DNA from: Cyanobacteria bacterium P01_D01_bin.156 | GTDB taxonomy: Bacteria; Cyanobacteriota; Cyanobacteriia; Phormidesmidales; Phormidesmidaceae | DNA: 61,528 nucleotides | Direction of reading: 5' to 3' | NCBI GenBank assembly: GCA_039024555.1 | Contig: JBCCQQ010000036.1 | Location: forward strand, 1 to 61,528 | Part shown: positions 1 through 61,528 of the stretch, one piece after another | Layout: every line of letters starts with the position of its first letter | Position numbering within the stretch: position 1 is the stretch's first letter | Notes under the pieces: model-generated | What the model was told of the DNA's origin: nothing | Seen by the model: the letters and a program-made list of their open reading frames with translations, nothing else | Databases searched by the model: none | Position numbers and translations under genes: made by a program

Positions 1-209
1 AGCAAATACAAGCATCATTGGATGCCAATATCTTTTCAGCTGACACATAAATTTCTTGATCTGACGTACTCAAGAAATATTGATGCATCTAAGAGGTAGC
101 CTAGACTAAGGCTATATGAGTGAACGGGTCTGACTTATCACCTTGATAGCTGGGTGATATTAATTGCTTAATACCAAGCATCATTATTTTTTATCAGCCA
201 ATATTTAGT

Positions 210-1586
210 ATGAGTTCCATTGATCCTAGTAAGCCAGTTAAGCCTTTTCGGGATTGGTATACCAAGGTCACGGCACACCTAATTTTCAGTACTGTCTGCT
301 GGTATTGTTGGCAAAATTCAGCGTCCGCCCAGCTAGATGCATTACCTCCAGCATCTTCTAATGAGTCTACGGTGGATGTTGTTCCTACTATTCCGCGCCC
401 AGATCTAGGAGATTTAGACTCTAGAACCCTAGAACGTTCAACGGAACAGGTTGAGGACCCAGGTTTTAACGATAGTGAGTTTGATCAGTATCGACTCGGT
501 CCAGGTGATGGCATTTTTGTAAGTGTCCAACGCTTTCCGGACCTTGCCTTTCAAGCAACCCTAGATCAGCAGGGCAACATTATTGTCCCCATTGAAGGGG
601 CTATACCGATGGCTGGCCTGACACTGAATGAGGCGGCCAATCGGATTCGAGCCGTATATAACCAGTACGTCATTCTCGCTGAAATACGCTCCCTTTATGA
701 AAATAAGCCAGCTTTAGTTAATCAAATTGAAGGGCTATCCTACAGCCAAGCCGAAAAGGTTCTAAATCGCGAGATTTCGCCCAGTTATCAGGAACTGCGC
801 AGCCTAGATCCCCAACGTTACAGAGTCCCTGATGTCACGTTGGCACTAACAGCACAGCGAGGTGTCGAAGTTGTCATGTTAGGTGAAATCGAACGTCCAG
901 GGTTGTATCCGTTAGCAGTGCCTAGAGTTTCAGCTGCACTGCTAGCTGCTGGCGGTGCTAGAACAACCGCTGACTTGAGAGAAATTCGCATTCAACGTCA
1001 ACTCCCAGAGGGCACCATCGAAAAAACACTGGATTTATACACACCGATTCGTGAGGGTCAGCCCTTACCTGAGGATCGCCTGGAAAATGGCGACATCATT
1101 ATCATTCCTCGACTTGATCCAGCCCAAGCCTACGATTACGACGTCAATTTCGTATCGCGTTCCACCTTGGCTCAGCCTGAAATTATCGTGCGAGTGATTA
1201 ATTACCCCAGGGGAGTCATTGGCGGTCAACGTTTGCCTAATGGCAGCACGTTTGTTGATGCCCTAGTAGGTGATTCAGTCAGAGGGGGTGGCGGTTTGGG
1301 CTTACCCCTTACTCAAGCTAATCTCAGATCGGTAGCCCTGATTCGATTTGACCAAGAACAGGGCAAACCTATCGTTACTAAGCTCAATGCTCGGCAAGCA
1401 GTGGAGGGTGATCCAACCCAAAATCCACCTCTACGGGATAATGACGTGATCGTCGTAGGTCGCAATTTTATTAATCGCATTACCTTCACTATCGATACCA
1501 TCACCCGCCCTTTTCAAGACATCTTGAGTTTTCTACTCTTTTTTGACAGCCTTGTTGATAATGATCTGTTCAATGGTGATAACTAG
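210..1586 (+). CDS. Polysaccharide export protein (Wza/OPX-like; Poly_export plus SLBB domains)
   Basis: YRLGPGDGIFVSV and DQQGNIIVP match Poly_export; GEIERPGLYPL and LENGDIIIIP are SLBB-type; lies directly upstream of a Wzc-like gene. Confidence 0.85.
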   Translation: MSSIDPSKPVKPFRDWYTKVTAHLIFSTVCWYCWQNSASAQLDALPPASSNESTVDVVPTIPRPDLGDLDSRTLERSTEQVEDPGFNDSEFDQYRLGPGDGIFVSVQRFPDLAFQATLDQQGNIIVPIEGAIPMAGLTLNEAANRIRAVYNQYVILAEIRSLYENKPALVNQIEGLSYSQAEKVLNREISPSYQELRSLDPQRYRVPDVTLALTAQRGVEVVMLGEIERPGLYPLAVPRVSAALLAAGGARTTADLREIRIQRQLPEGTIEKTLDLYTPIREGQPLPEDRLENGDIIIIPRLDPAQAYDYDVNFVSRSTLAQPEIIVRVINYPRGVIGGQRLPNGSTFVDALVGDSVRGGGGLGLPLTQANLRSVALIRFDQEQGKPIVTKLNARQAVEGDPTQNPPLRDNDVIVVGRNFINRITFTIDTITRPFQDILSFLLFFDSLVDNDLFNGDN

Positions 1587-1754
1587 GGAAGTCTGCTGTT
1601 AACTACTGGAGCCATACACATATTAATTAGATGAGCTATTCTGGCTTTAACATGTGTTTTTGACGCCTCACTATTCGACCTTTAACAGATCTATATCTGA
1701 TCGTAATCACTTAAGTACATTTCTCACCTAGCTTCCTCTATTCAGCGCGTATTC

Positions 1755-3965
1755 ATGGTTTCTCCTGTTATCAAGCGGTATGTGTTGGCTGTTCAACGAT
1801 ATAAGTGGGCTGGCCTGACATGCTTGTTGTCCATTTTAGGAGCCTCAGGTGTGGTCGCACTGCAACCACCTCCACCTCTTGAGTACTATGCAGAAGGCAC
1901 ACTGGTAGACAACGCACCTCTAGTGTCCTTGACGAATACAGCTAATACGATTGATCAACTGGGGCGAGGCATCATTAGTCAAGAGCAACTTCTATCACAG
2001 GTTGTACTTCAAGAAGTTTCTCGACAGCTAGCGACTAAAAGTGTAGAGCTCACCCCAGGTGAAATTCGTAGAAATACGACTATCAACATCAGATCCGGGA
2101 AAAAGGAAAGTTCAGGTGTTCAGGCTACCGTTAGGTTTATTAATAAAGATGACGAGACTGCAACGATTGTTTTGAACACTTTGTTCGGGGCCATAGTAGA
2201 GTTTAGCCGTCTACAAAATAAAGCACGACTACAGACAATTATTAATGCCCTCAATGAGCGGCTTCCCCCTATTGAGGATGCTTTGCGTCAGGCCGAACAA
2301 TCATTGGAGCAATATGATCGTCAAGAAGGACCCGCTATTCAGGCTGCAGAAGATGGCAGTTTACTGGGTCAAATTTCTGGTAGTCAGCAGCAAATTCGTC
2401 AAAACATCATTACCTTGGAGAGTATTGATGCTCAAATGAGGAGCTTAGAGCAGCGTTTGGGTATGAATGCCGATCAGGCCTACGTGGCCTCTGCACTCAG
2501 CGCCGATCCGTTAATTGCAAACTTACGTACTCAAATCTATCAGGTTGAGAGTCAAATTGATGGCTTGCGTCAGGCAGATTATAGAGCCAGCCATCCGGTC
2601 GTTGTTGAAGCCCAGCAAAGTTTAAATACGCTCAATGCACAGCTGGAGCTCCGGAAACAAGAAGTATTAGTTGGCGATGGCCAAACAGTAGCACTGGCAC
2701 CAGGGGTAGGTGGACTCAGTGGCAATTTAGATCCGGCACGGGCTAATTTAGCGAATCAGTTAGTCGCATTACAGACTGAAAAAGACACTCTGGTGCGCCA
2801 AAATCAAGTCCTAGCGATTTCCGAACAGGGCCTACGTCAACGATATTCAAGCTTACCTAACAAACAGCTTCAGCGTGAGCGCTTGGCCTATCAGGTGGGA
2901 CTGAAAAAAGCACTATACGACCAGATTCAGGCACGAATTGTTGATGCAGAAGCAGCAGAAGCTGAGACCGTCAGCAGTTTGACGGTGGCCAGTCCTCCCA
3001 CTGCTGTGATTAACGAACCCGAACAACCTAACCCAGCGACCGTCTTACTAGCGGGTGGCCTTTTAGGTTTGGTAGTAGGTGGAGGAATTATCTTCCTACT
3101 CGATATGCTGGATGGAACGATCCGTACACCTGAAGATTTAGAGAAGCTGCTACGTGAGCTGGATATGCCTATCCTAGGAGCAGTCCCTGTGATTCGCACG
3201 CGTCCTGCTAAAGCAGCTCCCATTTTGCTACAGTCTGATTCGCCCTATCACGACAGTTATGAGCGCTGTCTGAGTAAGCTGCGATTAACAGGTATGGAGG
3301 ACAGTGTTATTGGCCCTCGGGTAGTATTGGTTACCAGCACGGTCAATGATGAGGGCAAGAGCATCACTGCCTATAACTTAGCAATTGCAGCAGCTCAAGC
3401 TGGTCGGCGGACTCTTCTAGTTGAAGCAGATTTACGATCAGCTTCCAATGCTCAGCATCTAGGACTGGCTAAAGATGAAAAAATCTTATTAGAACCATTA
3501 CGGTATTACGGTGGCACCCTTGGGGACAACGTCTGTATGGTCCCTTTTATTGAAAACTTTTACGTATCACCCAGCCCAGGACCTCAAAGACAGGCGGCTG
3601 CGATTTTAGAATCTAACGAAATGCGTCGTTTCTTGGAAGATGCTCGTGAGCGCTTTGACATGGTCATTTTAGATACTCCATCTTTGAGTCGTGTGGATGA
3701 TGCACTGCTGCTTGAGGGACAAACTGAGGGCATGATCTTAGTGGCACGTCCTGGGGTAACTGAAAAAGCTGTCCTGAATACAGCTCTCGAGGAATTAGAT
3801 CTCAATGAAGATATCCGTCTATTAGGTGTTTTAATCAACGGCACAACTGTTGATCTTCAAGAGGAGGATGAGGAACTTCTCCATGATGATGAGGATTATG
3901 ATGAGCTGTCTTTAGAAACAGATGAATTGCCTCGGGCAGTCGCAACATCCCCGATTGATTTCTAA
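1755..3965 (+). CDS. Polysaccharide co-polymerase / BY-kinase (Wzc/GumC-like)
   Basis: Two hydrophobic segments flank a long coiled coil; C-terminal domain has TSTVNDEGKS, LLVEADLR and VILDTP motifs. Confidence 0.85.
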   Translation: MVSPVIKRYVLAVQRYKWAGLTCLLSILGASGVVALQPPPPLEYYAEGTLVDNAPLVSLTNTANTIDQLGRGIISQEQLLSQVVLQEVSRQLATKSVELTPGEIRRNTTINIRSGKKESSGVQATVRFINKDDETATIVLNTLFGAIVEFSRLQNKARLQTIINALNERLPPIEDALRQAEQSLEQYDRQEGPAIQAAEDGSLLGQISGSQQQIRQNIITLESIDAQMRSLEQRLGMNADQAYVASALSADPLIANLRTQIYQVESQIDGLRQADYRASHPVVVEAQQSLNTLNAQLELRKQEVLVGDGQTVALAPGVGGLSGNLDPARANLANQLVALQTEKDTLVRQNQVLAISEQGLRQRYSSLPNKQLQRERLAYQVGLKKALYDQIQARIVDAEAAEAETVSSLTVASPPTAVINEPEQPNPATVLLAGGLLGLVVGGGIIFLLDMLDGTIRTPEDLEKLLRELDMPILGAVPVIRTRPAKAAPILLQSDSPYHDSYERCLSKLRLTGMEDSVIGPRVVLVTSTVNDEGKSITAYNLAIAAAQAGRRTLLVEADLRSASNAQHLGLAKDEKILLEPLRYYGGTLGDNVCMVPFIENFYVSPSPGPQRQAAAILESNEMRRFLEDARERFDMVILDTPSLSRVDDALLLEGQTEGMILVARPGVTEKAVLNTALEELDLNEDIRLLGVLINGTTVDLQEEDEELLHDDEDYDELSLETDELPRAVATSPIDF

Positions 3966-4096
3966 GGAATCGTTCTGCAGCAACGGTGAGTCTTGGTTAC
4001 GGAACGTCACACAGCGCTATATTCCCTGATAGAATCCTGTCTATTGGCTTTGAAAACGGGCTCATGGCCCACTAATTTTGCTGGTTTTTAAGACGC

Positions 4097-4423
4097 ATGA
4101 CGACATATTATTACGCCGTAGCTAGCCAACGATTTCTTCTAGAAGAAGAACCGTTGGAAGAGGTTCTTAAAGAGAGACGTCGCTATTATCGAGAGCAGGA
4201 AAAAGATATTGATTTTTGGTTGGTGAAACAGCCTGCTTTTCTAGAAGCACCAGAACTAGAAGCCGTAAAAGCACAATGCCCCCAACCGGCAGCGGCCGTC
4301 ATTTCCACCGATAAGGTTTTTATCACGTGGCTAAAGTTAAGACTAGAGTATATTGCGACTGGAGAGTTCGAAACTCCGCTAACATCTGTGGATGATCCGC
4401 TCGCATCTTTAGCAGCGGCATAG
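4097..4423 (+). CDS. ycf54: Ycf54, Mg-protoporphyrin monomethyl ester cyclase accessory protein
   Basis: YYYAVASQRFLLEEEPLEEVLKER, DFWLVKQPAFL and FITWLKLRLEY are typical Ycf54 motifs. Confidence 0.93.
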   Translation: MTTYYYAVASQRFLLEEEPLEEVLKERRRYYREQEKDIDFWLVKQPAFLEAPELEAVKAQCPQPAAAVISTDKVFITWLKLRLEYIATGEFETPLTSVDDPLASLAAA

Positions 4424-4450
4424 ATTGAGAAATACTCGGGGGATTAGATC

Positions 4451-5080
4451 ATGAGACATCAGTGGTTAGGTGGAGCTATGTTGGTTCTACTTGCTAGTGG
4501 TCTATCTGAGCAAGTGATGGCTCAGACCTATCCTGATTGTCCCCCACCCACTAATGAAGAATATTTGTTGCTGGTGCGGAGTACTGATGAAGCTATGCGC
4601 GATCGCACCATCTCTGTACTCCCCACTGATAAGCCCACGCTAGTGTGCAATTATCTAGGTGATACTGTTGTCCGGGCAGGAGGGTTTGATTCCCTAGAAG
4701 TCGCGAACTCCTGGGCACTTTACCTCAACGATATTGAACAGTTAGAAACTGTTGTAGTTGAACCATCCGCGCCGGAAGAAACTGCTGTCGCTGTTGCAGA
4801 AGGCTCTCAGCCTCAGCGATATAATCCAACATTACTAGGAGAGGGTGTTGCTGTCCTAGTGGACTATCAGCAGGACCCCAGCATTGGCAAAAAACTACTG
4901 GTTGAAGATGGCAATGTTGGCCTTGCAGTTTATCTACAAGAGCCCTATCTGCTGGTTTTACACACGACGGATTCATCTCAAGCTGCGTCACGCTTGCAAC
5001 AGCTAATCGACGGTGGATTAACCTCATTTTTAGTGGATGGTCAACGGGTTATTCGCCTAACGGAAACCATTGCCCAGTAA
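4451..5080 (+). CDS. Exported hypothetical protein
   Basis: 209-aa ORF with signal-peptide-like N-terminus and a CPPP..EYLLLV motif; co-directional with ycf54. Confidence 0.7.
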   Translation: MRHQWLGGAMLVLLASGLSEQVMAQTYPDCPPPTNEEYLLLVRSTDEAMRDRTISVLPTDKPTLVCNYLGDTVVRAGGFDSLEVANSWALYLNDIEQLETVVVEPSAPEETAVAVAEGSQPQRYNPTLLGEGVAVLVDYQQDPSIGKKLLVEDGNVGLAVYLQEPYLLVLHTTDSSQAASRLQQLIDGGLTSFLVDGQRVIRLTETIAQ

Positions 5081-5101
5081 ACGAGTTTTGGGTCTCTATC
5101 C

Positions 5102-5554
5102 TTAGTAAGTGGGAGCCGCAAGCAGGGCAATAAATACCCCTAAGGAAGCACCAGCAATAACCTGTACCGGTGTGTGACCCAGGAGTTCTTTTAGGCGACC
5201 TTCTTGAAATTCGTTCTCGTTGAAGAATTCATCGACTATCTGATTTAAAACGCGGGCTTGCTTGCCAGCAGCTTGACGCACGCCAGCGGCATCGTACATG
5301 ACAATCACCGCAAAAACCGCTGTTGCAGCAAAAGCAGGACTAGACCAGCCAATGGTTTGACCAATACCACAGGCAAGGGCCGTCACTAGAGCAGAATGAG
5401 AGCTCGGCATGCCACCGGCTTCAACTAAAACGTGAAAATTTAAACGTTGATGAGTCACTACCTCAACAATCAATTTGAGCAGTTGAGCACTCAAACAGGC
5501 TGCCAAAGATACAACAAGAACGTGGTTTTGAAAGATTTCAATGAAGGCTTCCAT
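5102..5554 (-). CDS. Divergent PAP2 family protein (DUF212)
   Basis: GGMPSSHSA, VMYDAAGVR and LKELLGHTP motifs; usual position downstream of crtE. Confidence 0.92.
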   Translation of the reverse strand: MEAFIEIFQNHVLVVSLAACLSAQLLKLIVEVVTHQRLNFHVLVEAGGMPSSHSALVTALACGIGQTIGWSSPAFAATAVFAVIVMYDAAGVRQAAGKQARVLNQIVDEFFNENEFQEGRLKELLGHTPVQVIAGASLGVFIALLAAPTY

Positions 5555-5587
5555 ATAAAACTGTTTGAGTAAACGTATTTAAGATTA

Positions 5588-6496
5588 TTAATGGGTACGA
5601 GCAATGATGTAATCCGCGATCGCAATCAAAGGCTGCTTCAATTGCCCAAAGGGCGCCAACTCCTCCTTAGCGGCTTGTATCAGCTCATCAGCTTGCTTCC
5701 TAGATTCATCCAGTCCCCAAATACTTGGATAAGTCGCTTTTTGAGCCTGCATATCCTTACCAATGGATTTACCCAGTTCTTCTTGCGTGGAGGTGATGTC
5801 AAGAATATCGTCCACAATCTGAAACGCTAGACCGATGTTGTTGGCATAACGAGAAAGGCGCTCTACCATACTCGTGTCTGCTGCTGCCAATACGGCTCCA
5901 GATACGACCGATACCTCCAAGAGAGCAGCCGTTTTATGCATATGGATAAAGTTGAGGGTGTCGATAGAAGTATCTGATTTTCCCTCAGAGGCCAAATCCA
6001 CAATTTGCCCGCCCACTAAGCCTGCAGCACCCACAGCGCGCCCTAGACGGCGAATGACCTCCAAGACTGCTTTTGGAGAAACATCTGGAGTACGTTCTGC
6101 AATAAATTCAAAGGCGTAGGCTAAGAGCGCATCTCCTGCCAAAATCGCTACGTCATCACCGTAAACCTTGTGATTAGTCAACTTCCCGCGACGGTAGTCG
6201 TCATTATCCATAGCGGGTAAATCATCATGGATCAGGGACATCGTATGTACCATCTCCAAGGCACATGCCGTTGGCATTGCCTGGGCTATACTACCACCTG
6301 CCAATTCACAGGTGGCTAAGCAAAGAATCGGTCGTAAGCGCTTGCCACCCGCCATTAGGGAATAACGCATCGACTCATAGATGGTTTCTGGATAGACCAC
6401 AGGCAAGGATTGCTCAAGGGCTGCTTCCACCTCGGCACATTTGTTAGCGAGGTAAGTTTTGAGATCGAAATCAGCAGCGACATCGGTGGTCATCAT
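5588..6496 (-). CDS. crtE: Geranylgeranyl diphosphate synthase
   Basis: [22 protein letters not shown] (first Asp-rich motif) and FQIVDDILD (second). Confidence 0.93.
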
Positions 6497-6559
6497 GGCG
6501 GAACAAGAACGTTGACAAGTGAATGAAACCTAGTGGCGATTACCTTAGCTAACGGCTTA

Positions 6560-7426
6560 TTAACTATTAAATCGCTTACAGTAGCTTAATAATGTATTGT
6601 GCAACAACATGGTCACCGTCATCGGCCCAATTCCGCCAGGAACAGGCGTAATCGCTCCAGCAATGGCTTCGACGCTAGCAAAGTTCACATCCCCAACCAG
6701 CTTTGATTTACCAGATGATGCATCTTCAATTCGATTAATTCCTACATCAATCACTGTGGCATTGGGTTTTACCCAATCGGCAGTCAGCAGGTTGGGTCGT
6801 CCAACCGCTGCCACTAAAATATCTGCCTGACGGCATAGGGCTGGTAAATCAGCCGTACGCGAGTGAGCAATGGTGACAGTGGCATTGGCTTCTAGTAGCA
6901 TCAGAGCCATTGGCTTACCCACCAAAATACTGCGACCCATCACGACAGCATTTTTACCCGCCGGATCAATGGCATATTCCTTAAGAACTGCCATCACTCC
7001 AGCAGGGGTACAACTGCGCAGACCTGGTTCTCCACGCATCAAACGTCCCATGTTTTCAGGATGCAGACCATCGGCATCTTTAGCTGGATCAATGCGATTC
7101 AGCAACGCCACTGCATCCAAATGCTGCGGTAAGGGCAATTGAATCAAAATGCCATCTACTCGGTCATCAGTATTCAGCTGATCAATGAGTTCTGCAACCG
7201 TATCTTGAGATGTATCTGCAGGTAGATGAGAGCCAAAAGAGGCGATACCCACTCGTTCACAGGCGCGCTCTTTATTACGCACATAGGCTGCACTGGCAGG
7301 ATTATCCCCCACCATCACCACAGCTAATCCAGGAGGACGAAGGGCAGAATCACGTTTATTGATATCAACTGCAAGCTGTGCTTGGAGTTTTTGGGCAAGG
7401 GCCTTGCCATCTAACCGCTGGGCCAT
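6560..7426 (-). CDS. folD: Methylenetetrahydrofolate dehydrogenase/cyclohydrolase
   Basis: [29 protein letters not shown] and [11 protein letters not shown]; start moved to in-frame ATG at 7426 (MAQRLDGK). Confidence 0.95.
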
Positions 7427-7649
7427 GAAAACTTTGCTAATTTTATTGGCAACTATACCAACCCCACTAGAAAACTGATGGATACTAATGACATCGGCTG
7501 TTCTCAGATTACCAAAGGCTATTCCTTGACCCAAATAATGGCATTGAACTTCTCAGTGATTCGAGTCTTCAAAGCGGTTATTGCCAATCAGCTTACTAAG
7601 TCACCTACAACAGAAATTATCAAAAACTTTTAGCACTTACCCGTGCATT

Positions 7650-8054
7650 ATGTTTGCAAAACTGCATGTATATACACCGCGACTGACGACTGGCTTGGGG
7701 GCTGGGCTGCTCATGTTTACCATGGCTTGTCAAACACCCTCAGGTAGCCAGATTCCTATTCCTTTACCTCAACCCACGGCCACAATAGAGTCACTACGCG
7801 AACCAGAGCGTGTAAAGCGTTCAGTCACGCTAACCGGTGCAGTCACTCAACGATTAGCCATTGTTAATGGCTGGCTATATCAAATTAATGATGGTACTGG
7901 CGAGATTTGGATTGCAACCCAGCAAACCGCTCCTGCCATTAGTAGCCAAGTGCGCGTGAAAGGAATTTTGCGCTATCAACCAATAGAAATTAACAGTGTA
8001 GACCTAGGTGATTATTATCTAGACGAAGAAAACTGGGTAACGACAAATCAATAA
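7650..8054 (+). CDS. Putative OB-fold lipoprotein
   Basis: Hydrophobic leader ending in TMAC (lipobox-like); V.L.G.V...YQINDGTGEIW resembles an OB-fold; start at ATG 7650 is inferred. Confidence 0.6.
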   Translation: MFAKLHVYTPRLTTGLGAGLLMFTMACQTPSGSQIPIPLPQPTATIESLREPERVKRSVTLTGAVTQRLAIVNGWLYQINDGTGEIWIATQQTAPAISSQVRVKGILRYQPIEINSVDLGDYYLDEENWVTTNQ

Positions 8055-8096
8055 TAAGGGTTTAAAGCTAAGAGTTTTCAAACGCTCTCCAGTAGC

Positions 8097-8369
8097 CTAT
8101 TTTCCAACTAAAGTTCTCAGGTGAATGGGAGTAGACATTTTGCTTTGAGCGGGTACTGCTTGAGACACGTTGTTAGTCAACATGTAGCGATTGAGAATCG
8201 CTTGAGCATCGTCAGCTGATTTGAGCTCATAGGTGACAAAAAACTTAAACGAAGCTTCACCAGGAGCAGCATTAGGGGCATTTTCCCAAAGGTCCAGACA
8301 AACGCCGTCTTGCTGAGGTCGTAGACGATAGTTTAGGGTTTCCTGGCCGGGCACTTGACGCTGATTCAT
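8097..8369 (-). CDS. Hypothetical protein (90 aa)
   Basis: ATG-initiated ORF filling the intergenic gap, with natural composition; no family recognised. Confidence 0.5.
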   Translation of the reverse strand: MNQRQVPGQETLNYRLRPQQDGVCLDLWENAPNAAPGEASFKFFVTYELKSADDAQAILNRYMLTNNVSQAVPAQSKMSTPIHLRTLVGK

Positions 8370-8518
8370 TTGGGGTATGGGTGTAATTTATTACCTGGTT
8401 ACATACGCATAGTGCCCGTCTATGTTGCAGAGACAACGACAGCCCACCATAAATCAGTGTTATTCCCATGTGAAGCCCAGTCGATTAATGACTGGGGCCT
8501 ACGTCAGGGGCATGCATC

Positions 8519-10000
8519 TTAGCTCGATATCACTAGATCTTGAGTAAAATTACCGTGCAATCCATAGGGAATATGGTGCTGTAACCTCAGTGTGGCCACT
8601 GGTCCTTGTTCAATGTGTTGAGCGTTTAAGATGGTCAGTTCCGAGCAGCGACGAGCAGCATTGTAAAACAGCCCTAACACCCAACCATCGTCTTCAGCAG
8701 TCCCGCCGGGTCTGGGGACAAAAATAGGTTCGCCTGCAAAACCACGAGGGGCAAAGCTCCAGATAGACTCTTTTCCAGTCACCAAATCTCGTTTGAGGAC
8801 TGCTTGGAGCGGAGCATTACCTTGGGGCTGATGGGCAACTCCTATGTACAGATAACGATAGGAATGTCCCACATGATTGGGGTTAAGATCCGGAAACTCA
8901 CACCCGCGTTCGATTAAACATTGTGCTTGACTGCTCCCTTGGGCTAAGTCGAGTTCAAACCGCCATAGCTGCCCTTCTGGAATGCGGCTAAAGTCAGCTT
9001 CTAGGTAGTTGTCGGCCCCTTTTAGATCAGGAAACTCTTGATAGCAAACCGAATCTAGATACAGCTTACCGTCCGCTTCAAACGCATTGGCATGGTGAAA
9101 CACGAAACACGGCTGTAGGTCAATCATCTGCAAAGGACTGACACCATCCCTTGGGATGATAATGGCACGGGTAGGTTGCTTTGGATTGAATTGAATACAT
9201 TCGGCAGCCCCTTTGACTCCAGCCAGATAGGGCAGCGGGTTAAAGCTCACCGGGTTTTGGAAAAAGATGCAGTAATTGGGGGTGATCGCAAAATCGTGCA
9301 GAAAGGCAAAGCCCGGAATGTTGTGGCGGTGGGTGTGTGCCAAACGACCGTTGATATCAAACTCATAGAGGGTAATCGTGCTGGATAGACCGGTTTTGAC
9401 GCCAAAATTAACTAGGCAAGGTTGATCCGAGGTGCGATCGCACCTCGGATCAACCCGTGGATGCGCTGAAAACGACTCCCCTGGCTTTAACACGCCATCT
9501 AGATAGTCCAACCCCAGAGTATCCAACGTTGTTACATCCAACTGATGAGGCTCTGCTGCTTCCCATAGTGCCAACAGCTTGCCACCCCAGTAAATGACGT
9601 TAGTATTCGCAATATTTTTGAGCCTAAAGTCAAAGGCATTCGCTAAGGCACCACCAGGTTTTTGAGTGCCAAAAACACCTCGATATAGAGGTTTACCCGC
9701 CGCCTGCTCCTTAACATATCCTTCAGTACGTACAAATTGGTTCCGAAAATAGGCTTTCCCATCACCAATGGAAATCGCCGTAATCATGCCATCACCATCA
9801 AAAGGATGATGTACTGGCTGACCGCCAATATCCAGTAAACCTGGACCATTACGAAACAGCGTACCTTTCAGATCAGGTGGAATCACACCATCAATATCAT
9901 CGATTTCATAGGCGTATTCATTAGGTTGCGAGCGATAGCCACTGCGCCAATCATCCATATCAAAAACATTGGATGCACCGGGAGAAGAAAGAGTTTGCAT
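8519..10000 (-). CDS. Carotenoid/apocarotenoid cleavage oxygenase (RPE65 family)
   Basis: GTLFRNGPG and HPFDGDG; four Fe-ligand His contexts (FSAHP, FLHDF, FHHANAF, YGLHG); EFP and EPIFVPR. Confidence 0.93.
   Translation of the reverse strand: MQTLSSPGASNVFDMDDWRSGYRSQPNEYAYEIDDIDGVIPPDLKGTLFRNGPGLLDIGGQPVHHPFDGDGMITAISIGDGKAYFRNQFVRTEGYVKEQAAGKPLYRGVFGTQKPGGALANAFDFRLKNIANTNVIYWGGKLLALWEAAEPHQLDVTTLDTLGLDYLDGVLKPGESFSAHPRVDPRCDRTSDQPCLVNFGVKTGLSSTITLYEFDINGRLAHTHRHNIPGFAFLHDFAITPNYCIFFQNPVSFNPLPYLAGVKGAAECIQFNPKQPTRAIIIPRDGVSPLQMIDLQPCFVFHHANAFEADGKLYLDSVCYQEFPDLKGADNYLEADFSRIPEGQLWRFELDLAQGSSQAQCLIERGCEFPDLNPNHVGHSYRYLYIGVAHQPQGNAPLQAVLKRDLVTGKESIWSFAPRGFAGEPIFVPRPGGTAEDDGWVLGLFYNAARRCSELTILNAQHIEQGPVATLRLQHHIPYGLHGNFTQDLVISS
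9420..9455. repeat. 36-bp perfect palindrome centred on HIP1, inside a CDS
   Basis: GGTTGATCCGAGGTGCGA|TCGCACCTCGGATCAACC; all 18 pairs checked. Confidence 0.95.
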
Positions 10001-10101
10001 AGGTAGTGACTAAGAAATTAAAAAGACTATCTAGGGCCAACCGACCCCTGAAAAACACAAAGGTGAACCTTAAGAAATCTCACCCATTAATCGTTTTGCT
10101 A

Positions 10102-11484
10102 TCACGAACTTAAAGCAGGTTCAGGAGATTCTGGATCAGCCGTAATCACTGGCGCTGTCCCCCCGATCTGATCAACAGAAGTCGACACTGAATCCTTAGG
10201 AAGCAAAAACAGCAGGGGCAAAGGTAGCAGAGTCGTCAGATTCGTGATGACTACCAGCAGCCAAAGGTTTGTAAAATCTGTTTCGGTCACATGCAGCCAA
10301 TGGGTCAGTAATGCCCCCAGCTCGCGAGAAACCAAGCTGGCCATGTTCACAATGGACATTAGCAGAGCAAACAGGGTGGCTTCTACACCGGGAGGACATA
10401 ATCTCGCAGACAACACCAAAACTGGCATAAATGCTATCTGTCCCATGATGGTGAGAATGGCACTATCACCAAGACTAAACCAGTGGTCCTCAATCCCCAG
10501 ACTGCGATTAGCGTGGGTAACTAGCAATAGAGTTGTCAGCCCTCCCAAAGCAGCCAGAACCGTCGACCAAGCAAAAATCACTCGGAACGAAACAGCTTTC
10601 AAAAAACGCTGAAAAATACCAATGCCGAGCAAGGCAGCCAAACTTGTCACCAACTGCACCCGACCCAAGAACTCAGCTTTAAAGCCCAAATCGTTCGTTG
10701 TAAAGAAGAAAAATGCAGAATCAGCGCTGGGCGTAGACTGCCAGAGAAACAGAAACAAAGCAGGCATCCAAATCGCTTTTTGACTAAACGCCGCTTTCAG
10801 CTGTTTGACCTGAGACCAGACCACTCCAACACTAGATTTTTCGGTGGTTGCCTCCTCTGCAATTAACCAAGCAACAACAGTAACCACCAAGGGAAATGTC
10901 GCAGTGACCCCGAACACCATACGGGTACTGGTGTATTCAAGTAACAATCCACCCAGGTAAGCGGTTAAGATACCACCAATTGCAGATGCGCCCCAACAAA
11001 GCGACTGTATAGTTCCCGCTTCACTTTGCGATTCTTGGCGGGCTCGCTCGACCACCAAGGAATCAACAATTACGTCTGAGATCGCAACTGACACAGAACT
11101 CATTAAGATCATTGCAGTGGCTAACCAGGCCGTCTGTACAGATGTGGCTAAAACTAACCAGGCAGCTGTCCCCATCAAACCTGATATGACTAGATAAGGA
11201 CGACGGCGATATCCACCAATTGGCAATCCGTCAGATAAAAAGCCAAACAGCGGCTTAACGGTCCATGGCAAACTTGCAATCCCCGTAAGCGCAGCAACCT
11301 CTGCCGGACTCAGTGCTAAATCATCTTTGAGGAAAAAACTGACTGCTAACCGCGCTAACCCTAGGATGCCTTGGACAAAATAGACCAAAAGGATGGCTGT
11401 TAACTCAGTAGTTAGAGGCCGACCTAACAGAAATCTAGTTTCTACAAACTTTCTAATGCCATGCGAGTCGGCGGATACAGCCAT
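10102..11484 (-). CDS. Folate/biopterin transporter (FBT/BT1 family, MFS)
   Basis: YFVQGILGLARLA, PWTVKPLFGFLSD, GYRRRPY and ARLCPPGVEATLFALLM. Confidence 0.9.
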   Translation of the reverse strand: MAVSADSHGIRKFVETRFLLGRPLTTELTAILLVYFVQGILGLARLAVSFFLKDDLALSPAEVAALTGIASLPWTVKPLFGFLSDGLPIGGYRRRPYLVISGLMGTAAWLVLATSVQTAWLATAMILMSSVSVAISDVIVDSLVVERARQESQSEAGTIQSLCWGASAIGGILTAYLGGLLLEYTSTRMVFGVTATFPLVVTVVAWLIAEEATTEKSSVGVVWSQVKQLKAAFSQKAIWMPALFLFLWQSTPSADSAFFFFTTNDLGFKAEFLGRVQLVTSLAALLGIGIFQRFLKAVSFRVIFAWSTVLAALGGLTTLLLVTHANRSLGIEDHWFSLGDSAILTIMGQIAFMPVLVLSARLCPPGVEATLFALLMSIVNMASLVSRELGALLTHWLHVTETDFTNLWLLVVITNLTTLLPLPLLFLLPKDSVSTSVDQIGGTAPVITADPESPEPALSS

Positions 11485-11613
11485 ATGTGACGAGAACCTT
11501 TAAGAAATGTCAACTATTCTCATCATACCGATTCTCTCAGGATTGCCCCAGTAATAAAAGGGGATTAATGCTCTCAGGCTGGCTTACAGATCCAGAATTT
11601 AGTCAGCAAAAGG

Positions 11614-12159
11614 TCATGACTCTGGAATTCGCACGGCAACTGTGCTGGTTCTAAAGGTATAGAGTTCACCTTCTAATTCGATAGGAGTACCGATCTTGAC
11701 CTTGCTATTACCAAACACAGGACCGTCATCGGTGATCTGGGCTGTACCTGCAAGGGTAATCAACATGTCGGTGGTGTAATTCAGCTCAGGTCGTGGATCT
11801 GGAAATGCATTTACAGATCCATCTGGTTGAGGAACAGCAGTACTACGCGGTAACTCTTGAATATCTTGAATGGTTACCTGACCATAGGGCTGATTACGAA
11901 TGATGATATTGGTTTTTCCTTCGGCTTTGATATCTGCCACAAACTGCTCCGGATTGAGTACGGTCAATCCTCGAACCATCACATCCACTTCGATATCTTT
12001 ATTGACGGCTCCCACTTGGGCAACTGACCCCGACGTGCCTGGATAGAAAAAGACAGCGACTGCCACCATGAGAATAATTAAGCCTGCACCAATGTCTAGC
12101 AGGCTGATTTTGCCAAATAAGCGTCCCTTTGAATCCAAAATAGCCATGATTCCTGACAT
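11614..12159 (-). CDS. DUF4330-type conserved cyanobacterial membrane protein
   Basis: ILDSKGRLFGKISLLD, one TM segment and IIIRNQPYG. Confidence 0.8.
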   Translation of the reverse strand: MSGIMAILDSKGRLFGKISLLDIGAGLIILMVAVAVFFYPGTSGSVAQVGAVNKDIEVDVMVRGLTVLNPEQFVADIKAEGKTNIIIRNQPYGQVTIQDIQELPRSTAVPQPDGSVNAFPDPRPELNYTTDMLITLAGTAQITDDGPVFGNSKVKIGTPIELEGELYTFRTSTVAVRIPES

Positions 12160-12418
12160 TCCGAAATGCTAAACAGATTTGCAATTCACCCCAGGCGAGG
12201 GGATGCAGCCGTTAGTATTTAAGCACGGGGTGACCAGTTTGTAGGCAGATGCACTCCAAAACCTGTTCACACTCTACTAACTGTCACAGTTCCTTGGAAA
12301 AGCTATTCAGGCAATCGCTATGGTCAAATTGCGGATATTGGTTTCGTGCCTAAGCATTACAAAAGTGACTTTATCCGTCTTCGCTTTGTTCTCCGTTTCA
12401 TTTCAACACACTAAACCC

Positions 12419-13267
12419 ATGTCTAATGCAGTTTTTCGCTGGGGTAACCGCTGGCAACGCCGATTGGCCTACGGCGTAATGGCTTGTGTCATGACCCTTA
12501 GTTTGGGGGCTTTGATCCCTAGGCCAGCTAGTGCTGGGTTGCTGGACATTATTTTGCCAACAATCCAGGTATTTCAGATCACCAATATGTCTGACAAAGA
12601 CGAAATTAGCCTAGGTGGCCAGGTCAATCAACAGCTGCTCAGCCAGTCATTTCGCCTATATCGCGATTCAGAATTAACAGCCTACATCGACCGGCTTGGC
12701 CAAAGTTTAGTGCCCCATAGCGATCGACCTGATATTCCCTATGTTTTCCAGGTAGTGGAAGATGATAGCATCAACGCTTTCGCCACTATGGGCGGATATG
12801 TTTACATCACTACAGGGTTAATGGCAGCAGCCGATAATGAATCGGAGGTGGTTGGTGTGCTTGGCCATGAGATTGGTCACATTGCTGAAAAACATGCTCT
12901 TGATCAAATGCGAGATGTGGCCATTGCTCAAGGTGTAGCAGGCGCATTTGGCCTTAGCCGCAATCAGATGGTGGGCATTGCTGTAGATGTGGCACTGACA
13001 CTACCCAATAGTCGTAGGGATGAACTAGTCGCCGATGAACATGGTTTTGTCACCATGGGCGAAGCAGGCTATGACCAAACTGGCATGGCTACATTGATGC
13101 AAAAGTTAGATACAGGCAATAGCCCACCGGCTATTTTTAGTACTCACCCCAATCCTAGAGATCGCGCTGAGCGTTTACGCCAAATGGATAGCGAATTAGC
13201 TATACCATCAGCAACCGCAGGGGCTGACACTATAGCCTACAGCGCACGAGTATCATCACTGCGATAA
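12419..13267 (+). CDS. M48 family Zn-metallopeptidase
   Basis: INAFATMGG, HEIGH, SRRDELVAD and STHP; start at ATG 12419 is inferred; 31-bp tail-to-tail overlap with coaX. Confidence 0.9.
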   Translation: MSNAVFRWGNRWQRRLAYGVMACVMTLSLGALIPRPASAGLLDIILPTIQVFQITNMSDKDEISLGGQVNQQLLSQSFRLYRDSELTAYIDRLGQSLVPHSDRPDIPYVFQVVEDDSINAFATMGGYVYITTGLMAAADNESEVVGVLGHEIGHIAEKHALDQMRDVAIAQGVAGAFGLSRNQMVGIAVDVALTLPNSRRDELVADEHGFVTMGEAGYDQTGMATLMQKLDTGNSPPAIFSTHPNPRDRAERLRQMDSELAIPSATAGADTIAYSARVSSLR

Positions 13268-14013
13268 GCTGCAACCCCCCAAAACATTAAATTTGGATCA
13301 ACCCAGGTTCTGGCATTCAGAGCCTGGGTTTGTTGTTCTAGATATTGCTGATAAAGCTGATGTAGGTATTGACCATCACCACCGGTAAATATGATGGCGG
13401 TATCGGGGTATTGGTTTTGCCAATCATGGATAAAGTTGTGAATACCGGCTAAAAGCGGATGCAGAACACCGGCTTGGATAGCCTCTGATGTATTGACGGC
13501 CCAGTACTTCGGTAGATGCAACGGAGGTTCCACCTGGGGTAACGCAGCCGTGTAGTCATGGAGGGCTTTAAGCTGCGATCGCAGCCCCAACATAATAGCT
13601 CCACCCCTAAAACAGGCATCAGCTCCCGCCGTAAAGGTAAGGGCTGTTCCCCCATCAATCATGAGTACGGGCCAACCATATCGTTGCCCAGCCCCCCACA
13701 GACTGACGATCCGATCTAATCCCATGGTCGGGTAGGTATCCTTTAGGGGGATTTGCTTAATCCATTGGACTTGAGGCATTTTTGCTAGATACTCAGCCTG
13801 ACTTGGCACCACAGACACTGCGTATATTGCTAGTGATTCAAGGGGTACGTCGAGTAGTTCAGCAGGGCAATTCCATTCAGCATTCAAAAGGTGACGTAGC
13901 TCTAGGTATGTTGCTACGTGGGCAAAGTGCCACACTTGCCGCAAGTCTGTATCTTGGAACCAGGCACAGTGCCAACGGGTGTTGCCAATGACTAGAGCTA
14001 ACCAATGGGCCAT
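13237..14013 (-). CDS. coaX: Type III pantothenate kinase
   Basis: IGNTRWH, SVVP, MGLDR, IDGGTALT, GGAI and TGGDG. Confidence 0.9.
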   Translation of the reverse strand: MAHWLALVIGNTRWHCAWFQDTDLRQVWHFAHVATYLELRHLLNAEWNCPAELLDVPLESLAIYAVSVVPSQAEYLAKMPQVQWIKQIPLKDTYPTMGLDRIVSLWGAGQRYGWPVLMIDGGTALTFTAGADACFRGGAIMLGLRSQLKALHDYTAALPQVEPPLHLPKYWAVNTSEAIQAGVLHPLLAGIHNFIHDWQNQYPDTAIIFTGGDGQYLHQLYQQYLEQQTQALNARTWVDPNLMFWGVAAYRSDDTRAL

Positions 14014-14042
14014 GGGTTGAAGACTAAAACCGATACAAGTAT

Positions 14043-14072
14043 CCCCTGATGTCTGAATTCAGGCATCAGGGG
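14043..14072. repeat. 30-bp near-perfect palindrome between manC and coaX
   Basis: CCCCTGATGTCTGAA|TTCAGGCATCAGGGG with one mismatch; no clear U-tract on the minus strand. Confidence 0.8.
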
Positions 14073-14119
14073 GCTTCAATCACACCGCCTCTCTAACAAA
14101 AAAATCACTAGAGATTTCT

Positions 14120-15199
14120 TTAGAGCAAGTGCAAGAACTTATCTTCCTTACCCAGGGCCTTCACGGCCTTCTTAATTTCCTGGGTGCGGTCTTTTTTAAC
14201 GATCAATGTGGCCTTCCCATCACGCACCACCACCACATCTTCTAAGCCAATGGTGACCACGACTTCCTCTTCATCAGAGGAGTATACAATGCAGCCATTC
14301 GTATCATGGGCCTGATGCTGACACATATCCACATTGGCGTTGTCCCCCTTCATCAACCGCTCAATCGCATTCCAATCACCCAGGTCGTCCCAGCCAAAGT
14401 TAGCAGGCATTACATAGGCTTTCTGGGTTTTTTCCATGACCGCGTAGTCGATGCTGAGCTTTTCTAACTGGGCATAAGCATCCACACCCTTCGCTAATAG
14501 TGGTCCCATTAATTCTGGCGAATAGGTCTTGAGTTCATCTATCATGACGCCAGCGGGGAAGATAAACATACCGCTATTCCAGCTGTAGCGACCGCTGGCC
14601 AAGAATTCTTCCGCCACACTACGCTCAGGCTTTTCGGTAAATCGACTCACACGATAGGAAGCGAGCTCACCATACGTGCCAGTGTTATCGCCCTGTTCAA
14701 TGTAGCCATACCCTGTGGAGGGAAACGTGGGCTGAATCCCCAGAGTAGCAATAGCGTCCTGACTGTTGGCTAATTCAGCAGCAGCCCGAATGGTGGCCCG
14801 GAACTTTGGCTCATCAGTGATGTAATGATCGGCTGGGAAAAAACATGCGATCGCATCATCGCCATGGCGCTTTGCCACCTCTAAAGTGGCCCAAGCCACA
14901 GCAGGAGCAGTATCCCGACCTTGAGGCTCCACCAAAATATTTTCATCCGGTAGCTCCGGTAACTGCTGCTTCACACCATCAGCCAAGTGGGATGCTGTAA
15001 TCACCCAAATAGAATCCCAACTGCCTGCTAAAGGCAACAACCGGTCAGCCGTAGATTGCATCAAACTACGACCACTGCCATCGAGGCACAAAAACTGTTT
15101 AGGATGCTTGAGGCGACTCACGGGCCAAAAGCGCTCTCCTTTACCGCCAGCTAAAATAATCGGCACTAATTTAGGAATTTGATTGCTAGGTTGTGTCAT
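14120..15199 (-). CDS. manC: Mannose-1-phosphate guanylyltransferase
   Basis: ILAGGKGERFWPVSR..PKQF, EPQGRDTAPA, FTEKP, WNSGMF, SIDYAVME and WDDLGDW. Confidence 0.92.
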   Translation of the reverse strand: MTQPSNQIPKLVPIILAGGKGERFWPVSRLKHPKQFLCLDGSGRSLMQSTADRLLPLAGSWDSIWVITASHLADGVKQQLPELPDENILVEPQGRDTAPAVAWATLEVAKRHGDDAIACFFPADHYITDEPKFRATIRAAAELANSQDAIATLGIQPTFPSTGYGYIEQGDNTGTYGELASYRVSRFTEKPERSVAEEFLASGRYSWNSGMFIFPAGVMIDELKTYSPELMGPLLAKGVDAYAQLEKLSIDYAVMEKTQKAYVMPANFGWDDLGDWNAIERLMKGDNANVDMCQHQAHDTNGCIVYSSDEEEVVVTIGLEDVVVVRDGKATLIVKKDRTQEIKKAVKALGKEDKFLHLL

Positions 15200-15533
15200 C
15201 GTTTACTTAATAAAGTTAAATTACAGCGTTAAAATGATTGTCCATATAGAGTTCTGAACAATAGTAGCCACTACTCAAAGCTCACTCCATAGGTAAAGCT
15301 TAATATTGGTTAACTTCTCACCTATGTGTAGAACATATCAAAAGAACTCATAAATACCATCGAGGCAAAGCCTAAACACATTTCCAGTGTGTTTACATCT
15401 AAAACCCACAATTTAACAGCCCTCAAAGATATCAATCCACCTTCTGACTTCTAGTCAGAAAAAACGTATCTCGGCTGTTAACACCTTTATAAATCTTGCC
15501 CATCAATTTCACTGGGGCACTTTAAAAGCGTTT

Positions 15534-16880
15534 ATGACTCCCTTTCAATCCTCCCAGGCAGCTTCTACTGCCACAGATGCTATGCCAAAGCGCCGTTCAT
15601 TATTAGGCAACTGTATACGTATCCTTGTCTGGACCGGCATTTTTGGTGCAACTGCAGTCGTTTCAGCAGCAGCAGGAGCAGCCTTTATCCTGGCGGTACC
15701 TTTACCTAAAGAAATGGGCGAAGCCACCGCTACTCCACCTTTAAACGAGCTTTGGAAATCAGGCTTTCGCTATCAGGTATCCCGTCCGGTAAATCTTTTA
15801 ATCATGGGCTTAGACGAAGCCATTGATATTGAAGGTGCAGCCCCCACAGACCTGGTAGGGCGTACCGATACGATCCTCCTGGCACGGGTAAATCCTGAGA
15901 CTGAATCGATTAATGTGATGTCGATTCCACGAGATACTCGTGTAGAAATCCCAGGCCATGGCATTGACAAAATTAATCAGGCCAATGTTGAAGGAGGAGC
16001 AGAACTCGCTGCTCAAACCGTCAGCTATAACTTTAATCGGATCGAGATTGATCGCTATGTGCGAGTCAGCACAGCCGCATTTAGAGAGATTGTCGATTTG
16101 ATTGGGGGTGTAGAAGTCTTTGTCCCTAAAGAGATGAAGTATGAGGACAAGACACAAGGTCTGGTGATTGACCTAGAGCCAGGCTGGCAAACTTTAAATG
16201 GTGATGAAGCAGAACAGTTTGCTCGATTTCGTCAGGATGATTTAGGGGATATTGGGCGCGTACAGCGGCAGCAAATTTTACTGAAGGCTCTGCGCGATCG
16301 CATGTTAAACCCAACTGTGATTGCTCAGATTCCACAAATTGTTCGCATTCTGCAAACCCATATCGATACGAACCTATCGACGGAAGAAATTTTAGCGCTG
16401 GCAGGTTTTGGTCTACAGCTTGAGCGAGAAGCACTCAATATGGTTATGCTCCCTGGACGGTTTAGCAGCCCGACAGAATATCGAGCCAGCTACTGGATTG
16501 CAGATTCAAACAACGTCAATGACGTGATGGAGAATTTCTTCGATATAGAAGCTTCTGGCATCTTAACCACTGATTTGCCTCAACGCTCCATTAGCCGCCT
16601 AAAAATTGCTGTTCAAAATGCATCTCGTGACCCTTACATCGCTCAAACCGTCGTTGATCACTTACGTGATGAAGGCTTTCGCAATGTATACCTCATTGAA
16701 GATTGGCCAGCGATTAATAATCAAACCAACTTAATTGCGCAGCGGGGCGATATTAACGGAGCTGAATTTGTAGAGGCTGTGCTCGGTGTGGGTAAAGTCA
16801 TCGCGGCTTCTACAGGTCATGTAGATTCAGATGTGACTATACGCGTTGGTGATGATTGGTCAGAGCAATTAATTCAATAA
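15534..16880 (+). CDS. LCP (LytR-CpsA-Psr) family protein with LytR_C-like tail
   Basis: N-terminal TM; RTDTILL, SIPRDT, KINQA and FARFR..DIGRVQRQQ; C-terminal IAVQNAS and IRVGDDW. Confidence 0.92.
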   Translation: MTPFQSSQAASTATDAMPKRRSLLGNCIRILVWTGIFGATAVVSAAAGAAFILAVPLPKEMGEATATPPLNELWKSGFRYQVSRPVNLLIMGLDEAIDIEGAAPTDLVGRTDTILLARVNPETESINVMSIPRDTRVEIPGHGIDKINQANVEGGAELAAQTVSYNFNRIEIDRYVRVSTAAFREIVDLIGGVEVFVPKEMKYEDKTQGLVIDLEPGWQTLNGDEAEQFARFRQDDLGDIGRVQRQQILLKALRDRMLNPTVIAQIPQIVRILQTHIDTNLSTEEILALAGFGLQLEREALNMVMLPGRFSSPTEYRASYWIADSNNVNDVMENFFDIEASGILTTDLPQRSISRLKIAVQNASRDPYIAQTVVDHLRDEGFRNVYLIEDWPAINNQTNLIAQRGDINGAEFVEAVLGVGKVIAASTGHVDSDVTIRVGDDWSEQLIQ

Positions 16881-16993
16881 ACAGCTAGCCGCCTGCAGAC
16901 ATTGTGATTCTAGGTATAACATCAGTTATTACAGCTTTGTTATTAGGCTGCCTCTGGGTACTTTTGGTCGCACAACCGGCACAATAAATTCGC

Positions 16994-17698
16994 TTATTCT
17001 CCTGAGATAGCGGTCATTAGTGGCTGCCATGCAATCACGTCTGCCATCAGGGTACGATAGCCCAAAACATTCGGATGCAGTCCATCACTACTTAGACGTT
17101 GCTGAACCCAGCTCTCTCCCTGTGAACGCCATCGATGATACAGATCAAGGTAGGGAATTTGCTTGGCTTCACAAGCGTGACGAGTCATGTCGTTATAGTG
17201 CGCCTGGTCTGCGTTGGAAAAGTAAAGGACGTCAGCATAGGGCATCGCCGCTTCATTGATAGGGACCATACCCACAAAAAACGTCGGACACAGTGCCTTA
17301 GCTTGATCTAACAGATTATTTAAATCACCAGAAAAGACAGTGGCATCAGTCATCAGCCGTCCATTTGATCGGCCCAACCGAGCACTATCATTCAGACCGA
17401 CGGACAACACTAGTAAATCAGGGACTTGACGACGCAGTTCGCCCCTAAGTTTAAATTCACGCTCTAACCGGTCCGCAACGCGCTGAACGCCATCCCCGCG
17501 CACACCTAGATTGTAAATAATCGGACCTGGCTGGGATGGGTCCATCCATTGACGACGTAAACGTTCAACCCATCCACCCCCTTCAGTATCTCCGTACCCG
17601 TACACCAGGCTGTCACCTATGACGACCACTTTCTTTGGATGGGTCGCTTGAGATTGACCACTCTTAGGTGTATCGACACGATTAACAAGGGCAGCCAT
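16994..17698 (-). CDS. GDSL/SGNH hydrolase
   Basis: IGDSLVYG, NLGVRGD, GLND and DGLHPN blocks; start at ATG 17698 is inferred. Confidence 0.9.
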   Translation of the reverse strand: MAALVNRVDTPKSGQSQATHPKKVVVIGDSLVYGYGDTEGGGWVERLRRQWMDPSQPGPIIYNLGVRGDGVQRVADRLEREFKLRGELRRQVPDLLVLSVGLNDSARLGRSNGRLMTDATVFSGDLNNLLDQAKALCPTFFVGMVPINEAAMPYADVLYFSNADQAHYNDMTRHACEAKQIPYLDLYHRWRSQGESWVQQRLSSDGLHPNVLGYRTLMADVIAWQPLMTAISGE

Positions 17699-17857
17699 AA
17701 AAATATCAAATACGCTTAGTAGAGCAACAAAATCACCAACACTACCTGTAAGAACGAAATTCTTACGCATTGAGTCCCCCGCAAATTAACATTTTGCACG
17801 ACTCATTTTCAAATCTTTACACTTTCCAGGAGTGCAAACTAACTGCCTTTATAACAA

Positions 17858-17885
17858 ACCCCAGGGTGCGATCGCACCCTGGGGT
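17858..17885 (-). terminator. 28-bp perfect palindrome centred on HIP1; probable gifA terminator
   Basis: ACCCCAGGGTGCGA|TCGCACCCTGGGGT, 35 nt after the gifA stop and followed by a T-rich tract on the minus strand. Confidence 0.7.
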
Positions 17886-17920
17886 CATACGTCATCATTG
17901 AAAATCAGTCTATGCAGGCA

Positions 17921-18121
17921 CTAACTCATCGCTGCATTGCTACGACCGTAGGCATGCTGAACATCATACCTAGGCTTTCCCTGCACACGGCTACCCGCAC
18001 CAATAGAATCCATAGACATTCCCACGTCTAAAGCGGCACGGCTTAGTAGAGATCGTTGTCGATTGGTAACCGCATGGCGGTTAAAAGCGGCTCGAAGTCG
18101 AGCGGATTCTCGTATGGACAT
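17921..18121 (-). CDS. gifA: Glutamine synthetase inactivating factor IF7
   Basis: 66 aa with NRQRSLLSRAA, VQGKP and Y.RSNAAMS; Arg8/Arg21/Arg28 match the IF7 GS-binding arginines; AGGAGG RBS; adjacent to glnA. Confidence 0.88.
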   Translation of the reverse strand: MSIRESARLRAAFNRHAVTNRQRSLLSRAALDVGMSMDSIGAGSRVQGKPRYDVQHAYGRSNAAMS

Positions 18122-18177
18122 ATCTATTGACCTCCTAGAGAAGTAAAACGCAACGGCGCTGAAAGATTTCCACTTAA

Positions 18178-18209
18178 ATTCTAGACAAAAATTCAGTATA
18201 AATAGATAC
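18178..18209 (-). promoter_or_regulatory. gifA promoter with NtcA box in repressing position
   Basis: GTA-N8-TAC at 18196-18209; TAGAAT -10 box at 18178-18183 (minus strand) only 12 nt away, so the box covers the -35 region. Confidence 0.8.
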
Positions 18210-18281
18210 TTTTTTAATTTATTTTTGTAAATTTATTTCAATGTCGACACAGCAAATGGCTTTGCTAGCAGCGTTATGCAC

Positions 18282-18309
18282 AAAAAACGCCAGCCCTAAG
18301 GGCTGGCGT
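18282..18309 (-). terminator. Rho-independent terminator of glnA
   Basis: 10-bp perfect stem ACGCCAGCCC / GGGCTGGCGT with 3-nt loop, running into a T-tract on the minus strand. Confidence 0.9.
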
Positions 18310-18348
18310 CAGACCAAAATGGTCAGGTACTCCAATTACTGCGATCGC

Positions 18349-19770
18349 TTAGCAATCGTAGTAGAGGGCGATTTCATAAGGATGAGGACGAATATCCATC
18401 GGAATAACCTCAGTATCTAGCTTGTAGGAAATCCAGTTTTGAATGAAGTCCTCAGTGAAGACACCCCCAGTAGTCAAGAATTCATGATCGCTTTCTAGAG
18501 CAGACAGCGCTTCCTTCAGGGAACCCGGTGTAGAGGCAATTTTAGCCAACTCCTCAGGGCTAAGTTCGTAAATGTCCTGATCGATAGGAGCAGGAGGCTC
18601 AATTTGGTTCTTGATACCATCAATACCTGCACACAGCATCGCTGCAAAGGCTAGGTAAGGGTTAGACGTAGGATCAGGGCAACGGAACTCTAGACGCTTC
18701 GCCTTAGGACTATCACCAGATAGTGGAATTCGGATAGCAGCGGAGCGATTACCGTTGGAGTAAACCAAGTTTACTGGCGCTTCAAAACCAGGCACCAGCC
18801 GCTTATAGGAATTAGTACTGGGGTTAGAAAATGCCAGCACAGCCGGTGCATGCTTCAGCAGACCGCCAATGTACCAAGTCGCCAACTGGCTCAAACCAGC
18901 GTACATATCGCCAGCCATCAAAGGCTGACCATCTTTCCAAATTGATTGGTGAGTGTGCATACCAGAGCCGTTGTCCTCAAACAGAGGCTTGGGCATAAAA
19001 GTAACGGTTTTACCGTACTTCTTAGCAACGTTCTTGATGCAGTACTTATAGGTCATTAACCAGTCAGCCGCCTGGATCATTTCACCAAAGCGGAAGCCCA
19101 GCTCACACTGACCACCGGTTGCTACTTCATGGTGATGCTTTTCGATGGGGACACCACAATCAGCCATAGTTAAAAGCATCTCAGTCCGCATGTCCTGAGA
19201 CGTATCAGTCGGAGATACGGGGAAGTACCCCCCCTTATAGTTGGGCTTATAGCCTAGGTTGCCACCTTCTTCCTCACGGCCACTGTTCCAACGACCCTCT
19301 ACGGTATCTACGTAGTAGTAGCTGGAATTGGAAGTGGTATCGAAACGGACATCGTCAAAAATGAAGAACTCTGCCTCAGGCCCAAAGTAAGCGGTATCAC
19401 CAATACCACTGGACTTTAGATAATCCAAAGCCTTCTGAGCAATCACACGGGGACAACGGTCGTACCACTCACCGGTACGAGGCTCCTTAATCGAGCACAC
19501 AAGACTCAGGGTGGGCTCCTTCATGAAAGGATCGATCCAAGCTGTAGTCGGATCCGGCACCATGGACATATCGGACTCGTTAATCGCCTTCCAGCCACGG
19601 ATACTAGAACCGTCAAATGCCACGCCGTCGGTAAAGCTACTCTCGTCAATTTGGCTACGATGAACCGTAAGGTGTTGCCAAATACCTGGCAAATCGATGA
19701 ACTTCAGATCAATCATCTGAATATTTTGATCTTCGATCATCTGCAAAACTTCTGCGGCAGTCTGAGCCAT
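18349..19770 (-). CDS. glnA: Glutamine synthetase type I
   Basis: [42 protein letters not shown] and [17 protein letters not shown]. Confidence 0.98.
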
Positions 19771-20200
19771 GAATTACTCCTTTCTATGCATTCACTAGAG
19801 CCGTCTTCAACATATTTGATGACTCTGTAGGCTTTGCAGTACGCCCAGGCCAACATGTTTAACGGCCAAGCAATTAAACAATGAGTACGACTAAAAAATG
19901 GGTACCCGTTATAAACTTTCTAGATTTTGCAACAGGAAAACGCATATTTAGTCAAATCTCCCCATAGGTCTTCTTTTGGGAGAACTTGATCAAGGTGTTT
20001 AAGCACCAAACGTCACTGGTCTTGCGAAGAGTTGACTTGTCAGAATTAGGCAATTGGCCAGGGTACAAATCGCTTATTCTCTAGACCAGTCACGGCAGTA
20101 CAGCCTACTCCGAACCTGGACAAATACCGTAGTAGCTCATCAACAGCTCAATCAATCACTTCTAGAAAACACTGATTTTTGCTGGGGCAAAGCTTGAATA

Positions 20201-20243
20201 ATCCTAAAAATAGGGATAAGAGAGAATTGTATTTCTTGTTACA
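20201..20243 (-). promoter_or_regulatory. Class II NtcA-activated promoter of glnA
   Basis: TGTA-N8-TACA at 20228-20243; exactly 22 nt separate the GTA-N8-TAC core from a TAGGAT (TAN3T) -10 box at 20201-20206 on the minus strand. Confidence 0.88.
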
Positions 20244-20693
20244 AATTCAGATTTTCTCTAGCTATGTGACGGGAAACCAACATCGCACTATTCAAAATAT
20301 GGAATTATCCAATCACGGCCATCACTGAGGGCTCATGTTTTGACCCCGCTTACCACCGCAAATAATTACGAAAGATTGCTTTTTGTTAAAAAAACTATGG
20401 CAATTCACCTGTCTTACGAGTGCATTGCCTGGTGTTTAATCCACCGTGGTAGACTAAGTTCTGGCATTGCAGTGTTGGAAAGTATTGTCGCTAAAAGGGT
20501 TTCAGACTCTAAAAGCAGTGACAAGTCACTTAATCGGATGCTTAGCAGGCAGTTGGATCGCTCTTGCGCGTATTCTCATATTTAGAACCGGTCAGTCATA
20601 GACCAGTTACTGAGTGAGAATTTCCCCCTAGCTTGATTCCAAGTTTTTATTGTTTTTGAGTCTCACATTAATCGCACTGGGAGAAAGGATTTC

Positions 20694-21203
20694 ATGCGGG
20701 ATACGGTGACGGGTTTAATCAGCACCTACGACATCACAGGTCGCTATCTCGACCGCAACGCCATTGATTCTCTAAAAGCTTATTTTGGTAGTGGTGCAGA
20801 TCGGGTGAAAGCCGCTGCCTATATCAGTGCCAATGCATCTAGCTTAGTAAAAGCTACGGCCACTGCACTTTACGAGCGCATTCCCGAGTTACTCCGTCCA
20901 GGTGGTAATTCGTATACAACTCGTCGCTATGCAGCCTGTCTGCGCGATCTTGACTATTATTTGCGCTACAGCAGCTATGCGCTAGTGGCTGGTAACTGTG
21001 ATGTCCTGACAGAGAGAGTCTTGAATGGGCTTCGGGAAACTTATAACTCTTTGGAAGTTCCTGTTGGCCCTACTGTGATTGGCATCTTAATTATGCGAGA
21101 TGTTTTGAAAGAGAAGCTATCTGCTGAGGGCATCAGTGACACAACGTTTGTGGATGTTCCATTTGAGCATCTTGCTCGTGAGTTAGGCGAAGTTAGTGTC
21201 TAG
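20694..21203 (+). CDS. apcF: Allophycocyanin beta-18 subunit
   Basis: 169 aa; MRDTVTGLISTYDITGRYLDR and GGNSYTTRRYAACLRD; divergent from glnA, a known cyanobacterial arrangement. Confidence 0.92.
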   Translation: MRDTVTGLISTYDITGRYLDRNAIDSLKAYFGSGADRVKAAAYISANASSLVKATATALYERIPELLRPGGNSYTTRRYAACLRDLDYYLRYSSYALVAGNCDVLTERVLNGLRETYNSLEVPVGPTVIGILIMRDVLKEKLSAEGISDTTFVDVPFEHLARELGEVSV

Positions 21204-21251
21204 CGCTCATGGGCTCGGCAATTCAATACGACAATTCAATAATTTAATGGT

Positions 21252-21279
21252 GAGGTGCTCAGAAGAGTACCTCTTTTTT
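21252..21279 (+). terminator. apcF terminator
   Basis: GAGGTGCTC-AGAA-GAGTACCTC followed by a T-run. Confidence 0.8.
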
Positions 21280-21365
21280 ATTTGGCTAAGCTAAAACGAT
21301 GTGGCCCTAGGAGTTAGGCCATCTGTTTTACACTCAGATTCTGAACAGGTGGGACTTCTAACACT

Positions 21366-22616
21366 ATGGATAGGCAGCTTTTTCTAGGCATTGATTTTGG
21401 CACTTCTGGCGCTAGGGCGATCGCAATTGACGCTGGGGGCAATATTTGTACCGAAACCCGTTGCTCGTATCCATCTGACCAGGCTGAAGCTGATGACTGG
21501 CGCGACACCCTATGGGCCCTATTGGATCAATTACCAGAGTCCATACGCAAGCGCATTCAAGCAATAGCCATCGATGGCACATCAGCAACCGTATTGCTGT
21601 GCGATCGTGATAATACGCCTCTCACCCCCCCGCTCCTCTACAACGATGCTCGTGGTCTAATTCCGCATCTAGCTCCTACAGATAGTCCTGCCCACAGCAC
21701 CACTTCTAGCCTAGCCAAAGCCCTATGGTGGTTCCAACATTTACCCGCACAAATTCTGCACAAAGCCTGTTACTTAATGCATCAGGCCGACTGGCTAAGC
21801 AGCCTACTTCATGGCAAACCTGGCATCAGCGATTACAATAACGCCCTCAAGCTGGGATACGATCCTCAGACCCTCAGCTACCCGGCCTGGCTGCAAGCAT
21901 TAGAAATTAGGCATTGGTTCCCCAATGTAATCGCCCCTGGCGAGACAATAACGACCATTCAAACCGATGTAGCGCAGCGTTTTGGCATCCCCGAGCAGTG
22001 CCTTCTTAAAACTGGCACAACTGATAGCATTGCAGCGTTTTTAGCCAGCGGTGCCAGTGCGCCAGGAGATGGCGTCACCTCCCTCGGTTCAACATTGGTG
22101 ATCAAATTACTCAGCACACATCCTATCAATGATGCTTCCAGCGGGATTTACAGTCATCGTTTAGGAAACAGTTGGCTCGTAGGTGGCGCATCCAATACCG
22201 GAGGAGCCGTTCTACGCAAGTACTTTAGTGATCAGGAACTACATTCTCTCAGCGGTTTGATCGATGCAAGCAAGCCCAGTGGTCTCGATTACTATCCACT
22301 GCTGCGCCCAGGAGAACGCTTCCCCATCCATGATCCACAACTGCCCCCTAAACTAACCCCCCGCCCTGCGAAACCAGCCCACTTTCTCCATGGTTTGCTG
22401 GAAAGCATGGCACGAATTGAAGCGCTGGGATATCAAAAGCTAATGCAGCTGGGTAGTGTAGCTGCCAGCCGAGTCTACACCACAGGCGGCGGCGCTCAAA
22501 ACCCAATATGGCAACAGCTGCGGGCTCAAGCCTTAAATATCCCCGTAGTGCCACCATCACATACTGAAGCAGCCTATGGGACTGCTCGTTTGGCAGCCGG
22601 TTTATACATGCGGTAA
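21366..22616 (+). CDS. FGGY-family carbohydrate kinase
   Basis: LGIDFGTSG, IDGTS, GTTDSIAAF, SLGSTL, GGASNTGG and TGGGAQN. Confidence 0.9.
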   Translation: MDRQLFLGIDFGTSGARAIAIDAGGNICTETRCSYPSDQAEADDWRDTLWALLDQLPESIRKRIQAIAIDGTSATVLLCDRDNTPLTPPLLYNDARGLIPHLAPTDSPAHSTTSSLAKALWWFQHLPAQILHKACYLMHQADWLSSLLHGKPGISDYNNALKLGYDPQTLSYPAWLQALEIRHWFPNVIAPGETITTIQTDVAQRFGIPEQCLLKTGTTDSIAAFLASGASAPGDGVTSLGSTLVIKLLSTHPINDASSGIYSHRLGNSWLVGGASNTGGAVLRKYFSDQELHSLSGLIDASKPSGLDYYPLLRPGERFPIHDPQLPPKLTPRPAKPAHFLHGLLESMARIEALGYQKLMQLGSVAASRVYTTGGGAQNPIWQQLRAQALNIPVVPPSHTEAAYGTARLAAGLYMR

Positions 22617-22657
22617 GGCAACATCCATAAACCTATCGCTGACATCAATAGCCAATC

Positions 22658-22687
22658 AAAAAAGCCAGCGCTCCACAAGCGTTGGCT
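22658..22687 (-). terminator. Terminator between the convergent FGGY kinase and petG
   Basis: AGCCAGCGCT-CCACA-AGCGTTGGCT, with a T-run on the minus strand. Confidence 0.7.
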
Positions 22688-22713
22688 AAAAAAATTGAAA
22701 CGTAACTCAGTAC

Positions 22714-22827
22714 TTAGAAATTCAGCTGATCACCACGGCGATACTGCATGTAGGCTGCAACAAACAAGCCAGCAAGGGTCACTGGAATCAGACCTAAAAC
22801 TATTCCTAACAATAAAGGTTCAATCAC
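22714..22827 (-). CDS. petG: Cytochrome b6f subunit V (not in the ORF track)
   Basis: Manual translation from [40 protein letters not shown] (37 aa). Confidence 0.96.
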
Positions 22828-23262
22828 GCCGTCTTTCCTCAATCGTATAAAGCTCACAGAAGCAATGTCCACCTCACATTGCTTAACCTAACCCTATATT
22901 AAGCCATCTCCATACATGAGCCTACCCTTTGCCCAAAAGCCCGAACGAGAGTAGTGCTTCGAAACGAATAAAACGTCACTGCTTATTTCTAGAGCAGCTT
23001 TCTTATGAAAGCATTGCTATCAAAGGATTACAGAAATTGAAAAAGCTAATTTCCAACCTGCACAAAGCACTAAACAAATACCCTCAATTTTGAAGCTGGT
23101 TAGATGATGAGAGTCACAGGATCGAAATAAATTGCAATGCGACCTTAACGAAGACTATAGATTTCAAGGTCACTTTTCAATTGAAATGGCTTGCGTAGCC
23201 TTATCAGAAAACTTTAAAGTATGTATCATTACGCGTAATGAAAAACTGTTACGTCTTAACCT

Positions 23263-23673
23263 GTGACTCAAAAAGCACTCGATAATTCAAGTCTTACCCA
23301 AGACTCTGCTGACAGCCAAAGCAATAGGTTGATCGTTCAGTTTGTTTTAGCAGCCACAACGATTTTAGTGTGTGTTTTACTTATTGTTTGGGGAATTCAC
23401 AAACTGCAAGTGTCAGATCCTTATGTACATGATGTTTTAGCTGCCAGTGGAGATTTTGAACGGGGTCAACAGCTATTTTGGCAAAACTGTGCAACTTGCC
23501 ATGGCTCAGAAGGAACTGGAGAGGTAGGGCCTGATTTACAACGAGTGTCTGAACGAAAATCACAGGTAGCGCTCATTAAGCAGGTGATTAGCGGGAAAAC
23601 GCCACCAATGCCACAGTTTCAGCCAAATACACAGGATATGGCTGATCTTTTAGAGTTCTTAAATAGTCTTTAG
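23263..23673 (+). CDS. cytM: Cytochrome cM-like c-type cytochrome
   Basis: N-terminal TM, CATCH haem motif, GPDL and TPPMPQFQP; adjacent to petG. Confidence 0.85.
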   Translation: MTQKALDNSSLTQDSADSQSNRLIVQFVLAATTILVCVLLIVWGIHKLQVSDPYVHDVLAASGDFERGQQLFWQNCATCHGSEGTGEVGPDLQRVSERKSQVALIKQVISGKTPPMPQFQPNTQDMADLLEFLNSL

Positions 23674-23711
23674 AGCTGGCGTAACACGTTATGCTTATAA
23701 CCTTTCTTCCA

Positions 23712-24773
23712 TCAGGAGCTTGATTTGCCAATGCGCTCCAGGCCGAACTGAATCAGCTTATCAATCAACTGATCAAAGTCTAGGCCAGAAGCTTTCCACA
23801 GCATGGGGTACATGCTGGTCGCTGTGAATCCAGGAAAGGTATTAACTTCATTGATTAATACTTCACCGGTAGCTTCAATATAGAAAAAGTCAACCCTCGA
23901 TAATCCTGCTCCATCAATTGCTTGAAATGCTTGAATAGCTTGCTCTTTAATGATGTTGACTACATCATTAGGCAACTTAGCAGGAATGGTTAAATCAGCT
24001 TGACCACTGGTGTACTTAGTTTCATAGTCATAAAAATCAGCTGCAAAGCTAATTTCACCGATGACGGATGCTTTAGGGTTGTCATTCCCTAAAACAGCAC
24101 ATTCAACTTCACGGGCAACCACACTCGCTTCTACAATAATTCGGCGATCGTAGCTGGCAGCATTATCCAGTGCAGCTTCAAGTTCTTGACGATCCTTGGC
24201 CTTTGCAATACCCACGGACGATCCTAAGTTTGCTGGTTTGACAAAGCAGGGATAACCCAGAGCTGCTTCGATATCGTCGCAGAGTTTGGGAAACACACAG
24301 GGGTTAGAGTAAACTTGCGATCGCAAAACCTCCAGATATTTCACCTGAGGCAAACCTACCTTTGCAAACGCAGACTTCATGGCTAGCTTATCCATACCCA
24401 CCGCAGAAGCAAGCACGCCACACCCCACGTAGGGAGTTTGCATCAATTCAAACAGCCCCTGAATGGTCCCGTCTTCACCATTAGGACCATGGAGCACAGG
24501 AAACCAAATATCCACATCCACGTCTGCAGGGGGAATACGGTTGGTTGCAGAAACTGGATCATCACCAAAACTCAACGGCTCTCCATCAGTTAACACCGCC
24601 TCAGCATTTGTCACCCAAACACCATCTTTTCGGATATAAACGGGGATGATCTCATACTTCTCAGCATTACCCTTTAGCCTCAATCCTCGGGCAATCGCCT
24701 GGGCGGAGTAAATGGAGACCTCATGCTCCCCAGAACAGCCCCCAAACAGTAAACCGACACGAATTTTTGCCAT
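23712..24773 (-). CDS. ddl: D-alanine--D-alanine ligase
   Basis: [40 protein letters not shown] and [10 protein letters not shown]. Confidence 0.96.
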
Positions 24774-24996
24774 TAAGTTACCCCTTTAACGCCCTAAAAT
24801 GCTGTTTGCCAATTCCTCAGGAAACATAGCTAACCGTCAAAATATCATTAATGAATGGTCCTCTGTTGACTATTCGTAACAATTTTCGGTCCATGGGCCA
24901 TTACTTAACCACCAAGAATGGTAACGCTCTCAGAACTGTAGCCAAGGTAGGATAAGACTTCATCGGTTGACTGGCTCAGCACGCGCCCCCATGGGC

Positions 24997-25057
24997 AAAA
25001 AAAAACTCCCAAGCTCCAAAAGAGCCCAGGAGTTAGACATCAGGGTGCATCTACCAA
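24997..25057 (-). ncRNA. nsiR1: NsiR1-like small RNA, copy 1 (about 60 nt)
   Basis: Begins GGTAGATGCACCCTGAT, matching the NsiR1 5' sequence as I recall it; ends in a 13-bp hairpin plus U-run; TCCGGA lies about 35 nt upstream. Confidence 0.75.
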
Positions 25058-25085
25058 ATAACTGTCCACAGCACGACATCTAACT

Positions 25086-25091
25086 TCCGGA
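25086..25091 (-). promoter_or_regulatory. DIF1-like TCCGGA motif for copy 1
   Basis: TCCGGA is separated by 30 nt from GGTAG, i.e. at about -35. Confidence 0.7.
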
Positions 25092-25211
25092 CAGAACAAA
25101 AAATCTATATCATCAATAACGAACTGCATTCAGTGCAACACTTACTCCATCACATTTATTATCTAAATCTTTGCTTGCAAGTCACGTTTTGAGTCATAAC
25201 TGCAACAGAAC

Positions 25212-25272
25212 AAAAAAAGACCCCTAAGCTCCAAAAGAGCCCAGGAGTCAGACATCAGGGTGCATCTACCAA
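25212..25272 (-). ncRNA. nsiR1: NsiR1-like small RNA, copy 2 (about 60 nt)
   Basis: Same 5' sequence, offset 215 bp; hairpin differences from copy 1 preserve pairing. Confidence 0.75.
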
Positions 25273-25300
25273 ATAACTGTCCACAGCACGACACCTAACG

Positions 25301-25306
25301 TCCGGA
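25301..25306 (-). promoter_or_regulatory. DIF1-like TCCGGA motif for copy 2
   Basis: Same spacing to GGTAG as in copy 1. Confidence 0.7.
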
Positions 25307-25441
25307 CAGAACAAAAAATCTACCTGGAGTTACGGACTGTGCTCATCAGCTCAAAAAAACCATCAAGATTGTAGAGTTGGCGTGAAAAAACGAACATGAC
25401 CAGAGATAATGCCATTGGAACTTTGACCTGAAGCCAAATCT

Positions 25442-25759
25442 GTGAAGTATTTTTTCTTGTCCGATGGCTGGACCACTGGCAGGGTATGGGAATTCGGCGG
25501 CCTGTGGAACGAACTTGCCTGGCAGCGCAAACCCATCATTAAAAAACTAGAACTCTATATCGAGGAAGCTAGTGAAAAATTATGGCTTTATCAGGTTGAA
25601 GACGCTGTCCTCATGGTTGAAGTCATGCCTGCAGGAGCAACCAGCAATTCTATTGGGCAAGTCGTCCTTAAACGACTGATTTCCGCTGAGCAAGTCATTG
25701 AAAAGCTTTGTGAGACAACGATTTCAACTTCAGTTGTCGTATCTATCCCGGTCAAGTAA
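25442..25759 (+). CDS. Conserved cyanobacterial hypothetical protein
   Basis: MKYFFLSDGW..GRVWE.GGLW, WLYQVEDAVLMVEV and IGQVVLKRL look like a conserved small family; GTG start. Confidence 0.75.
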   Translation: MKYFFLSDGWTTGRVWEFGGLWNELAWQRKPIIKKLELYIEEASEKLWLYQVEDAVLMVEVMPAGATSNSIGQVVLKRLISAEQVIEKLCETTISTSVVVSIPVK

Positions 25760-25867
25760 CTCAACGACCTTAGAGCAACGAGCACATTAGAATTAAAGTC
25801 CTCAGCCGCTCGCCATATCCCCCTGGCAGGCCACAGGTACCCAGCCCTGCAACCTGCGCAGAGCGAC

Positions 25868-27706
25868 CTAAAGTGTTGCCCTGAGATTACTAACCGCCCG
25901 TTGCAAAGAGGCCAATGCTCGGTTGTAACCTAACGCCGCACTTACCCAATTACCCTCTGCTTGTGTTAATTCAGACTGAGATGTCAATACATCCAACTGT
26001 GTGCCGACACCAGCATCCAGTCGCAAATTGGCTAGTTCTAGAGCTGTAGATGCCTGTGTAACTGCGGTACGTGCTGTCCTAACATTTTCCTCATTGGCTC
26101 GGAGCGTGAAGTAAGCTTGCTCAACTTCAAAACGGATCAGATCTAGCTGTTCAGAATAACGTTCTTCGGCAATCTCAGCATTCAATTCCTGCTGACGTGC
26201 ACTAGCACGGGCCGCTCCACCATCAGCAAGGACCATATTGAACTCAACCCCAAATGAAAATTCTTCCCCAGCACCAATATCAAAGGAATCATTATTATTG
26301 TCATCAATGAGATCGGTCGAGAGAGTGCGGTACTGAGCGAACAGATTGACTTGAGGACCATTGGCAGCTCGAATAGCCCGAGCTTGCTGCAAACCAATCT
26401 CCCGTTGAGCCAACTGCTGCTCAAGTTCAACCCGACTTTGAAAAGCGAGCAAAATACTATCTTCTAAGGTTAAACTCCAGCGTTCGTAAGTATCTTCCCA
26501 ACTATCTGGAGCGGGGACTGGGGTAGCGTTTAAATTTATGGTGGATGGGATATTGAGTAATCGGGCCAAGTTTCGTCGAGCAATTCGTTGCTGAGACTCG
26601 GACTGAATTAAGTCTTGCTGAGCGTTGGCTAACTGTACATCCGCACGCAGTACATCAAAGCGAGTACCGACCCCAGCCTGACGACGCAACTCATTATCTC
26701 GCTGATTTCGTTGCGCCTCTTCTACAAATGCCTGGTTAATTCGTATTTGTTCACCACTTTCTTGGAGGTCGTAATAAAGGCTTGTGGTATCCAATCTCAG
26801 CTCTTCACGCCGCCGTTCTACCTCAAGCTCATTCAAACGAACCTGTTCTTTGGCCGCTCGGACATTAGCAAGACGCTGACCTGACGTAAAAACGTCATAT
26901 TCAGCCCGTAAGGGAATTATGCTCAAAGCGGTAGCAGTACTAGTCCCGTCAGGATCTCCAGTTAACAAACCAGATGACGTAGTTCTAGTCACATTTGCGT
27001 TCGTAATTGCAGAGGGAGAAAATGCGGCCCGCGCCTGAGCCAAAGATGCTTCTGCCTGATCGAGTTCCAGTAACGCTACCTGCAAATCTTGATTATTAAA
27101 GTAGGCAAGTTCAAGCGCTTCTTCTAATGCAATCGTTTGTTCATCCTCTAGAACTACTTCTGACTCCAATGTTGGTAGGCTCAACGGGTTTGGATCAGCC
27201 AGCAGATTTGTGGGCGGTAAAGCGCTTTCCTGCAGTAAATCAGATTCCGCCGTCGAAGGAGCTTGGCCGGTTTCCGGGATAATTTCACCAGAGGATTGAT
27301 TGATTGATTCTTCGACCTGCGTCGGTTCTTCTGCAGATTGATCAATCGTGCCAGCCTCTCCACTATCAAAGGTATCAGCCTCTTCATTACCTTCATCAGA
27401 CGGTAAACTTGGCAGCTGAGTTAACTGAGTTAGTTCAGCAGGTATCAACACGCGACTATTCTTTCCAGAAAAGACTGGGCCACCTAAACTGGACAGGGCT
27501 GCAGGAGCAAACACGCTCGGTGAGACATCTAACAGACGTGCTTCTGAAACAGGCTCTATTTCAAGGGCCAGCTGTGATGAAGGTGAACTTACCCTAGCAT
27601 CGGCACTATCCACTGAAGCCTTAGCGAATACTGGCAGTGGCAGTAAGGAGAGGGTACCCCCTAAAAGCGCAAGCCGAAGTAAGCATGATTGGTTGATGTA
27701 TCCCAT
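25868..27706 (-). CDS. TolC-family outer membrane efflux protein
   Basis: Two OEP repeats (AGVGTRFDVLRA and AGVGTQLDVLTS) after an acidic low-complexity N-terminal region; start at ATG 27706 is inferred. Confidence 0.9.
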   Translation of the reverse strand: MGYINQSCLLRLALLGGTLSLLPLPVFAKASVDSADARVSSPSSQLALEIEPVSEARLLDVSPSVFAPAALSSLGGPVFSGKNSRVLIPAELTQLTQLPSLPSDEGNEEADTFDSGEAGTIDQSAEEPTQVEESINQSSGEIIPETGQAPSTAESDLLQESALPPTNLLADPNPLSLPTLESEVVLEDEQTIALEEALELAYFNNQDLQVALLELDQAEASLAQARAAFSPSAITNANVTRTTSSGLLTGDPDGTSTATALSIIPLRAEYDVFTSGQRLANVRAAKEQVRLNELEVERRREELRLDTTSLYYDLQESGEQIRINQAFVEEAQRNQRDNELRRQAGVGTRFDVLRADVQLANAQQDLIQSESQQRIARRNLARLLNIPSTINLNATPVPAPDSWEDTYERWSLTLEDSILLAFQSRVELEQQLAQREIGLQQARAIRAANGPQVNLFAQYRTLSTDLIDDNNNDSFDIGAGEEFSFGVEFNMVLADGGAARASARQQELNAEIAEERYSEQLDLIRFEVEQAYFTLRANEENVRTARTAVTQASTALELANLRLDAGVGTQLDVLTSQSELTQAEGNWVSAALGYNRALASLQRAVSNLRATL

Positions 27707-27874
27707 GGTGTTTGCGTCAATGTATAGCGAATAAATGTATGAGTTCTGGCACAAGCAAGTTAGGACTGCCAACGATCATAAAGGTCACCGACAGGAATGA
27801 TACCCCTATTGTTCAAACTGATAGTTGCAATGTCCGGGTTGGGCAGTTTAAAGCGCTAATAGATACAGGCAAAA

Positions 27875-29233
27875 TTAGAGTGCATCTCTGGCGGCACAAG
27901 CTTTGAGCAAACCATCAATGCCATCCACTGGTAAGACTGAGCACTGTAACTCATCTGCCAAGGATGCAAGCGTCATATCATCCAGAAAATAGGTATCTTC
28001 AGGCCCGGTTTTTGCTCCTTTTTTCAGCATTAGAGCTGGTAAAAGAACCGCATCACCCAAATGACGTCTTTTTAATTTTCCTAAGATATCGTAACCCGTT
28101 AGTAGCCCGGTCACCGTAATCTCTTGGCCCCAGTAGTCACTATTGAGAGCGGCCATGGTTACGGTGAGCCCCTGGACTTGGTTCAGCCTCTTCACGATGG
28201 GCTCAAAGGCTTTTTCTACTGCATTACCGACCACCCAAGTGAAGTGTTTTGGCTCTTTGATTTGATTGGGTAAACTTTGGGCTGCTTGGTCAAACTGTTT
28301 GAGAAACAGCCGAATTGACCCCACACCATTACCAATTTGGGGATAGGTTTCATAGTGGCTCTCTGGTGGTAGCGGCTGGCGCGCAATTAAGAACCATTCA
28401 TCGGCAAGCCAGGCAAAGGTGGAACCTAAGGTTGCTTTAAATTCTTGTTGCAGTTCCTGAACTTGAGCAATCACCTCATTGGCTTTGGCTGTACTGACTG
28501 GAATCAGTTCATCCTCAGCAGGACGAAAGCGAGTTAGACCAACGGGTACCACGGCAGCAGAGGCAACGGCAGGCACATCTCCCTGATGAAACTTAGCCAA
28601 ATCTCGTAATGTTTGCTCTACATGGGGACCATCGTTAATACCAGGACACACCACAACCTGAGCATGAATCTGCAGACGGTGCTCTTGAAACCACCGTAAT
28701 TGCTCTAAAAGCAGGCCTGCTCGTGGGTTCTTGAGTAACCGTTGCCGCACTTTCGGCTCAGTAGCATGGACAGAAACAAACAGCGGAGACAACCTTAAGC
28801 GGGCAATGCGATCCCACTCAGCAGGCGGTAAGTTCGTCAGTGTGAGATAGCTACCATAGAGAAAGCTCAGACGGTAATCATCATCTTTGAGGTACAGGGT
28901 GTCGCGCTTACCAGGCGGTTGCTGGTCAATAAAGCAGAACGGGCACTTGTTGTTGCATTGAATGAGGTTATCAAATAGTGCGCTTTCAAATTCCAGCCCA
29001 AGATCTTCATCGAAATCTTTTTCAATTTCAACGGTATGAGCTGTCCCAGCTACGTCAACGACTTCTAAAGTCAACCACTCGTCTGAACATAGAAATCGAT
29101 AATCAATCAGGTCACGAGGGCGTTCTCCATTGATTGAAACTATCTGATCTCCAGGTTCAAAACCAATGTCTTCTGCAATGGAATCTGACAGGACACTGGT
29201 AATGACGGCTGGCTGAATAGACCCACTACGCAT
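27875..29233 (-). CDS. TIGR03279-type radical SAM-like protein (PDZ plus DUF512)
   Basis: CNNKCPFC, KDDDYRLSFLYGSYLTLTN, ADEWF and NGVG. Confidence 0.9.
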   Translation of the reverse strand: MRSGSIQPAVITSVLSDSIAEDIGFEPGDQIVSINGERPRDLIDYRFLCSDEWLTLEVVDVAGTAHTVEIEKDFDEDLGLEFESALFDNLIQCNNKCPFCFIDQQPPGKRDTLYLKDDDYRLSFLYGSYLTLTNLPPAEWDRIARLRLSPLFVSVHATEPKVRQRLLKNPRAGLLLEQLRWFQEHRLQIHAQVVVCPGINDGPHVEQTLRDLAKFHQGDVPAVASAAVVPVGLTRFRPAEDELIPVSTAKANEVIAQVQELQQEFKATLGSTFAWLADEWFLIARQPLPPESHYETYPQIGNGVGSIRLFLKQFDQAAQSLPNQIKEPKHFTWVVGNAVEKAFEPIVKRLNQVQGLTVTMAALNSDYWGQEITVTGLLTGYDILGKLKRRHLGDAVLLPALMLKKGAKTGPEDTYFLDDMTLASLADELQCSVLPVDGIDGLLKACAARDAL

Positions 29234-29317
29234 AAGTACTTGCGCTAGACAATTACTCCATCATACTGAGCCTACAGAAAGCTGAGGGGCGATTATTTTA
29301 GTTTCGGCAATATTGTT

Positions 29318-30223
29318 CTAGACGTTTTGAATGGTCTTTGTGGCTAATCCCAACAGAATAGCCACGCCAAATGCGAGTCGATACCATACGAAAATCCAGG
29401 TGCTATGGCGGCGCAGAAATTTGATCAGCCATGCGATCGCAAGATAAGAAGAAATCACGGCTGCAATCAACCCGCCAATTAAGGGCATCAGACTTGAATC
29501 GCCCACAGTAGACATTTCCTCCAGCAGCCCCTTCAGTTCTACTAGACCAGACAGCAAAATAGCTGGGGTCCCTAAAAGAAAGGAAAATCGAGCTGCCGTA
29601 TCACGCTTCAGCCCCAAGCATAGACCTGCTGTTAGGGTAGAGCCAGAACGAGAGACCCCTGGGACTAAAGCTAAAGCCTGCCCCAAGCCGACGCCAACGC
29701 CATCCCATAAATCTAACTTCTCAAAATCACGCTGGCGCTGCCCGACCTTTTCGGCAACCCCTAAGAGCAAAGCCATCACAATAGACGTAATTGCGATCGC
29801 TTGAGTACTGCGAATTACCGAAGTTTCGTATTGGGTTTCAAAAAATACCTTAATCAGAAATCCACAAAATACGATGGGAACCGTGCCCAAGATAATCCCC
29901 AGACCCAGACGGAAATCTGAAGATTGATAGCGCTTGGCAAGGGTAGCACTGACCATGTTGCGAGTCACGGTGGTCAAATCTTCCCAAAAGTACCAGAGAA
30001 TCGCTGCTAGACTGCCTAACTGAATCACAGCCGTAAACGCGACGCCCGGATCTCCCCATCCTAAAAGCACAGGCACTACCTTAACGTGGGCGGTACTGCT
30101 AATAGGCAGAAACTCAGTCAAACCCTGCACAAGACCAATCACAATAGCCTGGAATAAATTTATTTGTGCTGCTTGGCTGACAGGTGCCTGCGCCAAAAGC
30201 GCCAACGGTAGGCAAACGGTCAT
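29318..30223 (-). CDS. uppP: Undecaprenyl-diphosphate phosphatase
   Basis: GLVQGLTEFLPISSTAH, QLG, PGVSRSGST and ARFSFLL. Confidence 0.95.
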   Translation of the reverse strand: MTVCLPLALLAQAPVSQAAQINLFQAIVIGLVQGLTEFLPISSTAHVKVVPVLLGWGDPGVAFTAVIQLGSLAAILWYFWEDLTTVTRNMVSATLAKRYQSSDFRLGLGIILGTVPIVFCGFLIKVFFETQYETSVIRSTQAIAITSIVMALLLGVAEKVGQRQRDFEKLDLWDGVGVGLGQALALVPGVSRSGSTLTAGLCLGLKRDTAARFSFLLGTPAILLSGLVELKGLLEEMSTVGDSSLMPLIGGLIAAVISSYLAIAWLIKFLRRHSTWIFVWYRLAFGVAILLGLATKTIQNV

Positions 30224-30629
30224 AAATAATACTCCAAAGCTAAAACTTAAAATTTTTCATAAATCGGGACTAATATAAGCCACACCTTAAAGGACACGAA
30301 TCATAACGACTCTTATCCGGATTAGCTGGATAAATCAACTCGGACTTAACCATACCCATATATAAAGAACAGTTCCACGACATTCCTAAGAAAAGTGGAA
30401 GCTTTTTAAATAGACAGGTTGGCTCTAAATAAGTTGCTTTCTGTTGAAAAAACAAGTCAGCTGACGATATATCAGTTAGTATTGGCAACCAAATAGCAAT
30501 AACTTATACACATCCAGATAGTATCCAGGTCGCCATTTATGAAATCAAGGTTTTTTGGCGATCCGATTAGCATGTTATGTTAACAATAATTAACCTCTCT
30601 CAGAATTCAGTTGAATTCAGCAGGCAGAA

Positions 30630-31349
30630 TTGCTATCCGATACATCACCTCAATCTACAATCACTGATCAGCTGGCCTTCACTGATCAACGCTCTCCACA
30701 ATCTGATGCCGCCCAAAATCATCGTCTGACTGCTTTTCTTGCAGCAGCTTTTCTAGTCAGTGTCCCTGTATTCATCCAAGCTCCCTTGGTGCGATCTTAC
30801 CCCTGGGTAAGTCTAGGGTTCACACTGATATGGTTGATTGGTGGGATGCGTATGGTCCGAGGTGGAACTCTAAATTTATGGGGTGATCTGACCATTGGTT
30901 TTTCATGGACTTGGCTGGCAGGCAGTATCTATTGGGGATGGTTACGAGAAAACCCTTACATCCATCTGCCAGTTGAAGCTATCGGGCTACCCATTGTTCT
31001 TTACCTGATTAGCCAGCGACGACTACTTGTAGGTAGTTATTTCTATCTAGGCTCGCTCTTGGGTACAGCTATCACCGACATCTATTTCTATTGGGTTGAT
31101 CTGATCCCTTACTGGCAACAGGTGATGCGTGTTGAGCCAGAAGCAGCTGGAAGCATTCTTCACAACGCCTTACTACACATTCAAAACCCCATCGCCGCTG
31201 TTAGAGCTTTGGTTTTGCTCACTATACTGACGCTTGTAGGTGGCTTTGCACTAAAAAGTGGTCATAGTCATCGCTGGGCTTTTGCTGGTGCTGTGCTCAG
31301 TACCATCTTGGTAGATGCTCTCTTCTTAGTTGCCGCCAGTTTTGCATAA
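30630..31349 (+). CDS. DUF3120-type membrane protein
   Basis: FLVSVPVFIQAPLVR, WLAGSIYWGWLR..P..HLPVEA and GTAITD. Confidence 0.8.
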   Translation: MLSDTSPQSTITDQLAFTDQRSPQSDAAQNHRLTAFLAAAFLVSVPVFIQAPLVRSYPWVSLGFTLIWLIGGMRMVRGGTLNLWGDLTIGFSWTWLAGSIYWGWLRENPYIHLPVEAIGLPIVLYLISQRRLLVGSYFYLGSLLGTAITDIYFYWVDLIPYWQQVMRVEPEAAGSILHNALLHIQNPIAAVRALVLLTILTLVGGFALKSGHSHRWAFAGAVLSTILVDALFLVAASFA

Positions 31350-31771
31350 TGCGCCCAGCGTTAGCGTGTGGGGCAGAGTTGCCTGAGGCCAGTTAGAGCT
31401 ATTGGCTGATTGCCATCAAAGTCATTCGGCTCTGCCAAAATATTGACAAATAGAAAAAACTATTCCAAGGTGATGGCTTAGTGCTGCTCTCAGGCTTTGG
31501 GCCAAACCGCTAAGGAAGTTAGCAGACTTGCTAACTCATCCCCTTAAAGGCAAGCAATTTAGCCTATTCGCTAGTTATCAGCTGGAGGTTAATGAGTTAT
31601 TGCGGCGAATGGATATAGATGAAGAAAACGTCTAAATTATTAGCGACAAGTATAAGAAACGAGCAGTATTGTGACCATAACGCACAATAAATAAGTACAA
31701 AGGCTATAGTGCAGTTAGGAAAAGTAGCGTTAAGGTTTAGCTTATAGATTTACTCGAAGTATCGAGGAATA

Positions 31772-32815
31772 GTGTTATCCCCTGAAAAGACTCCGCAAGT
31801 TGGGCCATATCTGGTCCTTAAGACAGATTCAGGTCAACGTCATTTATCGTTGATTGGTAATAGCTGCTGGACGATTGGTCGCAGCGATGATAATAACTTC
31901 GTTTTGCCAGATCGATGGATTTCTCGCAATCATGCCATGTTGCAATTCATGGAAAGCGGGGAGTTTTATTTAATTGACTTGGGCAGCCGCAACGGGTCAT
32001 TTGTAAATGGCCGTCGAGTTAGTGTGCCAGTCACTTTACGCAATGGGGACGCTCTGACTTTTGGGCAGACCGAGCTGCAGTTTTATTGCCCTACCCCTGA
32101 ACCCACTAATTCCAACGATAATTCTTCGCTTAGTTCCAGCGACCACGAATCTACGGCAACCGCAACTTTACACGTGCGTCGACTCATCTCCGTCATGGTG
32201 GTGGACATTCGTGACTTTACGGTGATGACTCGACAGCTAGATGAAAAAATTCTGTCTGAGGTCATTGGTACTTGGTTCCGTCATGCAGGCAACATCATTG
32301 GTGAATACGGCAGCTGGGTCGATAAGTACATCGGCGACGCCGTAATGGCCGTTTGGATTCACGGAACTCAGGAAGTTGAAGCCGAAGAAATGTTGAAAAT
32401 CAGTCGTGCCATCAGTGCGCTGAATGACATGACCCGGAAACTCCATAAGCAGTTTCCTTTGCCATTTCCCCTGCGGGTAGGCGCTGGGGTTAATACAGGT
32501 TATGCCGTTGTGGGCAATACAGGCACTGGTGATCGACCAGACTATACCGCTCTGGGAGATACCGTTAATGCTGCATTCCGATTTGAAAGCTCTACTAAAC
32601 AGCTGGGGCTTGATGTAGCTCTAGGGGCAGAGACCTATAAGTACTTGAGTAAGCTGGGTGCCAACGAGCAAACATTCAAGCGATATTCTGCTCTACTCAA
32701 AGGATATGACAAGCCTTTAACCACTTACGCCTGTACCTTTTCTGATTTAGACCGCTTTTTGATTAGCTACGATCGCCAGTCTTCGGTTCCTGTGGAGTCT
32801 TCTTCGACACCTTAG
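31772..32815 (+). CDS. FHA-domain class III adenylate cyclase (Cya1/CyaD-like)
   Basis: FHA: IGRS, ISRNHA, DLGSRNG. Cyclase: VDIRDFT, DKYIGDAVMA, DYTALGDTVNAAFR. Confidence 0.92.
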   Translation: MLSPEKTPQVGPYLVLKTDSGQRHLSLIGNSCWTIGRSDDNNFVLPDRWISRNHAMLQFMESGEFYLIDLGSRNGSFVNGRRVSVPVTLRNGDALTFGQTELQFYCPTPEPTNSNDNSSLSSSDHESTATATLHVRRLISVMVVDIRDFTVMTRQLDEKILSEVIGTWFRHAGNIIGEYGSWVDKYIGDAVMAVWIHGTQEVEAEEMLKISRAISALNDMTRKLHKQFPLPFPLRVGAGVNTGYAVVGNTGTGDRPDYTALGDTVNAAFRFESSTKQLGLDVALGAETYKYLSKLGANEQTFKRYSALLKGYDKPLTTYACTFSDLDRFLISYDRQSSVPVESSSTP

Positions 32816-32943
32816 GGCTTAAATCCTTTGTGAATGCGTAACAGTCCGCAAAGGATTCTCTGTATTCCTCAACATTGGCACAGCGAAAATGATACGCTGC
32901 TCATTAATGCTGTGTATTAGATTTATAAATCCGGCGGAGAGAG

Positions 32944-33354
32944 ATGAAACGATTCTTTGGCCTATTAATGGCGCTTGGACTAGTATTTGGTACTTTGGTG
33001 AGTGCTGCTCAGCCTGCAGTTGCAAGTATGTTGAGCATGGACACAGTGCTTGTAGCTGAGCTGCCTCGCAACAACATTGATGACAAGCTTGCCACAGAGT
33101 ACGGCTATAAGCTGGACGTGAATAATACTAACGTTGCAGCGTTTAGAAAATATCGGGGTCTATTTCCAACCATTGCAGGAAAAATCATTCGGAATGCGCC
33201 CTACGAAAGCGTAGAGGATATTCTGGAAATTCCTGGATTGAGCGATGTTGAAAAGTCTCGAATCCAGGAAAACATTGATATTTTCACCATTTCCCCTCCC
33301 GATCCTGCCCTGGTTGAGGGAGACGACCGTTACAACAATGGTGCCTACAGGTAA
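32944..33354 (+). CDS. psbU: Photosystem II 12 kDa extrinsic protein
   Basis: Signal peptide; KLDVNNTNVAAF, GLFPTIA..I..NAPYESVED and EGDDRYNNG. Confidence 0.95.
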   Translation: MKRFFGLLMALGLVFGTLVSAAQPAVASMLSMDTVLVAELPRNNIDDKLATEYGYKLDVNNTNVAAFRKYRGLFPTIAGKIIRNAPYESVEDILEIPGLSDVEKSRIQENIDIFTISPPDPALVEGDDRYNNGAYR

Positions 33355-33376
33355 GCCCTCTAAATACGCTTAAGGA

Positions 33377-33419
33377 AAACATGGTGACCTTGGCTTTTCT
33401 AGCTGGGGTCACTGTTTTT
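33377..33419 (+). terminator. psbU terminator
   Basis: GTGACCTTGGC / GCTGGGGTCAC stem with G-U pairs, followed by TGTTTTT. Confidence 0.7.
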
Positions 33420-33494
33420 ATGCTTATCAAGCGGAGCTGGAAGCATCGAGCTCCGTGTAAAGTCTCAATTCCTTAGGATAGATTTAGATTCATC

Positions 33495-33537
33495 ATTGCT
33501 CTTGATAGAGTAGGTTAATCCCTCTATCAAGAGCAAT
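33495..33537. repeat. 16-bp perfect inverted repeat immediately before nadB
   Basis: ATTGCTCTTGATAGAG-N11-CTCTATCAAGAGCAAT, followed by a short T-run containing the TTG start. Confidence 0.9.
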
Positions 33538-33539
33538 TT

Positions 33540-35222
33540 TTGTTGGTGCACTCCCCTATTTTCTCTCAATCACTAGCTTCAGAGTTCGATGTTTTGGTCG
33601 TCGGCGGGGGAGCTGCTGGTTTATACTCTGCGCTCTGTCTGCCTAAACATCTGCAGGTTGGTCTGATCACGAAAGATACGCTAGCAGTCTCTGCCAGCGA
33701 CTGGGCCCAAGGCGGTATTGCTGCTGCGATCGCACCGGACGATGCGCCTGAACTGCATATTGCTGACACCCTAAAAGCGGGGGCCGGGCTGTGCGATCGC
33801 GCAGCCGTGGACGTGCTTGTCCGTAACGCAGGGGAATGTATCCATAACCTCACCACCATGGGCGTTGCCTTTGATCGAACAGGTGACGACCAATTGGCTA
33901 TGACCCTAGAAGCGGCTCATTCCCGTAAGCGAGTACTTCATGCCGCCGACACCACTGGGCGGGCTGTGGTCAGCACCCTGACGACTCAGGTATTAGCACA
34001 GCCCAATATCCACGTCTTTAATCAAACTCTGGCACTAGATTTATGGATGCATGCGGGAGAATGCTGCGGTGTACAGGTAGTCCATCAACAACAGTTAGTT
34101 TGGATAAAGGCCAAAGCCGTTATTTTAGCGACCGGAGGCGGTGGCCAAATCTACTCTCAAACCACCAATCCTGACGCAAGTACCGGGGATGGAGTAGCCA
34201 TGGCCTGGCGAGCTGGGGCTACGTTACGGGATTTAGAGTTTATGCAATTTCATCCAACAGCCCTGACAAAAGCAGGAGCCCCGCGTTTTCTAATCAGTGA
34301 AGCTGTCCGAGGAGAAGGAGCACATCTTGTCGGCAGTAATGGACATCGTTTTGCTTTTGACTACCACCCCGATGGAGAATTAGCCCCTCGGGACATTGTT
34401 AGCCGTGCGATCTTCAACCATTTACAAAAGCATCCTGAGGAATCTGTCGTCTATTTAGATTTACGGGTGATAGACCCTGAACGAGTCCATCACCGGTTTC
34501 CCAATATCATTCGCACATGTCAAAAGTTGGCGGGTATCAATGTCTTTGAAACACCTATACCTGTCTCACCAGCGGCCCATTACTGGATGGGCGGTATTGT
34601 GACCGACTTAAACAGTCAAACTTCCATTCCCCGTTTATATGCTGTTGGAGAAAATGCCAGCACAGGCGTTCATGGAGCAAATCGGCTCGCAAGTAATTCT
34701 TTGCTAGAGTGCTTAGTCTTTGGCGCACAGTTAAACGATCTTACGCCGACAGCGTTACCTGACATGCATCTGCAAGCTGCACAGCAAAAGGAAGATTTGC
34801 AAGGTCTCTCAGCCCTGGAAGCTAATATCCATTGGCTTAGTCACCATCGAACAGCACTGAGAGAATTACTTTGGAACAGTGCCGGTATCTCGCGCAACGC
34901 TACCCAAATGAAAGCTGCCATTGCGGAACTTAGGGGTTGGCAAACCCAGTTTGAGCAGCTCAGTCTTACGACATTAATGAGCTGTCTTAGAGATCACAGT
35001 ATCCATCAGTTGCCTGATCAATTCACGTTTGAAAGCCTGAGACAATGGACCGAGGTACGTAATTTGCTATCGGTTGCCCATATGGTTCTAAAGAGTGCTC
35101 TCTTTCGTGAGGAAAGTCGGGGTGGACACCATCGTAGTGATTATTCAGAGCCAGATCCTCATTGGCAAGTGCACACATTAATTAAAGGAGATCATTGGAG
35201 CTGTTCTGCCCCTCTTTCATAG
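33540..35222 (+). CDS. nadB: L-aspartate oxidase
   Basis: GGGAAG, SDWAQGGIAA, EAAHS..RVLH, QFHPT, ELAPRDIV, HYWMGG, GVHGANRLASNSLLE and REESRGGH. Confidence 0.95.
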   Translation: MLVHSPIFSQSLASEFDVLVVGGGAAGLYSALCLPKHLQVGLITKDTLAVSASDWAQGGIAAAIAPDDAPELHIADTLKAGAGLCDRAAVDVLVRNAGECIHNLTTMGVAFDRTGDDQLAMTLEAAHSRKRVLHAADTTGRAVVSTLTTQVLAQPNIHVFNQTLALDLWMHAGECCGVQVVHQQQLVWIKAKAVILATGGGGQIYSQTTNPDASTGDGVAMAWRAGATLRDLEFMQFHPTALTKAGAPRFLISEAVRGEGAHLVGSNGHRFAFDYHPDGELAPRDIVSRAIFNHLQKHPEESVVYLDLRVIDPERVHHRFPNIIRTCQKLAGINVFETPIPVSPAAHYWMGGIVTDLNSQTSIPRLYAVGENASTGVHGANRLASNSLLECLVFGAQLNDLTPTALPDMHLQAAQQKEDLQGLSALEANIHWLSHHRTALRELLWNSAGISRNATQMKAAIAELRGWQTQFEQLSLTTLMSCLRDHSIHQLPDQFTFESLRQWTEVRNLLSVAHMVLKSALFREESRGGHHRSDYSEPDPHWQVHTLIKGDHWSCSAPLS

Positions 35223-35281
35223 CCTGAGCTAGTCCGTCGATGGACTGATGGAAATCAAGGAAAAAACGATGCCAGCAATCT

Positions 35282-37330
35282 TTAGGGACGCTGTTGACTA
35301 GATGCTATCTGCGCTGCCATTTGCTTATAGGTGGTCGCTGGATCCTTGCAGGTCAGTCCCTGACATACCAAACCAACGATACCCTCTGGCAACGGCTCCT
35401 CAATCGCTAAGATCGTTGTCGGTAAATATTGACTTGAGAGCTTGGCAGCATTCTCCTTAGTCGTACGGACCAAGGTTTGGTGACGAAACCAGTCCAGACC
35501 CTGAAATAGGCTAGGGCAGGCCCTTGTTGCTTGATCCATAACGACACTAAACGCTTTTAATGCCTCTTCTGCACGGTCTAGATAGCTGAGATCCTGGAGC
35601 AATAGGGATAATCTGACTAAGTTTGCGATCGCAACTCCATTAGCTGCAGGGGTGGCACTGTCTTGATAACTACGCTCGCGTACCAGCAAACTATCGCTGG
35701 CATCGCTGGCTGTGTTGTAATACCCGCCAGCAGCCTCACTCCACAACCACTGATCAAACTCAGCTTGGATGGTTCTCGCAGAGGCCAACCAGTTTATGGA
35801 TGGAGTGTCTCTCAACGCTAGGCTAGCCTGCTGAATATCTAACAGCGCTTTGATAAATAGGGCATAGTCTTCAGACTGTGCTAACACCGCTGCAGTGCCT
35901 TCATAGTTCAGGCGGTGGAACCGTCCGTTAATCCATTGGTTATTGAGGATAAATTGCGCCGCCTGAACCGCCAGCTCTAAATAGTCCGACCGGGCAAAGA
36001 CAGCCGCAGCCCGAGCCAACCCGGAAATCATCAGACTATTCCAGGCAGCAATCATCTTAGTATCCGTCACCGGGGGAATGCGTCCCGGCCAAATAGTCGT
36101 TTTAGCCGCATCCGCATCCATAGCTGGGGGAAATATATCGATTTCAGGCTGGCCGTATCGCACAGCCAATAGCTTATTCAAGGCAGCTTCCGTATCAGCC
36201 TGTAGCTGCCCAGGTTGCTGGCGCTGAAGCACAATATTGCCTTCAAAATTTCCTTCAGGCGTAATTGAAAAATCGGCAGACAGGGCAGCAAATTCTTCCT
36301 TAGTGAGTTGCTGCCGTAGCTCGGCTTCGGGCCACACATAAAATGCACCCTCCTCAGGTTCAGCCTCGTCAGACGTCACAAAACTATCGGCATCCTGGGC
36401 AGCGTAAAAATAGCCCGCCCACATTTCCCGTTTTAACCATTGCACCGTGCCATCCAGAGCTCTTTCAAAAGCAGGTTCTTGCTGACCATGACTCCACAGA
36501 TCAGCTAAATACTCCATGATCAGTCCATTGTCATAGAGCATTTTTTCAAAGTGCGGCACCGTCCAAGTGGGGTCAACAGTATAGCGATGAAAGCCCCCCG
36601 CTACGTGATCGTAAATCCCCCCTAGAGCCATATCCACCCCCCGACGATGACAAACTTCGTCAGGCTGAAGCGCAGCATCTACTAAGCGGATGGCACGTAG
36701 GGCGGTCAGTCCATAGGGAATCATCGGAAACCGAGTACCCGGCCCCGATGAATCGAGGATTTTGAGGCTGGCACTCAACCCCCGCACCAACAGCTCGGCA
36801 CTGAGGTTATCGTCTGCAGGCACAACAGTAGACTGCTGCAGAGTTTCTAGAATTTGCGACTTAACAGCACCTACCTTAGGTTTATCGGTATCGTAGAGGG
36901 TCCGAAGAATCTGCAGGAGTTGTAAAAATCCGGGACGACCATAGCGGGGCTCCACAGGAAAATAAGTACCGCCGTAAAAAGGGACTAAGTCATCGGGAGA
37001 TAAAAATATATTGAGTGGCCAACCTCCCTGCCCTACCAGCATTTGCAATGCTTGCATGTAGATACTGTCAAGGTCTGGCCTTTCTTCACGGTCCACCTTA
37101 ATGGGTAGAAAGTTGGCGTTGAGATAATCTGCGATCGCAGCATTTGAAAAGGCCTCACCTTCCATAACCGTACACCAGTGACAGCTGGAGTAGCCCACCG
37201 ACAAAAAAACTGGCTTATCATCACGACGGGCAGCGTCTAAGGCTTCATCGCACCAGGGCCACCAATCGATAGGGTTATAAGCATGCTTACGTAAATAGAG
37301 GCTTTGACTTTGTGCTAACCGATTAACCAT
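35282..37330 (-). CDS. YyaL/SPATA20-like thioredoxin-domain protein (DUF255)
   Basis: NRLAQSQSLYL..HA.NP, GYSSCHWC, KVDREERPD and PHFEKMLYD. Confidence 0.92.
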   Translation of the reverse strand: MVNRLAQSQSLYLRKHAYNPIDWWPWCDEALDAARRDDKPVFLSVGYSSCHWCTVMEGEAFSNAAIADYLNANFLPIKVDREERPDLDSIYMQALQMLVGQGGWPLNIFLSPDDLVPFYGGTYFPVEPRYGRPGFLQLLQILRTLYDTDKPKVGAVKSQILETLQQSTVVPADDNLSAELLVRGLSASLKILDSSGPGTRFPMIPYGLTALRAIRLVDAALQPDEVCHRRGVDMALGGIYDHVAGGFHRYTVDPTWTVPHFEKMLYDNGLIMEYLADLWSHGQQEPAFERALDGTVQWLKREMWAGYFYAAQDADSFVTSDEAEPEEGAFYVWPEAELRQQLTKEEFAALSADFSITPEGNFEGNIVLQRQQPGQLQADTEAALNKLLAVRYGQPEIDIFPPAMDADAAKTTIWPGRIPPVTDTKMIAAWNSLMISGLARAAAVFARSDYLELAVQAAQFILNNQWINGRFHRLNYEGTAAVLAQSEDYALFIKALLDIQQASLALRDTPSINWLASARTIQAEFDQWLWSEAAGGYYNTASDASDSLLVRERSYQDSATPAANGVAIANLVRLSLLLQDLSYLDRAEEALKAFSVVMDQATRACPSLFQGLDWFRHQTLVRTTKENAAKLSSQYLPTTILAIEEPLPEGIVGLVCQGLTCKDPATTYKQMAAQIASSQQRP

Positions 37331-37384
37331 GGACTAGGCTGGGGACAGCTCCATGAGTGTAACAAGGTTAATCCACACGCAACG

Positions 37385-38104
37385 CTAAGAACAGCCCTCT
37401 GTCCAAGTAACAGCTGGAACTTGTCCCGTACGAAACTGAGTTACTTTGCCACTCTTATCCGTCTCAAAGACCAAACTGAACAGATTAGTCCCAGATGCTT
37501 CAGAGTCTAGAGTCAGATACTCACCGTCTGTGTAGGGATGGGCTGATACCTTCAGCTCACCATCGTAGGCAGTCGAGACGTCGTCTACCGTAGAGCCAAT
37601 ACCAACGCCACTCTTTGTCTTAATTGGGCTACCGGGCCAAATATCAATGCGAATCACCTGATCGTTGACAACCATTAGCCCAATCCCATCAATGGGTCCA
37701 GTCCGTACAGCCTTTTCGGCATCAAAGTTTTCCGGCAAATAATACTGACAAACTGTTGACTGACTTAGCGGTGAAACGACAAAGCTGACACCAGCAGCAT
37801 TGGCCGCCTCTTGAATGGTCATGCCTAACATGACCGGCCCTAAACCACCTATGGAAACCGCTTCTTTTTCCATCGGATGCAACGTTCTAAACTGCTGATT
37901 GACCCTAGCAATCAAAGCATCCACAGCAGTTGCTCGAGCCATCAAATGAGGCACCAGTAGAGACGTTGGCCGGAGTGCCGTGACTTGAGCAACTGCTACT
38001 AAACCGCTGCTAACCAAGGCAGCGGGTAGGGCTCCAAGCAACACACGGCGCACATGTTTGATCAAGGATGGCTTAGACCCAGGCTCTAGAGTTCGATAAG
38101 TCAT
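37385..38104 (-). CDS. Hypothetical exported protein
   Basis: Hydrophobic N-terminal segment; GLGPV.LGMT, GVGIGS and C-terminal EGCS. Confidence 0.7.
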   Translation of the reverse strand: MTYRTLEPGSKPSLIKHVRRVLLGALPAALVSSGLVAVAQVTALRPTSLLVPHLMARATAVDALIARVNQQFRTLHPMEKEAVSIGGLGPVMLGMTIQEAANAAGVSFVVSPLSQSTVCQYYLPENFDAEKAVRTGPIDGIGLMVVNDQVIRIDIWPGSPIKTKSGVGIGSTVDDVSTAYDGELKVSAHPYTDGEYLTLDSEASGTNLFSLVFETDKSGKVTQFRTGQVPAVTWTEGCS

Positions 38105-38296
38105 GATTAGTCTTAAAACGGCGTCCGCTAGCGGATCACCTTAAGGAAAGAAACACCTACTTCTGTAAAAGCCTAATAGAAAGAATAATTTAGAAATGTA
38201 AGTAATAACGCTTAAATCAATTCTTTTCTGCTTTATCTTTATATAGGGAATATCTATATTGCTTTGCTACTCCAAGCTGAGGTTTAAGAGTTTATT

Positions 38297-39436
38297 GTGT
38301 CACAAATTCCGTCTGAATCAGGAACTGACCGTCGTCGCAGTCTTAGTTACGATGAGTTAATTGCCCTTTTTGTCGCATTTTTAACCTTAGGTAGCGTTCT
38401 ATTTTGGGGGTTAACCCGTTCAGGAGTTAACTTATTTGGCCGTACTGGTCTTTTTGATGCAGATGGAGCACCCTCAGTAGTCGGTAATATTGATGGCAAT
38501 ATTCAGGCTCTAGACCTGCCAACAGCTGAACTGGATGATGACGATGATGTCATTGGCTTTGGTACGTCAGAAGCCCTTGGAGCAGCAGGAGCGACCGGTG
38601 CCGTAGGTGGTATTGGTCAGGCTTTAGATAGGGGCTCGCAAGTCATTTCTGCTGGGCAAACTACCCCCATTCAACCCGCCACCACACCTGATAATACAGA
38701 TACTGCTGAAACCCCTCCTGAACAGGAAATTCCAACTGCGGAAGACCCTGCAGTGGTAGCGGCAGAGCCCGAAGCACCTGAGGTACCAGAAGAACCCATT
38801 GCTGCACCACTGGAAGTAACCCAGGAAGCTCTTAAATTTCAGGACGTACCTGATGATTATTGGGCCAAGCCTTACATTGATGCACTGAGTGAGCGGGATG
38901 TCTTTGATGGCATTATCGTTGATGGTATTGAAGAAGAGGATAGCTTCAAACCTGACGAACCCATCAGTAGAGCTCAGCTAGCTCGAGCGATTACAAAAGC
39001 CTTTCCGCTATCAGATGAAGAAGCTGCCATCAATTTTTCAGACGTCGCAGCTGATTTCTGGGCCTTAAGTTTCATCAATGAAGCAGTCAAGGGTGGCTAT
39101 ATGAATGGTTTCCCTGACGGCAGTTTTAAGCCAGACTTACCAGTACCCCGGGTGCAAGCTTTTACTGCAATGGTGACGGGCAGCAAAGCCACTGTGGATG
39201 GTGCGGCTGCAGATGTGGTCCAGCAATATACTGATGCGAATGACATTCAGAACTGGGCAGTGCCCAAAGTTGCGGCGGCTACCCAGGCAGGTTTAGTGGT
39301 TAATCATCCTGATTTAAGCGTTCTAAATCCCAATCAGCCTGCAACTCGCGCCGAGGTTGCTGCGATGATTTATCAAACTTTGGTAGCCCAGGGCAGAATT
39401 GAACCTATCGAGGGCGAGTATATCGTTAAGCCCTAG
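38297..39436 (+). CDS. S-layer homology (SLH) domain protein
   Basis: N-terminal TM, acidic Pro-rich linker and three SLH repeats (FQDVPDDYWA, FSDVAADFWA, YTDANDIQNWA...ATRAE). Confidence 0.9.
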   Translation: MSQIPSESGTDRRRSLSYDELIALFVAFLTLGSVLFWGLTRSGVNLFGRTGLFDADGAPSVVGNIDGNIQALDLPTAELDDDDDVIGFGTSEALGAAGATGAVGGIGQALDRGSQVISAGQTTPIQPATTPDNTDTAETPPEQEIPTAEDPAVVAAEPEAPEVPEEPIAAPLEVTQEALKFQDVPDDYWAKPYIDALSERDVFDGIIVDGIEEEDSFKPDEPISRAQLARAITKAFPLSDEEAAINFSDVAADFWALSFINEAVKGGYMNGFPDGSFKPDLPVPRVQAFTAMVTGSKATVDGAAADVVQQYTDANDIQNWAVPKVAAATQAGLVVNHPDLSVLNPNQPATRAEVAAMIYQTLVAQGRIEPIEGEYIVKP

Positions 39437-39448
39437 TCGGAAATTACT

Positions 39449-40084
39449 GTGGACGGTCTCATAACAGGAAAAGATGGGCAACAGCGCTGCTGGTGGCCCG
39501 GTGAAGACGCTGGTTATCTGGTGTATCACGACCAGGAGTGGGGTCGTCCCGTCAAAGACGATGTAAAGCTATTTGAAAAAATTTGCCTCGAAGGGTTTCA
39601 AGCAGGGTTAAGCTGGCTGACGATTCTTCGCAAGCGGGAGAACTTCCGAACCGCTTTTGACCAGTTTCAATTTGAACGGGTTGCTCGATATACCGAGAGT
39701 ACGGTAGAACAGTTACTGCAAAATTCCAGCATTGTTCGTCACCGTCGTAAGATCGAATCCACCATTAATAACGCTCAACGAGCCTGTGACTTAGTAGATG
39801 AGTACGGCTCTCTGGCTTCCTATTTTTGGCAATATGAACCCAAAGAGCGGCCTAGCAGTTTTAACTACGCTACCCTCTCTAAACTCAGCAAAACATCTGA
39901 ATCGATTGCTCTGAGCAAAGATCTTAAGAGGCGTGGATGGTCATTTATTGGACCCACTACAGCCTATGCTTTTATGCAAGCGATGGGTCTGGTTAACGAT
40001 CATCTCGATGGGTGCTTTGCGCGCGACTTGGTGCAGGCGCAACGCTCTTTATTTGAGCATCCATACAGGGACGTGAGTTTCTAA
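39449..40084 (+). CDS. tag: DNA-3-methyladenine glycosylase I
   Basis: RCWW, YHDQEWG, LEGFQAGLSW.TIL.KR and FIGPTT.YAFMQA.GLVNDH..C. Confidence 0.93.
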   Translation: MDGLITGKDGQQRCWWPGEDAGYLVYHDQEWGRPVKDDVKLFEKICLEGFQAGLSWLTILRKRENFRTAFDQFQFERVARYTESTVEQLLQNSSIVRHRRKIESTINNAQRACDLVDEYGSLASYFWQYEPKERPSSFNYATLSKLSKTSESIALSKDLKRRGWSFIGPTTAYAFMQAMGLVNDHLDGCFARDLVQAQRSLFEHPYRDVSF

Positions 40085-40188
40085 TGTAAATCTTGTAGTG
40101 CAGTCACCCATTACACAGTTGCCGACAAGTCTAGGGCAAACTAAACTCGTTTGATGCATATGTGTCTTTAATGGCATGGAGGTTTCCC

Positions 40189-41547
40189 TTGGCAGATGCG
40201 ATCGCAATTTACCTAGTCACCCCGGAGGAGCTGCAAAGCGACCATACCGACAGTGTTGTTTGGTGCCAAGCTTCGGGATTTTCAGGTAAAGCAGGCACTG
40301 TGTGTTTAGTACCGGGTGCTACTGGAAAAATTGCCAAGGTCTTAGTTGGCAAACCCGACACTCTAGACACCTGGACTCTTGCAGATCTCCCCAAAAAGCT
40401 GCCACCGGGGGCCTACCAGCTAGACGCTAGCTTGTCCGATCAAGAGGCCACCAAGCTGTATTTAGGATGGCAGCTTGGTAGTTACAGCTTTGATCGCTAC
40501 AAACTGACCAAAGCTGGATTACTAGCAACTTTAACGGCTCCAGAGAATGCTGATTTAGAGTATGTACACAGTGCCACAGATGCCACATATTTAGTACGCG
40601 ATCTCATCACCACGCCAGCCAATAACATGGGACCTGAGCAGCTAGAAGAAACTGCTCGCCATCTAGCAGATAGTCACAACGCACAAATCAGCGTCATTGC
40701 CGGGGGAGACCTGGTGGTCGAAAACTATCCAATGATCTACGCCGTGGGCAAGGCTAGCACCCGTGCCCCACGACTCATCGATTTACGTTGGAGTGCTCCA
40801 GAACTCGCATCAGACGCACTCAAAATCACCCTCGTTGGTAAAGGAGTTTGCTTTGATAGCGGTGGTCTCGATATTAAGTCGGCTGCAGGCATGAAGCTCA
40901 TGAAAAAAGACATGGGGGGCGCAGCCCAAGTCCTAGGATTAGCCAAAATGATTATGGCTATGGTGTTACCGGTCCATCTGAGAGTAATGGTGGCTGCCGT
41001 GGAAAATAGCATTGCAGGTAACGCCCTCCGACCATTAGATATTTTGACGTCTCGCAAAGGCACCACTGTTGAAGTCGGCAATACCGATGCGGAAGGGCGT
41101 CTTGTTCTGGCAGATGCCCTTTGGGAAGCCAGTCGGGAGAACCCGGACCTTTTGATTGATTGCGCGACTCTTACCGGAGCTGCGCGTGTAGCCCTTGGCA
41201 CTGAACTACCCGCATTTTTCTGCAACGACGACCCAACCACATTAGGTTTGTTAAATGCTGGGCGGACAATGGACGATCCCTTATGGAATCTTCCCCTTCA
41301 TACGCCCTACCGATCGATGTTGGATAGCCCAGTAGCGGATATGAATAATATTGCTAGTAGCTCCTATGGTGGAGCTATTACAGCCGCACTATTTTTACAA
41401 GAGTTTATTCAGCAAGCAGAGATTCCTTGGATTCATATGGATCTCATGGCCTACAATCTGCGCAGCTTACCCGGTCGTCCTGAAGGCGGAGAAGCCATGG
41501 GCATGAGAGCTCTCTTTGAGCTAATCAAACAAAAAATAGGGCTATAG
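40189..41547 (+). CDS. Leucyl aminopeptidase, M17 family (PepB-like)
   Basis: GKGVCFDSGG, MKKDMGGAA, NTDAEGRLVLAD and ATLTGA; TTG start at 40189 after GGAGG is inferred. Confidence 0.92.
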   Translation: MADAIAIYLVTPEELQSDHTDSVVWCQASGFSGKAGTVCLVPGATGKIAKVLVGKPDTLDTWTLADLPKKLPPGAYQLDASLSDQEATKLYLGWQLGSYSFDRYKLTKAGLLATLTAPENADLEYVHSATDATYLVRDLITTPANNMGPEQLEETARHLADSHNAQISVIAGGDLVVENYPMIYAVGKASTRAPRLIDLRWSAPELASDALKITLVGKGVCFDSGGLDIKSAAGMKLMKKDMGGAAQVLGLAKMIMAMVLPVHLRVMVAAVENSIAGNALRPLDILTSRKGTTVEVGNTDAEGRLVLADALWEASRENPDLLIDCATLTGAARVALGTELPAFFCNDDPTTLGLLNAGRTMDDPLWNLPLHTPYRSMLDSPVADMNNIASSSYGGAITAALFLQEFIQQAEIPWIHMDLMAYNLRSLPGRPEGGEAMGMRALFELIKQKIGL

Positions 41548-41696
41548 CAACAACTAAATCATTAAGCAAGATTTTCTGAATACTTCTCTCACCTAATTTA
41601 GTTGGCGAGAGAACAATTTTTCGTTACATTTATTTATAGGCACTACAGTAAAAAACATTAGCCGAAAGGGCTAGTGCATTAGAGGAGATTGTTGCT

Positions 41697-41882
41697 ATGG
41701 CCATTATCTTGGCAGTATTAATTGGAACTTGGCTGATCACTACTCTTGTCAGTTCTCAAGCCTATGCCACCAGCTCACACACTAAAGTTAACTCTGAAAA
41801 GAGTAGACCCGCTGGTGTTTTGTTGCCTGTACAGGCTAAAGTCTCGGCGAGCCGCAAGACTAATTTAAAAGTACCTGCATAG
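41697..41882 (+). CDS. Candidate small secreted or membrane protein (61 aa)
   Basis: AGAGGAG RBS, hydrophobic N-terminus ending in AYA, and a strong hairpin downstream. Confidence 0.5.
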   Translation: MAIILAVLIGTWLITTLVSSQAYATSSHTKVNSEKSRPAGVLLPVQAKVSASRKTNLKVPA

Positions 41883-41911
41883 GATTTACAACAGGTTCAA
41901 TCTCATATGCA

Positions 41912-41960
41912 CTAAAGTGACCTATCTCTGAAATAGAATTTCAGAGATAGGTCACTTTAG
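41912..41960. repeat. 23-bp perfect inverted repeat between convergent genes
   Basis: CTAAAGTGACCTATCTCTGAAAT-AGA-ATTTCAGAGATAGGTCACTTTAG, 2 nt from the mrpB stop. Confidence 0.92.
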
Positions 41961-41962
41961 CC

Positions 41963-42625
41963 TTACAGCAATCCTCGATAGCGGATAAAGGTAAGAATTG
42001 CCGCCCAAGAACCCAGGGCGACCTTAATAGCAACCAAAATATTCAGGACAGGAATCCAGCCACCACTCAACAACGTTCCCTGCTCACCATAGGGGAGAGC
42101 TAACCCCGCCAGAGAAACCACCGCCAAAACAATAAAGACCAAGACAGCAATCTTCTCCCAGACAGCTGCTCCCCAACGTTTGTAGATAGACTCCATCCAC
42201 TCAGGAGATGACGTAATTGCAACCAGCCCAATAGCAGTACCACCGGCTACACCCGCCGCAAATCCACCGCCAGGACTAAGATGTCCACGAATAGCCAGCT
42301 CCACTCCTACCAAAGCAGCGATTGTGGCTCCTAGCCTAGCCAATACAATAGAAGGGTGGTCTGTAAACTGATAGATTGCGCAAGAAGGCTGCTCATCCGC
42401 TAACAGAAAACGAACCCCCATAATGGCCAGGGTGAAAACAACAACTTCAAAAATTGTGTCGTATAGGCGGTTTCTAAAAATGATGCCTGAAACTGCGTTG
42501 GAGACACCAGTATCCTGTACCACCACTTCCACAAAGGACAGCTCAGTTGCATCAGTGACTGGATTAGGGAACACCAGCATTTTGATGTAGAGAGCAACAC
42601 CAGCAACAATATAAATCCACTTCAT
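41963..42625 (-). CDS. mrpB: Mrp Na+/H+ antiporter subunit B
   Basis: NAVSGIIFRNRLYDTIFEV and RGHLSPGGGFAAG. Confidence 0.88.
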   Translation of the reverse strand: MKWIYIVAGVALYIKMLVFPNPVTDATELSFVEVVVQDTGVSNAVSGIIFRNRLYDTIFEVVVFTLAIMGVRFLLADEQPSCAIYQFTDHPSIVLARLGATIAALVGVELAIRGHLSPGGGFAAGVAGGTAIGLVAITSSPEWMESIYKRWGAAVWEKIAVLVFIVLAVVSLAGLALPYGEQGTLLSGGWIPVLNILVAIKVALGSWAAILTFIRYRGLL

Positions 42626-42627
42626 GG

Positions 42628-43197
42628 CTATTTCCCTTTGACTTGGTTAGTTTGCTCTACATTGGCAAGCTTCAGGCTTACAGGCTGTTGTGAAAGTGCT
42701 GTTTGTAAAATCTCATACAGACGTTGCACACGGATTTTTAGATAGCTCGATGACGTTGACTGAGCCGCAAGAGTAGACGTCGGTTCAACTAACACTGCAT
42801 GGACATCTTTATTCGCCAAAGCTGAATCTAACGCAGACGGATGGGAAAATTTTATGACTTCCAATCGCAAATGCTTATTTTTGAGATGTTGTCGCATGGA
42901 CAACAGGAGTGCTTCGTAGGATGATACGTCACGATCATCGGTTTCTATGACTCCCAAGCGCATGCTCATGGAGGAGCGTACTGCGATCGCATACAGGGTA
43001 ATCGACAACATCGTACCCACCAGCGCCTCAGTCAGGGCTACATCCGCTGCTCCAAACAGGGCATATACTAAGGCCGCTATCGCCCCTAGTATTCCTCGGA
43101 TGACCAGAGCTTGATAGGGATTAACCTGGAAAAGCAACATGCCAGCCGTCACCGGCAACAGTGCCAAGATTGCAACGGTGTAGATGTCTTCAGTCAT
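42628..43197 (-). CDS. DUF4040 Mrp-associated subunit
   Basis: ALVYALFGAADVALTEALVG motif within the mrp operon. Confidence 0.85.
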   Translation of the reverse strand: MTEDIYTVAILALLPVTAGMLLFQVNPYQALVIRGILGAIAALVYALFGAADVALTEALVGTMLSITLYAIAVRSSMSMRLGVIETDDRDVSSYEALLLSMRQHLKNKHLRLEVIKFSHPSALDSALANKDVHAVLVEPTSTLAAQSTSSSYLKIRVQRLYEILQTALSQQPVSLKLANVEQTNQVKGK

Positions 43198-43199
43198 AG

Positions 43200-43481
43200 C
43201 TAACGTCCCTCATTTGAGCAATAGGCCAATACGTAACCCAAAACCGTATTCCAAATAGATAACGAAATTAAAGCCAACAACAACAGAGGCCATTCCCGAG
43301 GGATTTTGAGCAACAGCCCCACAATGATGAGCATTGACCCCAAGGTGTCGGACACGGAAAGGCTATGAAGCTTAAAGAGGACAGAACGGCTGCCTAGGAG
43401 CGGTAACGTCCCCCAAAACCAAAAAATGAGGCCAAGCCCCATGCAGCCATAGCTAATAACACTGCTTAATGTTGCCATCAT
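43200..43481 (-). CDS. mrpG: Mrp subunit G
   Basis: KLHSLSVSDTLG with three hydrophobic segments. Confidence 0.82.
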   Translation of the reverse strand: MMATLSSVISYGCMGLGLIFWFWGTLPLLGSRSVLFKLHSLSVSDTLGSMLIIVGLLLKIPREWPLLLLALISLSIWNTVLGYVLAYCSNEGR

Positions 43482-43729
43482 AGTTCATTCACCCGCTTCA
43501 ATACATGAGCCAACAACATTAGAGACGCATTGCCAACACTTAAAATCAGTACTCCAACCACGCCAATCATCCAGTCATCTCGCAGAATAGACAGAATCAG
43601 AATCATGACAGATGTCTTGGTGGCAATACTGGCAAAAGCCAACATTTTTTGCCAAATATCATCATCTTGCCAAGCTTCATAAATCGGGATGAGTAATATC
43701 CCAATCATGACCAGGAGAATACTATTCAC
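43478..43729 (-). CDS. mrpF: Mrp subunit F-like protein
   Basis: 83-aa hydrophobic ORF between mrpE and mrpG, with 4-nt overlaps on both sides. Confidence 0.65.
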   Translation of the reverse strand: MNSILLVMIGILLIPIYEAWQDDDIWQKMLAFASIATKTSVMILILSILRDDWMIGVVGVLILSVGNASLMLLAHVLKRVNEL

Positions 43730-44124
43730 GATTGCTTCCTCCGCTCAATCTGATGCACCTCATACCAGCCATCCTCACGACATTTGAGCACAATGGTTTT
43801 AGGGGTAAACGTAATCAAAAAGATGTCAAGAAAGATCAACCCTGGTGTGCGAAATGGACGAATGCGCTCACGGGTAACACTCTCGTAAAGATGAGGCCGC
43901 ACCATAATTTCAATGGCTTCATAGTAGGCTTTAGGAATCGCTAAAATAATCTCCCACAGCACACGTAGCCATTCCTTTAGCCAGCGCTTAAAGGAAGCAG
44001 GCAGCTTGTACCGACCAGGAATTAACAACGCCACACAGATGCCAATCGCAATATTAGCGAGACTTAAGTCCGCTGTGAGTAAAAACCAAATGGTCAGCCG
44101 TAGTAATAAATCTGCAAAACTCAT
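43726..44124 (-). CDS. mrpE: Mrp subunit E
   Basis: IWFLLT and LITFTPKT...EVH. Confidence 0.85.
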   Translation of the reverse strand: MSFADLLLRLTIWFLLTADLSLANIAIGICVALLIPGRYKLPASFKRWLKEWLRVLWEIILAIPKAYYEAIEIMVRPHLYESVTRERIRPFRTPGLIFLDIFLITFTPKTIVLKCREDGWYEVHQIERRKQS

Positions 44125-45557
44125 TACACAATCACCATCGTAAACAGCAACACCAACACCAGGCTCATTGTGCCGACCAGATGTTCAAACTTCTCAGCAG
44201 TCCGTGGCAGCTCTAGTTTTGTAAAGCGCATAGCAACTGCATAGATGAGCCAGCCTGCAGCGAGCACCAGCAATGCTTTGAGCACATTAGGTAGCGTGTA
44301 GGTTTCTAAGGAGAAACTATTGGCAGCGACTAAACCCGTTAGTAACAGCCCTGATGCTGTTAACAGATGAGATGGAACATATATCTTAAACGTGTTCTTA
44401 AAAGGCAGAAAAATAAACTTGGCAAAGGCAATAGCAGTACCAACTGCGGCGATGGTCAGCCCCACAGAATGCCAAGGAGCTAAGGATTTTAATGTGAGTG
44501 TCTTGGCCCCAAACCCCGTGAGCAATGGAAACCCGGCAATGGAAAGACTGGCAGCCGTGACGATGCCCCAACTAGACAGGGGCATCGGTGATTGCCGTAG
44601 CTTCTCAAAGCTACGACTGGGCAAATTACCCGCCATCAGAAACAAACAAGCTTTTGCAAGACCGTGACTGAGGGCATAAATACCTGCCACAGGAGGAGCT
44701 GCCAGCACAAAACCAATCTGAGAGATCGTGCTGGAAGCCAGCATGCGTTTCGTGTCTTTCTCAAAAATGGCGTAGGTCACACCCAGCAGCGCTGTCGCTA
44801 CGCTCATGATTGCCAATATAGGCTGCAGATTATCCACCAGCAGAGCACATCTCACCAGAGGAAAAACACCCGTTTTCACAACGGTGCCAGATAGCATGGC
44901 CGACACAGGCGTGGCTGATTCGGAGTGAGTCAGAGGCAGCCACAAACCTGACACAAATATTCCGCCCTTGGTCAATAAGCCCAGAAAAATTAGTGCGATC
45001 GCATCTGTTGGAGCCTGCTGTAACCCTTCATAGGCAAACGAATTATTTGCCTGATATACCAACACGGCACCAATCAGATAAAACAGCATGGCAGTGTTAC
45101 TAATAAAGAGATAGCGTAACCCCACCCATACTGATCGGTCAGTTCGGGGGTAAGCAATCAACAAAAAGGCAGCAATGCCAATCACTTCTAAAGCCACATA
45201 AAGGCTCATGAAATCAGCACAGATAAACACTGCATTTACACTGCCGTGTAACACCGTCAGCTGGGTGAAAAAGAAGGCTGATTTCTCCTGTTTCCAACAG
45301 TAAAGAACGACTGCAGCCGTTACCAGAGCATTTCCCAATATGAACTGGCCACTGAGAGAGTCTGCCAACAAGCTGACACCAAAGCTATCCAGCAGCTGTA
45401 ATTGCAGAGGTTCTGGTTGATAAATCAACGTTAGGCCATAGGCCATGGAAACAAGCGCCACACCTAACGCTAGATAGCGCGCCAACGTCGGCAGCAAATA
45501 AATACTAAATCCTACAAAGAGGGGAATGGCGATAGAAACAATCGTAAATTCCGTCAT
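44124..45557 (-). CDS. mrpD: Mrp subunit D
   Basis: DFMSLYVALE, WLPLTHSES.TPVSAMLSG.VVK, DTKRMLA.STISQ and HGLAK. Confidence 0.88.
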   Translation of the reverse strand: MTEFTIVSIAIPLFVGFSIYLLPTLARYLALGVALVSMAYGLTLIYQPEPLQLQLLDSFGVSLLADSLSGQFILGNALVTAAVVLYCWKQEKSAFFFTQLTVLHGSVNAVFICADFMSLYVALEVIGIAAFLLIAYPRTDRSVWVGLRYLFISNTAMLFYLIGAVLVYQANNSFAYEGLQQAPTDAIALIFLGLLTKGGIFVSGLWLPLTHSESATPVSAMLSGTVVKTGVFPLVRCALLVDNLQPILAIMSVATALLGVTYAIFEKDTKRMLASSTISQIGFVLAAPPVAGIYALSHGLAKACLFLMAGNLPSRSFEKLRQSPMPLSSWGIVTAASLSIAGFPLLTGFGAKTLTLKSLAPWHSVGLTIAAVGTAIAFAKFIFLPFKNTFKIYVPSHLLTASGLLLTGLVAANSFSLETYTLPNVLKALLVLAAGWLIYAVAMRFTKLELPRTAEKFEHLVGTMSLVLVLLFTMVIV

Positions 45558-45901
45558 GGTGTATTGCTCCTTTCGATTTCAGACACCTCAAGGGTGGGGT
45601 TGTCCCGCGCCAGCTTCATCACCCCCACCAGCATCAATGCCTGAATCGAGAAACCAATCACAATCGCTGTCAAGATCACCGCTTGGGGCACCGGATCTGC
45701 ATAGGTCACATTACTTTTTTCAGGATCCACAATCGGTGTAAATATTCCTTTGCGGGCAGCGACTAAGACATAGCAAGCAATAACTCCAGTGCTCATTACA
45801 TCCATAGAGAGAATCTTCATCATCAGATTCTTCTTCCAAAGGATGCCAAAAAAACCACCCATGACCGTAGCAAAAATACAGGCTTCAAGAACAGCAGTCA
45901 T
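45554..45901 (-). CDS. mrpC: Mrp subunit C
   Basis: NLMMKILSMD and DPVPQAVILTAIVIG. Confidence 0.9.
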   Translation of the reverse strand: MTAVLEACIFATVMGGFFGILWKKNLMMKILSMDVMSTGVIACYVLVAARKGIFTPIVDPEKSNVTYADPVPQAVILTAIVIGFSIQALMLVGVMKLARDNPTLEVSEIERSNTP

Positions 45902-45994
45902 TATGTTGGATAAAGCGCACTAATGGGACTAATGGAATTAGTGCTGCTCATGCTGAGCACAAGCAGCAGCTAATCATTTGAAAATGTGTTGAAG

Positions 45995-47413
45995 CTAATC
46001 TGCTGCAGACGCTACCTGAGCAACGGACACTTCTGAATCATCGGCCTCTCCCTTAAGCGCCAGCTGCAACAAGGGTGGTGCTAGGAATGTTGTGAGAATG
46101 ACCATCACAATAATTGCGGCTTCTAACGGACGATCCAAAACACCGCTGGCAGAACCAATCCCGGCAAATACTAGACCAACCTCACCGCGAGGCACCATAC
46201 CGACACCGATGGCCAAGCGATTGATGCCCGGCTGGCCAAACACAGCCCAACCAGTGACAACCTTACCAATCACAGCCACCGCAATTAGAAAAGCAGCAAT
46301 AATGAGTCCTTCCCGGTTCTCAACCACCATCGGATTCAGAACACTCAGGTCAGCCTTAGCGCCCACAGTCACAAAGAAAATGGGAACAAGAATGTCGGCA
46401 ATCGGCATAATCTGCTGATCCAACTCATTCCTCTTGTCAGTCTCATCCAATACTAGACCAGCGGCAAATGCTCCCAAGATAGCTTCTAGATGAATGGCAC
46501 TAGCCAAACACGCCATGACCAGGGCAAAGGTAAATGCAGGAATCAGGAAAGCACCGCGGGTCTGCAGCTTGGCTGCAATTGTTTCAAAACCTGTGTTGAA
46601 AAACTTACCTAATAGGATGGAACCCAACAAAAATCCAGTGGCACTAGCAATTAGGAAAACAACGTTTAGTAAATCAACCTCACCTGTTTTAGCTAGACTG
46701 GCCACCACCGCAAGCACAATAATGCCTAAGACATCGTCAATTACGGCTGCACCGACAATGATTTGTCCTTCCGTTGACTTCAGATGACCCAGCTCAGCCA
46801 ATACTTTTGAGGTAATACCGATGCTCGTGGCCGTCAGCGCTGCTCCAGCAAAAATCGCAGGGATAACAGGGGCATGAAAAATCGAAATCAAACCAACGGT
46901 GCCAAGGGCGAAGGGGACAACAACACCCACAACAGCGACCACGGCTGCCTGAGCACCCACCTTGCTCAGCTCTCGTAGGTCTGACTCTAAACCAATTTCA
47001 AATAACAGAACAATGACACCCAGCTCAGCCAGTACCGAAATTACTTCACTCTGGCTTTCGAAGACATGGAGGGCAGTCTCTGTATCCAAATGCCCCATCC
47101 ATTGAACAATGCGGGCAATCAATGAATCGGTCACTGCCGCTGTGTTCTCGGGAAACATGATTAGGTGAAGGAAGGAAACACCCACCACCACACCACCGAC
47201 TAATTCCCCAAGCACCGGGGGTAAATCCAAACGTTTAGAGAGTTCTCCACCTAACTTGCTGGTGGCGTAGACCGTGATTAAACTAACGAGAACACTCATT
47301 AGAATAAACGGACTGGCATCAGTTGGAGCCGCTTCTGCAATGACCCAGGGCGTTGACATCCCAGCATCGACTATAGGGTTGAATGAAAATATTGACATGC
47401 CGTTAAAAAACAT
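45995..47413 (-). CDS. nhaS3: CPA2 Na+/H+ antiporter (NhaS3-like)
   Basis: LLFEIGLESD, TATSIGIT, GAAVIDDVLG, LGAFAAGL and GMVPRGEVGL; exact start uncertain. Confidence 0.85.
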   Translation of the reverse strand: MFFNGMSIFSFNPIVDAGMSTPWVIAEAAPTDASPFILMSVLVSLITVYATSKLGGELSKRLDLPPVLGELVGGVVVGVSFLHLIMFPENTAAVTDSLIARIVQWMGHLDTETALHVFESQSEVISVLAELGVIVLLFEIGLESDLRELSKVGAQAAVVAVVGVVVPFALGTVGLISIFHAPVIPAIFAGAALTATSIGITSKVLAELGHLKSTEGQIIVGAAVIDDVLGIIVLAVVASLAKTGEVDLLNVVFLIASATGFLLGSILLGKFFNTGFETIAAKLQTRGAFLIPAFTFALVMACLASAIHLEAILGAFAAGLVLDETDKRNELDQQIMPIADILVPIFFVTVGAKADLSVLNPMVVENREGLIIAAFLIAVAVIGKVVTGWAVFGQPGINRLAIGVGMVPRGEVGLVFAGIGSASGVLDRPLEAAIIVMVILTTFLAPPLLQLALKGEADDSEVSVAQVASAAD

Positions 47414-47569
47414 AGATAACCTCTTTAGTTCAGAGTTTCAGAATGCTTTTTGGGCAGTTACTGATTCAAGCTAGTGCTAATCTGCAAGGTTGTCTTTCAA
47501 GTGGCAAACCAACATCGGTCCTCAAATCAGTAATGCCTGTTTTCTAATCACGTTTCTTAAATCGTGTTG

Positions 47570-47779
47570 CTATTTTCGTAGGGCACTCAGCTGTAACCAA
47601 CCGATGGCAACTGCGCCCATGGTGAGCTGGAGTGCACTAGGTACCAAGGAGAATCCCCACATGCCGCTTAGCAAACCAATGATATAGAGTGCGATCGCAT
47701 GCACTTCATCTTGGCGATATAACCGGTAACCTAGTGCAACCATCGTGAGAGCAAACACTATCCAAATCAAAGGTTGCAT
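47570..47779 (-). CDS. Small membrane protein (69 aa) in the bicA operon
   Basis: Strongly hydrophobic; purine-rich RBS; starts 16 nt after the bicA stop. Confidence 0.65.
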   Translation of the reverse strand: MQPLIWIVFALTMVALGYRLYRQDEVHAIALYIIGLLSGMWGFSLVPSALQLTMGAVAIGWLQLSALRK

Positions 47780-47795
47780 AGCTCTCTTCTAGCGA

Positions 47796-49490
47796 CTATC
47801 CAGTAACAGTAGCTGAGTCTGCAGGTATAGACGTGTCCAATCCTGTTGGATAAACCTGACTTACGGCTTGACGCAGTGCTTCAGACCGTTCTGTAAAGAA
47901 GCTGGAAGGTGGCACAACATCAAAGATTTTGAGAGAAGCAAGACGACGCTTAGTTTGACCAGCTGCTCCCACAACATACACATGGCGACCTTTCTCAACC
48001 GCCTCTTCAATCGCACTTTCAAGCGCTAAAGATGCAGTAACACCAAGGTGGGGAACATCACTCAAGTCAAAGACAACAGCATCGCATTCACCAATGGCAT
48101 TGTGCTCACGGGAGATTGCCTTAGCCACTCCGAAAATCATTGGACCGCTGAGCTGGAATAACAGAACACGTCCGTTTCCTTCATCCAACCAGCGTTTTTC
48201 ATCAGCAGACAAACGAATAGCATCATCAGCATCAGTGATGGCGCGTACCGACTCAGACCGCAGCTGACTCAAACGATCAATCGTGAGAATGTTAGCAACA
48301 AAGACACCCACACCTACCGCTGCAATTAGGTCCACTAGAACAGTCAGGGCAATCACGCCGTACATAATTAGCGCACCCTTGCGAGAGATTTGATGCGCCC
48401 GCTTCAAGAAGTCCCAGTCGATAATATCAATACCAACTTTGAGAGCAATACCTGCAAGTACAGCAAGGGGAATGGTAGCGGCTAGATTAGCTGCACCCAG
48501 AATTACGACCAGTAGTACAAAGGCACGAGTCAAACCAGACAGCGCAGTGCGACCGCCGGACTGAATATTAACCACAGTACCCATGGTGGCTCCCGCACCA
48601 GCGATACCGCCAAATAAACCGGACATCAAGTTACCCAAGCCCTGACCAATGAGCTCTTTATTAGAATTGTGCTCAGTGCGCGTCAAACTATCGGCAACAA
48701 CAGACGTCAACAAAGCATCAATACAGCCCAACATGCCAAGTACAGCCGCATCCATAAACATTAGTTGCAACTGATCGGGACTGAATGTGGGCACCTGCAT
48801 CTGAGGAAAACCCATGGGAATCTCGCCAATGCGACGAATATCCAGATTGGGGAACAGCATCAAAGAGAGAACGGTGCCCGCAATCAGTGCAACCAACTGT
48901 GGGGGAACCAACCGCTTAATTTTGGCAGGCATCAACCAGATAGTCGCCACTGATAACAGAGCTAAAAACGTTTCCGCTGGCTGAATATTTGCTAGCAGGT
49001 TAGGAATCGCTTGTAACGTACCGACCACACCACCGCCGGGACTGGGCTGCCCCAAAAATGGTGCCAGCTGCAGAATCACCAAAATGATACCGATACCAGA
49101 CATAAAGCCGGAGATTACGGTATACGGCATCATAGTGACGTATTTGCCTAGGCGAAGAACGCCAAAGATCATCTGAAATACGCCGGCCATCATCACAACA
49201 GTAAAAGCCATGGCCATACCGTTGTCAGGGTCTGTTGCCGTCAAATTAGCAATAACAGCAGTCATCACCACGGTCATGGGGCCCGTGGGCTCAGAAATTA
49301 GTGTGGGTGTCCCCCCAAAAAGGGCAGCAAAGAAGCCCACTAATACAGCACCCCACAGACCTGAGGCAGCTCCTGCACCAGAAGCAACACCAAATGCCAA
49401 GGCCATCGGTAGAGCAATTACAGCAGCGGTGACACCCCCAAAAAGGTCACCGCGTAAATTTCGGAAATGGATTCTGTTCGTTATCTGCAT
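47796..49490 (-). CDS. bicA: Na+-dependent bicarbonate transporter BicA (SulP plus STAS)
   Basis: MQITNRIHFRNLRGD start at ATG 49490; ISEPTGPMTV, GCIDALLTS and GAGATMGTVVN; STAS segment LSGPMIFG. Confidence 0.92.
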   Translation of the reverse strand: MQITNRIHFRNLRGDLFGGVTAAVIALPMALAFGVASGAGAASGLWGAVLVGFFAALFGGTPTLISEPTGPMTVVMTAVIANLTATDPDNGMAMAFTVVMMAGVFQMIFGVLRLGKYVTMMPYTVISGFMSGIGIILVILQLAPFLGQPSPGGGVVGTLQAIPNLLANIQPAETFLALLSVATIWLMPAKIKRLVPPQLVALIAGTVLSLMLFPNLDIRRIGEIPMGFPQMQVPTFSPDQLQLMFMDAAVLGMLGCIDALLTSVVADSLTRTEHNSNKELIGQGLGNLMSGLFGGIAGAGATMGTVVNIQSGGRTALSGLTRAFVLLVVILGAANLAATIPLAVLAGIALKVGIDIIDWDFLKRAHQISRKGALIMYGVIALTVLVDLIAAVGVGVFVANILTIDRLSQLRSESVRAITDADDAIRLSADEKRWLDEGNGRVLLFQLSGPMIFGVAKAISREHNAIGECDAVVFDLSDVPHLGVTASLALESAIEEAVEKGRHVYVVGAAGQTKRRLASLKIFDVVPPSSFFTERSEALRQAVSQVYPTGLDTSIPADSATVTG

Positions 49491-49880
49491 CGCATGCACT
49501 TGAAGCACCTCGCTTAGTTAAACTAAGCCCCCAAACTGAACAACCGGCTAGAACCAAATATCCGGTAGCACCTACGGGAACTGCATCTGACCTTGATTGC
49601 CAAATAGTCATGAACTTTAGCAATCAAAACTGAATTGACATTAATAAATGCAATTCAAATAAACCATTGATTAAAGTCTAGCAATAAAACTAAATCAGGA
49701 AAAGATATTTTCCAGTTATGAATTTCAATTGGACTAAAAAGTAGAGCTTATTAGAAGACAGATCAGTTTCAGCTGATTGCACCTCTACTTCTAGTATCAA
49801 ATGCTTTAGCGATTACTTGCGGTAACCCAGATACAGGCTTTCAGTACTTCAGGGCTACTCATCCGATGCGTTTCACATTG

Positions 49881-49902
49881 GTTGCACAACAGTTGCACAA
49901 CA
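49881..49902. repeat. 11-bp tandem duplication (GTTGCACAACA x2)
   Basis: Read directly from the sequence. Confidence 0.85.
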
Positions 49903-50133
49903 TTAGATAGCTTTATTATCAAGGACTTTAGAGAAGCTGTAAGTCTCCGCTCTGCTGCGATACGATAGGCGCACTCTTGGGCAGCAGGCAGTGTATGCCT
50001 AGCCTCTATCTTAAGAGACAGGCTTATAAGCTAGATCAACACTCTTACCAGCAGCCAAACCCACTGAAGTCCAGCAATATACTGATCTACTTCACTCCAA
50101 AACTGCTGGGAAACATAGGTCTCAGGGAAAAAC

Positions 50134-51354
50134 TTAAACCTCTACAAGTGCGATCGCAGCTTCAGCAGGCTTCCCTTGCTCAAGAATTGCCATCAGTCCA
50201 GGTAAATATTGATCCATCAAGCTAACGTTGGCATACATCATATTACGCACTAGCTCTGGGCTTAACGTGTCACCCTCAACGTCAATACTCGTCTTACAGC
50301 GAATTTCACCATCAGCCATATCCATCTCCAAATTGCCCATCACTAAGCCGTAATTAGCTTTGCAAATGTAGTAGAGAACATCTGTAATCTTTGCTTGAGG
50401 TACCTGGAACCGGAGAATTGAGTAAAAGACAAAGACGTGTTTTTCTTCCTGAGTTCTGGCGTAGCAGATCCACTCACCATGCTGACCTACATAGTCAAAA
50501 CGTAGAGCACTCACATCGACACTATATTCAAACTCAATCTCCTCTTCTGTTAAGAAGTCCATCACTGTTCTCAGCAATGGGACCGAATCTTCTTCATCAG
50601 CAATAGCAGGCATCGTTTCTACCGAAATTCTGACAAAGTTATCTATGATGTCGCCTACGATGTGACGACTCTGGAGCACAGGATTAGAGTCTTGGTCTGT
50701 CAGCGACACCACAGATTTTTGCAAAAAGTCAGCTGACCGTTCTAATACATCTTCAAAAGACACATCGTCATAATCAGGCAGAATCTCTCGGACTAATTCC
50801 GAATCTCGAATAAACTCATTAACTTTAGAAAACAATTGGGGAGATATCTGAACCTCTGAACGCAGCATGGCTGGCTCTAAGTAATTCCAAACAGTGCGGT
50901 AGCCAAAAATCTCACTACCCTGCTTTTGAATAACCGTTTGCAGATACCAGCTGTCAGATTGAATCATTAATGCCTGGGGTTCATGCTCAATCAGCATCCG
51001 CCAATGCTTCTGAAATTCTGCTGGGTCTAAAGCATGGAGTAGAAACGATGGTACCGTATTTAGACACTCAGGATTGAGCAACAACTCCAGCATGAGCGCT
51101 TTATCTGATCGGAATTTTCCCTTGCTCAAGCGACTCTGAATTTGCGGCTTACAGTGAAATAACTGTTGACTCTCAACCTGCTGATACTGGCCCCAGTTGA
51201 CTTGACACATCAAAGATAGGGCTGAGACTTGATCTGCCACATACACAGGTCTCAGCTCACAGTTTTCTGATCTCCACAAGCTGCTTTTAGGAGTTTTAGA
51301 TGACAGTTGAAAGGTCAAATCCATTGCCATAGTGTTCGTTTTTTGAGTTGCCAC
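50134..51354 (-). CDS. Protein with C-terminal YbjN-like domain and unassigned N-terminal region
   Basis: Last ~150 aa contain G.HGEW.CYA, FVFYS and ANYGL.MGN.EMD..DGEIR.KTSIDV, a YbjN-type pattern. Confidence 0.72.
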   Translation of the reverse strand: MATQKTNTMAMDLTFQLSSKTPKSSLWRSENCELRPVYVADQVSALSLMCQVNWGQYQQVESQQLFHCKPQIQSRLSKGKFRSDKALMLELLLNPECLNTVPSFLLHALDPAEFQKHWRMLIEHEPQALMIQSDSWYLQTVIQKQGSEIFGYRTVWNYLEPAMLRSEVQISPQLFSKVNEFIRDSELVREILPDYDDVSFEDVLERSADFLQKSVVSLTDQDSNPVLQSRHIVGDIIDNFVRISVETMPAIADEEDSVPLLRTVMDFLTEEEIEFEYSVDVSALRFDYVGQHGEWICYARTQEEKHVFVFYSILRFQVPQAKITDVLYYICKANYGLVMGNLEMDMADGEIRCKTSIDVEGDTLSPELVRNMMYANVSLMDQYLPGLMAILEQGKPAEAAIALVEV

Positions 51355-51388
51355 ATCGTGTCTCAGCTGATTTGATCACATCAGTGAT

Positions 51389-54121
51389 TTAAAACGTCAT
51401 TGCGTCTATTAGTTCAAATATTTCTTTGCTAATTTTCATAGAAGAATTGGCATCTTCTGTATCTTTTAGAGTGTCAGCATCTTCCTTAGAAACTTCATCC
51501 TTCTGAATATCTTGCTGAGATTTATCCATCGCTTCATCCACTTTGGTTGTACCCAGCTTTAAACCATCATCCATTTTCTTAGAGCCATCCCCAAAGAGAT
51601 TTAACTTACCGGTCACCTTGTTCAATGCCTTAATCGCTTCTGAGATGAGGATTTCATTATCAGAAACCTTTGTATCTTGATTCTGCCGATCGTTCTTATT
51701 GTTTTTAATCTGTTTGCCTTGACCCAAGTCTCCTTTAATACTTGAGTTAGAGTTTTTGAACCCTTCGGTTTCTTCTAGCAGCTCATTCGTAAGTATGGTT
51801 GTCCCTAAGGTTCCAGGTTTAGCACCAAGATAGTTAGCTTTTTCATTTTGAGACAACTCATCAAATCTTGTATTATCTAGGTTCTCCAAACTAAAGTCTG
51901 GTTTCTGACCTCCGTTTGCATTCCACTGCTCTAAACATGTAGCCACTAGCCCAGCTGCCGAACTAAATGACTTCACAGCTGAATTTCGATAAGACGTTTT
52001 CAAAATATTTCTAACGAACGGTGAGCTTGTCTTTTCTTGTACACCACGAATTAATGAGATGATGACATTAATCGCGACCTGCAGTAGTTTAATTCCAATT
52101 TGAATAATGTTTATAGCGCTATTAAAAATCTCTAATATACTCGCAAAGGGAGGAAAGATAAGTTGCAATATGAGAATATAAGCTTTAACAAAGGTAAGCA
52201 CCCTTGAAAGATTATCAAGAACTACTTGATCTGCCGTTTGGAAAGCAAGTATTTGACAATCGAACAACCGTTGCACATTACTTCTAAGATCTAAAGACTG
52301 AAGGATTTTATATTCCCTCTCAATATTTTTCTTGGCTTCTTTTGCTTCTTTTTTGATATTCGTTCTACGGGCAGGCTTGATAAAACCTCGCTTATCTTTG
52401 CTACCAACAGCTTTTTTATAACCGCCAGATTTCATCCCTCGGAAAAAATCATGAGTTTTTTCCTTTATTTTTGGATATACCTTGACTTTCGTATACTTCC
52501 AAAGATTACTTTTATCTTGACATAATAATGAAGAAACAAAACCTGGAGCCATCCGATCCTTTTCCACCAGATCTGTTTTGTGCTTCTTTAAGGTATCAAG
52601 TGATTCTTGAATTTTAGTCGCCCGTTGAGTGGAATCTTTCGCTTTTTCTTGAGCATCTAATCTGGCAATCTGCTTTCCATTTTGCTGACTGTAGGTCAAG
52701 TCCTTACTTTTAGCGGAATATTTCTCTCGAAGTCGTGTAACTATAGTGAAATTATCAGCAATAGTCGCCTTATCTTTAATAGAGTTTTTATAAAAAACAG
52801 TCGCATCCGATACTCGTTCTTCTGCTACTTTCCAATCTTCATCCCACTCAAAGTCTTCTGTATCTAAAGCTCTCTGCAAATATTCTATTTGCTGCTTATA
52901 CTCATAGAGTTCTTCATCATATTTATTGGCCTCTTCATCACTGCGTTTTGACCTTGTTTTCAGATTCTTTATGGAAAATACTTTAAGTTCAACTTGTTCT
53001 TTCTTTTTCTTGACTCTCTCTAGCTCTTGTTTGGTATCATCCGAACTATAGCCTTTATAAGGCTCCACTATTTGTTTATCTTCTTCAAATGCATACTTGA
53101 GTCTTTCAATAGATTCGACATTATCCGCAGCGGACGTGTAAGCATCTTCAACAGCCTTTAAACTGTCTTTAATAGTACTGATATCACTAATATTTTTTGG
53201 GGATTGATCGACCTGCTGGGAAGAAGTCTGAAGATTGCTATTGTTGTCTACTTCTTCTTCATCAGTAACTTCCTGAGGTAACTCAGTCTTCTGATCTTGT
53301 GTTTGTTCGGGGCTCTGTAAAAGAGAACTTGCCTTCTCTTCTTGTTTAGGTTGATTAGAAAAGGTAATATTTTCCTCATCATTATCAACCTGCATTGATT
53401 CGATAATATTATCAGTTGTCTCTGTTTCATCAGTCTCCGTTTTTTCTGTCACTGAGGTATCTGGAGACTCATCATCATCCTGAATAGATTCCAGCGGAAA
53501 TGAATCGATGATGTTATCGACATGAGATAGTTCAGAATTATTGGTGATCTCATCTTTTCGACGAATAGAGCTACCCCCTTGCTGCATAACATGGGTCAAC
53601 TCATGGGCTAACAGTTCCTGCCCATTGGGACTACGAGGTGCGTAAGCACCCTGCTTAAAAAAGACATCGTTTCCAGTGGTAAAGGCCTTTGCCTGAATCG
53701 ACTGACTCAGATGATCAGCCTGGGCATCTGTATGCACCTTAACTCGGCTAAAGTCAGCTCCCATAGCCGATTCCATTTGGGTCTGAATCTTTGGTTCTAG
53801 AGGACTACCGCCACCACGAGCACGATTCAGACTGCCTTCAAACTCCGGGCTCACAGACCCGATTGGTATATGGCTATCGCGCTGGATCACAAACGTCTGC
53901 TGCAGATCGTGTGCTGACATTAGTGATGCCGAATCTACGGTGGCTAACCGACTGATATAAGAACCACCATTATTCAGCATGGGTGGCAGCTCAGTAATTT
54001 CAGATTTCTGGGCTTCAACAGACTTAGATGCAAACGGTCTGGACTGCAGATATTTACTGGACACAGCTTTAGAAACTGTATGCTGTCGCTGAATCTTAGT
54101 CTTATCTTGACGATATGCCAT
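51389..54121 (-). CDS. DUF4157 (eCIS core domain) protein with uncharacterised C-terminal region
   Basis: GGGSPL..MESAMGADFSRVKVHTD..AKAFTTGNDVFF.QGAY.P..GQELLAHELTHVMQQ; start at ATG 54121 is inferred. Confidence 0.88.
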   Translation of the reverse strand: MAYRQDKTKIQRQHTVSKAVSSKYLQSRPFASKSVEAQKSEITELPPMLNNGGSYISRLATVDSASLMSAHDLQQTFVIQRDSHIPIGSVSPEFEGSLNRARGGGSPLEPKIQTQMESAMGADFSRVKVHTDAQADHLSQSIQAKAFTTGNDVFFKQGAYAPRSPNGQELLAHELTHVMQQGGSSIRRKDEITNNSELSHVDNIIDSFPLESIQDDDESPDTSVTEKTETDETETTDNIIESMQVDNDEENITFSNQPKQEEKASSLLQSPEQTQDQKTELPQEVTDEEEVDNNSNLQTSSQQVDQSPKNISDISTIKDSLKAVEDAYTSAADNVESIERLKYAFEEDKQIVEPYKGYSSDDTKQELERVKKKKEQVELKVFSIKNLKTRSKRSDEEANKYDEELYEYKQQIEYLQRALDTEDFEWDEDWKVAEERVSDATVFYKNSIKDKATIADNFTIVTRLREKYSAKSKDLTYSQQNGKQIARLDAQEKAKDSTQRATKIQESLDTLKKHKTDLVEKDRMAPGFVSSLLCQDKSNLWKYTKVKVYPKIKEKTHDFFRGMKSGGYKKAVGSKDKRGFIKPARRTNIKKEAKEAKKNIEREYKILQSLDLRSNVQRLFDCQILAFQTADQVVLDNLSRVLTFVKAYILILQLIFPPFASILEIFNSAINIIQIGIKLLQVAINVIISLIRGVQEKTSSPFVRNILKTSYRNSAVKSFSSAAGLVATCLEQWNANGGQKPDFSLENLDNTRFDELSQNEKANYLGAKPGTLGTTILTNELLEETEGFKNSNSSIKGDLGQGKQIKNNKNDRQNQDTKVSDNEILISEAIKALNKVTGKLNLFGDGSKKMDDGLKLGTTKVDEAMDKSQQDIQKDEVSKEDADTLKDTEDANSSMKISKEIFELIDAMTF

Positions 54122-54341
54122 AGAAATCTGGGAGCACCTTAGCAAAGCAGCAATTAGCGGCAAGGCTACTTGCATTAATGAAACTTGGTTTCATAGTTCA
54201 CAGCTAAGAGTTTGAACTCACAGCGAAAGCCGAAAAAAGTGATATGCCCCCTTAGTCTCTAGAGAACCTTGCAGAAATAGCCAAAGATAGAAATAGAAGA
54301 ATTCACTGTTTCAGAATGTATCGCCACACAATCGACATTGG

Positions 54342-57104
54342 CTAATCTTCTCGTTCAACAACAATCACATTCTCAGTAACTTTCTCAAACGTGTCATCAT
54401 GACTAATGACAAACAGTTGCTTAAATGCCTTTAGCCGAGCAATGGCTTCCGCTAAACTCTCTCGACGGGGACGGTCCATGTTGGTTGTTGGCTCATCAAA
54501 AAAGGCAATATCAATATCTGCCAGCACCTTCAGCAAAGCTAATCGTACGGCTAAGGCTGCACACATTTGTTCACCCCCAGAGAGATTAATAAAGCGGCGA
54601 GTATTGCTTCCTTCCTGAACTAGAATCTCATAGTCACGGGTCCACTCTAGGGCAACGTTAGGCCGGTTGAGCAGATCCCGAAACAGTCGATCCGCTTCCT
54701 GAGAGATTCCTTGTACATAGCGTTCTGTAATTCTAGGTCCAGCTTCTTTATAGGCCTTACGGGCAAAGTTAATAAATCGCTTCACCCGTTCTTTTTGTTT
54801 TAGCTCCGTTGCTGCTTGGTCTCGCTTTTCAGCCACCTGCCGCAGATTTTCTAGCTGGCTCGTGAGTTCTGCTTGCAGTTTTCGCTGCTGAGGTAGACTG
54901 CCTGTAATGCGATCGCACCCCGATTTAACCTCTCCATACTGGGTATCTAAAGCCTGTAATGCTTCTGGGTCAAAGTCTGCCATCTGCTGGGTGAGCTCAG
55001 CCGCCTGCTGAGTAGTCTGCTGAGTCAGCGCTGTTACCACTTGGGTTGCTGCAGCTAAATCAAGCTTCAGCTGCTCTAGCTTCTGAGCATCCTTTTCATT
55101 TTGCACATAGAGCAAATAACCTGACTGATAATCTTGCCGTAGCTGCTGTTGTTTAACGAGTTCTGCGTCCACATCAGCAATCCCATCAATTTGCTGAGTC
55201 AGCGTAGCTAATGCAGCTTCCAAACCTTTTCGTTGAGTACACAAACGCTCATATTCCGTTGCGACTTGAGCTGTCGCCTGCAGTTGTTCTTTCAACACCT
55301 GACAGCGCCCCTTCGGATCTCCTAAGTCTTTCAGCTCAACCTCTAGTTTCTGTAGTTGCTGATTGACAACATCAGATTGGGTCAATTGCTGATCTACATC
55401 AGCCAAATTCGTTTGTAACTGTTGCTGTTGATCTATTAACTCCGATTGTTTTATCTTCAGCTGACCTCGATTGACGAGTTGAGCCCGTTGGTCGTAAGCC
55501 TTAGTTAATGCTGCTCGCCCCACTGCCAACTGCTGTTGTAGCTGAGAGATATCTACCTGAGCAGCCAGATCGCCTAAAATGCTGTCTAGAGCTGTCAATG
55601 TCGTTTGATTCAGCTCCTGGCCGGTTGAAATAGCCGCTTTTAGTTGTTCAATAACATTATTAGATAACAGGGGTAAGCTTTGCTGCAGCTCACCTAATGA
55701 CTCTAACGCAGACACCGCCTGCTGATTATACTCTACCGATTGAGTGCGATGACCTGTCACCAACTGCTGTAACTCTCGTTCAAACTGTTGCGCAGCGTCT
55801 ATTCGACTAAGCTGCTGCTGCCAACGCTGCTGATTTTGTTCCAGATGAGGAATTTGTTCAACGCTATTTTGTAAAGCATCAAGTTTTTCCAGGGCTTGCT
55901 GTGTTTGTTGACCCTCATTTCGGAGTCTCACCAGTTGTTCCTGTAATGACTGACGACTCATTTGCATCTTAACCATGGTTTGCTGATGCTGTATGAGCTC
56001 CTGTCGTTTCTGTTCTAAAGTCTGTTGCTGTTCGCAAGGTGCAGTAAGCCCCATGATTTGTTTTTGCAGCTGCTGACGCTGTTCTAGCTGTACCTGCTGA
56101 CGCGCCATGGTAGCTGCCTGCTGGTCGAGACTACGCTGCTGATTTTGTCGTTGCTGCAATAGCTGCTGGCGCTGTTGATTTTTTTGATTTAAGGCTTTTA
56201 AGGTAGCCTCCATCGCTAAGTAGGCACGATGGGCCTCACTATGGGTTTGACAGAGTTCAGCAGCTTGTTGAGATCTCGCACAGGATTGACTAATTAATTG
56301 CTGCGCTTGCTGTTTCGCCTCTAGTTGCACCTTCACTTGCTGCTGTTGCTGCTGCAAGTGTTGTATTTTCTGGTTTTTTTCTGAAAGCGCCTGTTTAGCA
56401 GTCTGCAGTTGCTCTAGTTTTTGTTGCAAAGATGTCAGCTGTTGTTCACTATGAATAATCTCACTAGCTACTAAACCATGGCGTTCCTCTAACCCATCCC
56501 ATGCCTCTAGCTGGTCTTCATATTGTTGCAGCCGTGTTTTGACAAGATCCACCTGGGCTTCAGCATACTTGCGTAGAGCATTTGACTCTTTGTGTACCCT
56601 GCGGTACTCTTCCACCTTGAGCACACTGTCAAAAATCGGCTTACGCTTTTCAGGACTGAGTAAAAAGTCGGCAGTAAATGTTCCCTGGGGGACACCTACC
56701 GTGTTTGCAAATAGCTGCCCTAGATCGGTGCCTACGGGAACTCCCAGATGCTGCTGCAGCCAAGGTTCAACTTCATCTTTGATACGGCTATAGTTAAGCC
56801 GCTCCCCCAATTGAGGATCAAAAATAGTGTAACCTCGGCTCGTACAGCGCTCTACTTCATAGGTGCGATCGTCATAGCTAGACACAAACGCAACCCTAGC
56901 TTGGGCACTACCACTACCGTTGCGAATTAAGTCTTCCTGTTTATAGTTCCCCCGATGGTTAAACAGGGTCCAGGCAATGGCCTCTAGAATACTGGTCTTA
57001 CCTGCACCATTAACACCGCAAATGGCGTTTGTCCCCAGTTGAAATTCAAAGTTGCGATCGCGATGGGTCTTAAAATTCGTAAGGGTTACCGACAGTAAAT
57101 ACAT
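54342..57104 (-). CDS. SbcC/Rad50-like SMC-family ATPase
   Basis: Walker A GVNGAGKTS, Q-loop VPQG, long Gln-rich coiled coil, LSGGE signature, FFDEPT and ISHD; start at ATG 57104 is inferred. Confidence 0.88.
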   Translation of the reverse strand: MYLLSVTLTNFKTHRDRNFEFQLGTNAICGVNGAGKTSILEAIAWTLFNHRGNYKQEDLIRNGSGSAQARVAFVSSYDDRTYEVERCTSRGYTIFDPQLGERLNYSRIKDEVEPWLQQHLGVPVGTDLGQLFANTVGVPQGTFTADFLLSPEKRKPIFDSVLKVEEYRRVHKESNALRKYAEAQVDLVKTRLQQYEDQLEAWDGLEERHGLVASEIIHSEQQLTSLQQKLEQLQTAKQALSEKNQKIQHLQQQQQQVKVQLEAKQQAQQLISQSCARSQQAAELCQTHSEAHRAYLAMEATLKALNQKNQQRQQLLQQRQNQQRSLDQQAATMARQQVQLEQRQQLQKQIMGLTAPCEQQQTLEQKRQELIQHQQTMVKMQMSRQSLQEQLVRLRNEGQQTQQALEKLDALQNSVEQIPHLEQNQQRWQQQLSRIDAAQQFERELQQLVTGHRTQSVEYNQQAVSALESLGELQQSLPLLSNNVIEQLKAAISTGQELNQTTLTALDSILGDLAAQVDISQLQQQLAVGRAALTKAYDQRAQLVNRGQLKIKQSELIDQQQQLQTNLADVDQQLTQSDVVNQQLQKLEVELKDLGDPKGRCQVLKEQLQATAQVATEYERLCTQRKGLEAALATLTQQIDGIADVDAELVKQQQLRQDYQSGYLLYVQNEKDAQKLEQLKLDLAAATQVVTALTQQTTQQAAELTQQMADFDPEALQALDTQYGEVKSGCDRITGSLPQQRKLQAELTSQLENLRQVAEKRDQAATELKQKERVKRFINFARKAYKEAGPRITERYVQGISQEADRLFRDLLNRPNVALEWTRDYEILVQEGSNTRRFINLSGGEQMCAALAVRLALLKVLADIDIAFFDEPTTNMDRPRRESLAEAIARLKAFKQLFVISHDDTFEKVTENVIVVERED

Positions 57105-57242
57105 GAGAGGCCCTAACTCCATCCCTGAAAAATGCGGCTAGCTTAGTTTAGCTTGTTCAGCCTGAATTAACCGATTATCTAGGGGTAGTGAGCCAGGGCA
57201 CCAGCACTAAACGCCAGAACCTCAGGGATTTATAGGAGCATC

Positions 57243-57524
57243 CTATAGACGTCCTGATGATGGCTGACGTAATAAGGGCAATGCCTGTTGCGCCCATACT
57301 TGCACTTTAGGATGGGAACTCGTTGCCAATTGACGACATAGCTTAATTGCAGCCGGTAATTGGCCACTCTCTTTATAGGCACGAACCAACCACACATTAG
57401 CCGAATAATATAGTTTGTCAGGGGGTCGCACTTGAGCAGCTATGTACTCTAAATCATCAATACCTTCATGAAACTGCCCACGTCTCACGGAATGAATGGC
57501 AGCATCCAGCATCTCTTGTGACAT
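57243..57524 (-). CDS. Small helical (TPR-like) protein
   Basis: A..WLVRAY..SGQ...AI.LC.QL..S..P.V..WA pattern; start at ATG 57524 is inferred. Confidence 0.65.
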   Translation of the reverse strand: MSQEMLDAAIHSVRRGQFHEGIDDLEYIAAQVRPPDKLYYSANVWLVRAYKESGQLPAAIKLCRQLATSSHPKVQVWAQQALPLLRQPSSGRL

Positions 57525-58654
57525 ATAACCTCGAATTGACAGTGAATGTTCAATTAGGCCAACAAGATAGTTTCTACTGCCTAAAGCACTCAGCACTATC
57601 CTGTAGACAGGTAAATCGCAGGCGTTTAAAGTTGCTCAAACGCTTCGCCTTGTCGTATCTCTTTTCGAGCTCCCTGTTTTCCAAGTTACTCCTTTAGAAA
57701 ATATTGACTCTTTGTTTGTTCCAGAATGTAAGAAATCCAGCAACTTATACAGGAAAAAATGAAGAACTAACATTTTTGATGTTTTTCTAGACCTAGCATG
57801 CAATGCAGTCACACACACCTAACAATTAGACTATTACGTACCAAGGAATCCTGCTGAGGTAACAAAATAATTTGAGAACAATCACTCTTCAGTAATTACC
57901 CTAGCATCTGCAATATTTATCTACAGTCAACTTTTAGTCATTTTCATCTACAGCATAAACAAGCTTCAACTTTTCACCATAATTACCCAGACCGCAGCAC
58001 TCAAAGAAAGAAGGTGCTATCTAAGTACAATCAATATCTTGAAAAGTATATAACGGTTATCACGCGGGCGTTTAGACCGATCCCTCAGTAGTCTCACTGA
58101 AATTTTCTCTTAAAAAATCCGCCAAATGGCTCATATACAACAAGAAAATTTATTCTGATAAAGCTACCGAGTTCCAACCTGTAAAAATCACCGCACATCT
58201 ACGGATCTTTTCTGAACAAGAAAAGTTGTTTTATTCCGAGAGAGTACAGACTACACGCCACAACAGATTAAATACATTTGATATATGCAGTAAACCTCTA
58301 CGCATTTTCCTTGAGAACCTAAGAGAATCAACCCATTAAAAAGCCTTGATATATGCAGGGTAGGGGTTCTAGCCCTCTGGCCTATCCGAAAAAACTTCTA
58401 TATGTTGAACAAGTAACAGATTTACGCAAACAAATTCATATCGAAAGTTCTCATAGTTCCCTTAACCAGACGTCACAGAACAATTTTGTTCATATAACCA
58501 TTGTCGAAGACACTTAAGACTTTTATTGGCCATAAGCAATCGGCAATATACTTATACAAAGTATTTAGGAGATGATTGTCATCTCATTAATCCATTGTTC
58601 TGCATCACCGAGGAATAACTATGCCTCCAACTTACCTACTAGGATTTATCACCT

Positions 58655-61249
58655 ATGTCACGGGATGCACTGATTGTTGGAATCAACCAATATCAATATT
58701 TATCACCATTGACAACAGCGGCTAAAGATGGGGAAGCCATGGCTAGCCAGCTAGAGACCCATGGCAACTTTCGCGTACGCAGACTACCTGAAGCAATCAA
58801 AAATCATCGTGCCGAGGTCGGTCAACAAACCCACGTATCGAGACAGCAGTTAGAAAGCAACTTAGTCAATCTCCTATTACCTAAGGGAGATCATGTTCCG
58901 GAAACGGCTTTCTTTTATTTTTCAGGCCATGGCTTACAGCGGGAAGTTGGTATTCGCGAGGGTTTCTTAGCGGCTAGTGACACTCAACCTGACACATTTA
59001 ATAATGGTCTCTCATTGTCCTGGCTGCGTCGTCTTATTCGCCACAGTCCCGTACGCCAAATTATTATTATTTTAGACTGCTGCCATAGTGGTGAGTTTTT
59101 GGCTCTCAAAGATGATGCATGGCAGGGCAACGAAGGCCAAAGCTATTTATTTATTGCGGCATCCCGTTCCTATGAGGAAGCCTATGAATCGCTTCAGGGA
59201 GACTACAGTGTCCTCACTCAGGCCATACTGTCTGGATTATCGCCACATCAATCCAATAGTGGGCGGGTCACTAGCACTGAGTTAGTAGCTAGCATCACCA
59301 ATCAGCTTAGCAATGAGATTCAGCAGCCCTTATTTGAGCAAGGGGGCACTGAGATTATCATTACCCAACACACAGAGATGCCCGTCATCCAGACAGACAA
59401 CATCTCTGTTATTTCACGACTGAAGCAATATAGCCTTAATTATTGTCCCTACCGAGGCTTTCAACCCTTTGAAAAGAAGCATGCTGACTACTATTTTGGC
59501 CGAGAGCCTGTTATTCAAGAATTACTTCAAAAGTTAAGACATAATCATGCTTGTGCTTTGATTGGCGCCTCAGGTAGTGGTAAAACCTCTCTCCTACGGG
59601 CAGGTATTATGTCCCGTTTAGCTGCAGGCAATGATATTCCAGAAAGTAGGGACTGGATCGTTCGCTACACATCACCCGCCAGTCAACCGCTTAAAAATCT
59701 AGCTGCAGCCTTTACAGTAACCGATCAGACTATTGCGATCGCTAATCAGCTATCCCAGGCAGAAGAGCTACTACGCAGTGAACCTAATGGTCTGATGCAC
59801 CTGGTTAATGCAGCCCTCCTACAGCAGCCTGGGGCAACTAAATTTTGGTTAATTATCGATCAGTTTGAAGATCTCCTCACACCAACAGGAGATCGCCACA
59901 TTCAACAAGAATGTCAGCAGGTCATCGAACTTTTAGTGAACGCCTTAGCCAACCCCGCCACATCCCTAGGCCTCATCATTGGTTTACGGGCAGATGCCAT
60001 AGATGGGCTGCTACCATACAAAACCTTGTTTTCATTAGTTGAAAGTTCTCAGGTTGTGCTCACGCCTATGAATTATCAAGAAATTCGAGATGTCATTGAA
60101 AAACCTGCTGAAAAATTAGGCCTCAAGCTAGACCCCCATTTAGTACATCACCTCACCCTTGACTTAACAGGGGCTCCCGGTGAGTTAGCTTTACTCCAAA
60201 GCGTTCTGCAAGACCTGTGGCGACAACGGACCTCCGTTTCTCTAAGTCAGGGAGCTCCATGTCTTTCTCTAAAGAGCTACATGAAACTGGGGCGTCTCTC
60301 CAAAATTTTGGTCGACCGGGCCACGGACTTATACGATTCTTTGCCTACGGATGAAAAAACTGTGGCCCAAAGAATCTTTTTAACCCTATGTGAATTAGGA
60401 GAAGGTCGACTTGATCAATCCCGACGCGCCCGTAAATGTGAACTCGTTAATCCTAATTTCCCAGAAGATATCATTGAGCGCGTTTTGAACAAATTAGTCA
60501 CCGCACGGCTGATCGTCACGAACAAAATGTTAGCCTCCCCCTCACCTGGAGAAAATGGTCGCACCATACCAACCGCAGCTTGGGAAACCCGCGCCTCTGA
60601 AACAGCAGAAGTCAAACGTTGGCTAGTCGCTAAATGGCCTGTGGCTCAAACAACATCTGATGAAACGATTGAACTGGCTCACAATTCCCTAATCTCCGAT
60701 TGGTCATTGCTGCGTCAATGGTTACAGGCAAATCGCTTTATGATTCGGCAGCGTCGGGATATCGAGGAACGGGCCTGGCTCTGGCACAGTCGTGGTGAAC
60801 CAAAATGTAGTGACTACCTACTAGGACATCTGTATCTAAAGAATAGCCATGGGTTTCTGAAAAGTCATTTATCAGACCTTTCAGAACTAGGCCAGAGATT
60901 TGTCTATGCGAGTCGACGCACCAATACATTCCAACTATGGAAAGCTCGTAGCGTCGCTGTATTACTACCTTTGGCCATGATTGCAGGAATGACGGTATCG
61001 TTAGCCCGTCATCCCCGTCAGTCTACTCCCAAGGAATCTCGTTCCTCTTTAGGAACTCTACTGCCAAACACCTGGGGCATTGATGGAGTAAAGCGATTGA
61101 CACTCACTTCTCAGATTTTGAATGTTCATCGCCAGGTTGAACTGAGTGAACTCTCCATTACTCAGTTAGCAGAACTCATGGCACTGGGAAGAATGGAATC
61201 TAAATCTTCCCAGTTTTCCGAACAACATCGCGACTCTAATGAACAATAG
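58655..61249 (+). CDS. Caspase-like (C14) protease fused to an nSTAND1-type NTPase
   Basis: ALIVGINQY, YFSGHG (H92) and ILDCCHSG; CPYRGFQPF..YFGRE; Walker A GASGSGKTS; Walker B IIDQFED; ELAHNSLI..W..LRQWL. Confidence 0.9.
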   Translation: MSRDALIVGINQYQYLSPLTTAAKDGEAMASQLETHGNFRVRRLPEAIKNHRAEVGQQTHVSRQQLESNLVNLLLPKGDHVPETAFFYFSGHGLQREVGIREGFLAASDTQPDTFNNGLSLSWLRRLIRHSPVRQIIIILDCCHSGEFLALKDDAWQGNEGQSYLFIAASRSYEEAYESLQGDYSVLTQAILSGLSPHQSNSGRVTSTELVASITNQLSNEIQQPLFEQGGTEIIITQHTEMPVIQTDNISVISRLKQYSLNYCPYRGFQPFEKKHADYYFGREPVIQELLQKLRHNHACALIGASGSGKTSLLRAGIMSRLAAGNDIPESRDWIVRYTSPASQPLKNLAAAFTVTDQTIAIANQLSQAEELLRSEPNGLMHLVNAALLQQPGATKFWLIIDQFEDLLTPTGDRHIQQECQQVIELLVNALANPATSLGLIIGLRADAIDGLLPYKTLFSLVESSQVVLTPMNYQEIRDVIEKPAEKLGLKLDPHLVHHLTLDLTGAPGELALLQSVLQDLWRQRTSVSLSQGAPCLSLKSYMKLGRLSKILVDRATDLYDSLPTDEKTVAQRIFLTLCELGEGRLDQSRRARKCELVNPNFPEDIIERVLNKLVTARLIVTNKMLASPSPGENGRTIPTAAWETRASETAEVKRWLVAKWPVAQTTSDETIELAHNSLISDWSLLRQWLQANRFMIRQRRDIEERAWLWHSRGEPKCSDYLLGHLYLKNSHGFLKSHLSDLSELGQRFVYASRRTNTFQLWKARSVAVLLPLAMIAGMTVSLARHPRQSTPKESRSSLGTLLPNTWGIDGVKRLTLTSQILNVHRQVELSELSITQLAELMALGRMESKSSQFSEQHRDSNEQ

Positions 61250-61528
61250 ATGACCATGTGAATCCTATTGACACTGCTCAAACCAGCTAATTAACCGGTC
61301 CTATGATCGACAAATGTAGGCAGTGATTGCTATAGAATCTATGATTGCGAGGCTCCAGGATTTGGAAACCTAAAATCAGCGAGCTATATAGCAATAGTCC
61401 GGACAGAAAAGCGAGAGAACTAGCCAGAAAAGCTATTCAGGCTCTAAGGTTTTGTTAACAGACAAACCCACCTGAATAGCTATGATTTGCATGATACCGG
61501 GTCTACTCCAAAAAGTGGGCCATTTAGC

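Follow-up and report, generated by a model that had tools for sequence, protein, structure and literature searches.

The tandem array described here is best read, with reasonable confidence and leaving the target step aside, as a set of complete NsiR1 small-RNA genes under sigma-HetZ-type promoters in a cyanobacterial lineage likely without heterocysts. Taken by itself, the locus adds one ordinary member to an RNA family already known. Among cyanobacteria that carry hetZ, NsiR1 genes generally come with TCCGGA promoters and the host is not a rare case; the circuit to which the RNA belongs is likely older than heterocysts.

A repeat search of the window (the whole stretch of DNA analysed here, 61,528 nt in length) revealed two direct repeats, 24996-25107 and 25211-25322, with a period of 215 nt and an identity of 95%. 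With 112 nt each, they correspond to the two ~110-bp units of 215-bp period that the earlier note had described. The array comprises the following features:

24996..25322, minus strand: whole array, 2 x 112-nt repeat units with a 103-nt unique spacer between them
24998..25056, minus strand: NsiR1 copy A, adjoining ddl, 59 nt, predicted start T at 25056
25213..25271, minus strand: NsiR1 copy B, 59 nt, predicted start T at 25271
25065..25091, minus strand: predicted promoter of copy A, TCCGGA at 25086-25091, 17-nt spacer, TGGA at 25065-25068, 8 nt to T(+1)
25280..25306, minus strand: predicted promoter of copy B, TCCGGA at 25301-25306, 17-nt spacer, TGGA at 25280-25283, 8 nt to T(+1)
24997..25034, minus strand: predicted intrinsic terminator of copy A, stem 25004-25034, 14 pairs (6 G-C), loop of 3, T7 tail
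25212..25249, minus strand: predicted intrinsic terminator of copy B, stem 25219-25249, 14 pairs (7 G-C), U-run

On the minus strand, each unit reads TTTTTTGTTCTG-TCCGGA, N17, TGGA, N8, T(+1), followed by GGTAGATGCACCCTGATGTCT, a hairpin and a U-run; the order TCCGGA-N30-GGTAGATG noted previously is this same arrangement and recurs in both units. The units differ at 6 of 112 positions: two fall within the promoter spacer, and the other four within the terminator stem, where each of them keeps the pairing (one compensatory change from A-U to G-C and two U-A/U-G swaps). The minimum free energies of the folds are -20.8 kcal/mol for copy A (z -3.0) and -23.7 kcal/mol for copy B (z -3.2). The hairpin and U-run claimed in the earlier note are thus present in both copies, with stems of 13-14 bp in place of the 13 bp given there.

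Comparison with known RNA families was carried out by running Rfam cmscan over the whole window. Copy A matched the NsiR1 model (RF02399, gathering score 39 bits) with 56.3 bits (E 2e-8, model positions 1-60 of 60), and copy B with 49.5 bits (E 9.3e-7, full model 1-60). These were the only two Rfam matches over threshold in the window, and since both are full-length NsiR1, they represent more than a chance match. The identity proposed in the earlier note therefore holds against the covariance model. Each copy is 59 nt long, agrees with the model consensus over the first 18 nt at its 5' end, carries the conserved 5' end UGGUAGAUGCACC, and is predicted to give an RNA of ~60 nt that closes with an intrinsic terminator (14-bp stem and U-run). 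Judged from these sequence features, both copies are almost certainly real NsiR1 genes. The tandem direct repeats typical of Nostocales NsiR1 are found with two units, far below the 12 head-to-tail, slightly differing copies reported for Nostoc/Anabaena sp. PCC 7120 (PMC4030482, PMC9045159).

For Anabaena, a sigma-HetZ consensus of the form TCCGGA-N16-17-TGNA-N7-9-T(start) was published in 2026, built on nine promoters including an nsiR1 promoter, with sigma-HetZ reported to recognise TCCGGA promoters (PMC13342950). Both copies of the array, reading TCCGGA-N17-TGGA-N8-T with TCCGGA 29 nt upstream of T(+1), fit this consensus exactly, as expected from the DIF1 promoters that had been proposed for them. 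Strict matches are scarce, with only 37 in the 6.6-Mb host genome (47% GC), both array promoters included; others lie ~110 nt upstream of hetZ and just past the hetZ stop codon. Transcription of these NsiR1 genes by a sigma factor of the HetZ type is accordingly predicted as probable on the basis of promoter sequence. In the supplement of the same study, a HetZ ChIP peak extends over nsiR1(1-12)/hetF and is lower in a hetZ mutant, and a second factor, HetZ', is reported alongside HetZ (PMC13342950). Dependence on HetZ alone is not simple, because the nsiR1 row for the hetZ4-201 mutant is given there as 'peak down' but 'expression up'.

Regulators of the circuit are encoded in the genome. HetR scores 546.8 bits on NF009718, and two nifH genes pass the TIGR01287 cut-off. 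Three genes of the HetZ type were identified:

C1:86648-87844: HetZ, NF037963, 626 bits (cut-off 550)
C17:20901-22217: HetZ paralogue, NF037964, 617.6 bits (cut-off 612)
C33:57020-58144: HetZ paralogue, NF037965, 588.6 bits (cut-off 400)

The NF037964 family is one that we take to be hetZ' (alr0202) of Anabaena. Downstream of hetZ lies an ORF of 331 aa. Other routes to hetZ were rejected. The five genes of the presumed partner family DUF1822 have neighbours that are sigma-like or of unknown kind and occur patchily among Nostocales, and none of these is hetZ. A 432-aa protein encoded on contig C28 is one of four members of a family without known function; its gene has a downstream partner in this genome, and an NsiR1 duplex of -26.9 kcal/mol is predicted in its leader, but the Nostocales members have no downstream partner, and the protein is therefore not HetZ. 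PDB sequence searches with three candidates matched no HetZ structure, and a HetR-site-like inverted repeat had a single match in the genome, which does not adjoin hetZ.

The hetF orthologue lies at C19:77432-79903. No hetF was found within the window and no NsiR1 match on contig C19, so that the array is indeed away from hetF, as first noted, with no copy adjoining hetF or antisense to its 5' UTR. With this, hetR, hetF and nif genes, for which the earlier note had suggested looking, have all been located. Adjacency to hetF is treated here as a property of the Nostocales locus and not of the RNA family. The genome holds six NsiR1 copies at four loci and one weak match; that is, five matches at four other loci were found beyond the array, four of them over the cut-off. 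The two copies on C17 and the one on C45 have TCCTGA shifted by 1-2 nt and TAGA-type -10 boxes, off the consensus, and the C39 copy has TCCGGA and no TGNA.

The host, a marine filamentous cyanobacterium, was placed by phylogeny. An RpoB tree of 24 genomes unites it with a marine MAG and two Nodosilinea genomes (SH-aLRT 97) and separates it from the Nostoc/Calothrix/Dolichospermum/Tolypothrix clade (support 100). The closest named matches of its proteins come from Leptothoe, a genus placed in the order Nodosilineales, with 87-88% identity for HetZ-related-2 and HetF. From this phylogeny and what is known of the group, the host very probably has no heterocysts. The earlier assessment of it as probably non-heterocystous thus draws its support from phylogeny, and the GC content that had been set against Nostocales is a weak argument. 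That the host forms heterocysts after all, with an ordinary NsiR1 locus, would suit its hetR, hetZ, hetF and two nifH genes, but it is highly improbable given its position outside the heterocystous clade and the Leptothoe affinity of its proteins. Moreover, hetR, hetZ and patU have been published for non-heterocystous filaments (PMC11298460), and dispersed single or paired NsiR1 copies follow the pattern outside Nostocales, as opposed to the 3-9-copy arrays of Nostocales.

The distribution of NsiR1 was surveyed in 151 evenly drawn Cyanobacteriia genomes. NsiR1 was found in 85 and HetZ in 86, with both in 85, and the tallies per family are identical save for one genome. Exact TCCGGA stands at the -35 position of 53 of 79 copies in Nostocales and 48 of 80 in 12 other named orders, where a further 19 have TCCTGA. 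Terminator conservation was scored as hairpin plus T-run per copy, a count preferred over column covariation because the hairpin lengths differ too much for a trustworthy alignment; both elements are kept in 188 of 204 distinct NsiR1 copies across taxa. All nine sampled relatives from the family of the host keep 4-7 copies. This class-wide coupling of NsiR1 with hetZ is in line with the suggestion, made from the DNA alone, of an ancestral circuit acting outside heterocyst differentiation. A rival view takes the copies for decaying relics of a circuit that the lineage no longer uses, which would suit a host without a known cell type needing the circuit. Decay is very hard to reconcile with promoter, seed and terminator intact in both copies, four stem differences that preserve pairing, the retention of copies in family relatives and of hairpin and T-run across taxa, and hetZ, its paralogues and hetR all being intact, and we give it next to no weight.

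As had been noted, the array sits between ddl and a small hypothetical gene:

23712..24773, minus strand: ddl (D-alanine--D-alanine ligase), Pfam PF07478 and PF01820 (Dala_Dala_lig_C/N), downstream of the array
25442..25759, plus strand: ORF105, a conserved 105-aa protein, divergent from the array

A search for a Pfam family returned none for the 105-aa protein. Its homologues show 74-78% amino-acid identity over 90 residues in four ddl-linked loci, with shorter matches in three further ones that are cut at their ends. Eight other loci likewise carry NsiR1 immediately upstream of ddl and in the same orientation (three in Nodosilinea, two Leptolyngbya-type and three in unplaced MAGs), where the distance from RNA end to ddl start, as read from coordinates, is only ~50-130 nt, compared with 224 nt on the same strand between the end of copy A and ddl here. 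The whole ORF105/NsiR1/ddl block was found again in seven to eight other genomes. Such conservation, together with the retained divergent ORF105, raises the question of whether the ddl-linked copies act mainly in cis, with sigma-HetZ promoters driving ddl through partial terminator read-through. Cells with active HetZ would then make more peptidoglycan precursor, the small RNA being a by-product or second output. A link of the circuit to cell division exists in Anabaena through HetF and PatU3 (PMC9457339), and a simple, crude sigma-70 scan returned no promoter between array and ddl. However, synteny on its own carries little weight as evidence, each terminator is strong (14 bp and a T7-8 run), no ddl adjoins the four copies found at the three other loci, and Nostocales arrays are not linked to ddl. 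A mainly cis role is thus considered quite unlikely.

With action in trans as the preferred reading, a candidate target emerged from the 5' end of the RNA. This invariant end is predicted to pair with a box upstream of the start codon of a HetZ-related sigma gene, which in the host corresponds to GTGCATCACT in the leader of C17:20901-22217. Defined as the complement of NsiR1 nt 2-12 with up to 2 edits, the box was present in 13 of 18 windows taken upstream of HetZ-related genes, compared with 253/2000 and 22/176 control windows (~13%), 1/18 in antisense and 1/10 for HetZ-related-2 genes; these counts come from related genomes, which overstates their independence, and the target test was framed after the duplex output had been seen. 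In 11 of the 13 cases, the distance from the box to an in-frame ATG downstream is 6-17 nt; in the other 2 of 13 the box does not adjoin an ATG, and 5 of 18 windows lack the box. Duplex energies are modest (-13 to -19 kcal/mol), with a median of -17.2 kcal/mol for the 11 ATG-linked boxes, 9 of which have energies under the 5% quantile for a set of 3000 start-region windows. The duplex in the host genome reaches -18.8 kcal/mol (background fraction 0.008). For hetZ itself, 6 of 14 genomes have an approximate box upstream, a weaker signal than that of the HetZ-related gene, and no pairing was seen with the host hetZ leader (-14.8 kcal/mol, background fraction 0.83). Conserved targeting of the HetZ-related mRNA by NsiR1 is tentatively proposed from these sequence comparisons; no HetZ-family target of NsiR1 was described in the accessible text of the literature searched.

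Alternatively, this may be a genuine NsiR1 whose main trans targets are those of Nostoc, namely the hetF start region and hetP-like genes, possibly with strain-specific genes as well, the HetZ-related box being a coincidence or serving another purpose. NsiR1 represses hetF and alr3234 in Nostoc (PMC9045159), and in the host the hetF start (-27 to -1) pairs at -23.0 kcal/mol, just past the background 5% quantile of -22.7. This pairing is not conserved, however: the median z over 15 further non-heterocystous genomes is -0.2, and only two of them have a shuffle fraction of 0.05 or below (Stenomitos, 0.005; Thainema, 0.05), so that conservation of hetF as a trans target is not supported. Genome-wide, the strongest duplex that is not antisense falls in the leader of a 137-aa ORF (C48:7439-7852, -32.2 kcal/mol), which would suit a strain-specific target. 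This gene was not found in any of 12 family relatives searched; it is rejected as a conserved target and cannot account for the conservation of the 5' end from order to order. Overall, Nostoc-type targeting is regarded as unlikely, slightly less so than the cis reading.

In the proposed trans mechanism, both NsiR1 RNAs (~59 nt) would be transcribed in the host when sigma-HetZ is active. The 5' end would then most likely pair with the ribosome-binding region of the HetZ-related sigma mRNA, by which NsiR1 could damp a sister sigma factor. In its widest form, this reading would make NsiR1 not a heterocyst RNA but the small-RNA component of an old cell-fate circuit built on HetR and HetZ and present in essentially all hetZ-bearing cyanobacteria. 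NsiR1 would be transcribed by HetZ-type sigma factors and would complete a feedback loop by blocking translation of the second such factor, with one copy in the Nodosilinea/Leptothoe lineage also tying the circuit to peptidoglycan synthesis via ddl; this full combination is speculative and stands below even odds by a clear distance. The role of HetR, PatX and HetZ in filaments that never form heterocysts is a long-standing question (PMC11298460), and in Anabaena a cell that has switched the circuit on is marked first by NsiR1 (PMC4030482). Since NsiR1 with the same promoter type occurs in 85 of 86 sampled hetZ genomes, the 70 nt of promoter plus RNA offer a ready reporter of the cells in which the circuit fires, and of the time at which it does so, in filaments without heterocysts. 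The box predicted at the HetZ-related start, in turn, is a concrete interaction that mutation can probe.

Compared with NsiR1 of PCC 7120 (PMC4030482, PMC9045159), the RNA shares the length of ~60 nt, the 5' end UGGUAGAUGCACCCUGAU, the short 5' hairpin, the Rho-independent terminator, an own TCCGGA promoter ~35 nt upstream and a head-to-tail arrangement of slightly differing copies. It differs in having 2 copies instead of 12, in an array upstream of ddl that is neither upstream of nor antisense to hetF, and in a host outside the heterocyst-forming clade; for Nostocales, NsiR1 is described as expressed in developing heterocysts only, in dependence on HetR and NtcA. RNA162 of Limnospira indica PCC 8005 is likewise annotated as NsiR1-like in a filament without heterocysts, and in the accessible text it receives a passing mention as a radiation-responsive transcript, without promoter, distribution or target analysis (PMC8400943); within the literature searched, as far as its text was available, this is the only published NsiR1 outside heterocyst-formers. 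The patX-hetR and hetZ-patU genes of Leptolyngbya sp. BL0902 also represent core-circuit parts with a predicted DIF1 promoter in a thin filament without heterocysts, but the available text of that paper describes no small RNA, with the term NsiR1 occurring 0 times (PMC11298460). The Anabaena sigma-HetZ regulon (hetR, patS, patX, patU, sigC and hep genes) serves heterocyst development (PMC13342950), which is likely lacking in this host. The host encodes a HetZ passing the NCBI equivalog cut-off, and its array promoters agree with the DIF1 promoters of PCC 7120 in both boxes (TCCGGA at -35, TGNA at -10), in the spacer of 17 nt between them and in the distance of 8 nt from the -10 box to the start (PMC13342950, PMC7377430).

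The window contains a pair of 112-nt direct repeats (24996-25107 and 25211-25322) with a period of 215 nt and 95% identity. On the minus strand, each unit reads as a complete transcription unit, in which a T-rich stretch is followed by TCCGGA, a 17-nt spacer, TGGA, 8 nt and a T then GGTAGATGCACCCTGATGTCT, with a 14-bp hairpin and seven to eight U in its 3' part. In an Rfam scan of the whole window with 4227 families, NsiR1 (RF02399; gathering score 39) was the sole family above threshold, with two matches. The array and its immediate neighbors are as follows:

23712-24773, minus (same strand as the array): ddl, with Pfam D-Ala-D-Ala ligase domains
24998-25056, minus: NsiR1 copy A, RF02399 full length, 56.3 bits
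25213-25271, minus: NsiR1 copy B, RF02399 full length, 49.5 bits
25442-25759, plus (divergent from the array): 105-aa ORF

The predicted folds reach -20.8 kcal/mol for copy A (z -3.0 against shuffles) and -23.7 kcal/mol for copy B (z -3.2). The units differ at six positions, two in the promoter spacer and four in the terminator stem; since the stem changes compensate or swap pairs (one A-U to G-C, two U-A/U-G swaps), pairing is retained in both units. The tandem units described in the earlier note were thus recovered in all sequence-readable details (repeats, promoter, RNA, hairpin and U-run), and the Rfam-model check that it proposed placed both copies, at full length, above the gathering score. 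Judged by these features, the elements are two genuine NsiR1 genes with sigma-HetZ-type promoters and predicted transcripts.

The host assembly (6.62 Mb in 149 contigs, 47.1% G+C, 99% complete; the window is contig C36) holds six NsiR1 matches above the cut-off and one weak match:

C36 (the window): two copies
C17: tandem pair
C45:39897-39949 (+), locus L241: one copy, 62.2 bits, best-scoring in the genome
C39: one copy
C34:51881-51931 (minus), locus L240: weak match, 32 bits, adjoining gatB

The C45 copy is divergent from an oligopeptide-type ABC substrate-binding gene, whose long upstream frame it overlaps, and has an slr0320-type radical-SAM gene on its other flank. The C34 sequence is diverged and below the cut-off, begins AAGTAGATGCACCCTGATGG and has no TCCGGA upstream. 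A Dolichospermum locus with the exact 17-mer (L062) also adjoins gatB (72% protein identity), so a gatB-linked NsiR1 relative may be common to Nostocales and the host lineage.

The earlier note had called for a check of hetR, hetF and nif, and all three were found: HetR (NF009718, 546.8 bits), two nifH genes above the TIGR01287 cut-off, and a hetF orthologue (C19:77432-79903) that is 40-56% identical to the large ORF beside NsiR1 arrays in seven Nostocales loci. A whole-genome NsiR1 search found no copy on C19, the NsiR1 copies being on other contigs, so the array does lie away from hetF as proposed. HetZ and two paralogues are also encoded:

C1:86648-87844: HetZ, NF037963, 626 bits (cut-off 550)
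C17:20901-22217: HetZ-related (NCBI name), NF037964, 617.6 bits (cut-off 612)
C33:57020-58144: HetZ-related 2 (NCBI name), NF037965, 588.6 bits (cut-off 400)

Separately, a protein family of 420-460 aa that matches neither Pfam nor NCBIfam and is also conserved in Nostocales has four members (C28:68445-69743, C17:17662-19017, C9:111792-113171 and C10:70139-71398); the C17 member is 1.9 kb from the HetZ-related gene, and the leader of the C28 member gives one of the ten best NsiR1 duplexes of the genome (-26.9 kcal/mol). Four loci (C10:8596-10961, C10:44732-48853, C52:32697-36901 and C12:77902-82933) carry a sigma-like or unknown gene with a DUF1822 gene after it, and at three of the four an ORF of ~800 aa is next in order.

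According to a 2026 study (PMC13342950), HetZ is a sigma factor reading promoters with the DIF1 motif at -35, with the consensus TCCGGA-N16-17-TGNA-N7-9-T(start), replaceable at T-35, G-32 and A-30, and a second factor, HetZ', is functionally near-identical to HetZ. Its supplement aligns one nsiR1 promoter among nine for this consensus and reports a HetZ ChIP peak of 3.1 kb that covers nsiR1(1-12) together with the hetF promoter. This peak is lower in the hetZ4-201 mutant, yet the same row marks nsiR1 expression as 'up' in that mutant, and HetZ dependence is therefore not simple. The two promoters of the window are exact matches to the strict consensus, in agreement with the suggestion that they are DIF1 promoters, and the other host copies fit it less well: the C39 copy has TCCGGA at the same distance without TGNA, and the C17 pair and C45 copy have TCCTGA (the permitted G-32 change), displaced by 1-2 nt. 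Across the whole host genome (6.6 Mb) there are only 632 copies of the palindrome TCCGGA, well under the level suggested by base composition. The strict consensus has 37 matches, 16 of them outside long ORFs, the two window sites included. One strict site lies ~110 nt upstream of hetZ (398 aa; region C1:85560-87954) and another directly past its stop codon, before a 331-aa ORF located where patU, the anti-sigma partner, is expected; a family search assigned this ORF to no Pfam or NCBIfam family. Three intergenic strict sites, C14:83773 (+), C14:74724 (-) and C45:11759 (+), have a common -10 box, TGAAAT. As two of them have no downstream ORF of at least 80 aa, such sites may mark additional small RNAs, or genes for small peptides, that depend on HetZ.

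Heterocyst-formers are regarded as one clade, and Leptothoe and Nodosilinea, both thin filaments, are not known to form heterocysts. In an RpoB tree of the host and 23 genomes named with the listed NsiR1 17-mer loci, the host fell into a group (SH-aLRT 97) with one marine MAG and two genomes of Nodosilinea, and Nostoc, Calothrix, Dolichospermum, Tolypothrix and a strain labelled Plectonema cf. radiosum formed a separate clade (support 100). The host HetZ-related-2 protein shares 87% identity with its Leptothoe kymatousa counterpart, and the host HetF, over its first 400 residues, shares 88% with Leptothoe spongobia; NCBI taxonomy assigns Leptothoe to the order Nodosilineales. Phylogenetic placement thus agrees with the earlier description of the genome as probably non-heterocystous, and the host likely belongs to a heterocyst-less lineage.

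The array lies upstream of ddl, with 224 nt between the end of copy A and the gene. Beyond the 105-aa ORF, for which a Pfam search returned no family, are a TolC-type outer-membrane gene, a DUF512 radical-SAM gene and uppP (bacA), and glnA is 5 kb away. The 105-aa ORF has 74-78% protein identity in four other loci with NsiR1 and ddl and partial matches, truncated at locus ends, in three more; by this conservation it is a real gene, and in relatives it is always divergent from the ddl-linked NsiR1 gene. Among the at least 123 NsiR1 loci listed, nine include a Ddl homologue, and in eight of these (three Nodosilinea, two Leptolyngbya-type genomes, two unplaced MAGs, and MAG J06626_18, the closest neighbor of the host in the RpoB tree) NsiR1 is directly upstream of ddl on the same strand; the ninth has a different order. 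By coordinates, the gap from RNA end to ddl start is about 50-130 nt in relatives versus 224 nt in the window. As the order recurs in relatives, the ddl-linked locus is an old, stable position conserved in one lineage, and the doubling of the gene is particular to the host genome.

A scan for the 17-nt NsiR1 5' end, with one genome per species, retrieved at least 123 loci. Among the matches listed, 20 loci belong to Nostocales, 61 to 12 other NCBI orders (Leptolyngbyales, Oscillatoriales, Nodosilineales, Coleofasciculales, Gomontiellales, Elainellales, Oculatellales, Spirulinales, Geitlerinematales, Synechococcales, Aerosakkonematales and Pseudanabaenales) and 40 are unplaced; two listed loci had no copy with enough flank for counting. 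Again among the matches listed, exact TCCGGA occupies the expected place in 134/209 distinct copies (Nostocales 53/79, other orders 48/80, unplaced 33/50) and TCCTGA in 31/209, only 6/209 having nothing of the kind, and a hairpin directly precedes the T-run in 188/204; since copies were picked by the exact 17-mer, these figures are silent on 5'-end conservation. In most of the listed Nostocales loci, NsiR1 forms an array of 3-9 copies; those of other orders have one copy (48/61) or two to four (13/61).

A survey sampled the class evenly with 151 genomes (host included, each at least 80% complete); in these, the Rfam model detected NsiR1 in 85 (84 above the cut-off) and the HetZ model, at E<=1e-60, detected HetZ in 86 (82 above the cut-off). 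Both were present in 85 genomes, HetZ only in one (96% complete, 350 contigs), NsiR1 only in none and neither in 65. Tallies per family are identical save in one family, and each of the nine genomes sampled from the host's family has 4-7 NsiR1 matches. NsiR1 accompanies hetZ throughout the class. Genomes that are related are non-independent, and the two features track the same broad groups; the survey shows coupling at the family level (about 25 positive families), not statistical proof.

The 18-nt NsiR1 5' end is conserved over a dozen orders, which points to a partner that is conserved as well. NsiR1 nt 1-26 were screened for duplexes against positions -80 to +40 of 8987 ORFs (mean -15.4, sd 3.2 kcal/mol). 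The best duplex was trivial, arising where the C45 copy overlaps in antisense. The second-best, in the leader of a 137-aa ORF on C48 (-32.2 kcal/mol), was rejected as a conserved partner since the gene was found in 0/12 family relatives searched. The host hetZ leader shows no pairing (-14.8 kcal/mol). The hetF start region forms a duplex of -23.0 kcal/mol, just beyond the 5% background quantile; across 15 further non-heterocystous genomes the median z was -0.2, and only two sites ranked within the bottom 5% when compared with their own shuffles. As a conserved trans target, hetF is unsupported.

The HetZ-related gene is the predicted target. In 360-nt windows around its start (17 loci from 15 named genomes plus the host), a sequence complementary to NsiR1 nt 2-12 (GTGCATCTACC, allowing at most two edits) is present in 13/18, compared with 253/2000 upstream windows of the host genome, 22/176 other windows of the same loci, 1/18 on the antisense strand, 1/10 upstream of HetZ-related-2 genes and 6/14 upstream of hetZ itself. 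An in-frame ATG lies 6-17 nt past this box in 11 of the 13, which puts the box at the ribosome-binding position; the host start reads GTGCATCACT, 9 nt, ATG. These 11 have a median duplex of -17.2 kcal/mol (NsiR1 nt 1-18 against -40 to +20), nine falling under the 5% quantile of 3000 host start windows, and the host site reaches -18.8 kcal/mol (background fraction 0.008). Left out of the duplex count were five windows without the box (two Symploca paralogues, two of the Phormidium-labelled LEGE 05292, and Chamaesiphon) and two whose best box is away from the ATG (Nostoc and Vacuolonema); a separate duplex search gave the Nostoc gene a Calothrix-like site at -128. As the box test was framed after the duplex output was already known, the conserved complementarity is at most suggestive. 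The NsiR1 5' end would pair with the ribosome-binding region of the HetZ-related mRNA, and NsiR1 would thereby act on the mRNA of a sigma factor of the kind predicted to switch it on.

In PMC6596454 (a figure legend) and PMC4030482, NsiR1 is presented as an RNA of heterocyst-formers; the only exception in the literature searched is a passing remark on Limnospira (PMC8400943). No link between NsiR1 and a HetZ-family gene was found in that literature. The overall reading, in which NsiR1 genes under promoters of the sigma-HetZ type lie apart from hetF in a likely heterocyst-less lineage, is borne out; transcripts, HetZ dependence and target of the window copies are predictions. The locus itself is a further member of a known RNA family, and its promoter architecture is likewise known; the wider picture of NsiR1-hetZ coupling, a conserved ddl-linked position and a box at the HetZ-related start extends beyond the literature searched.
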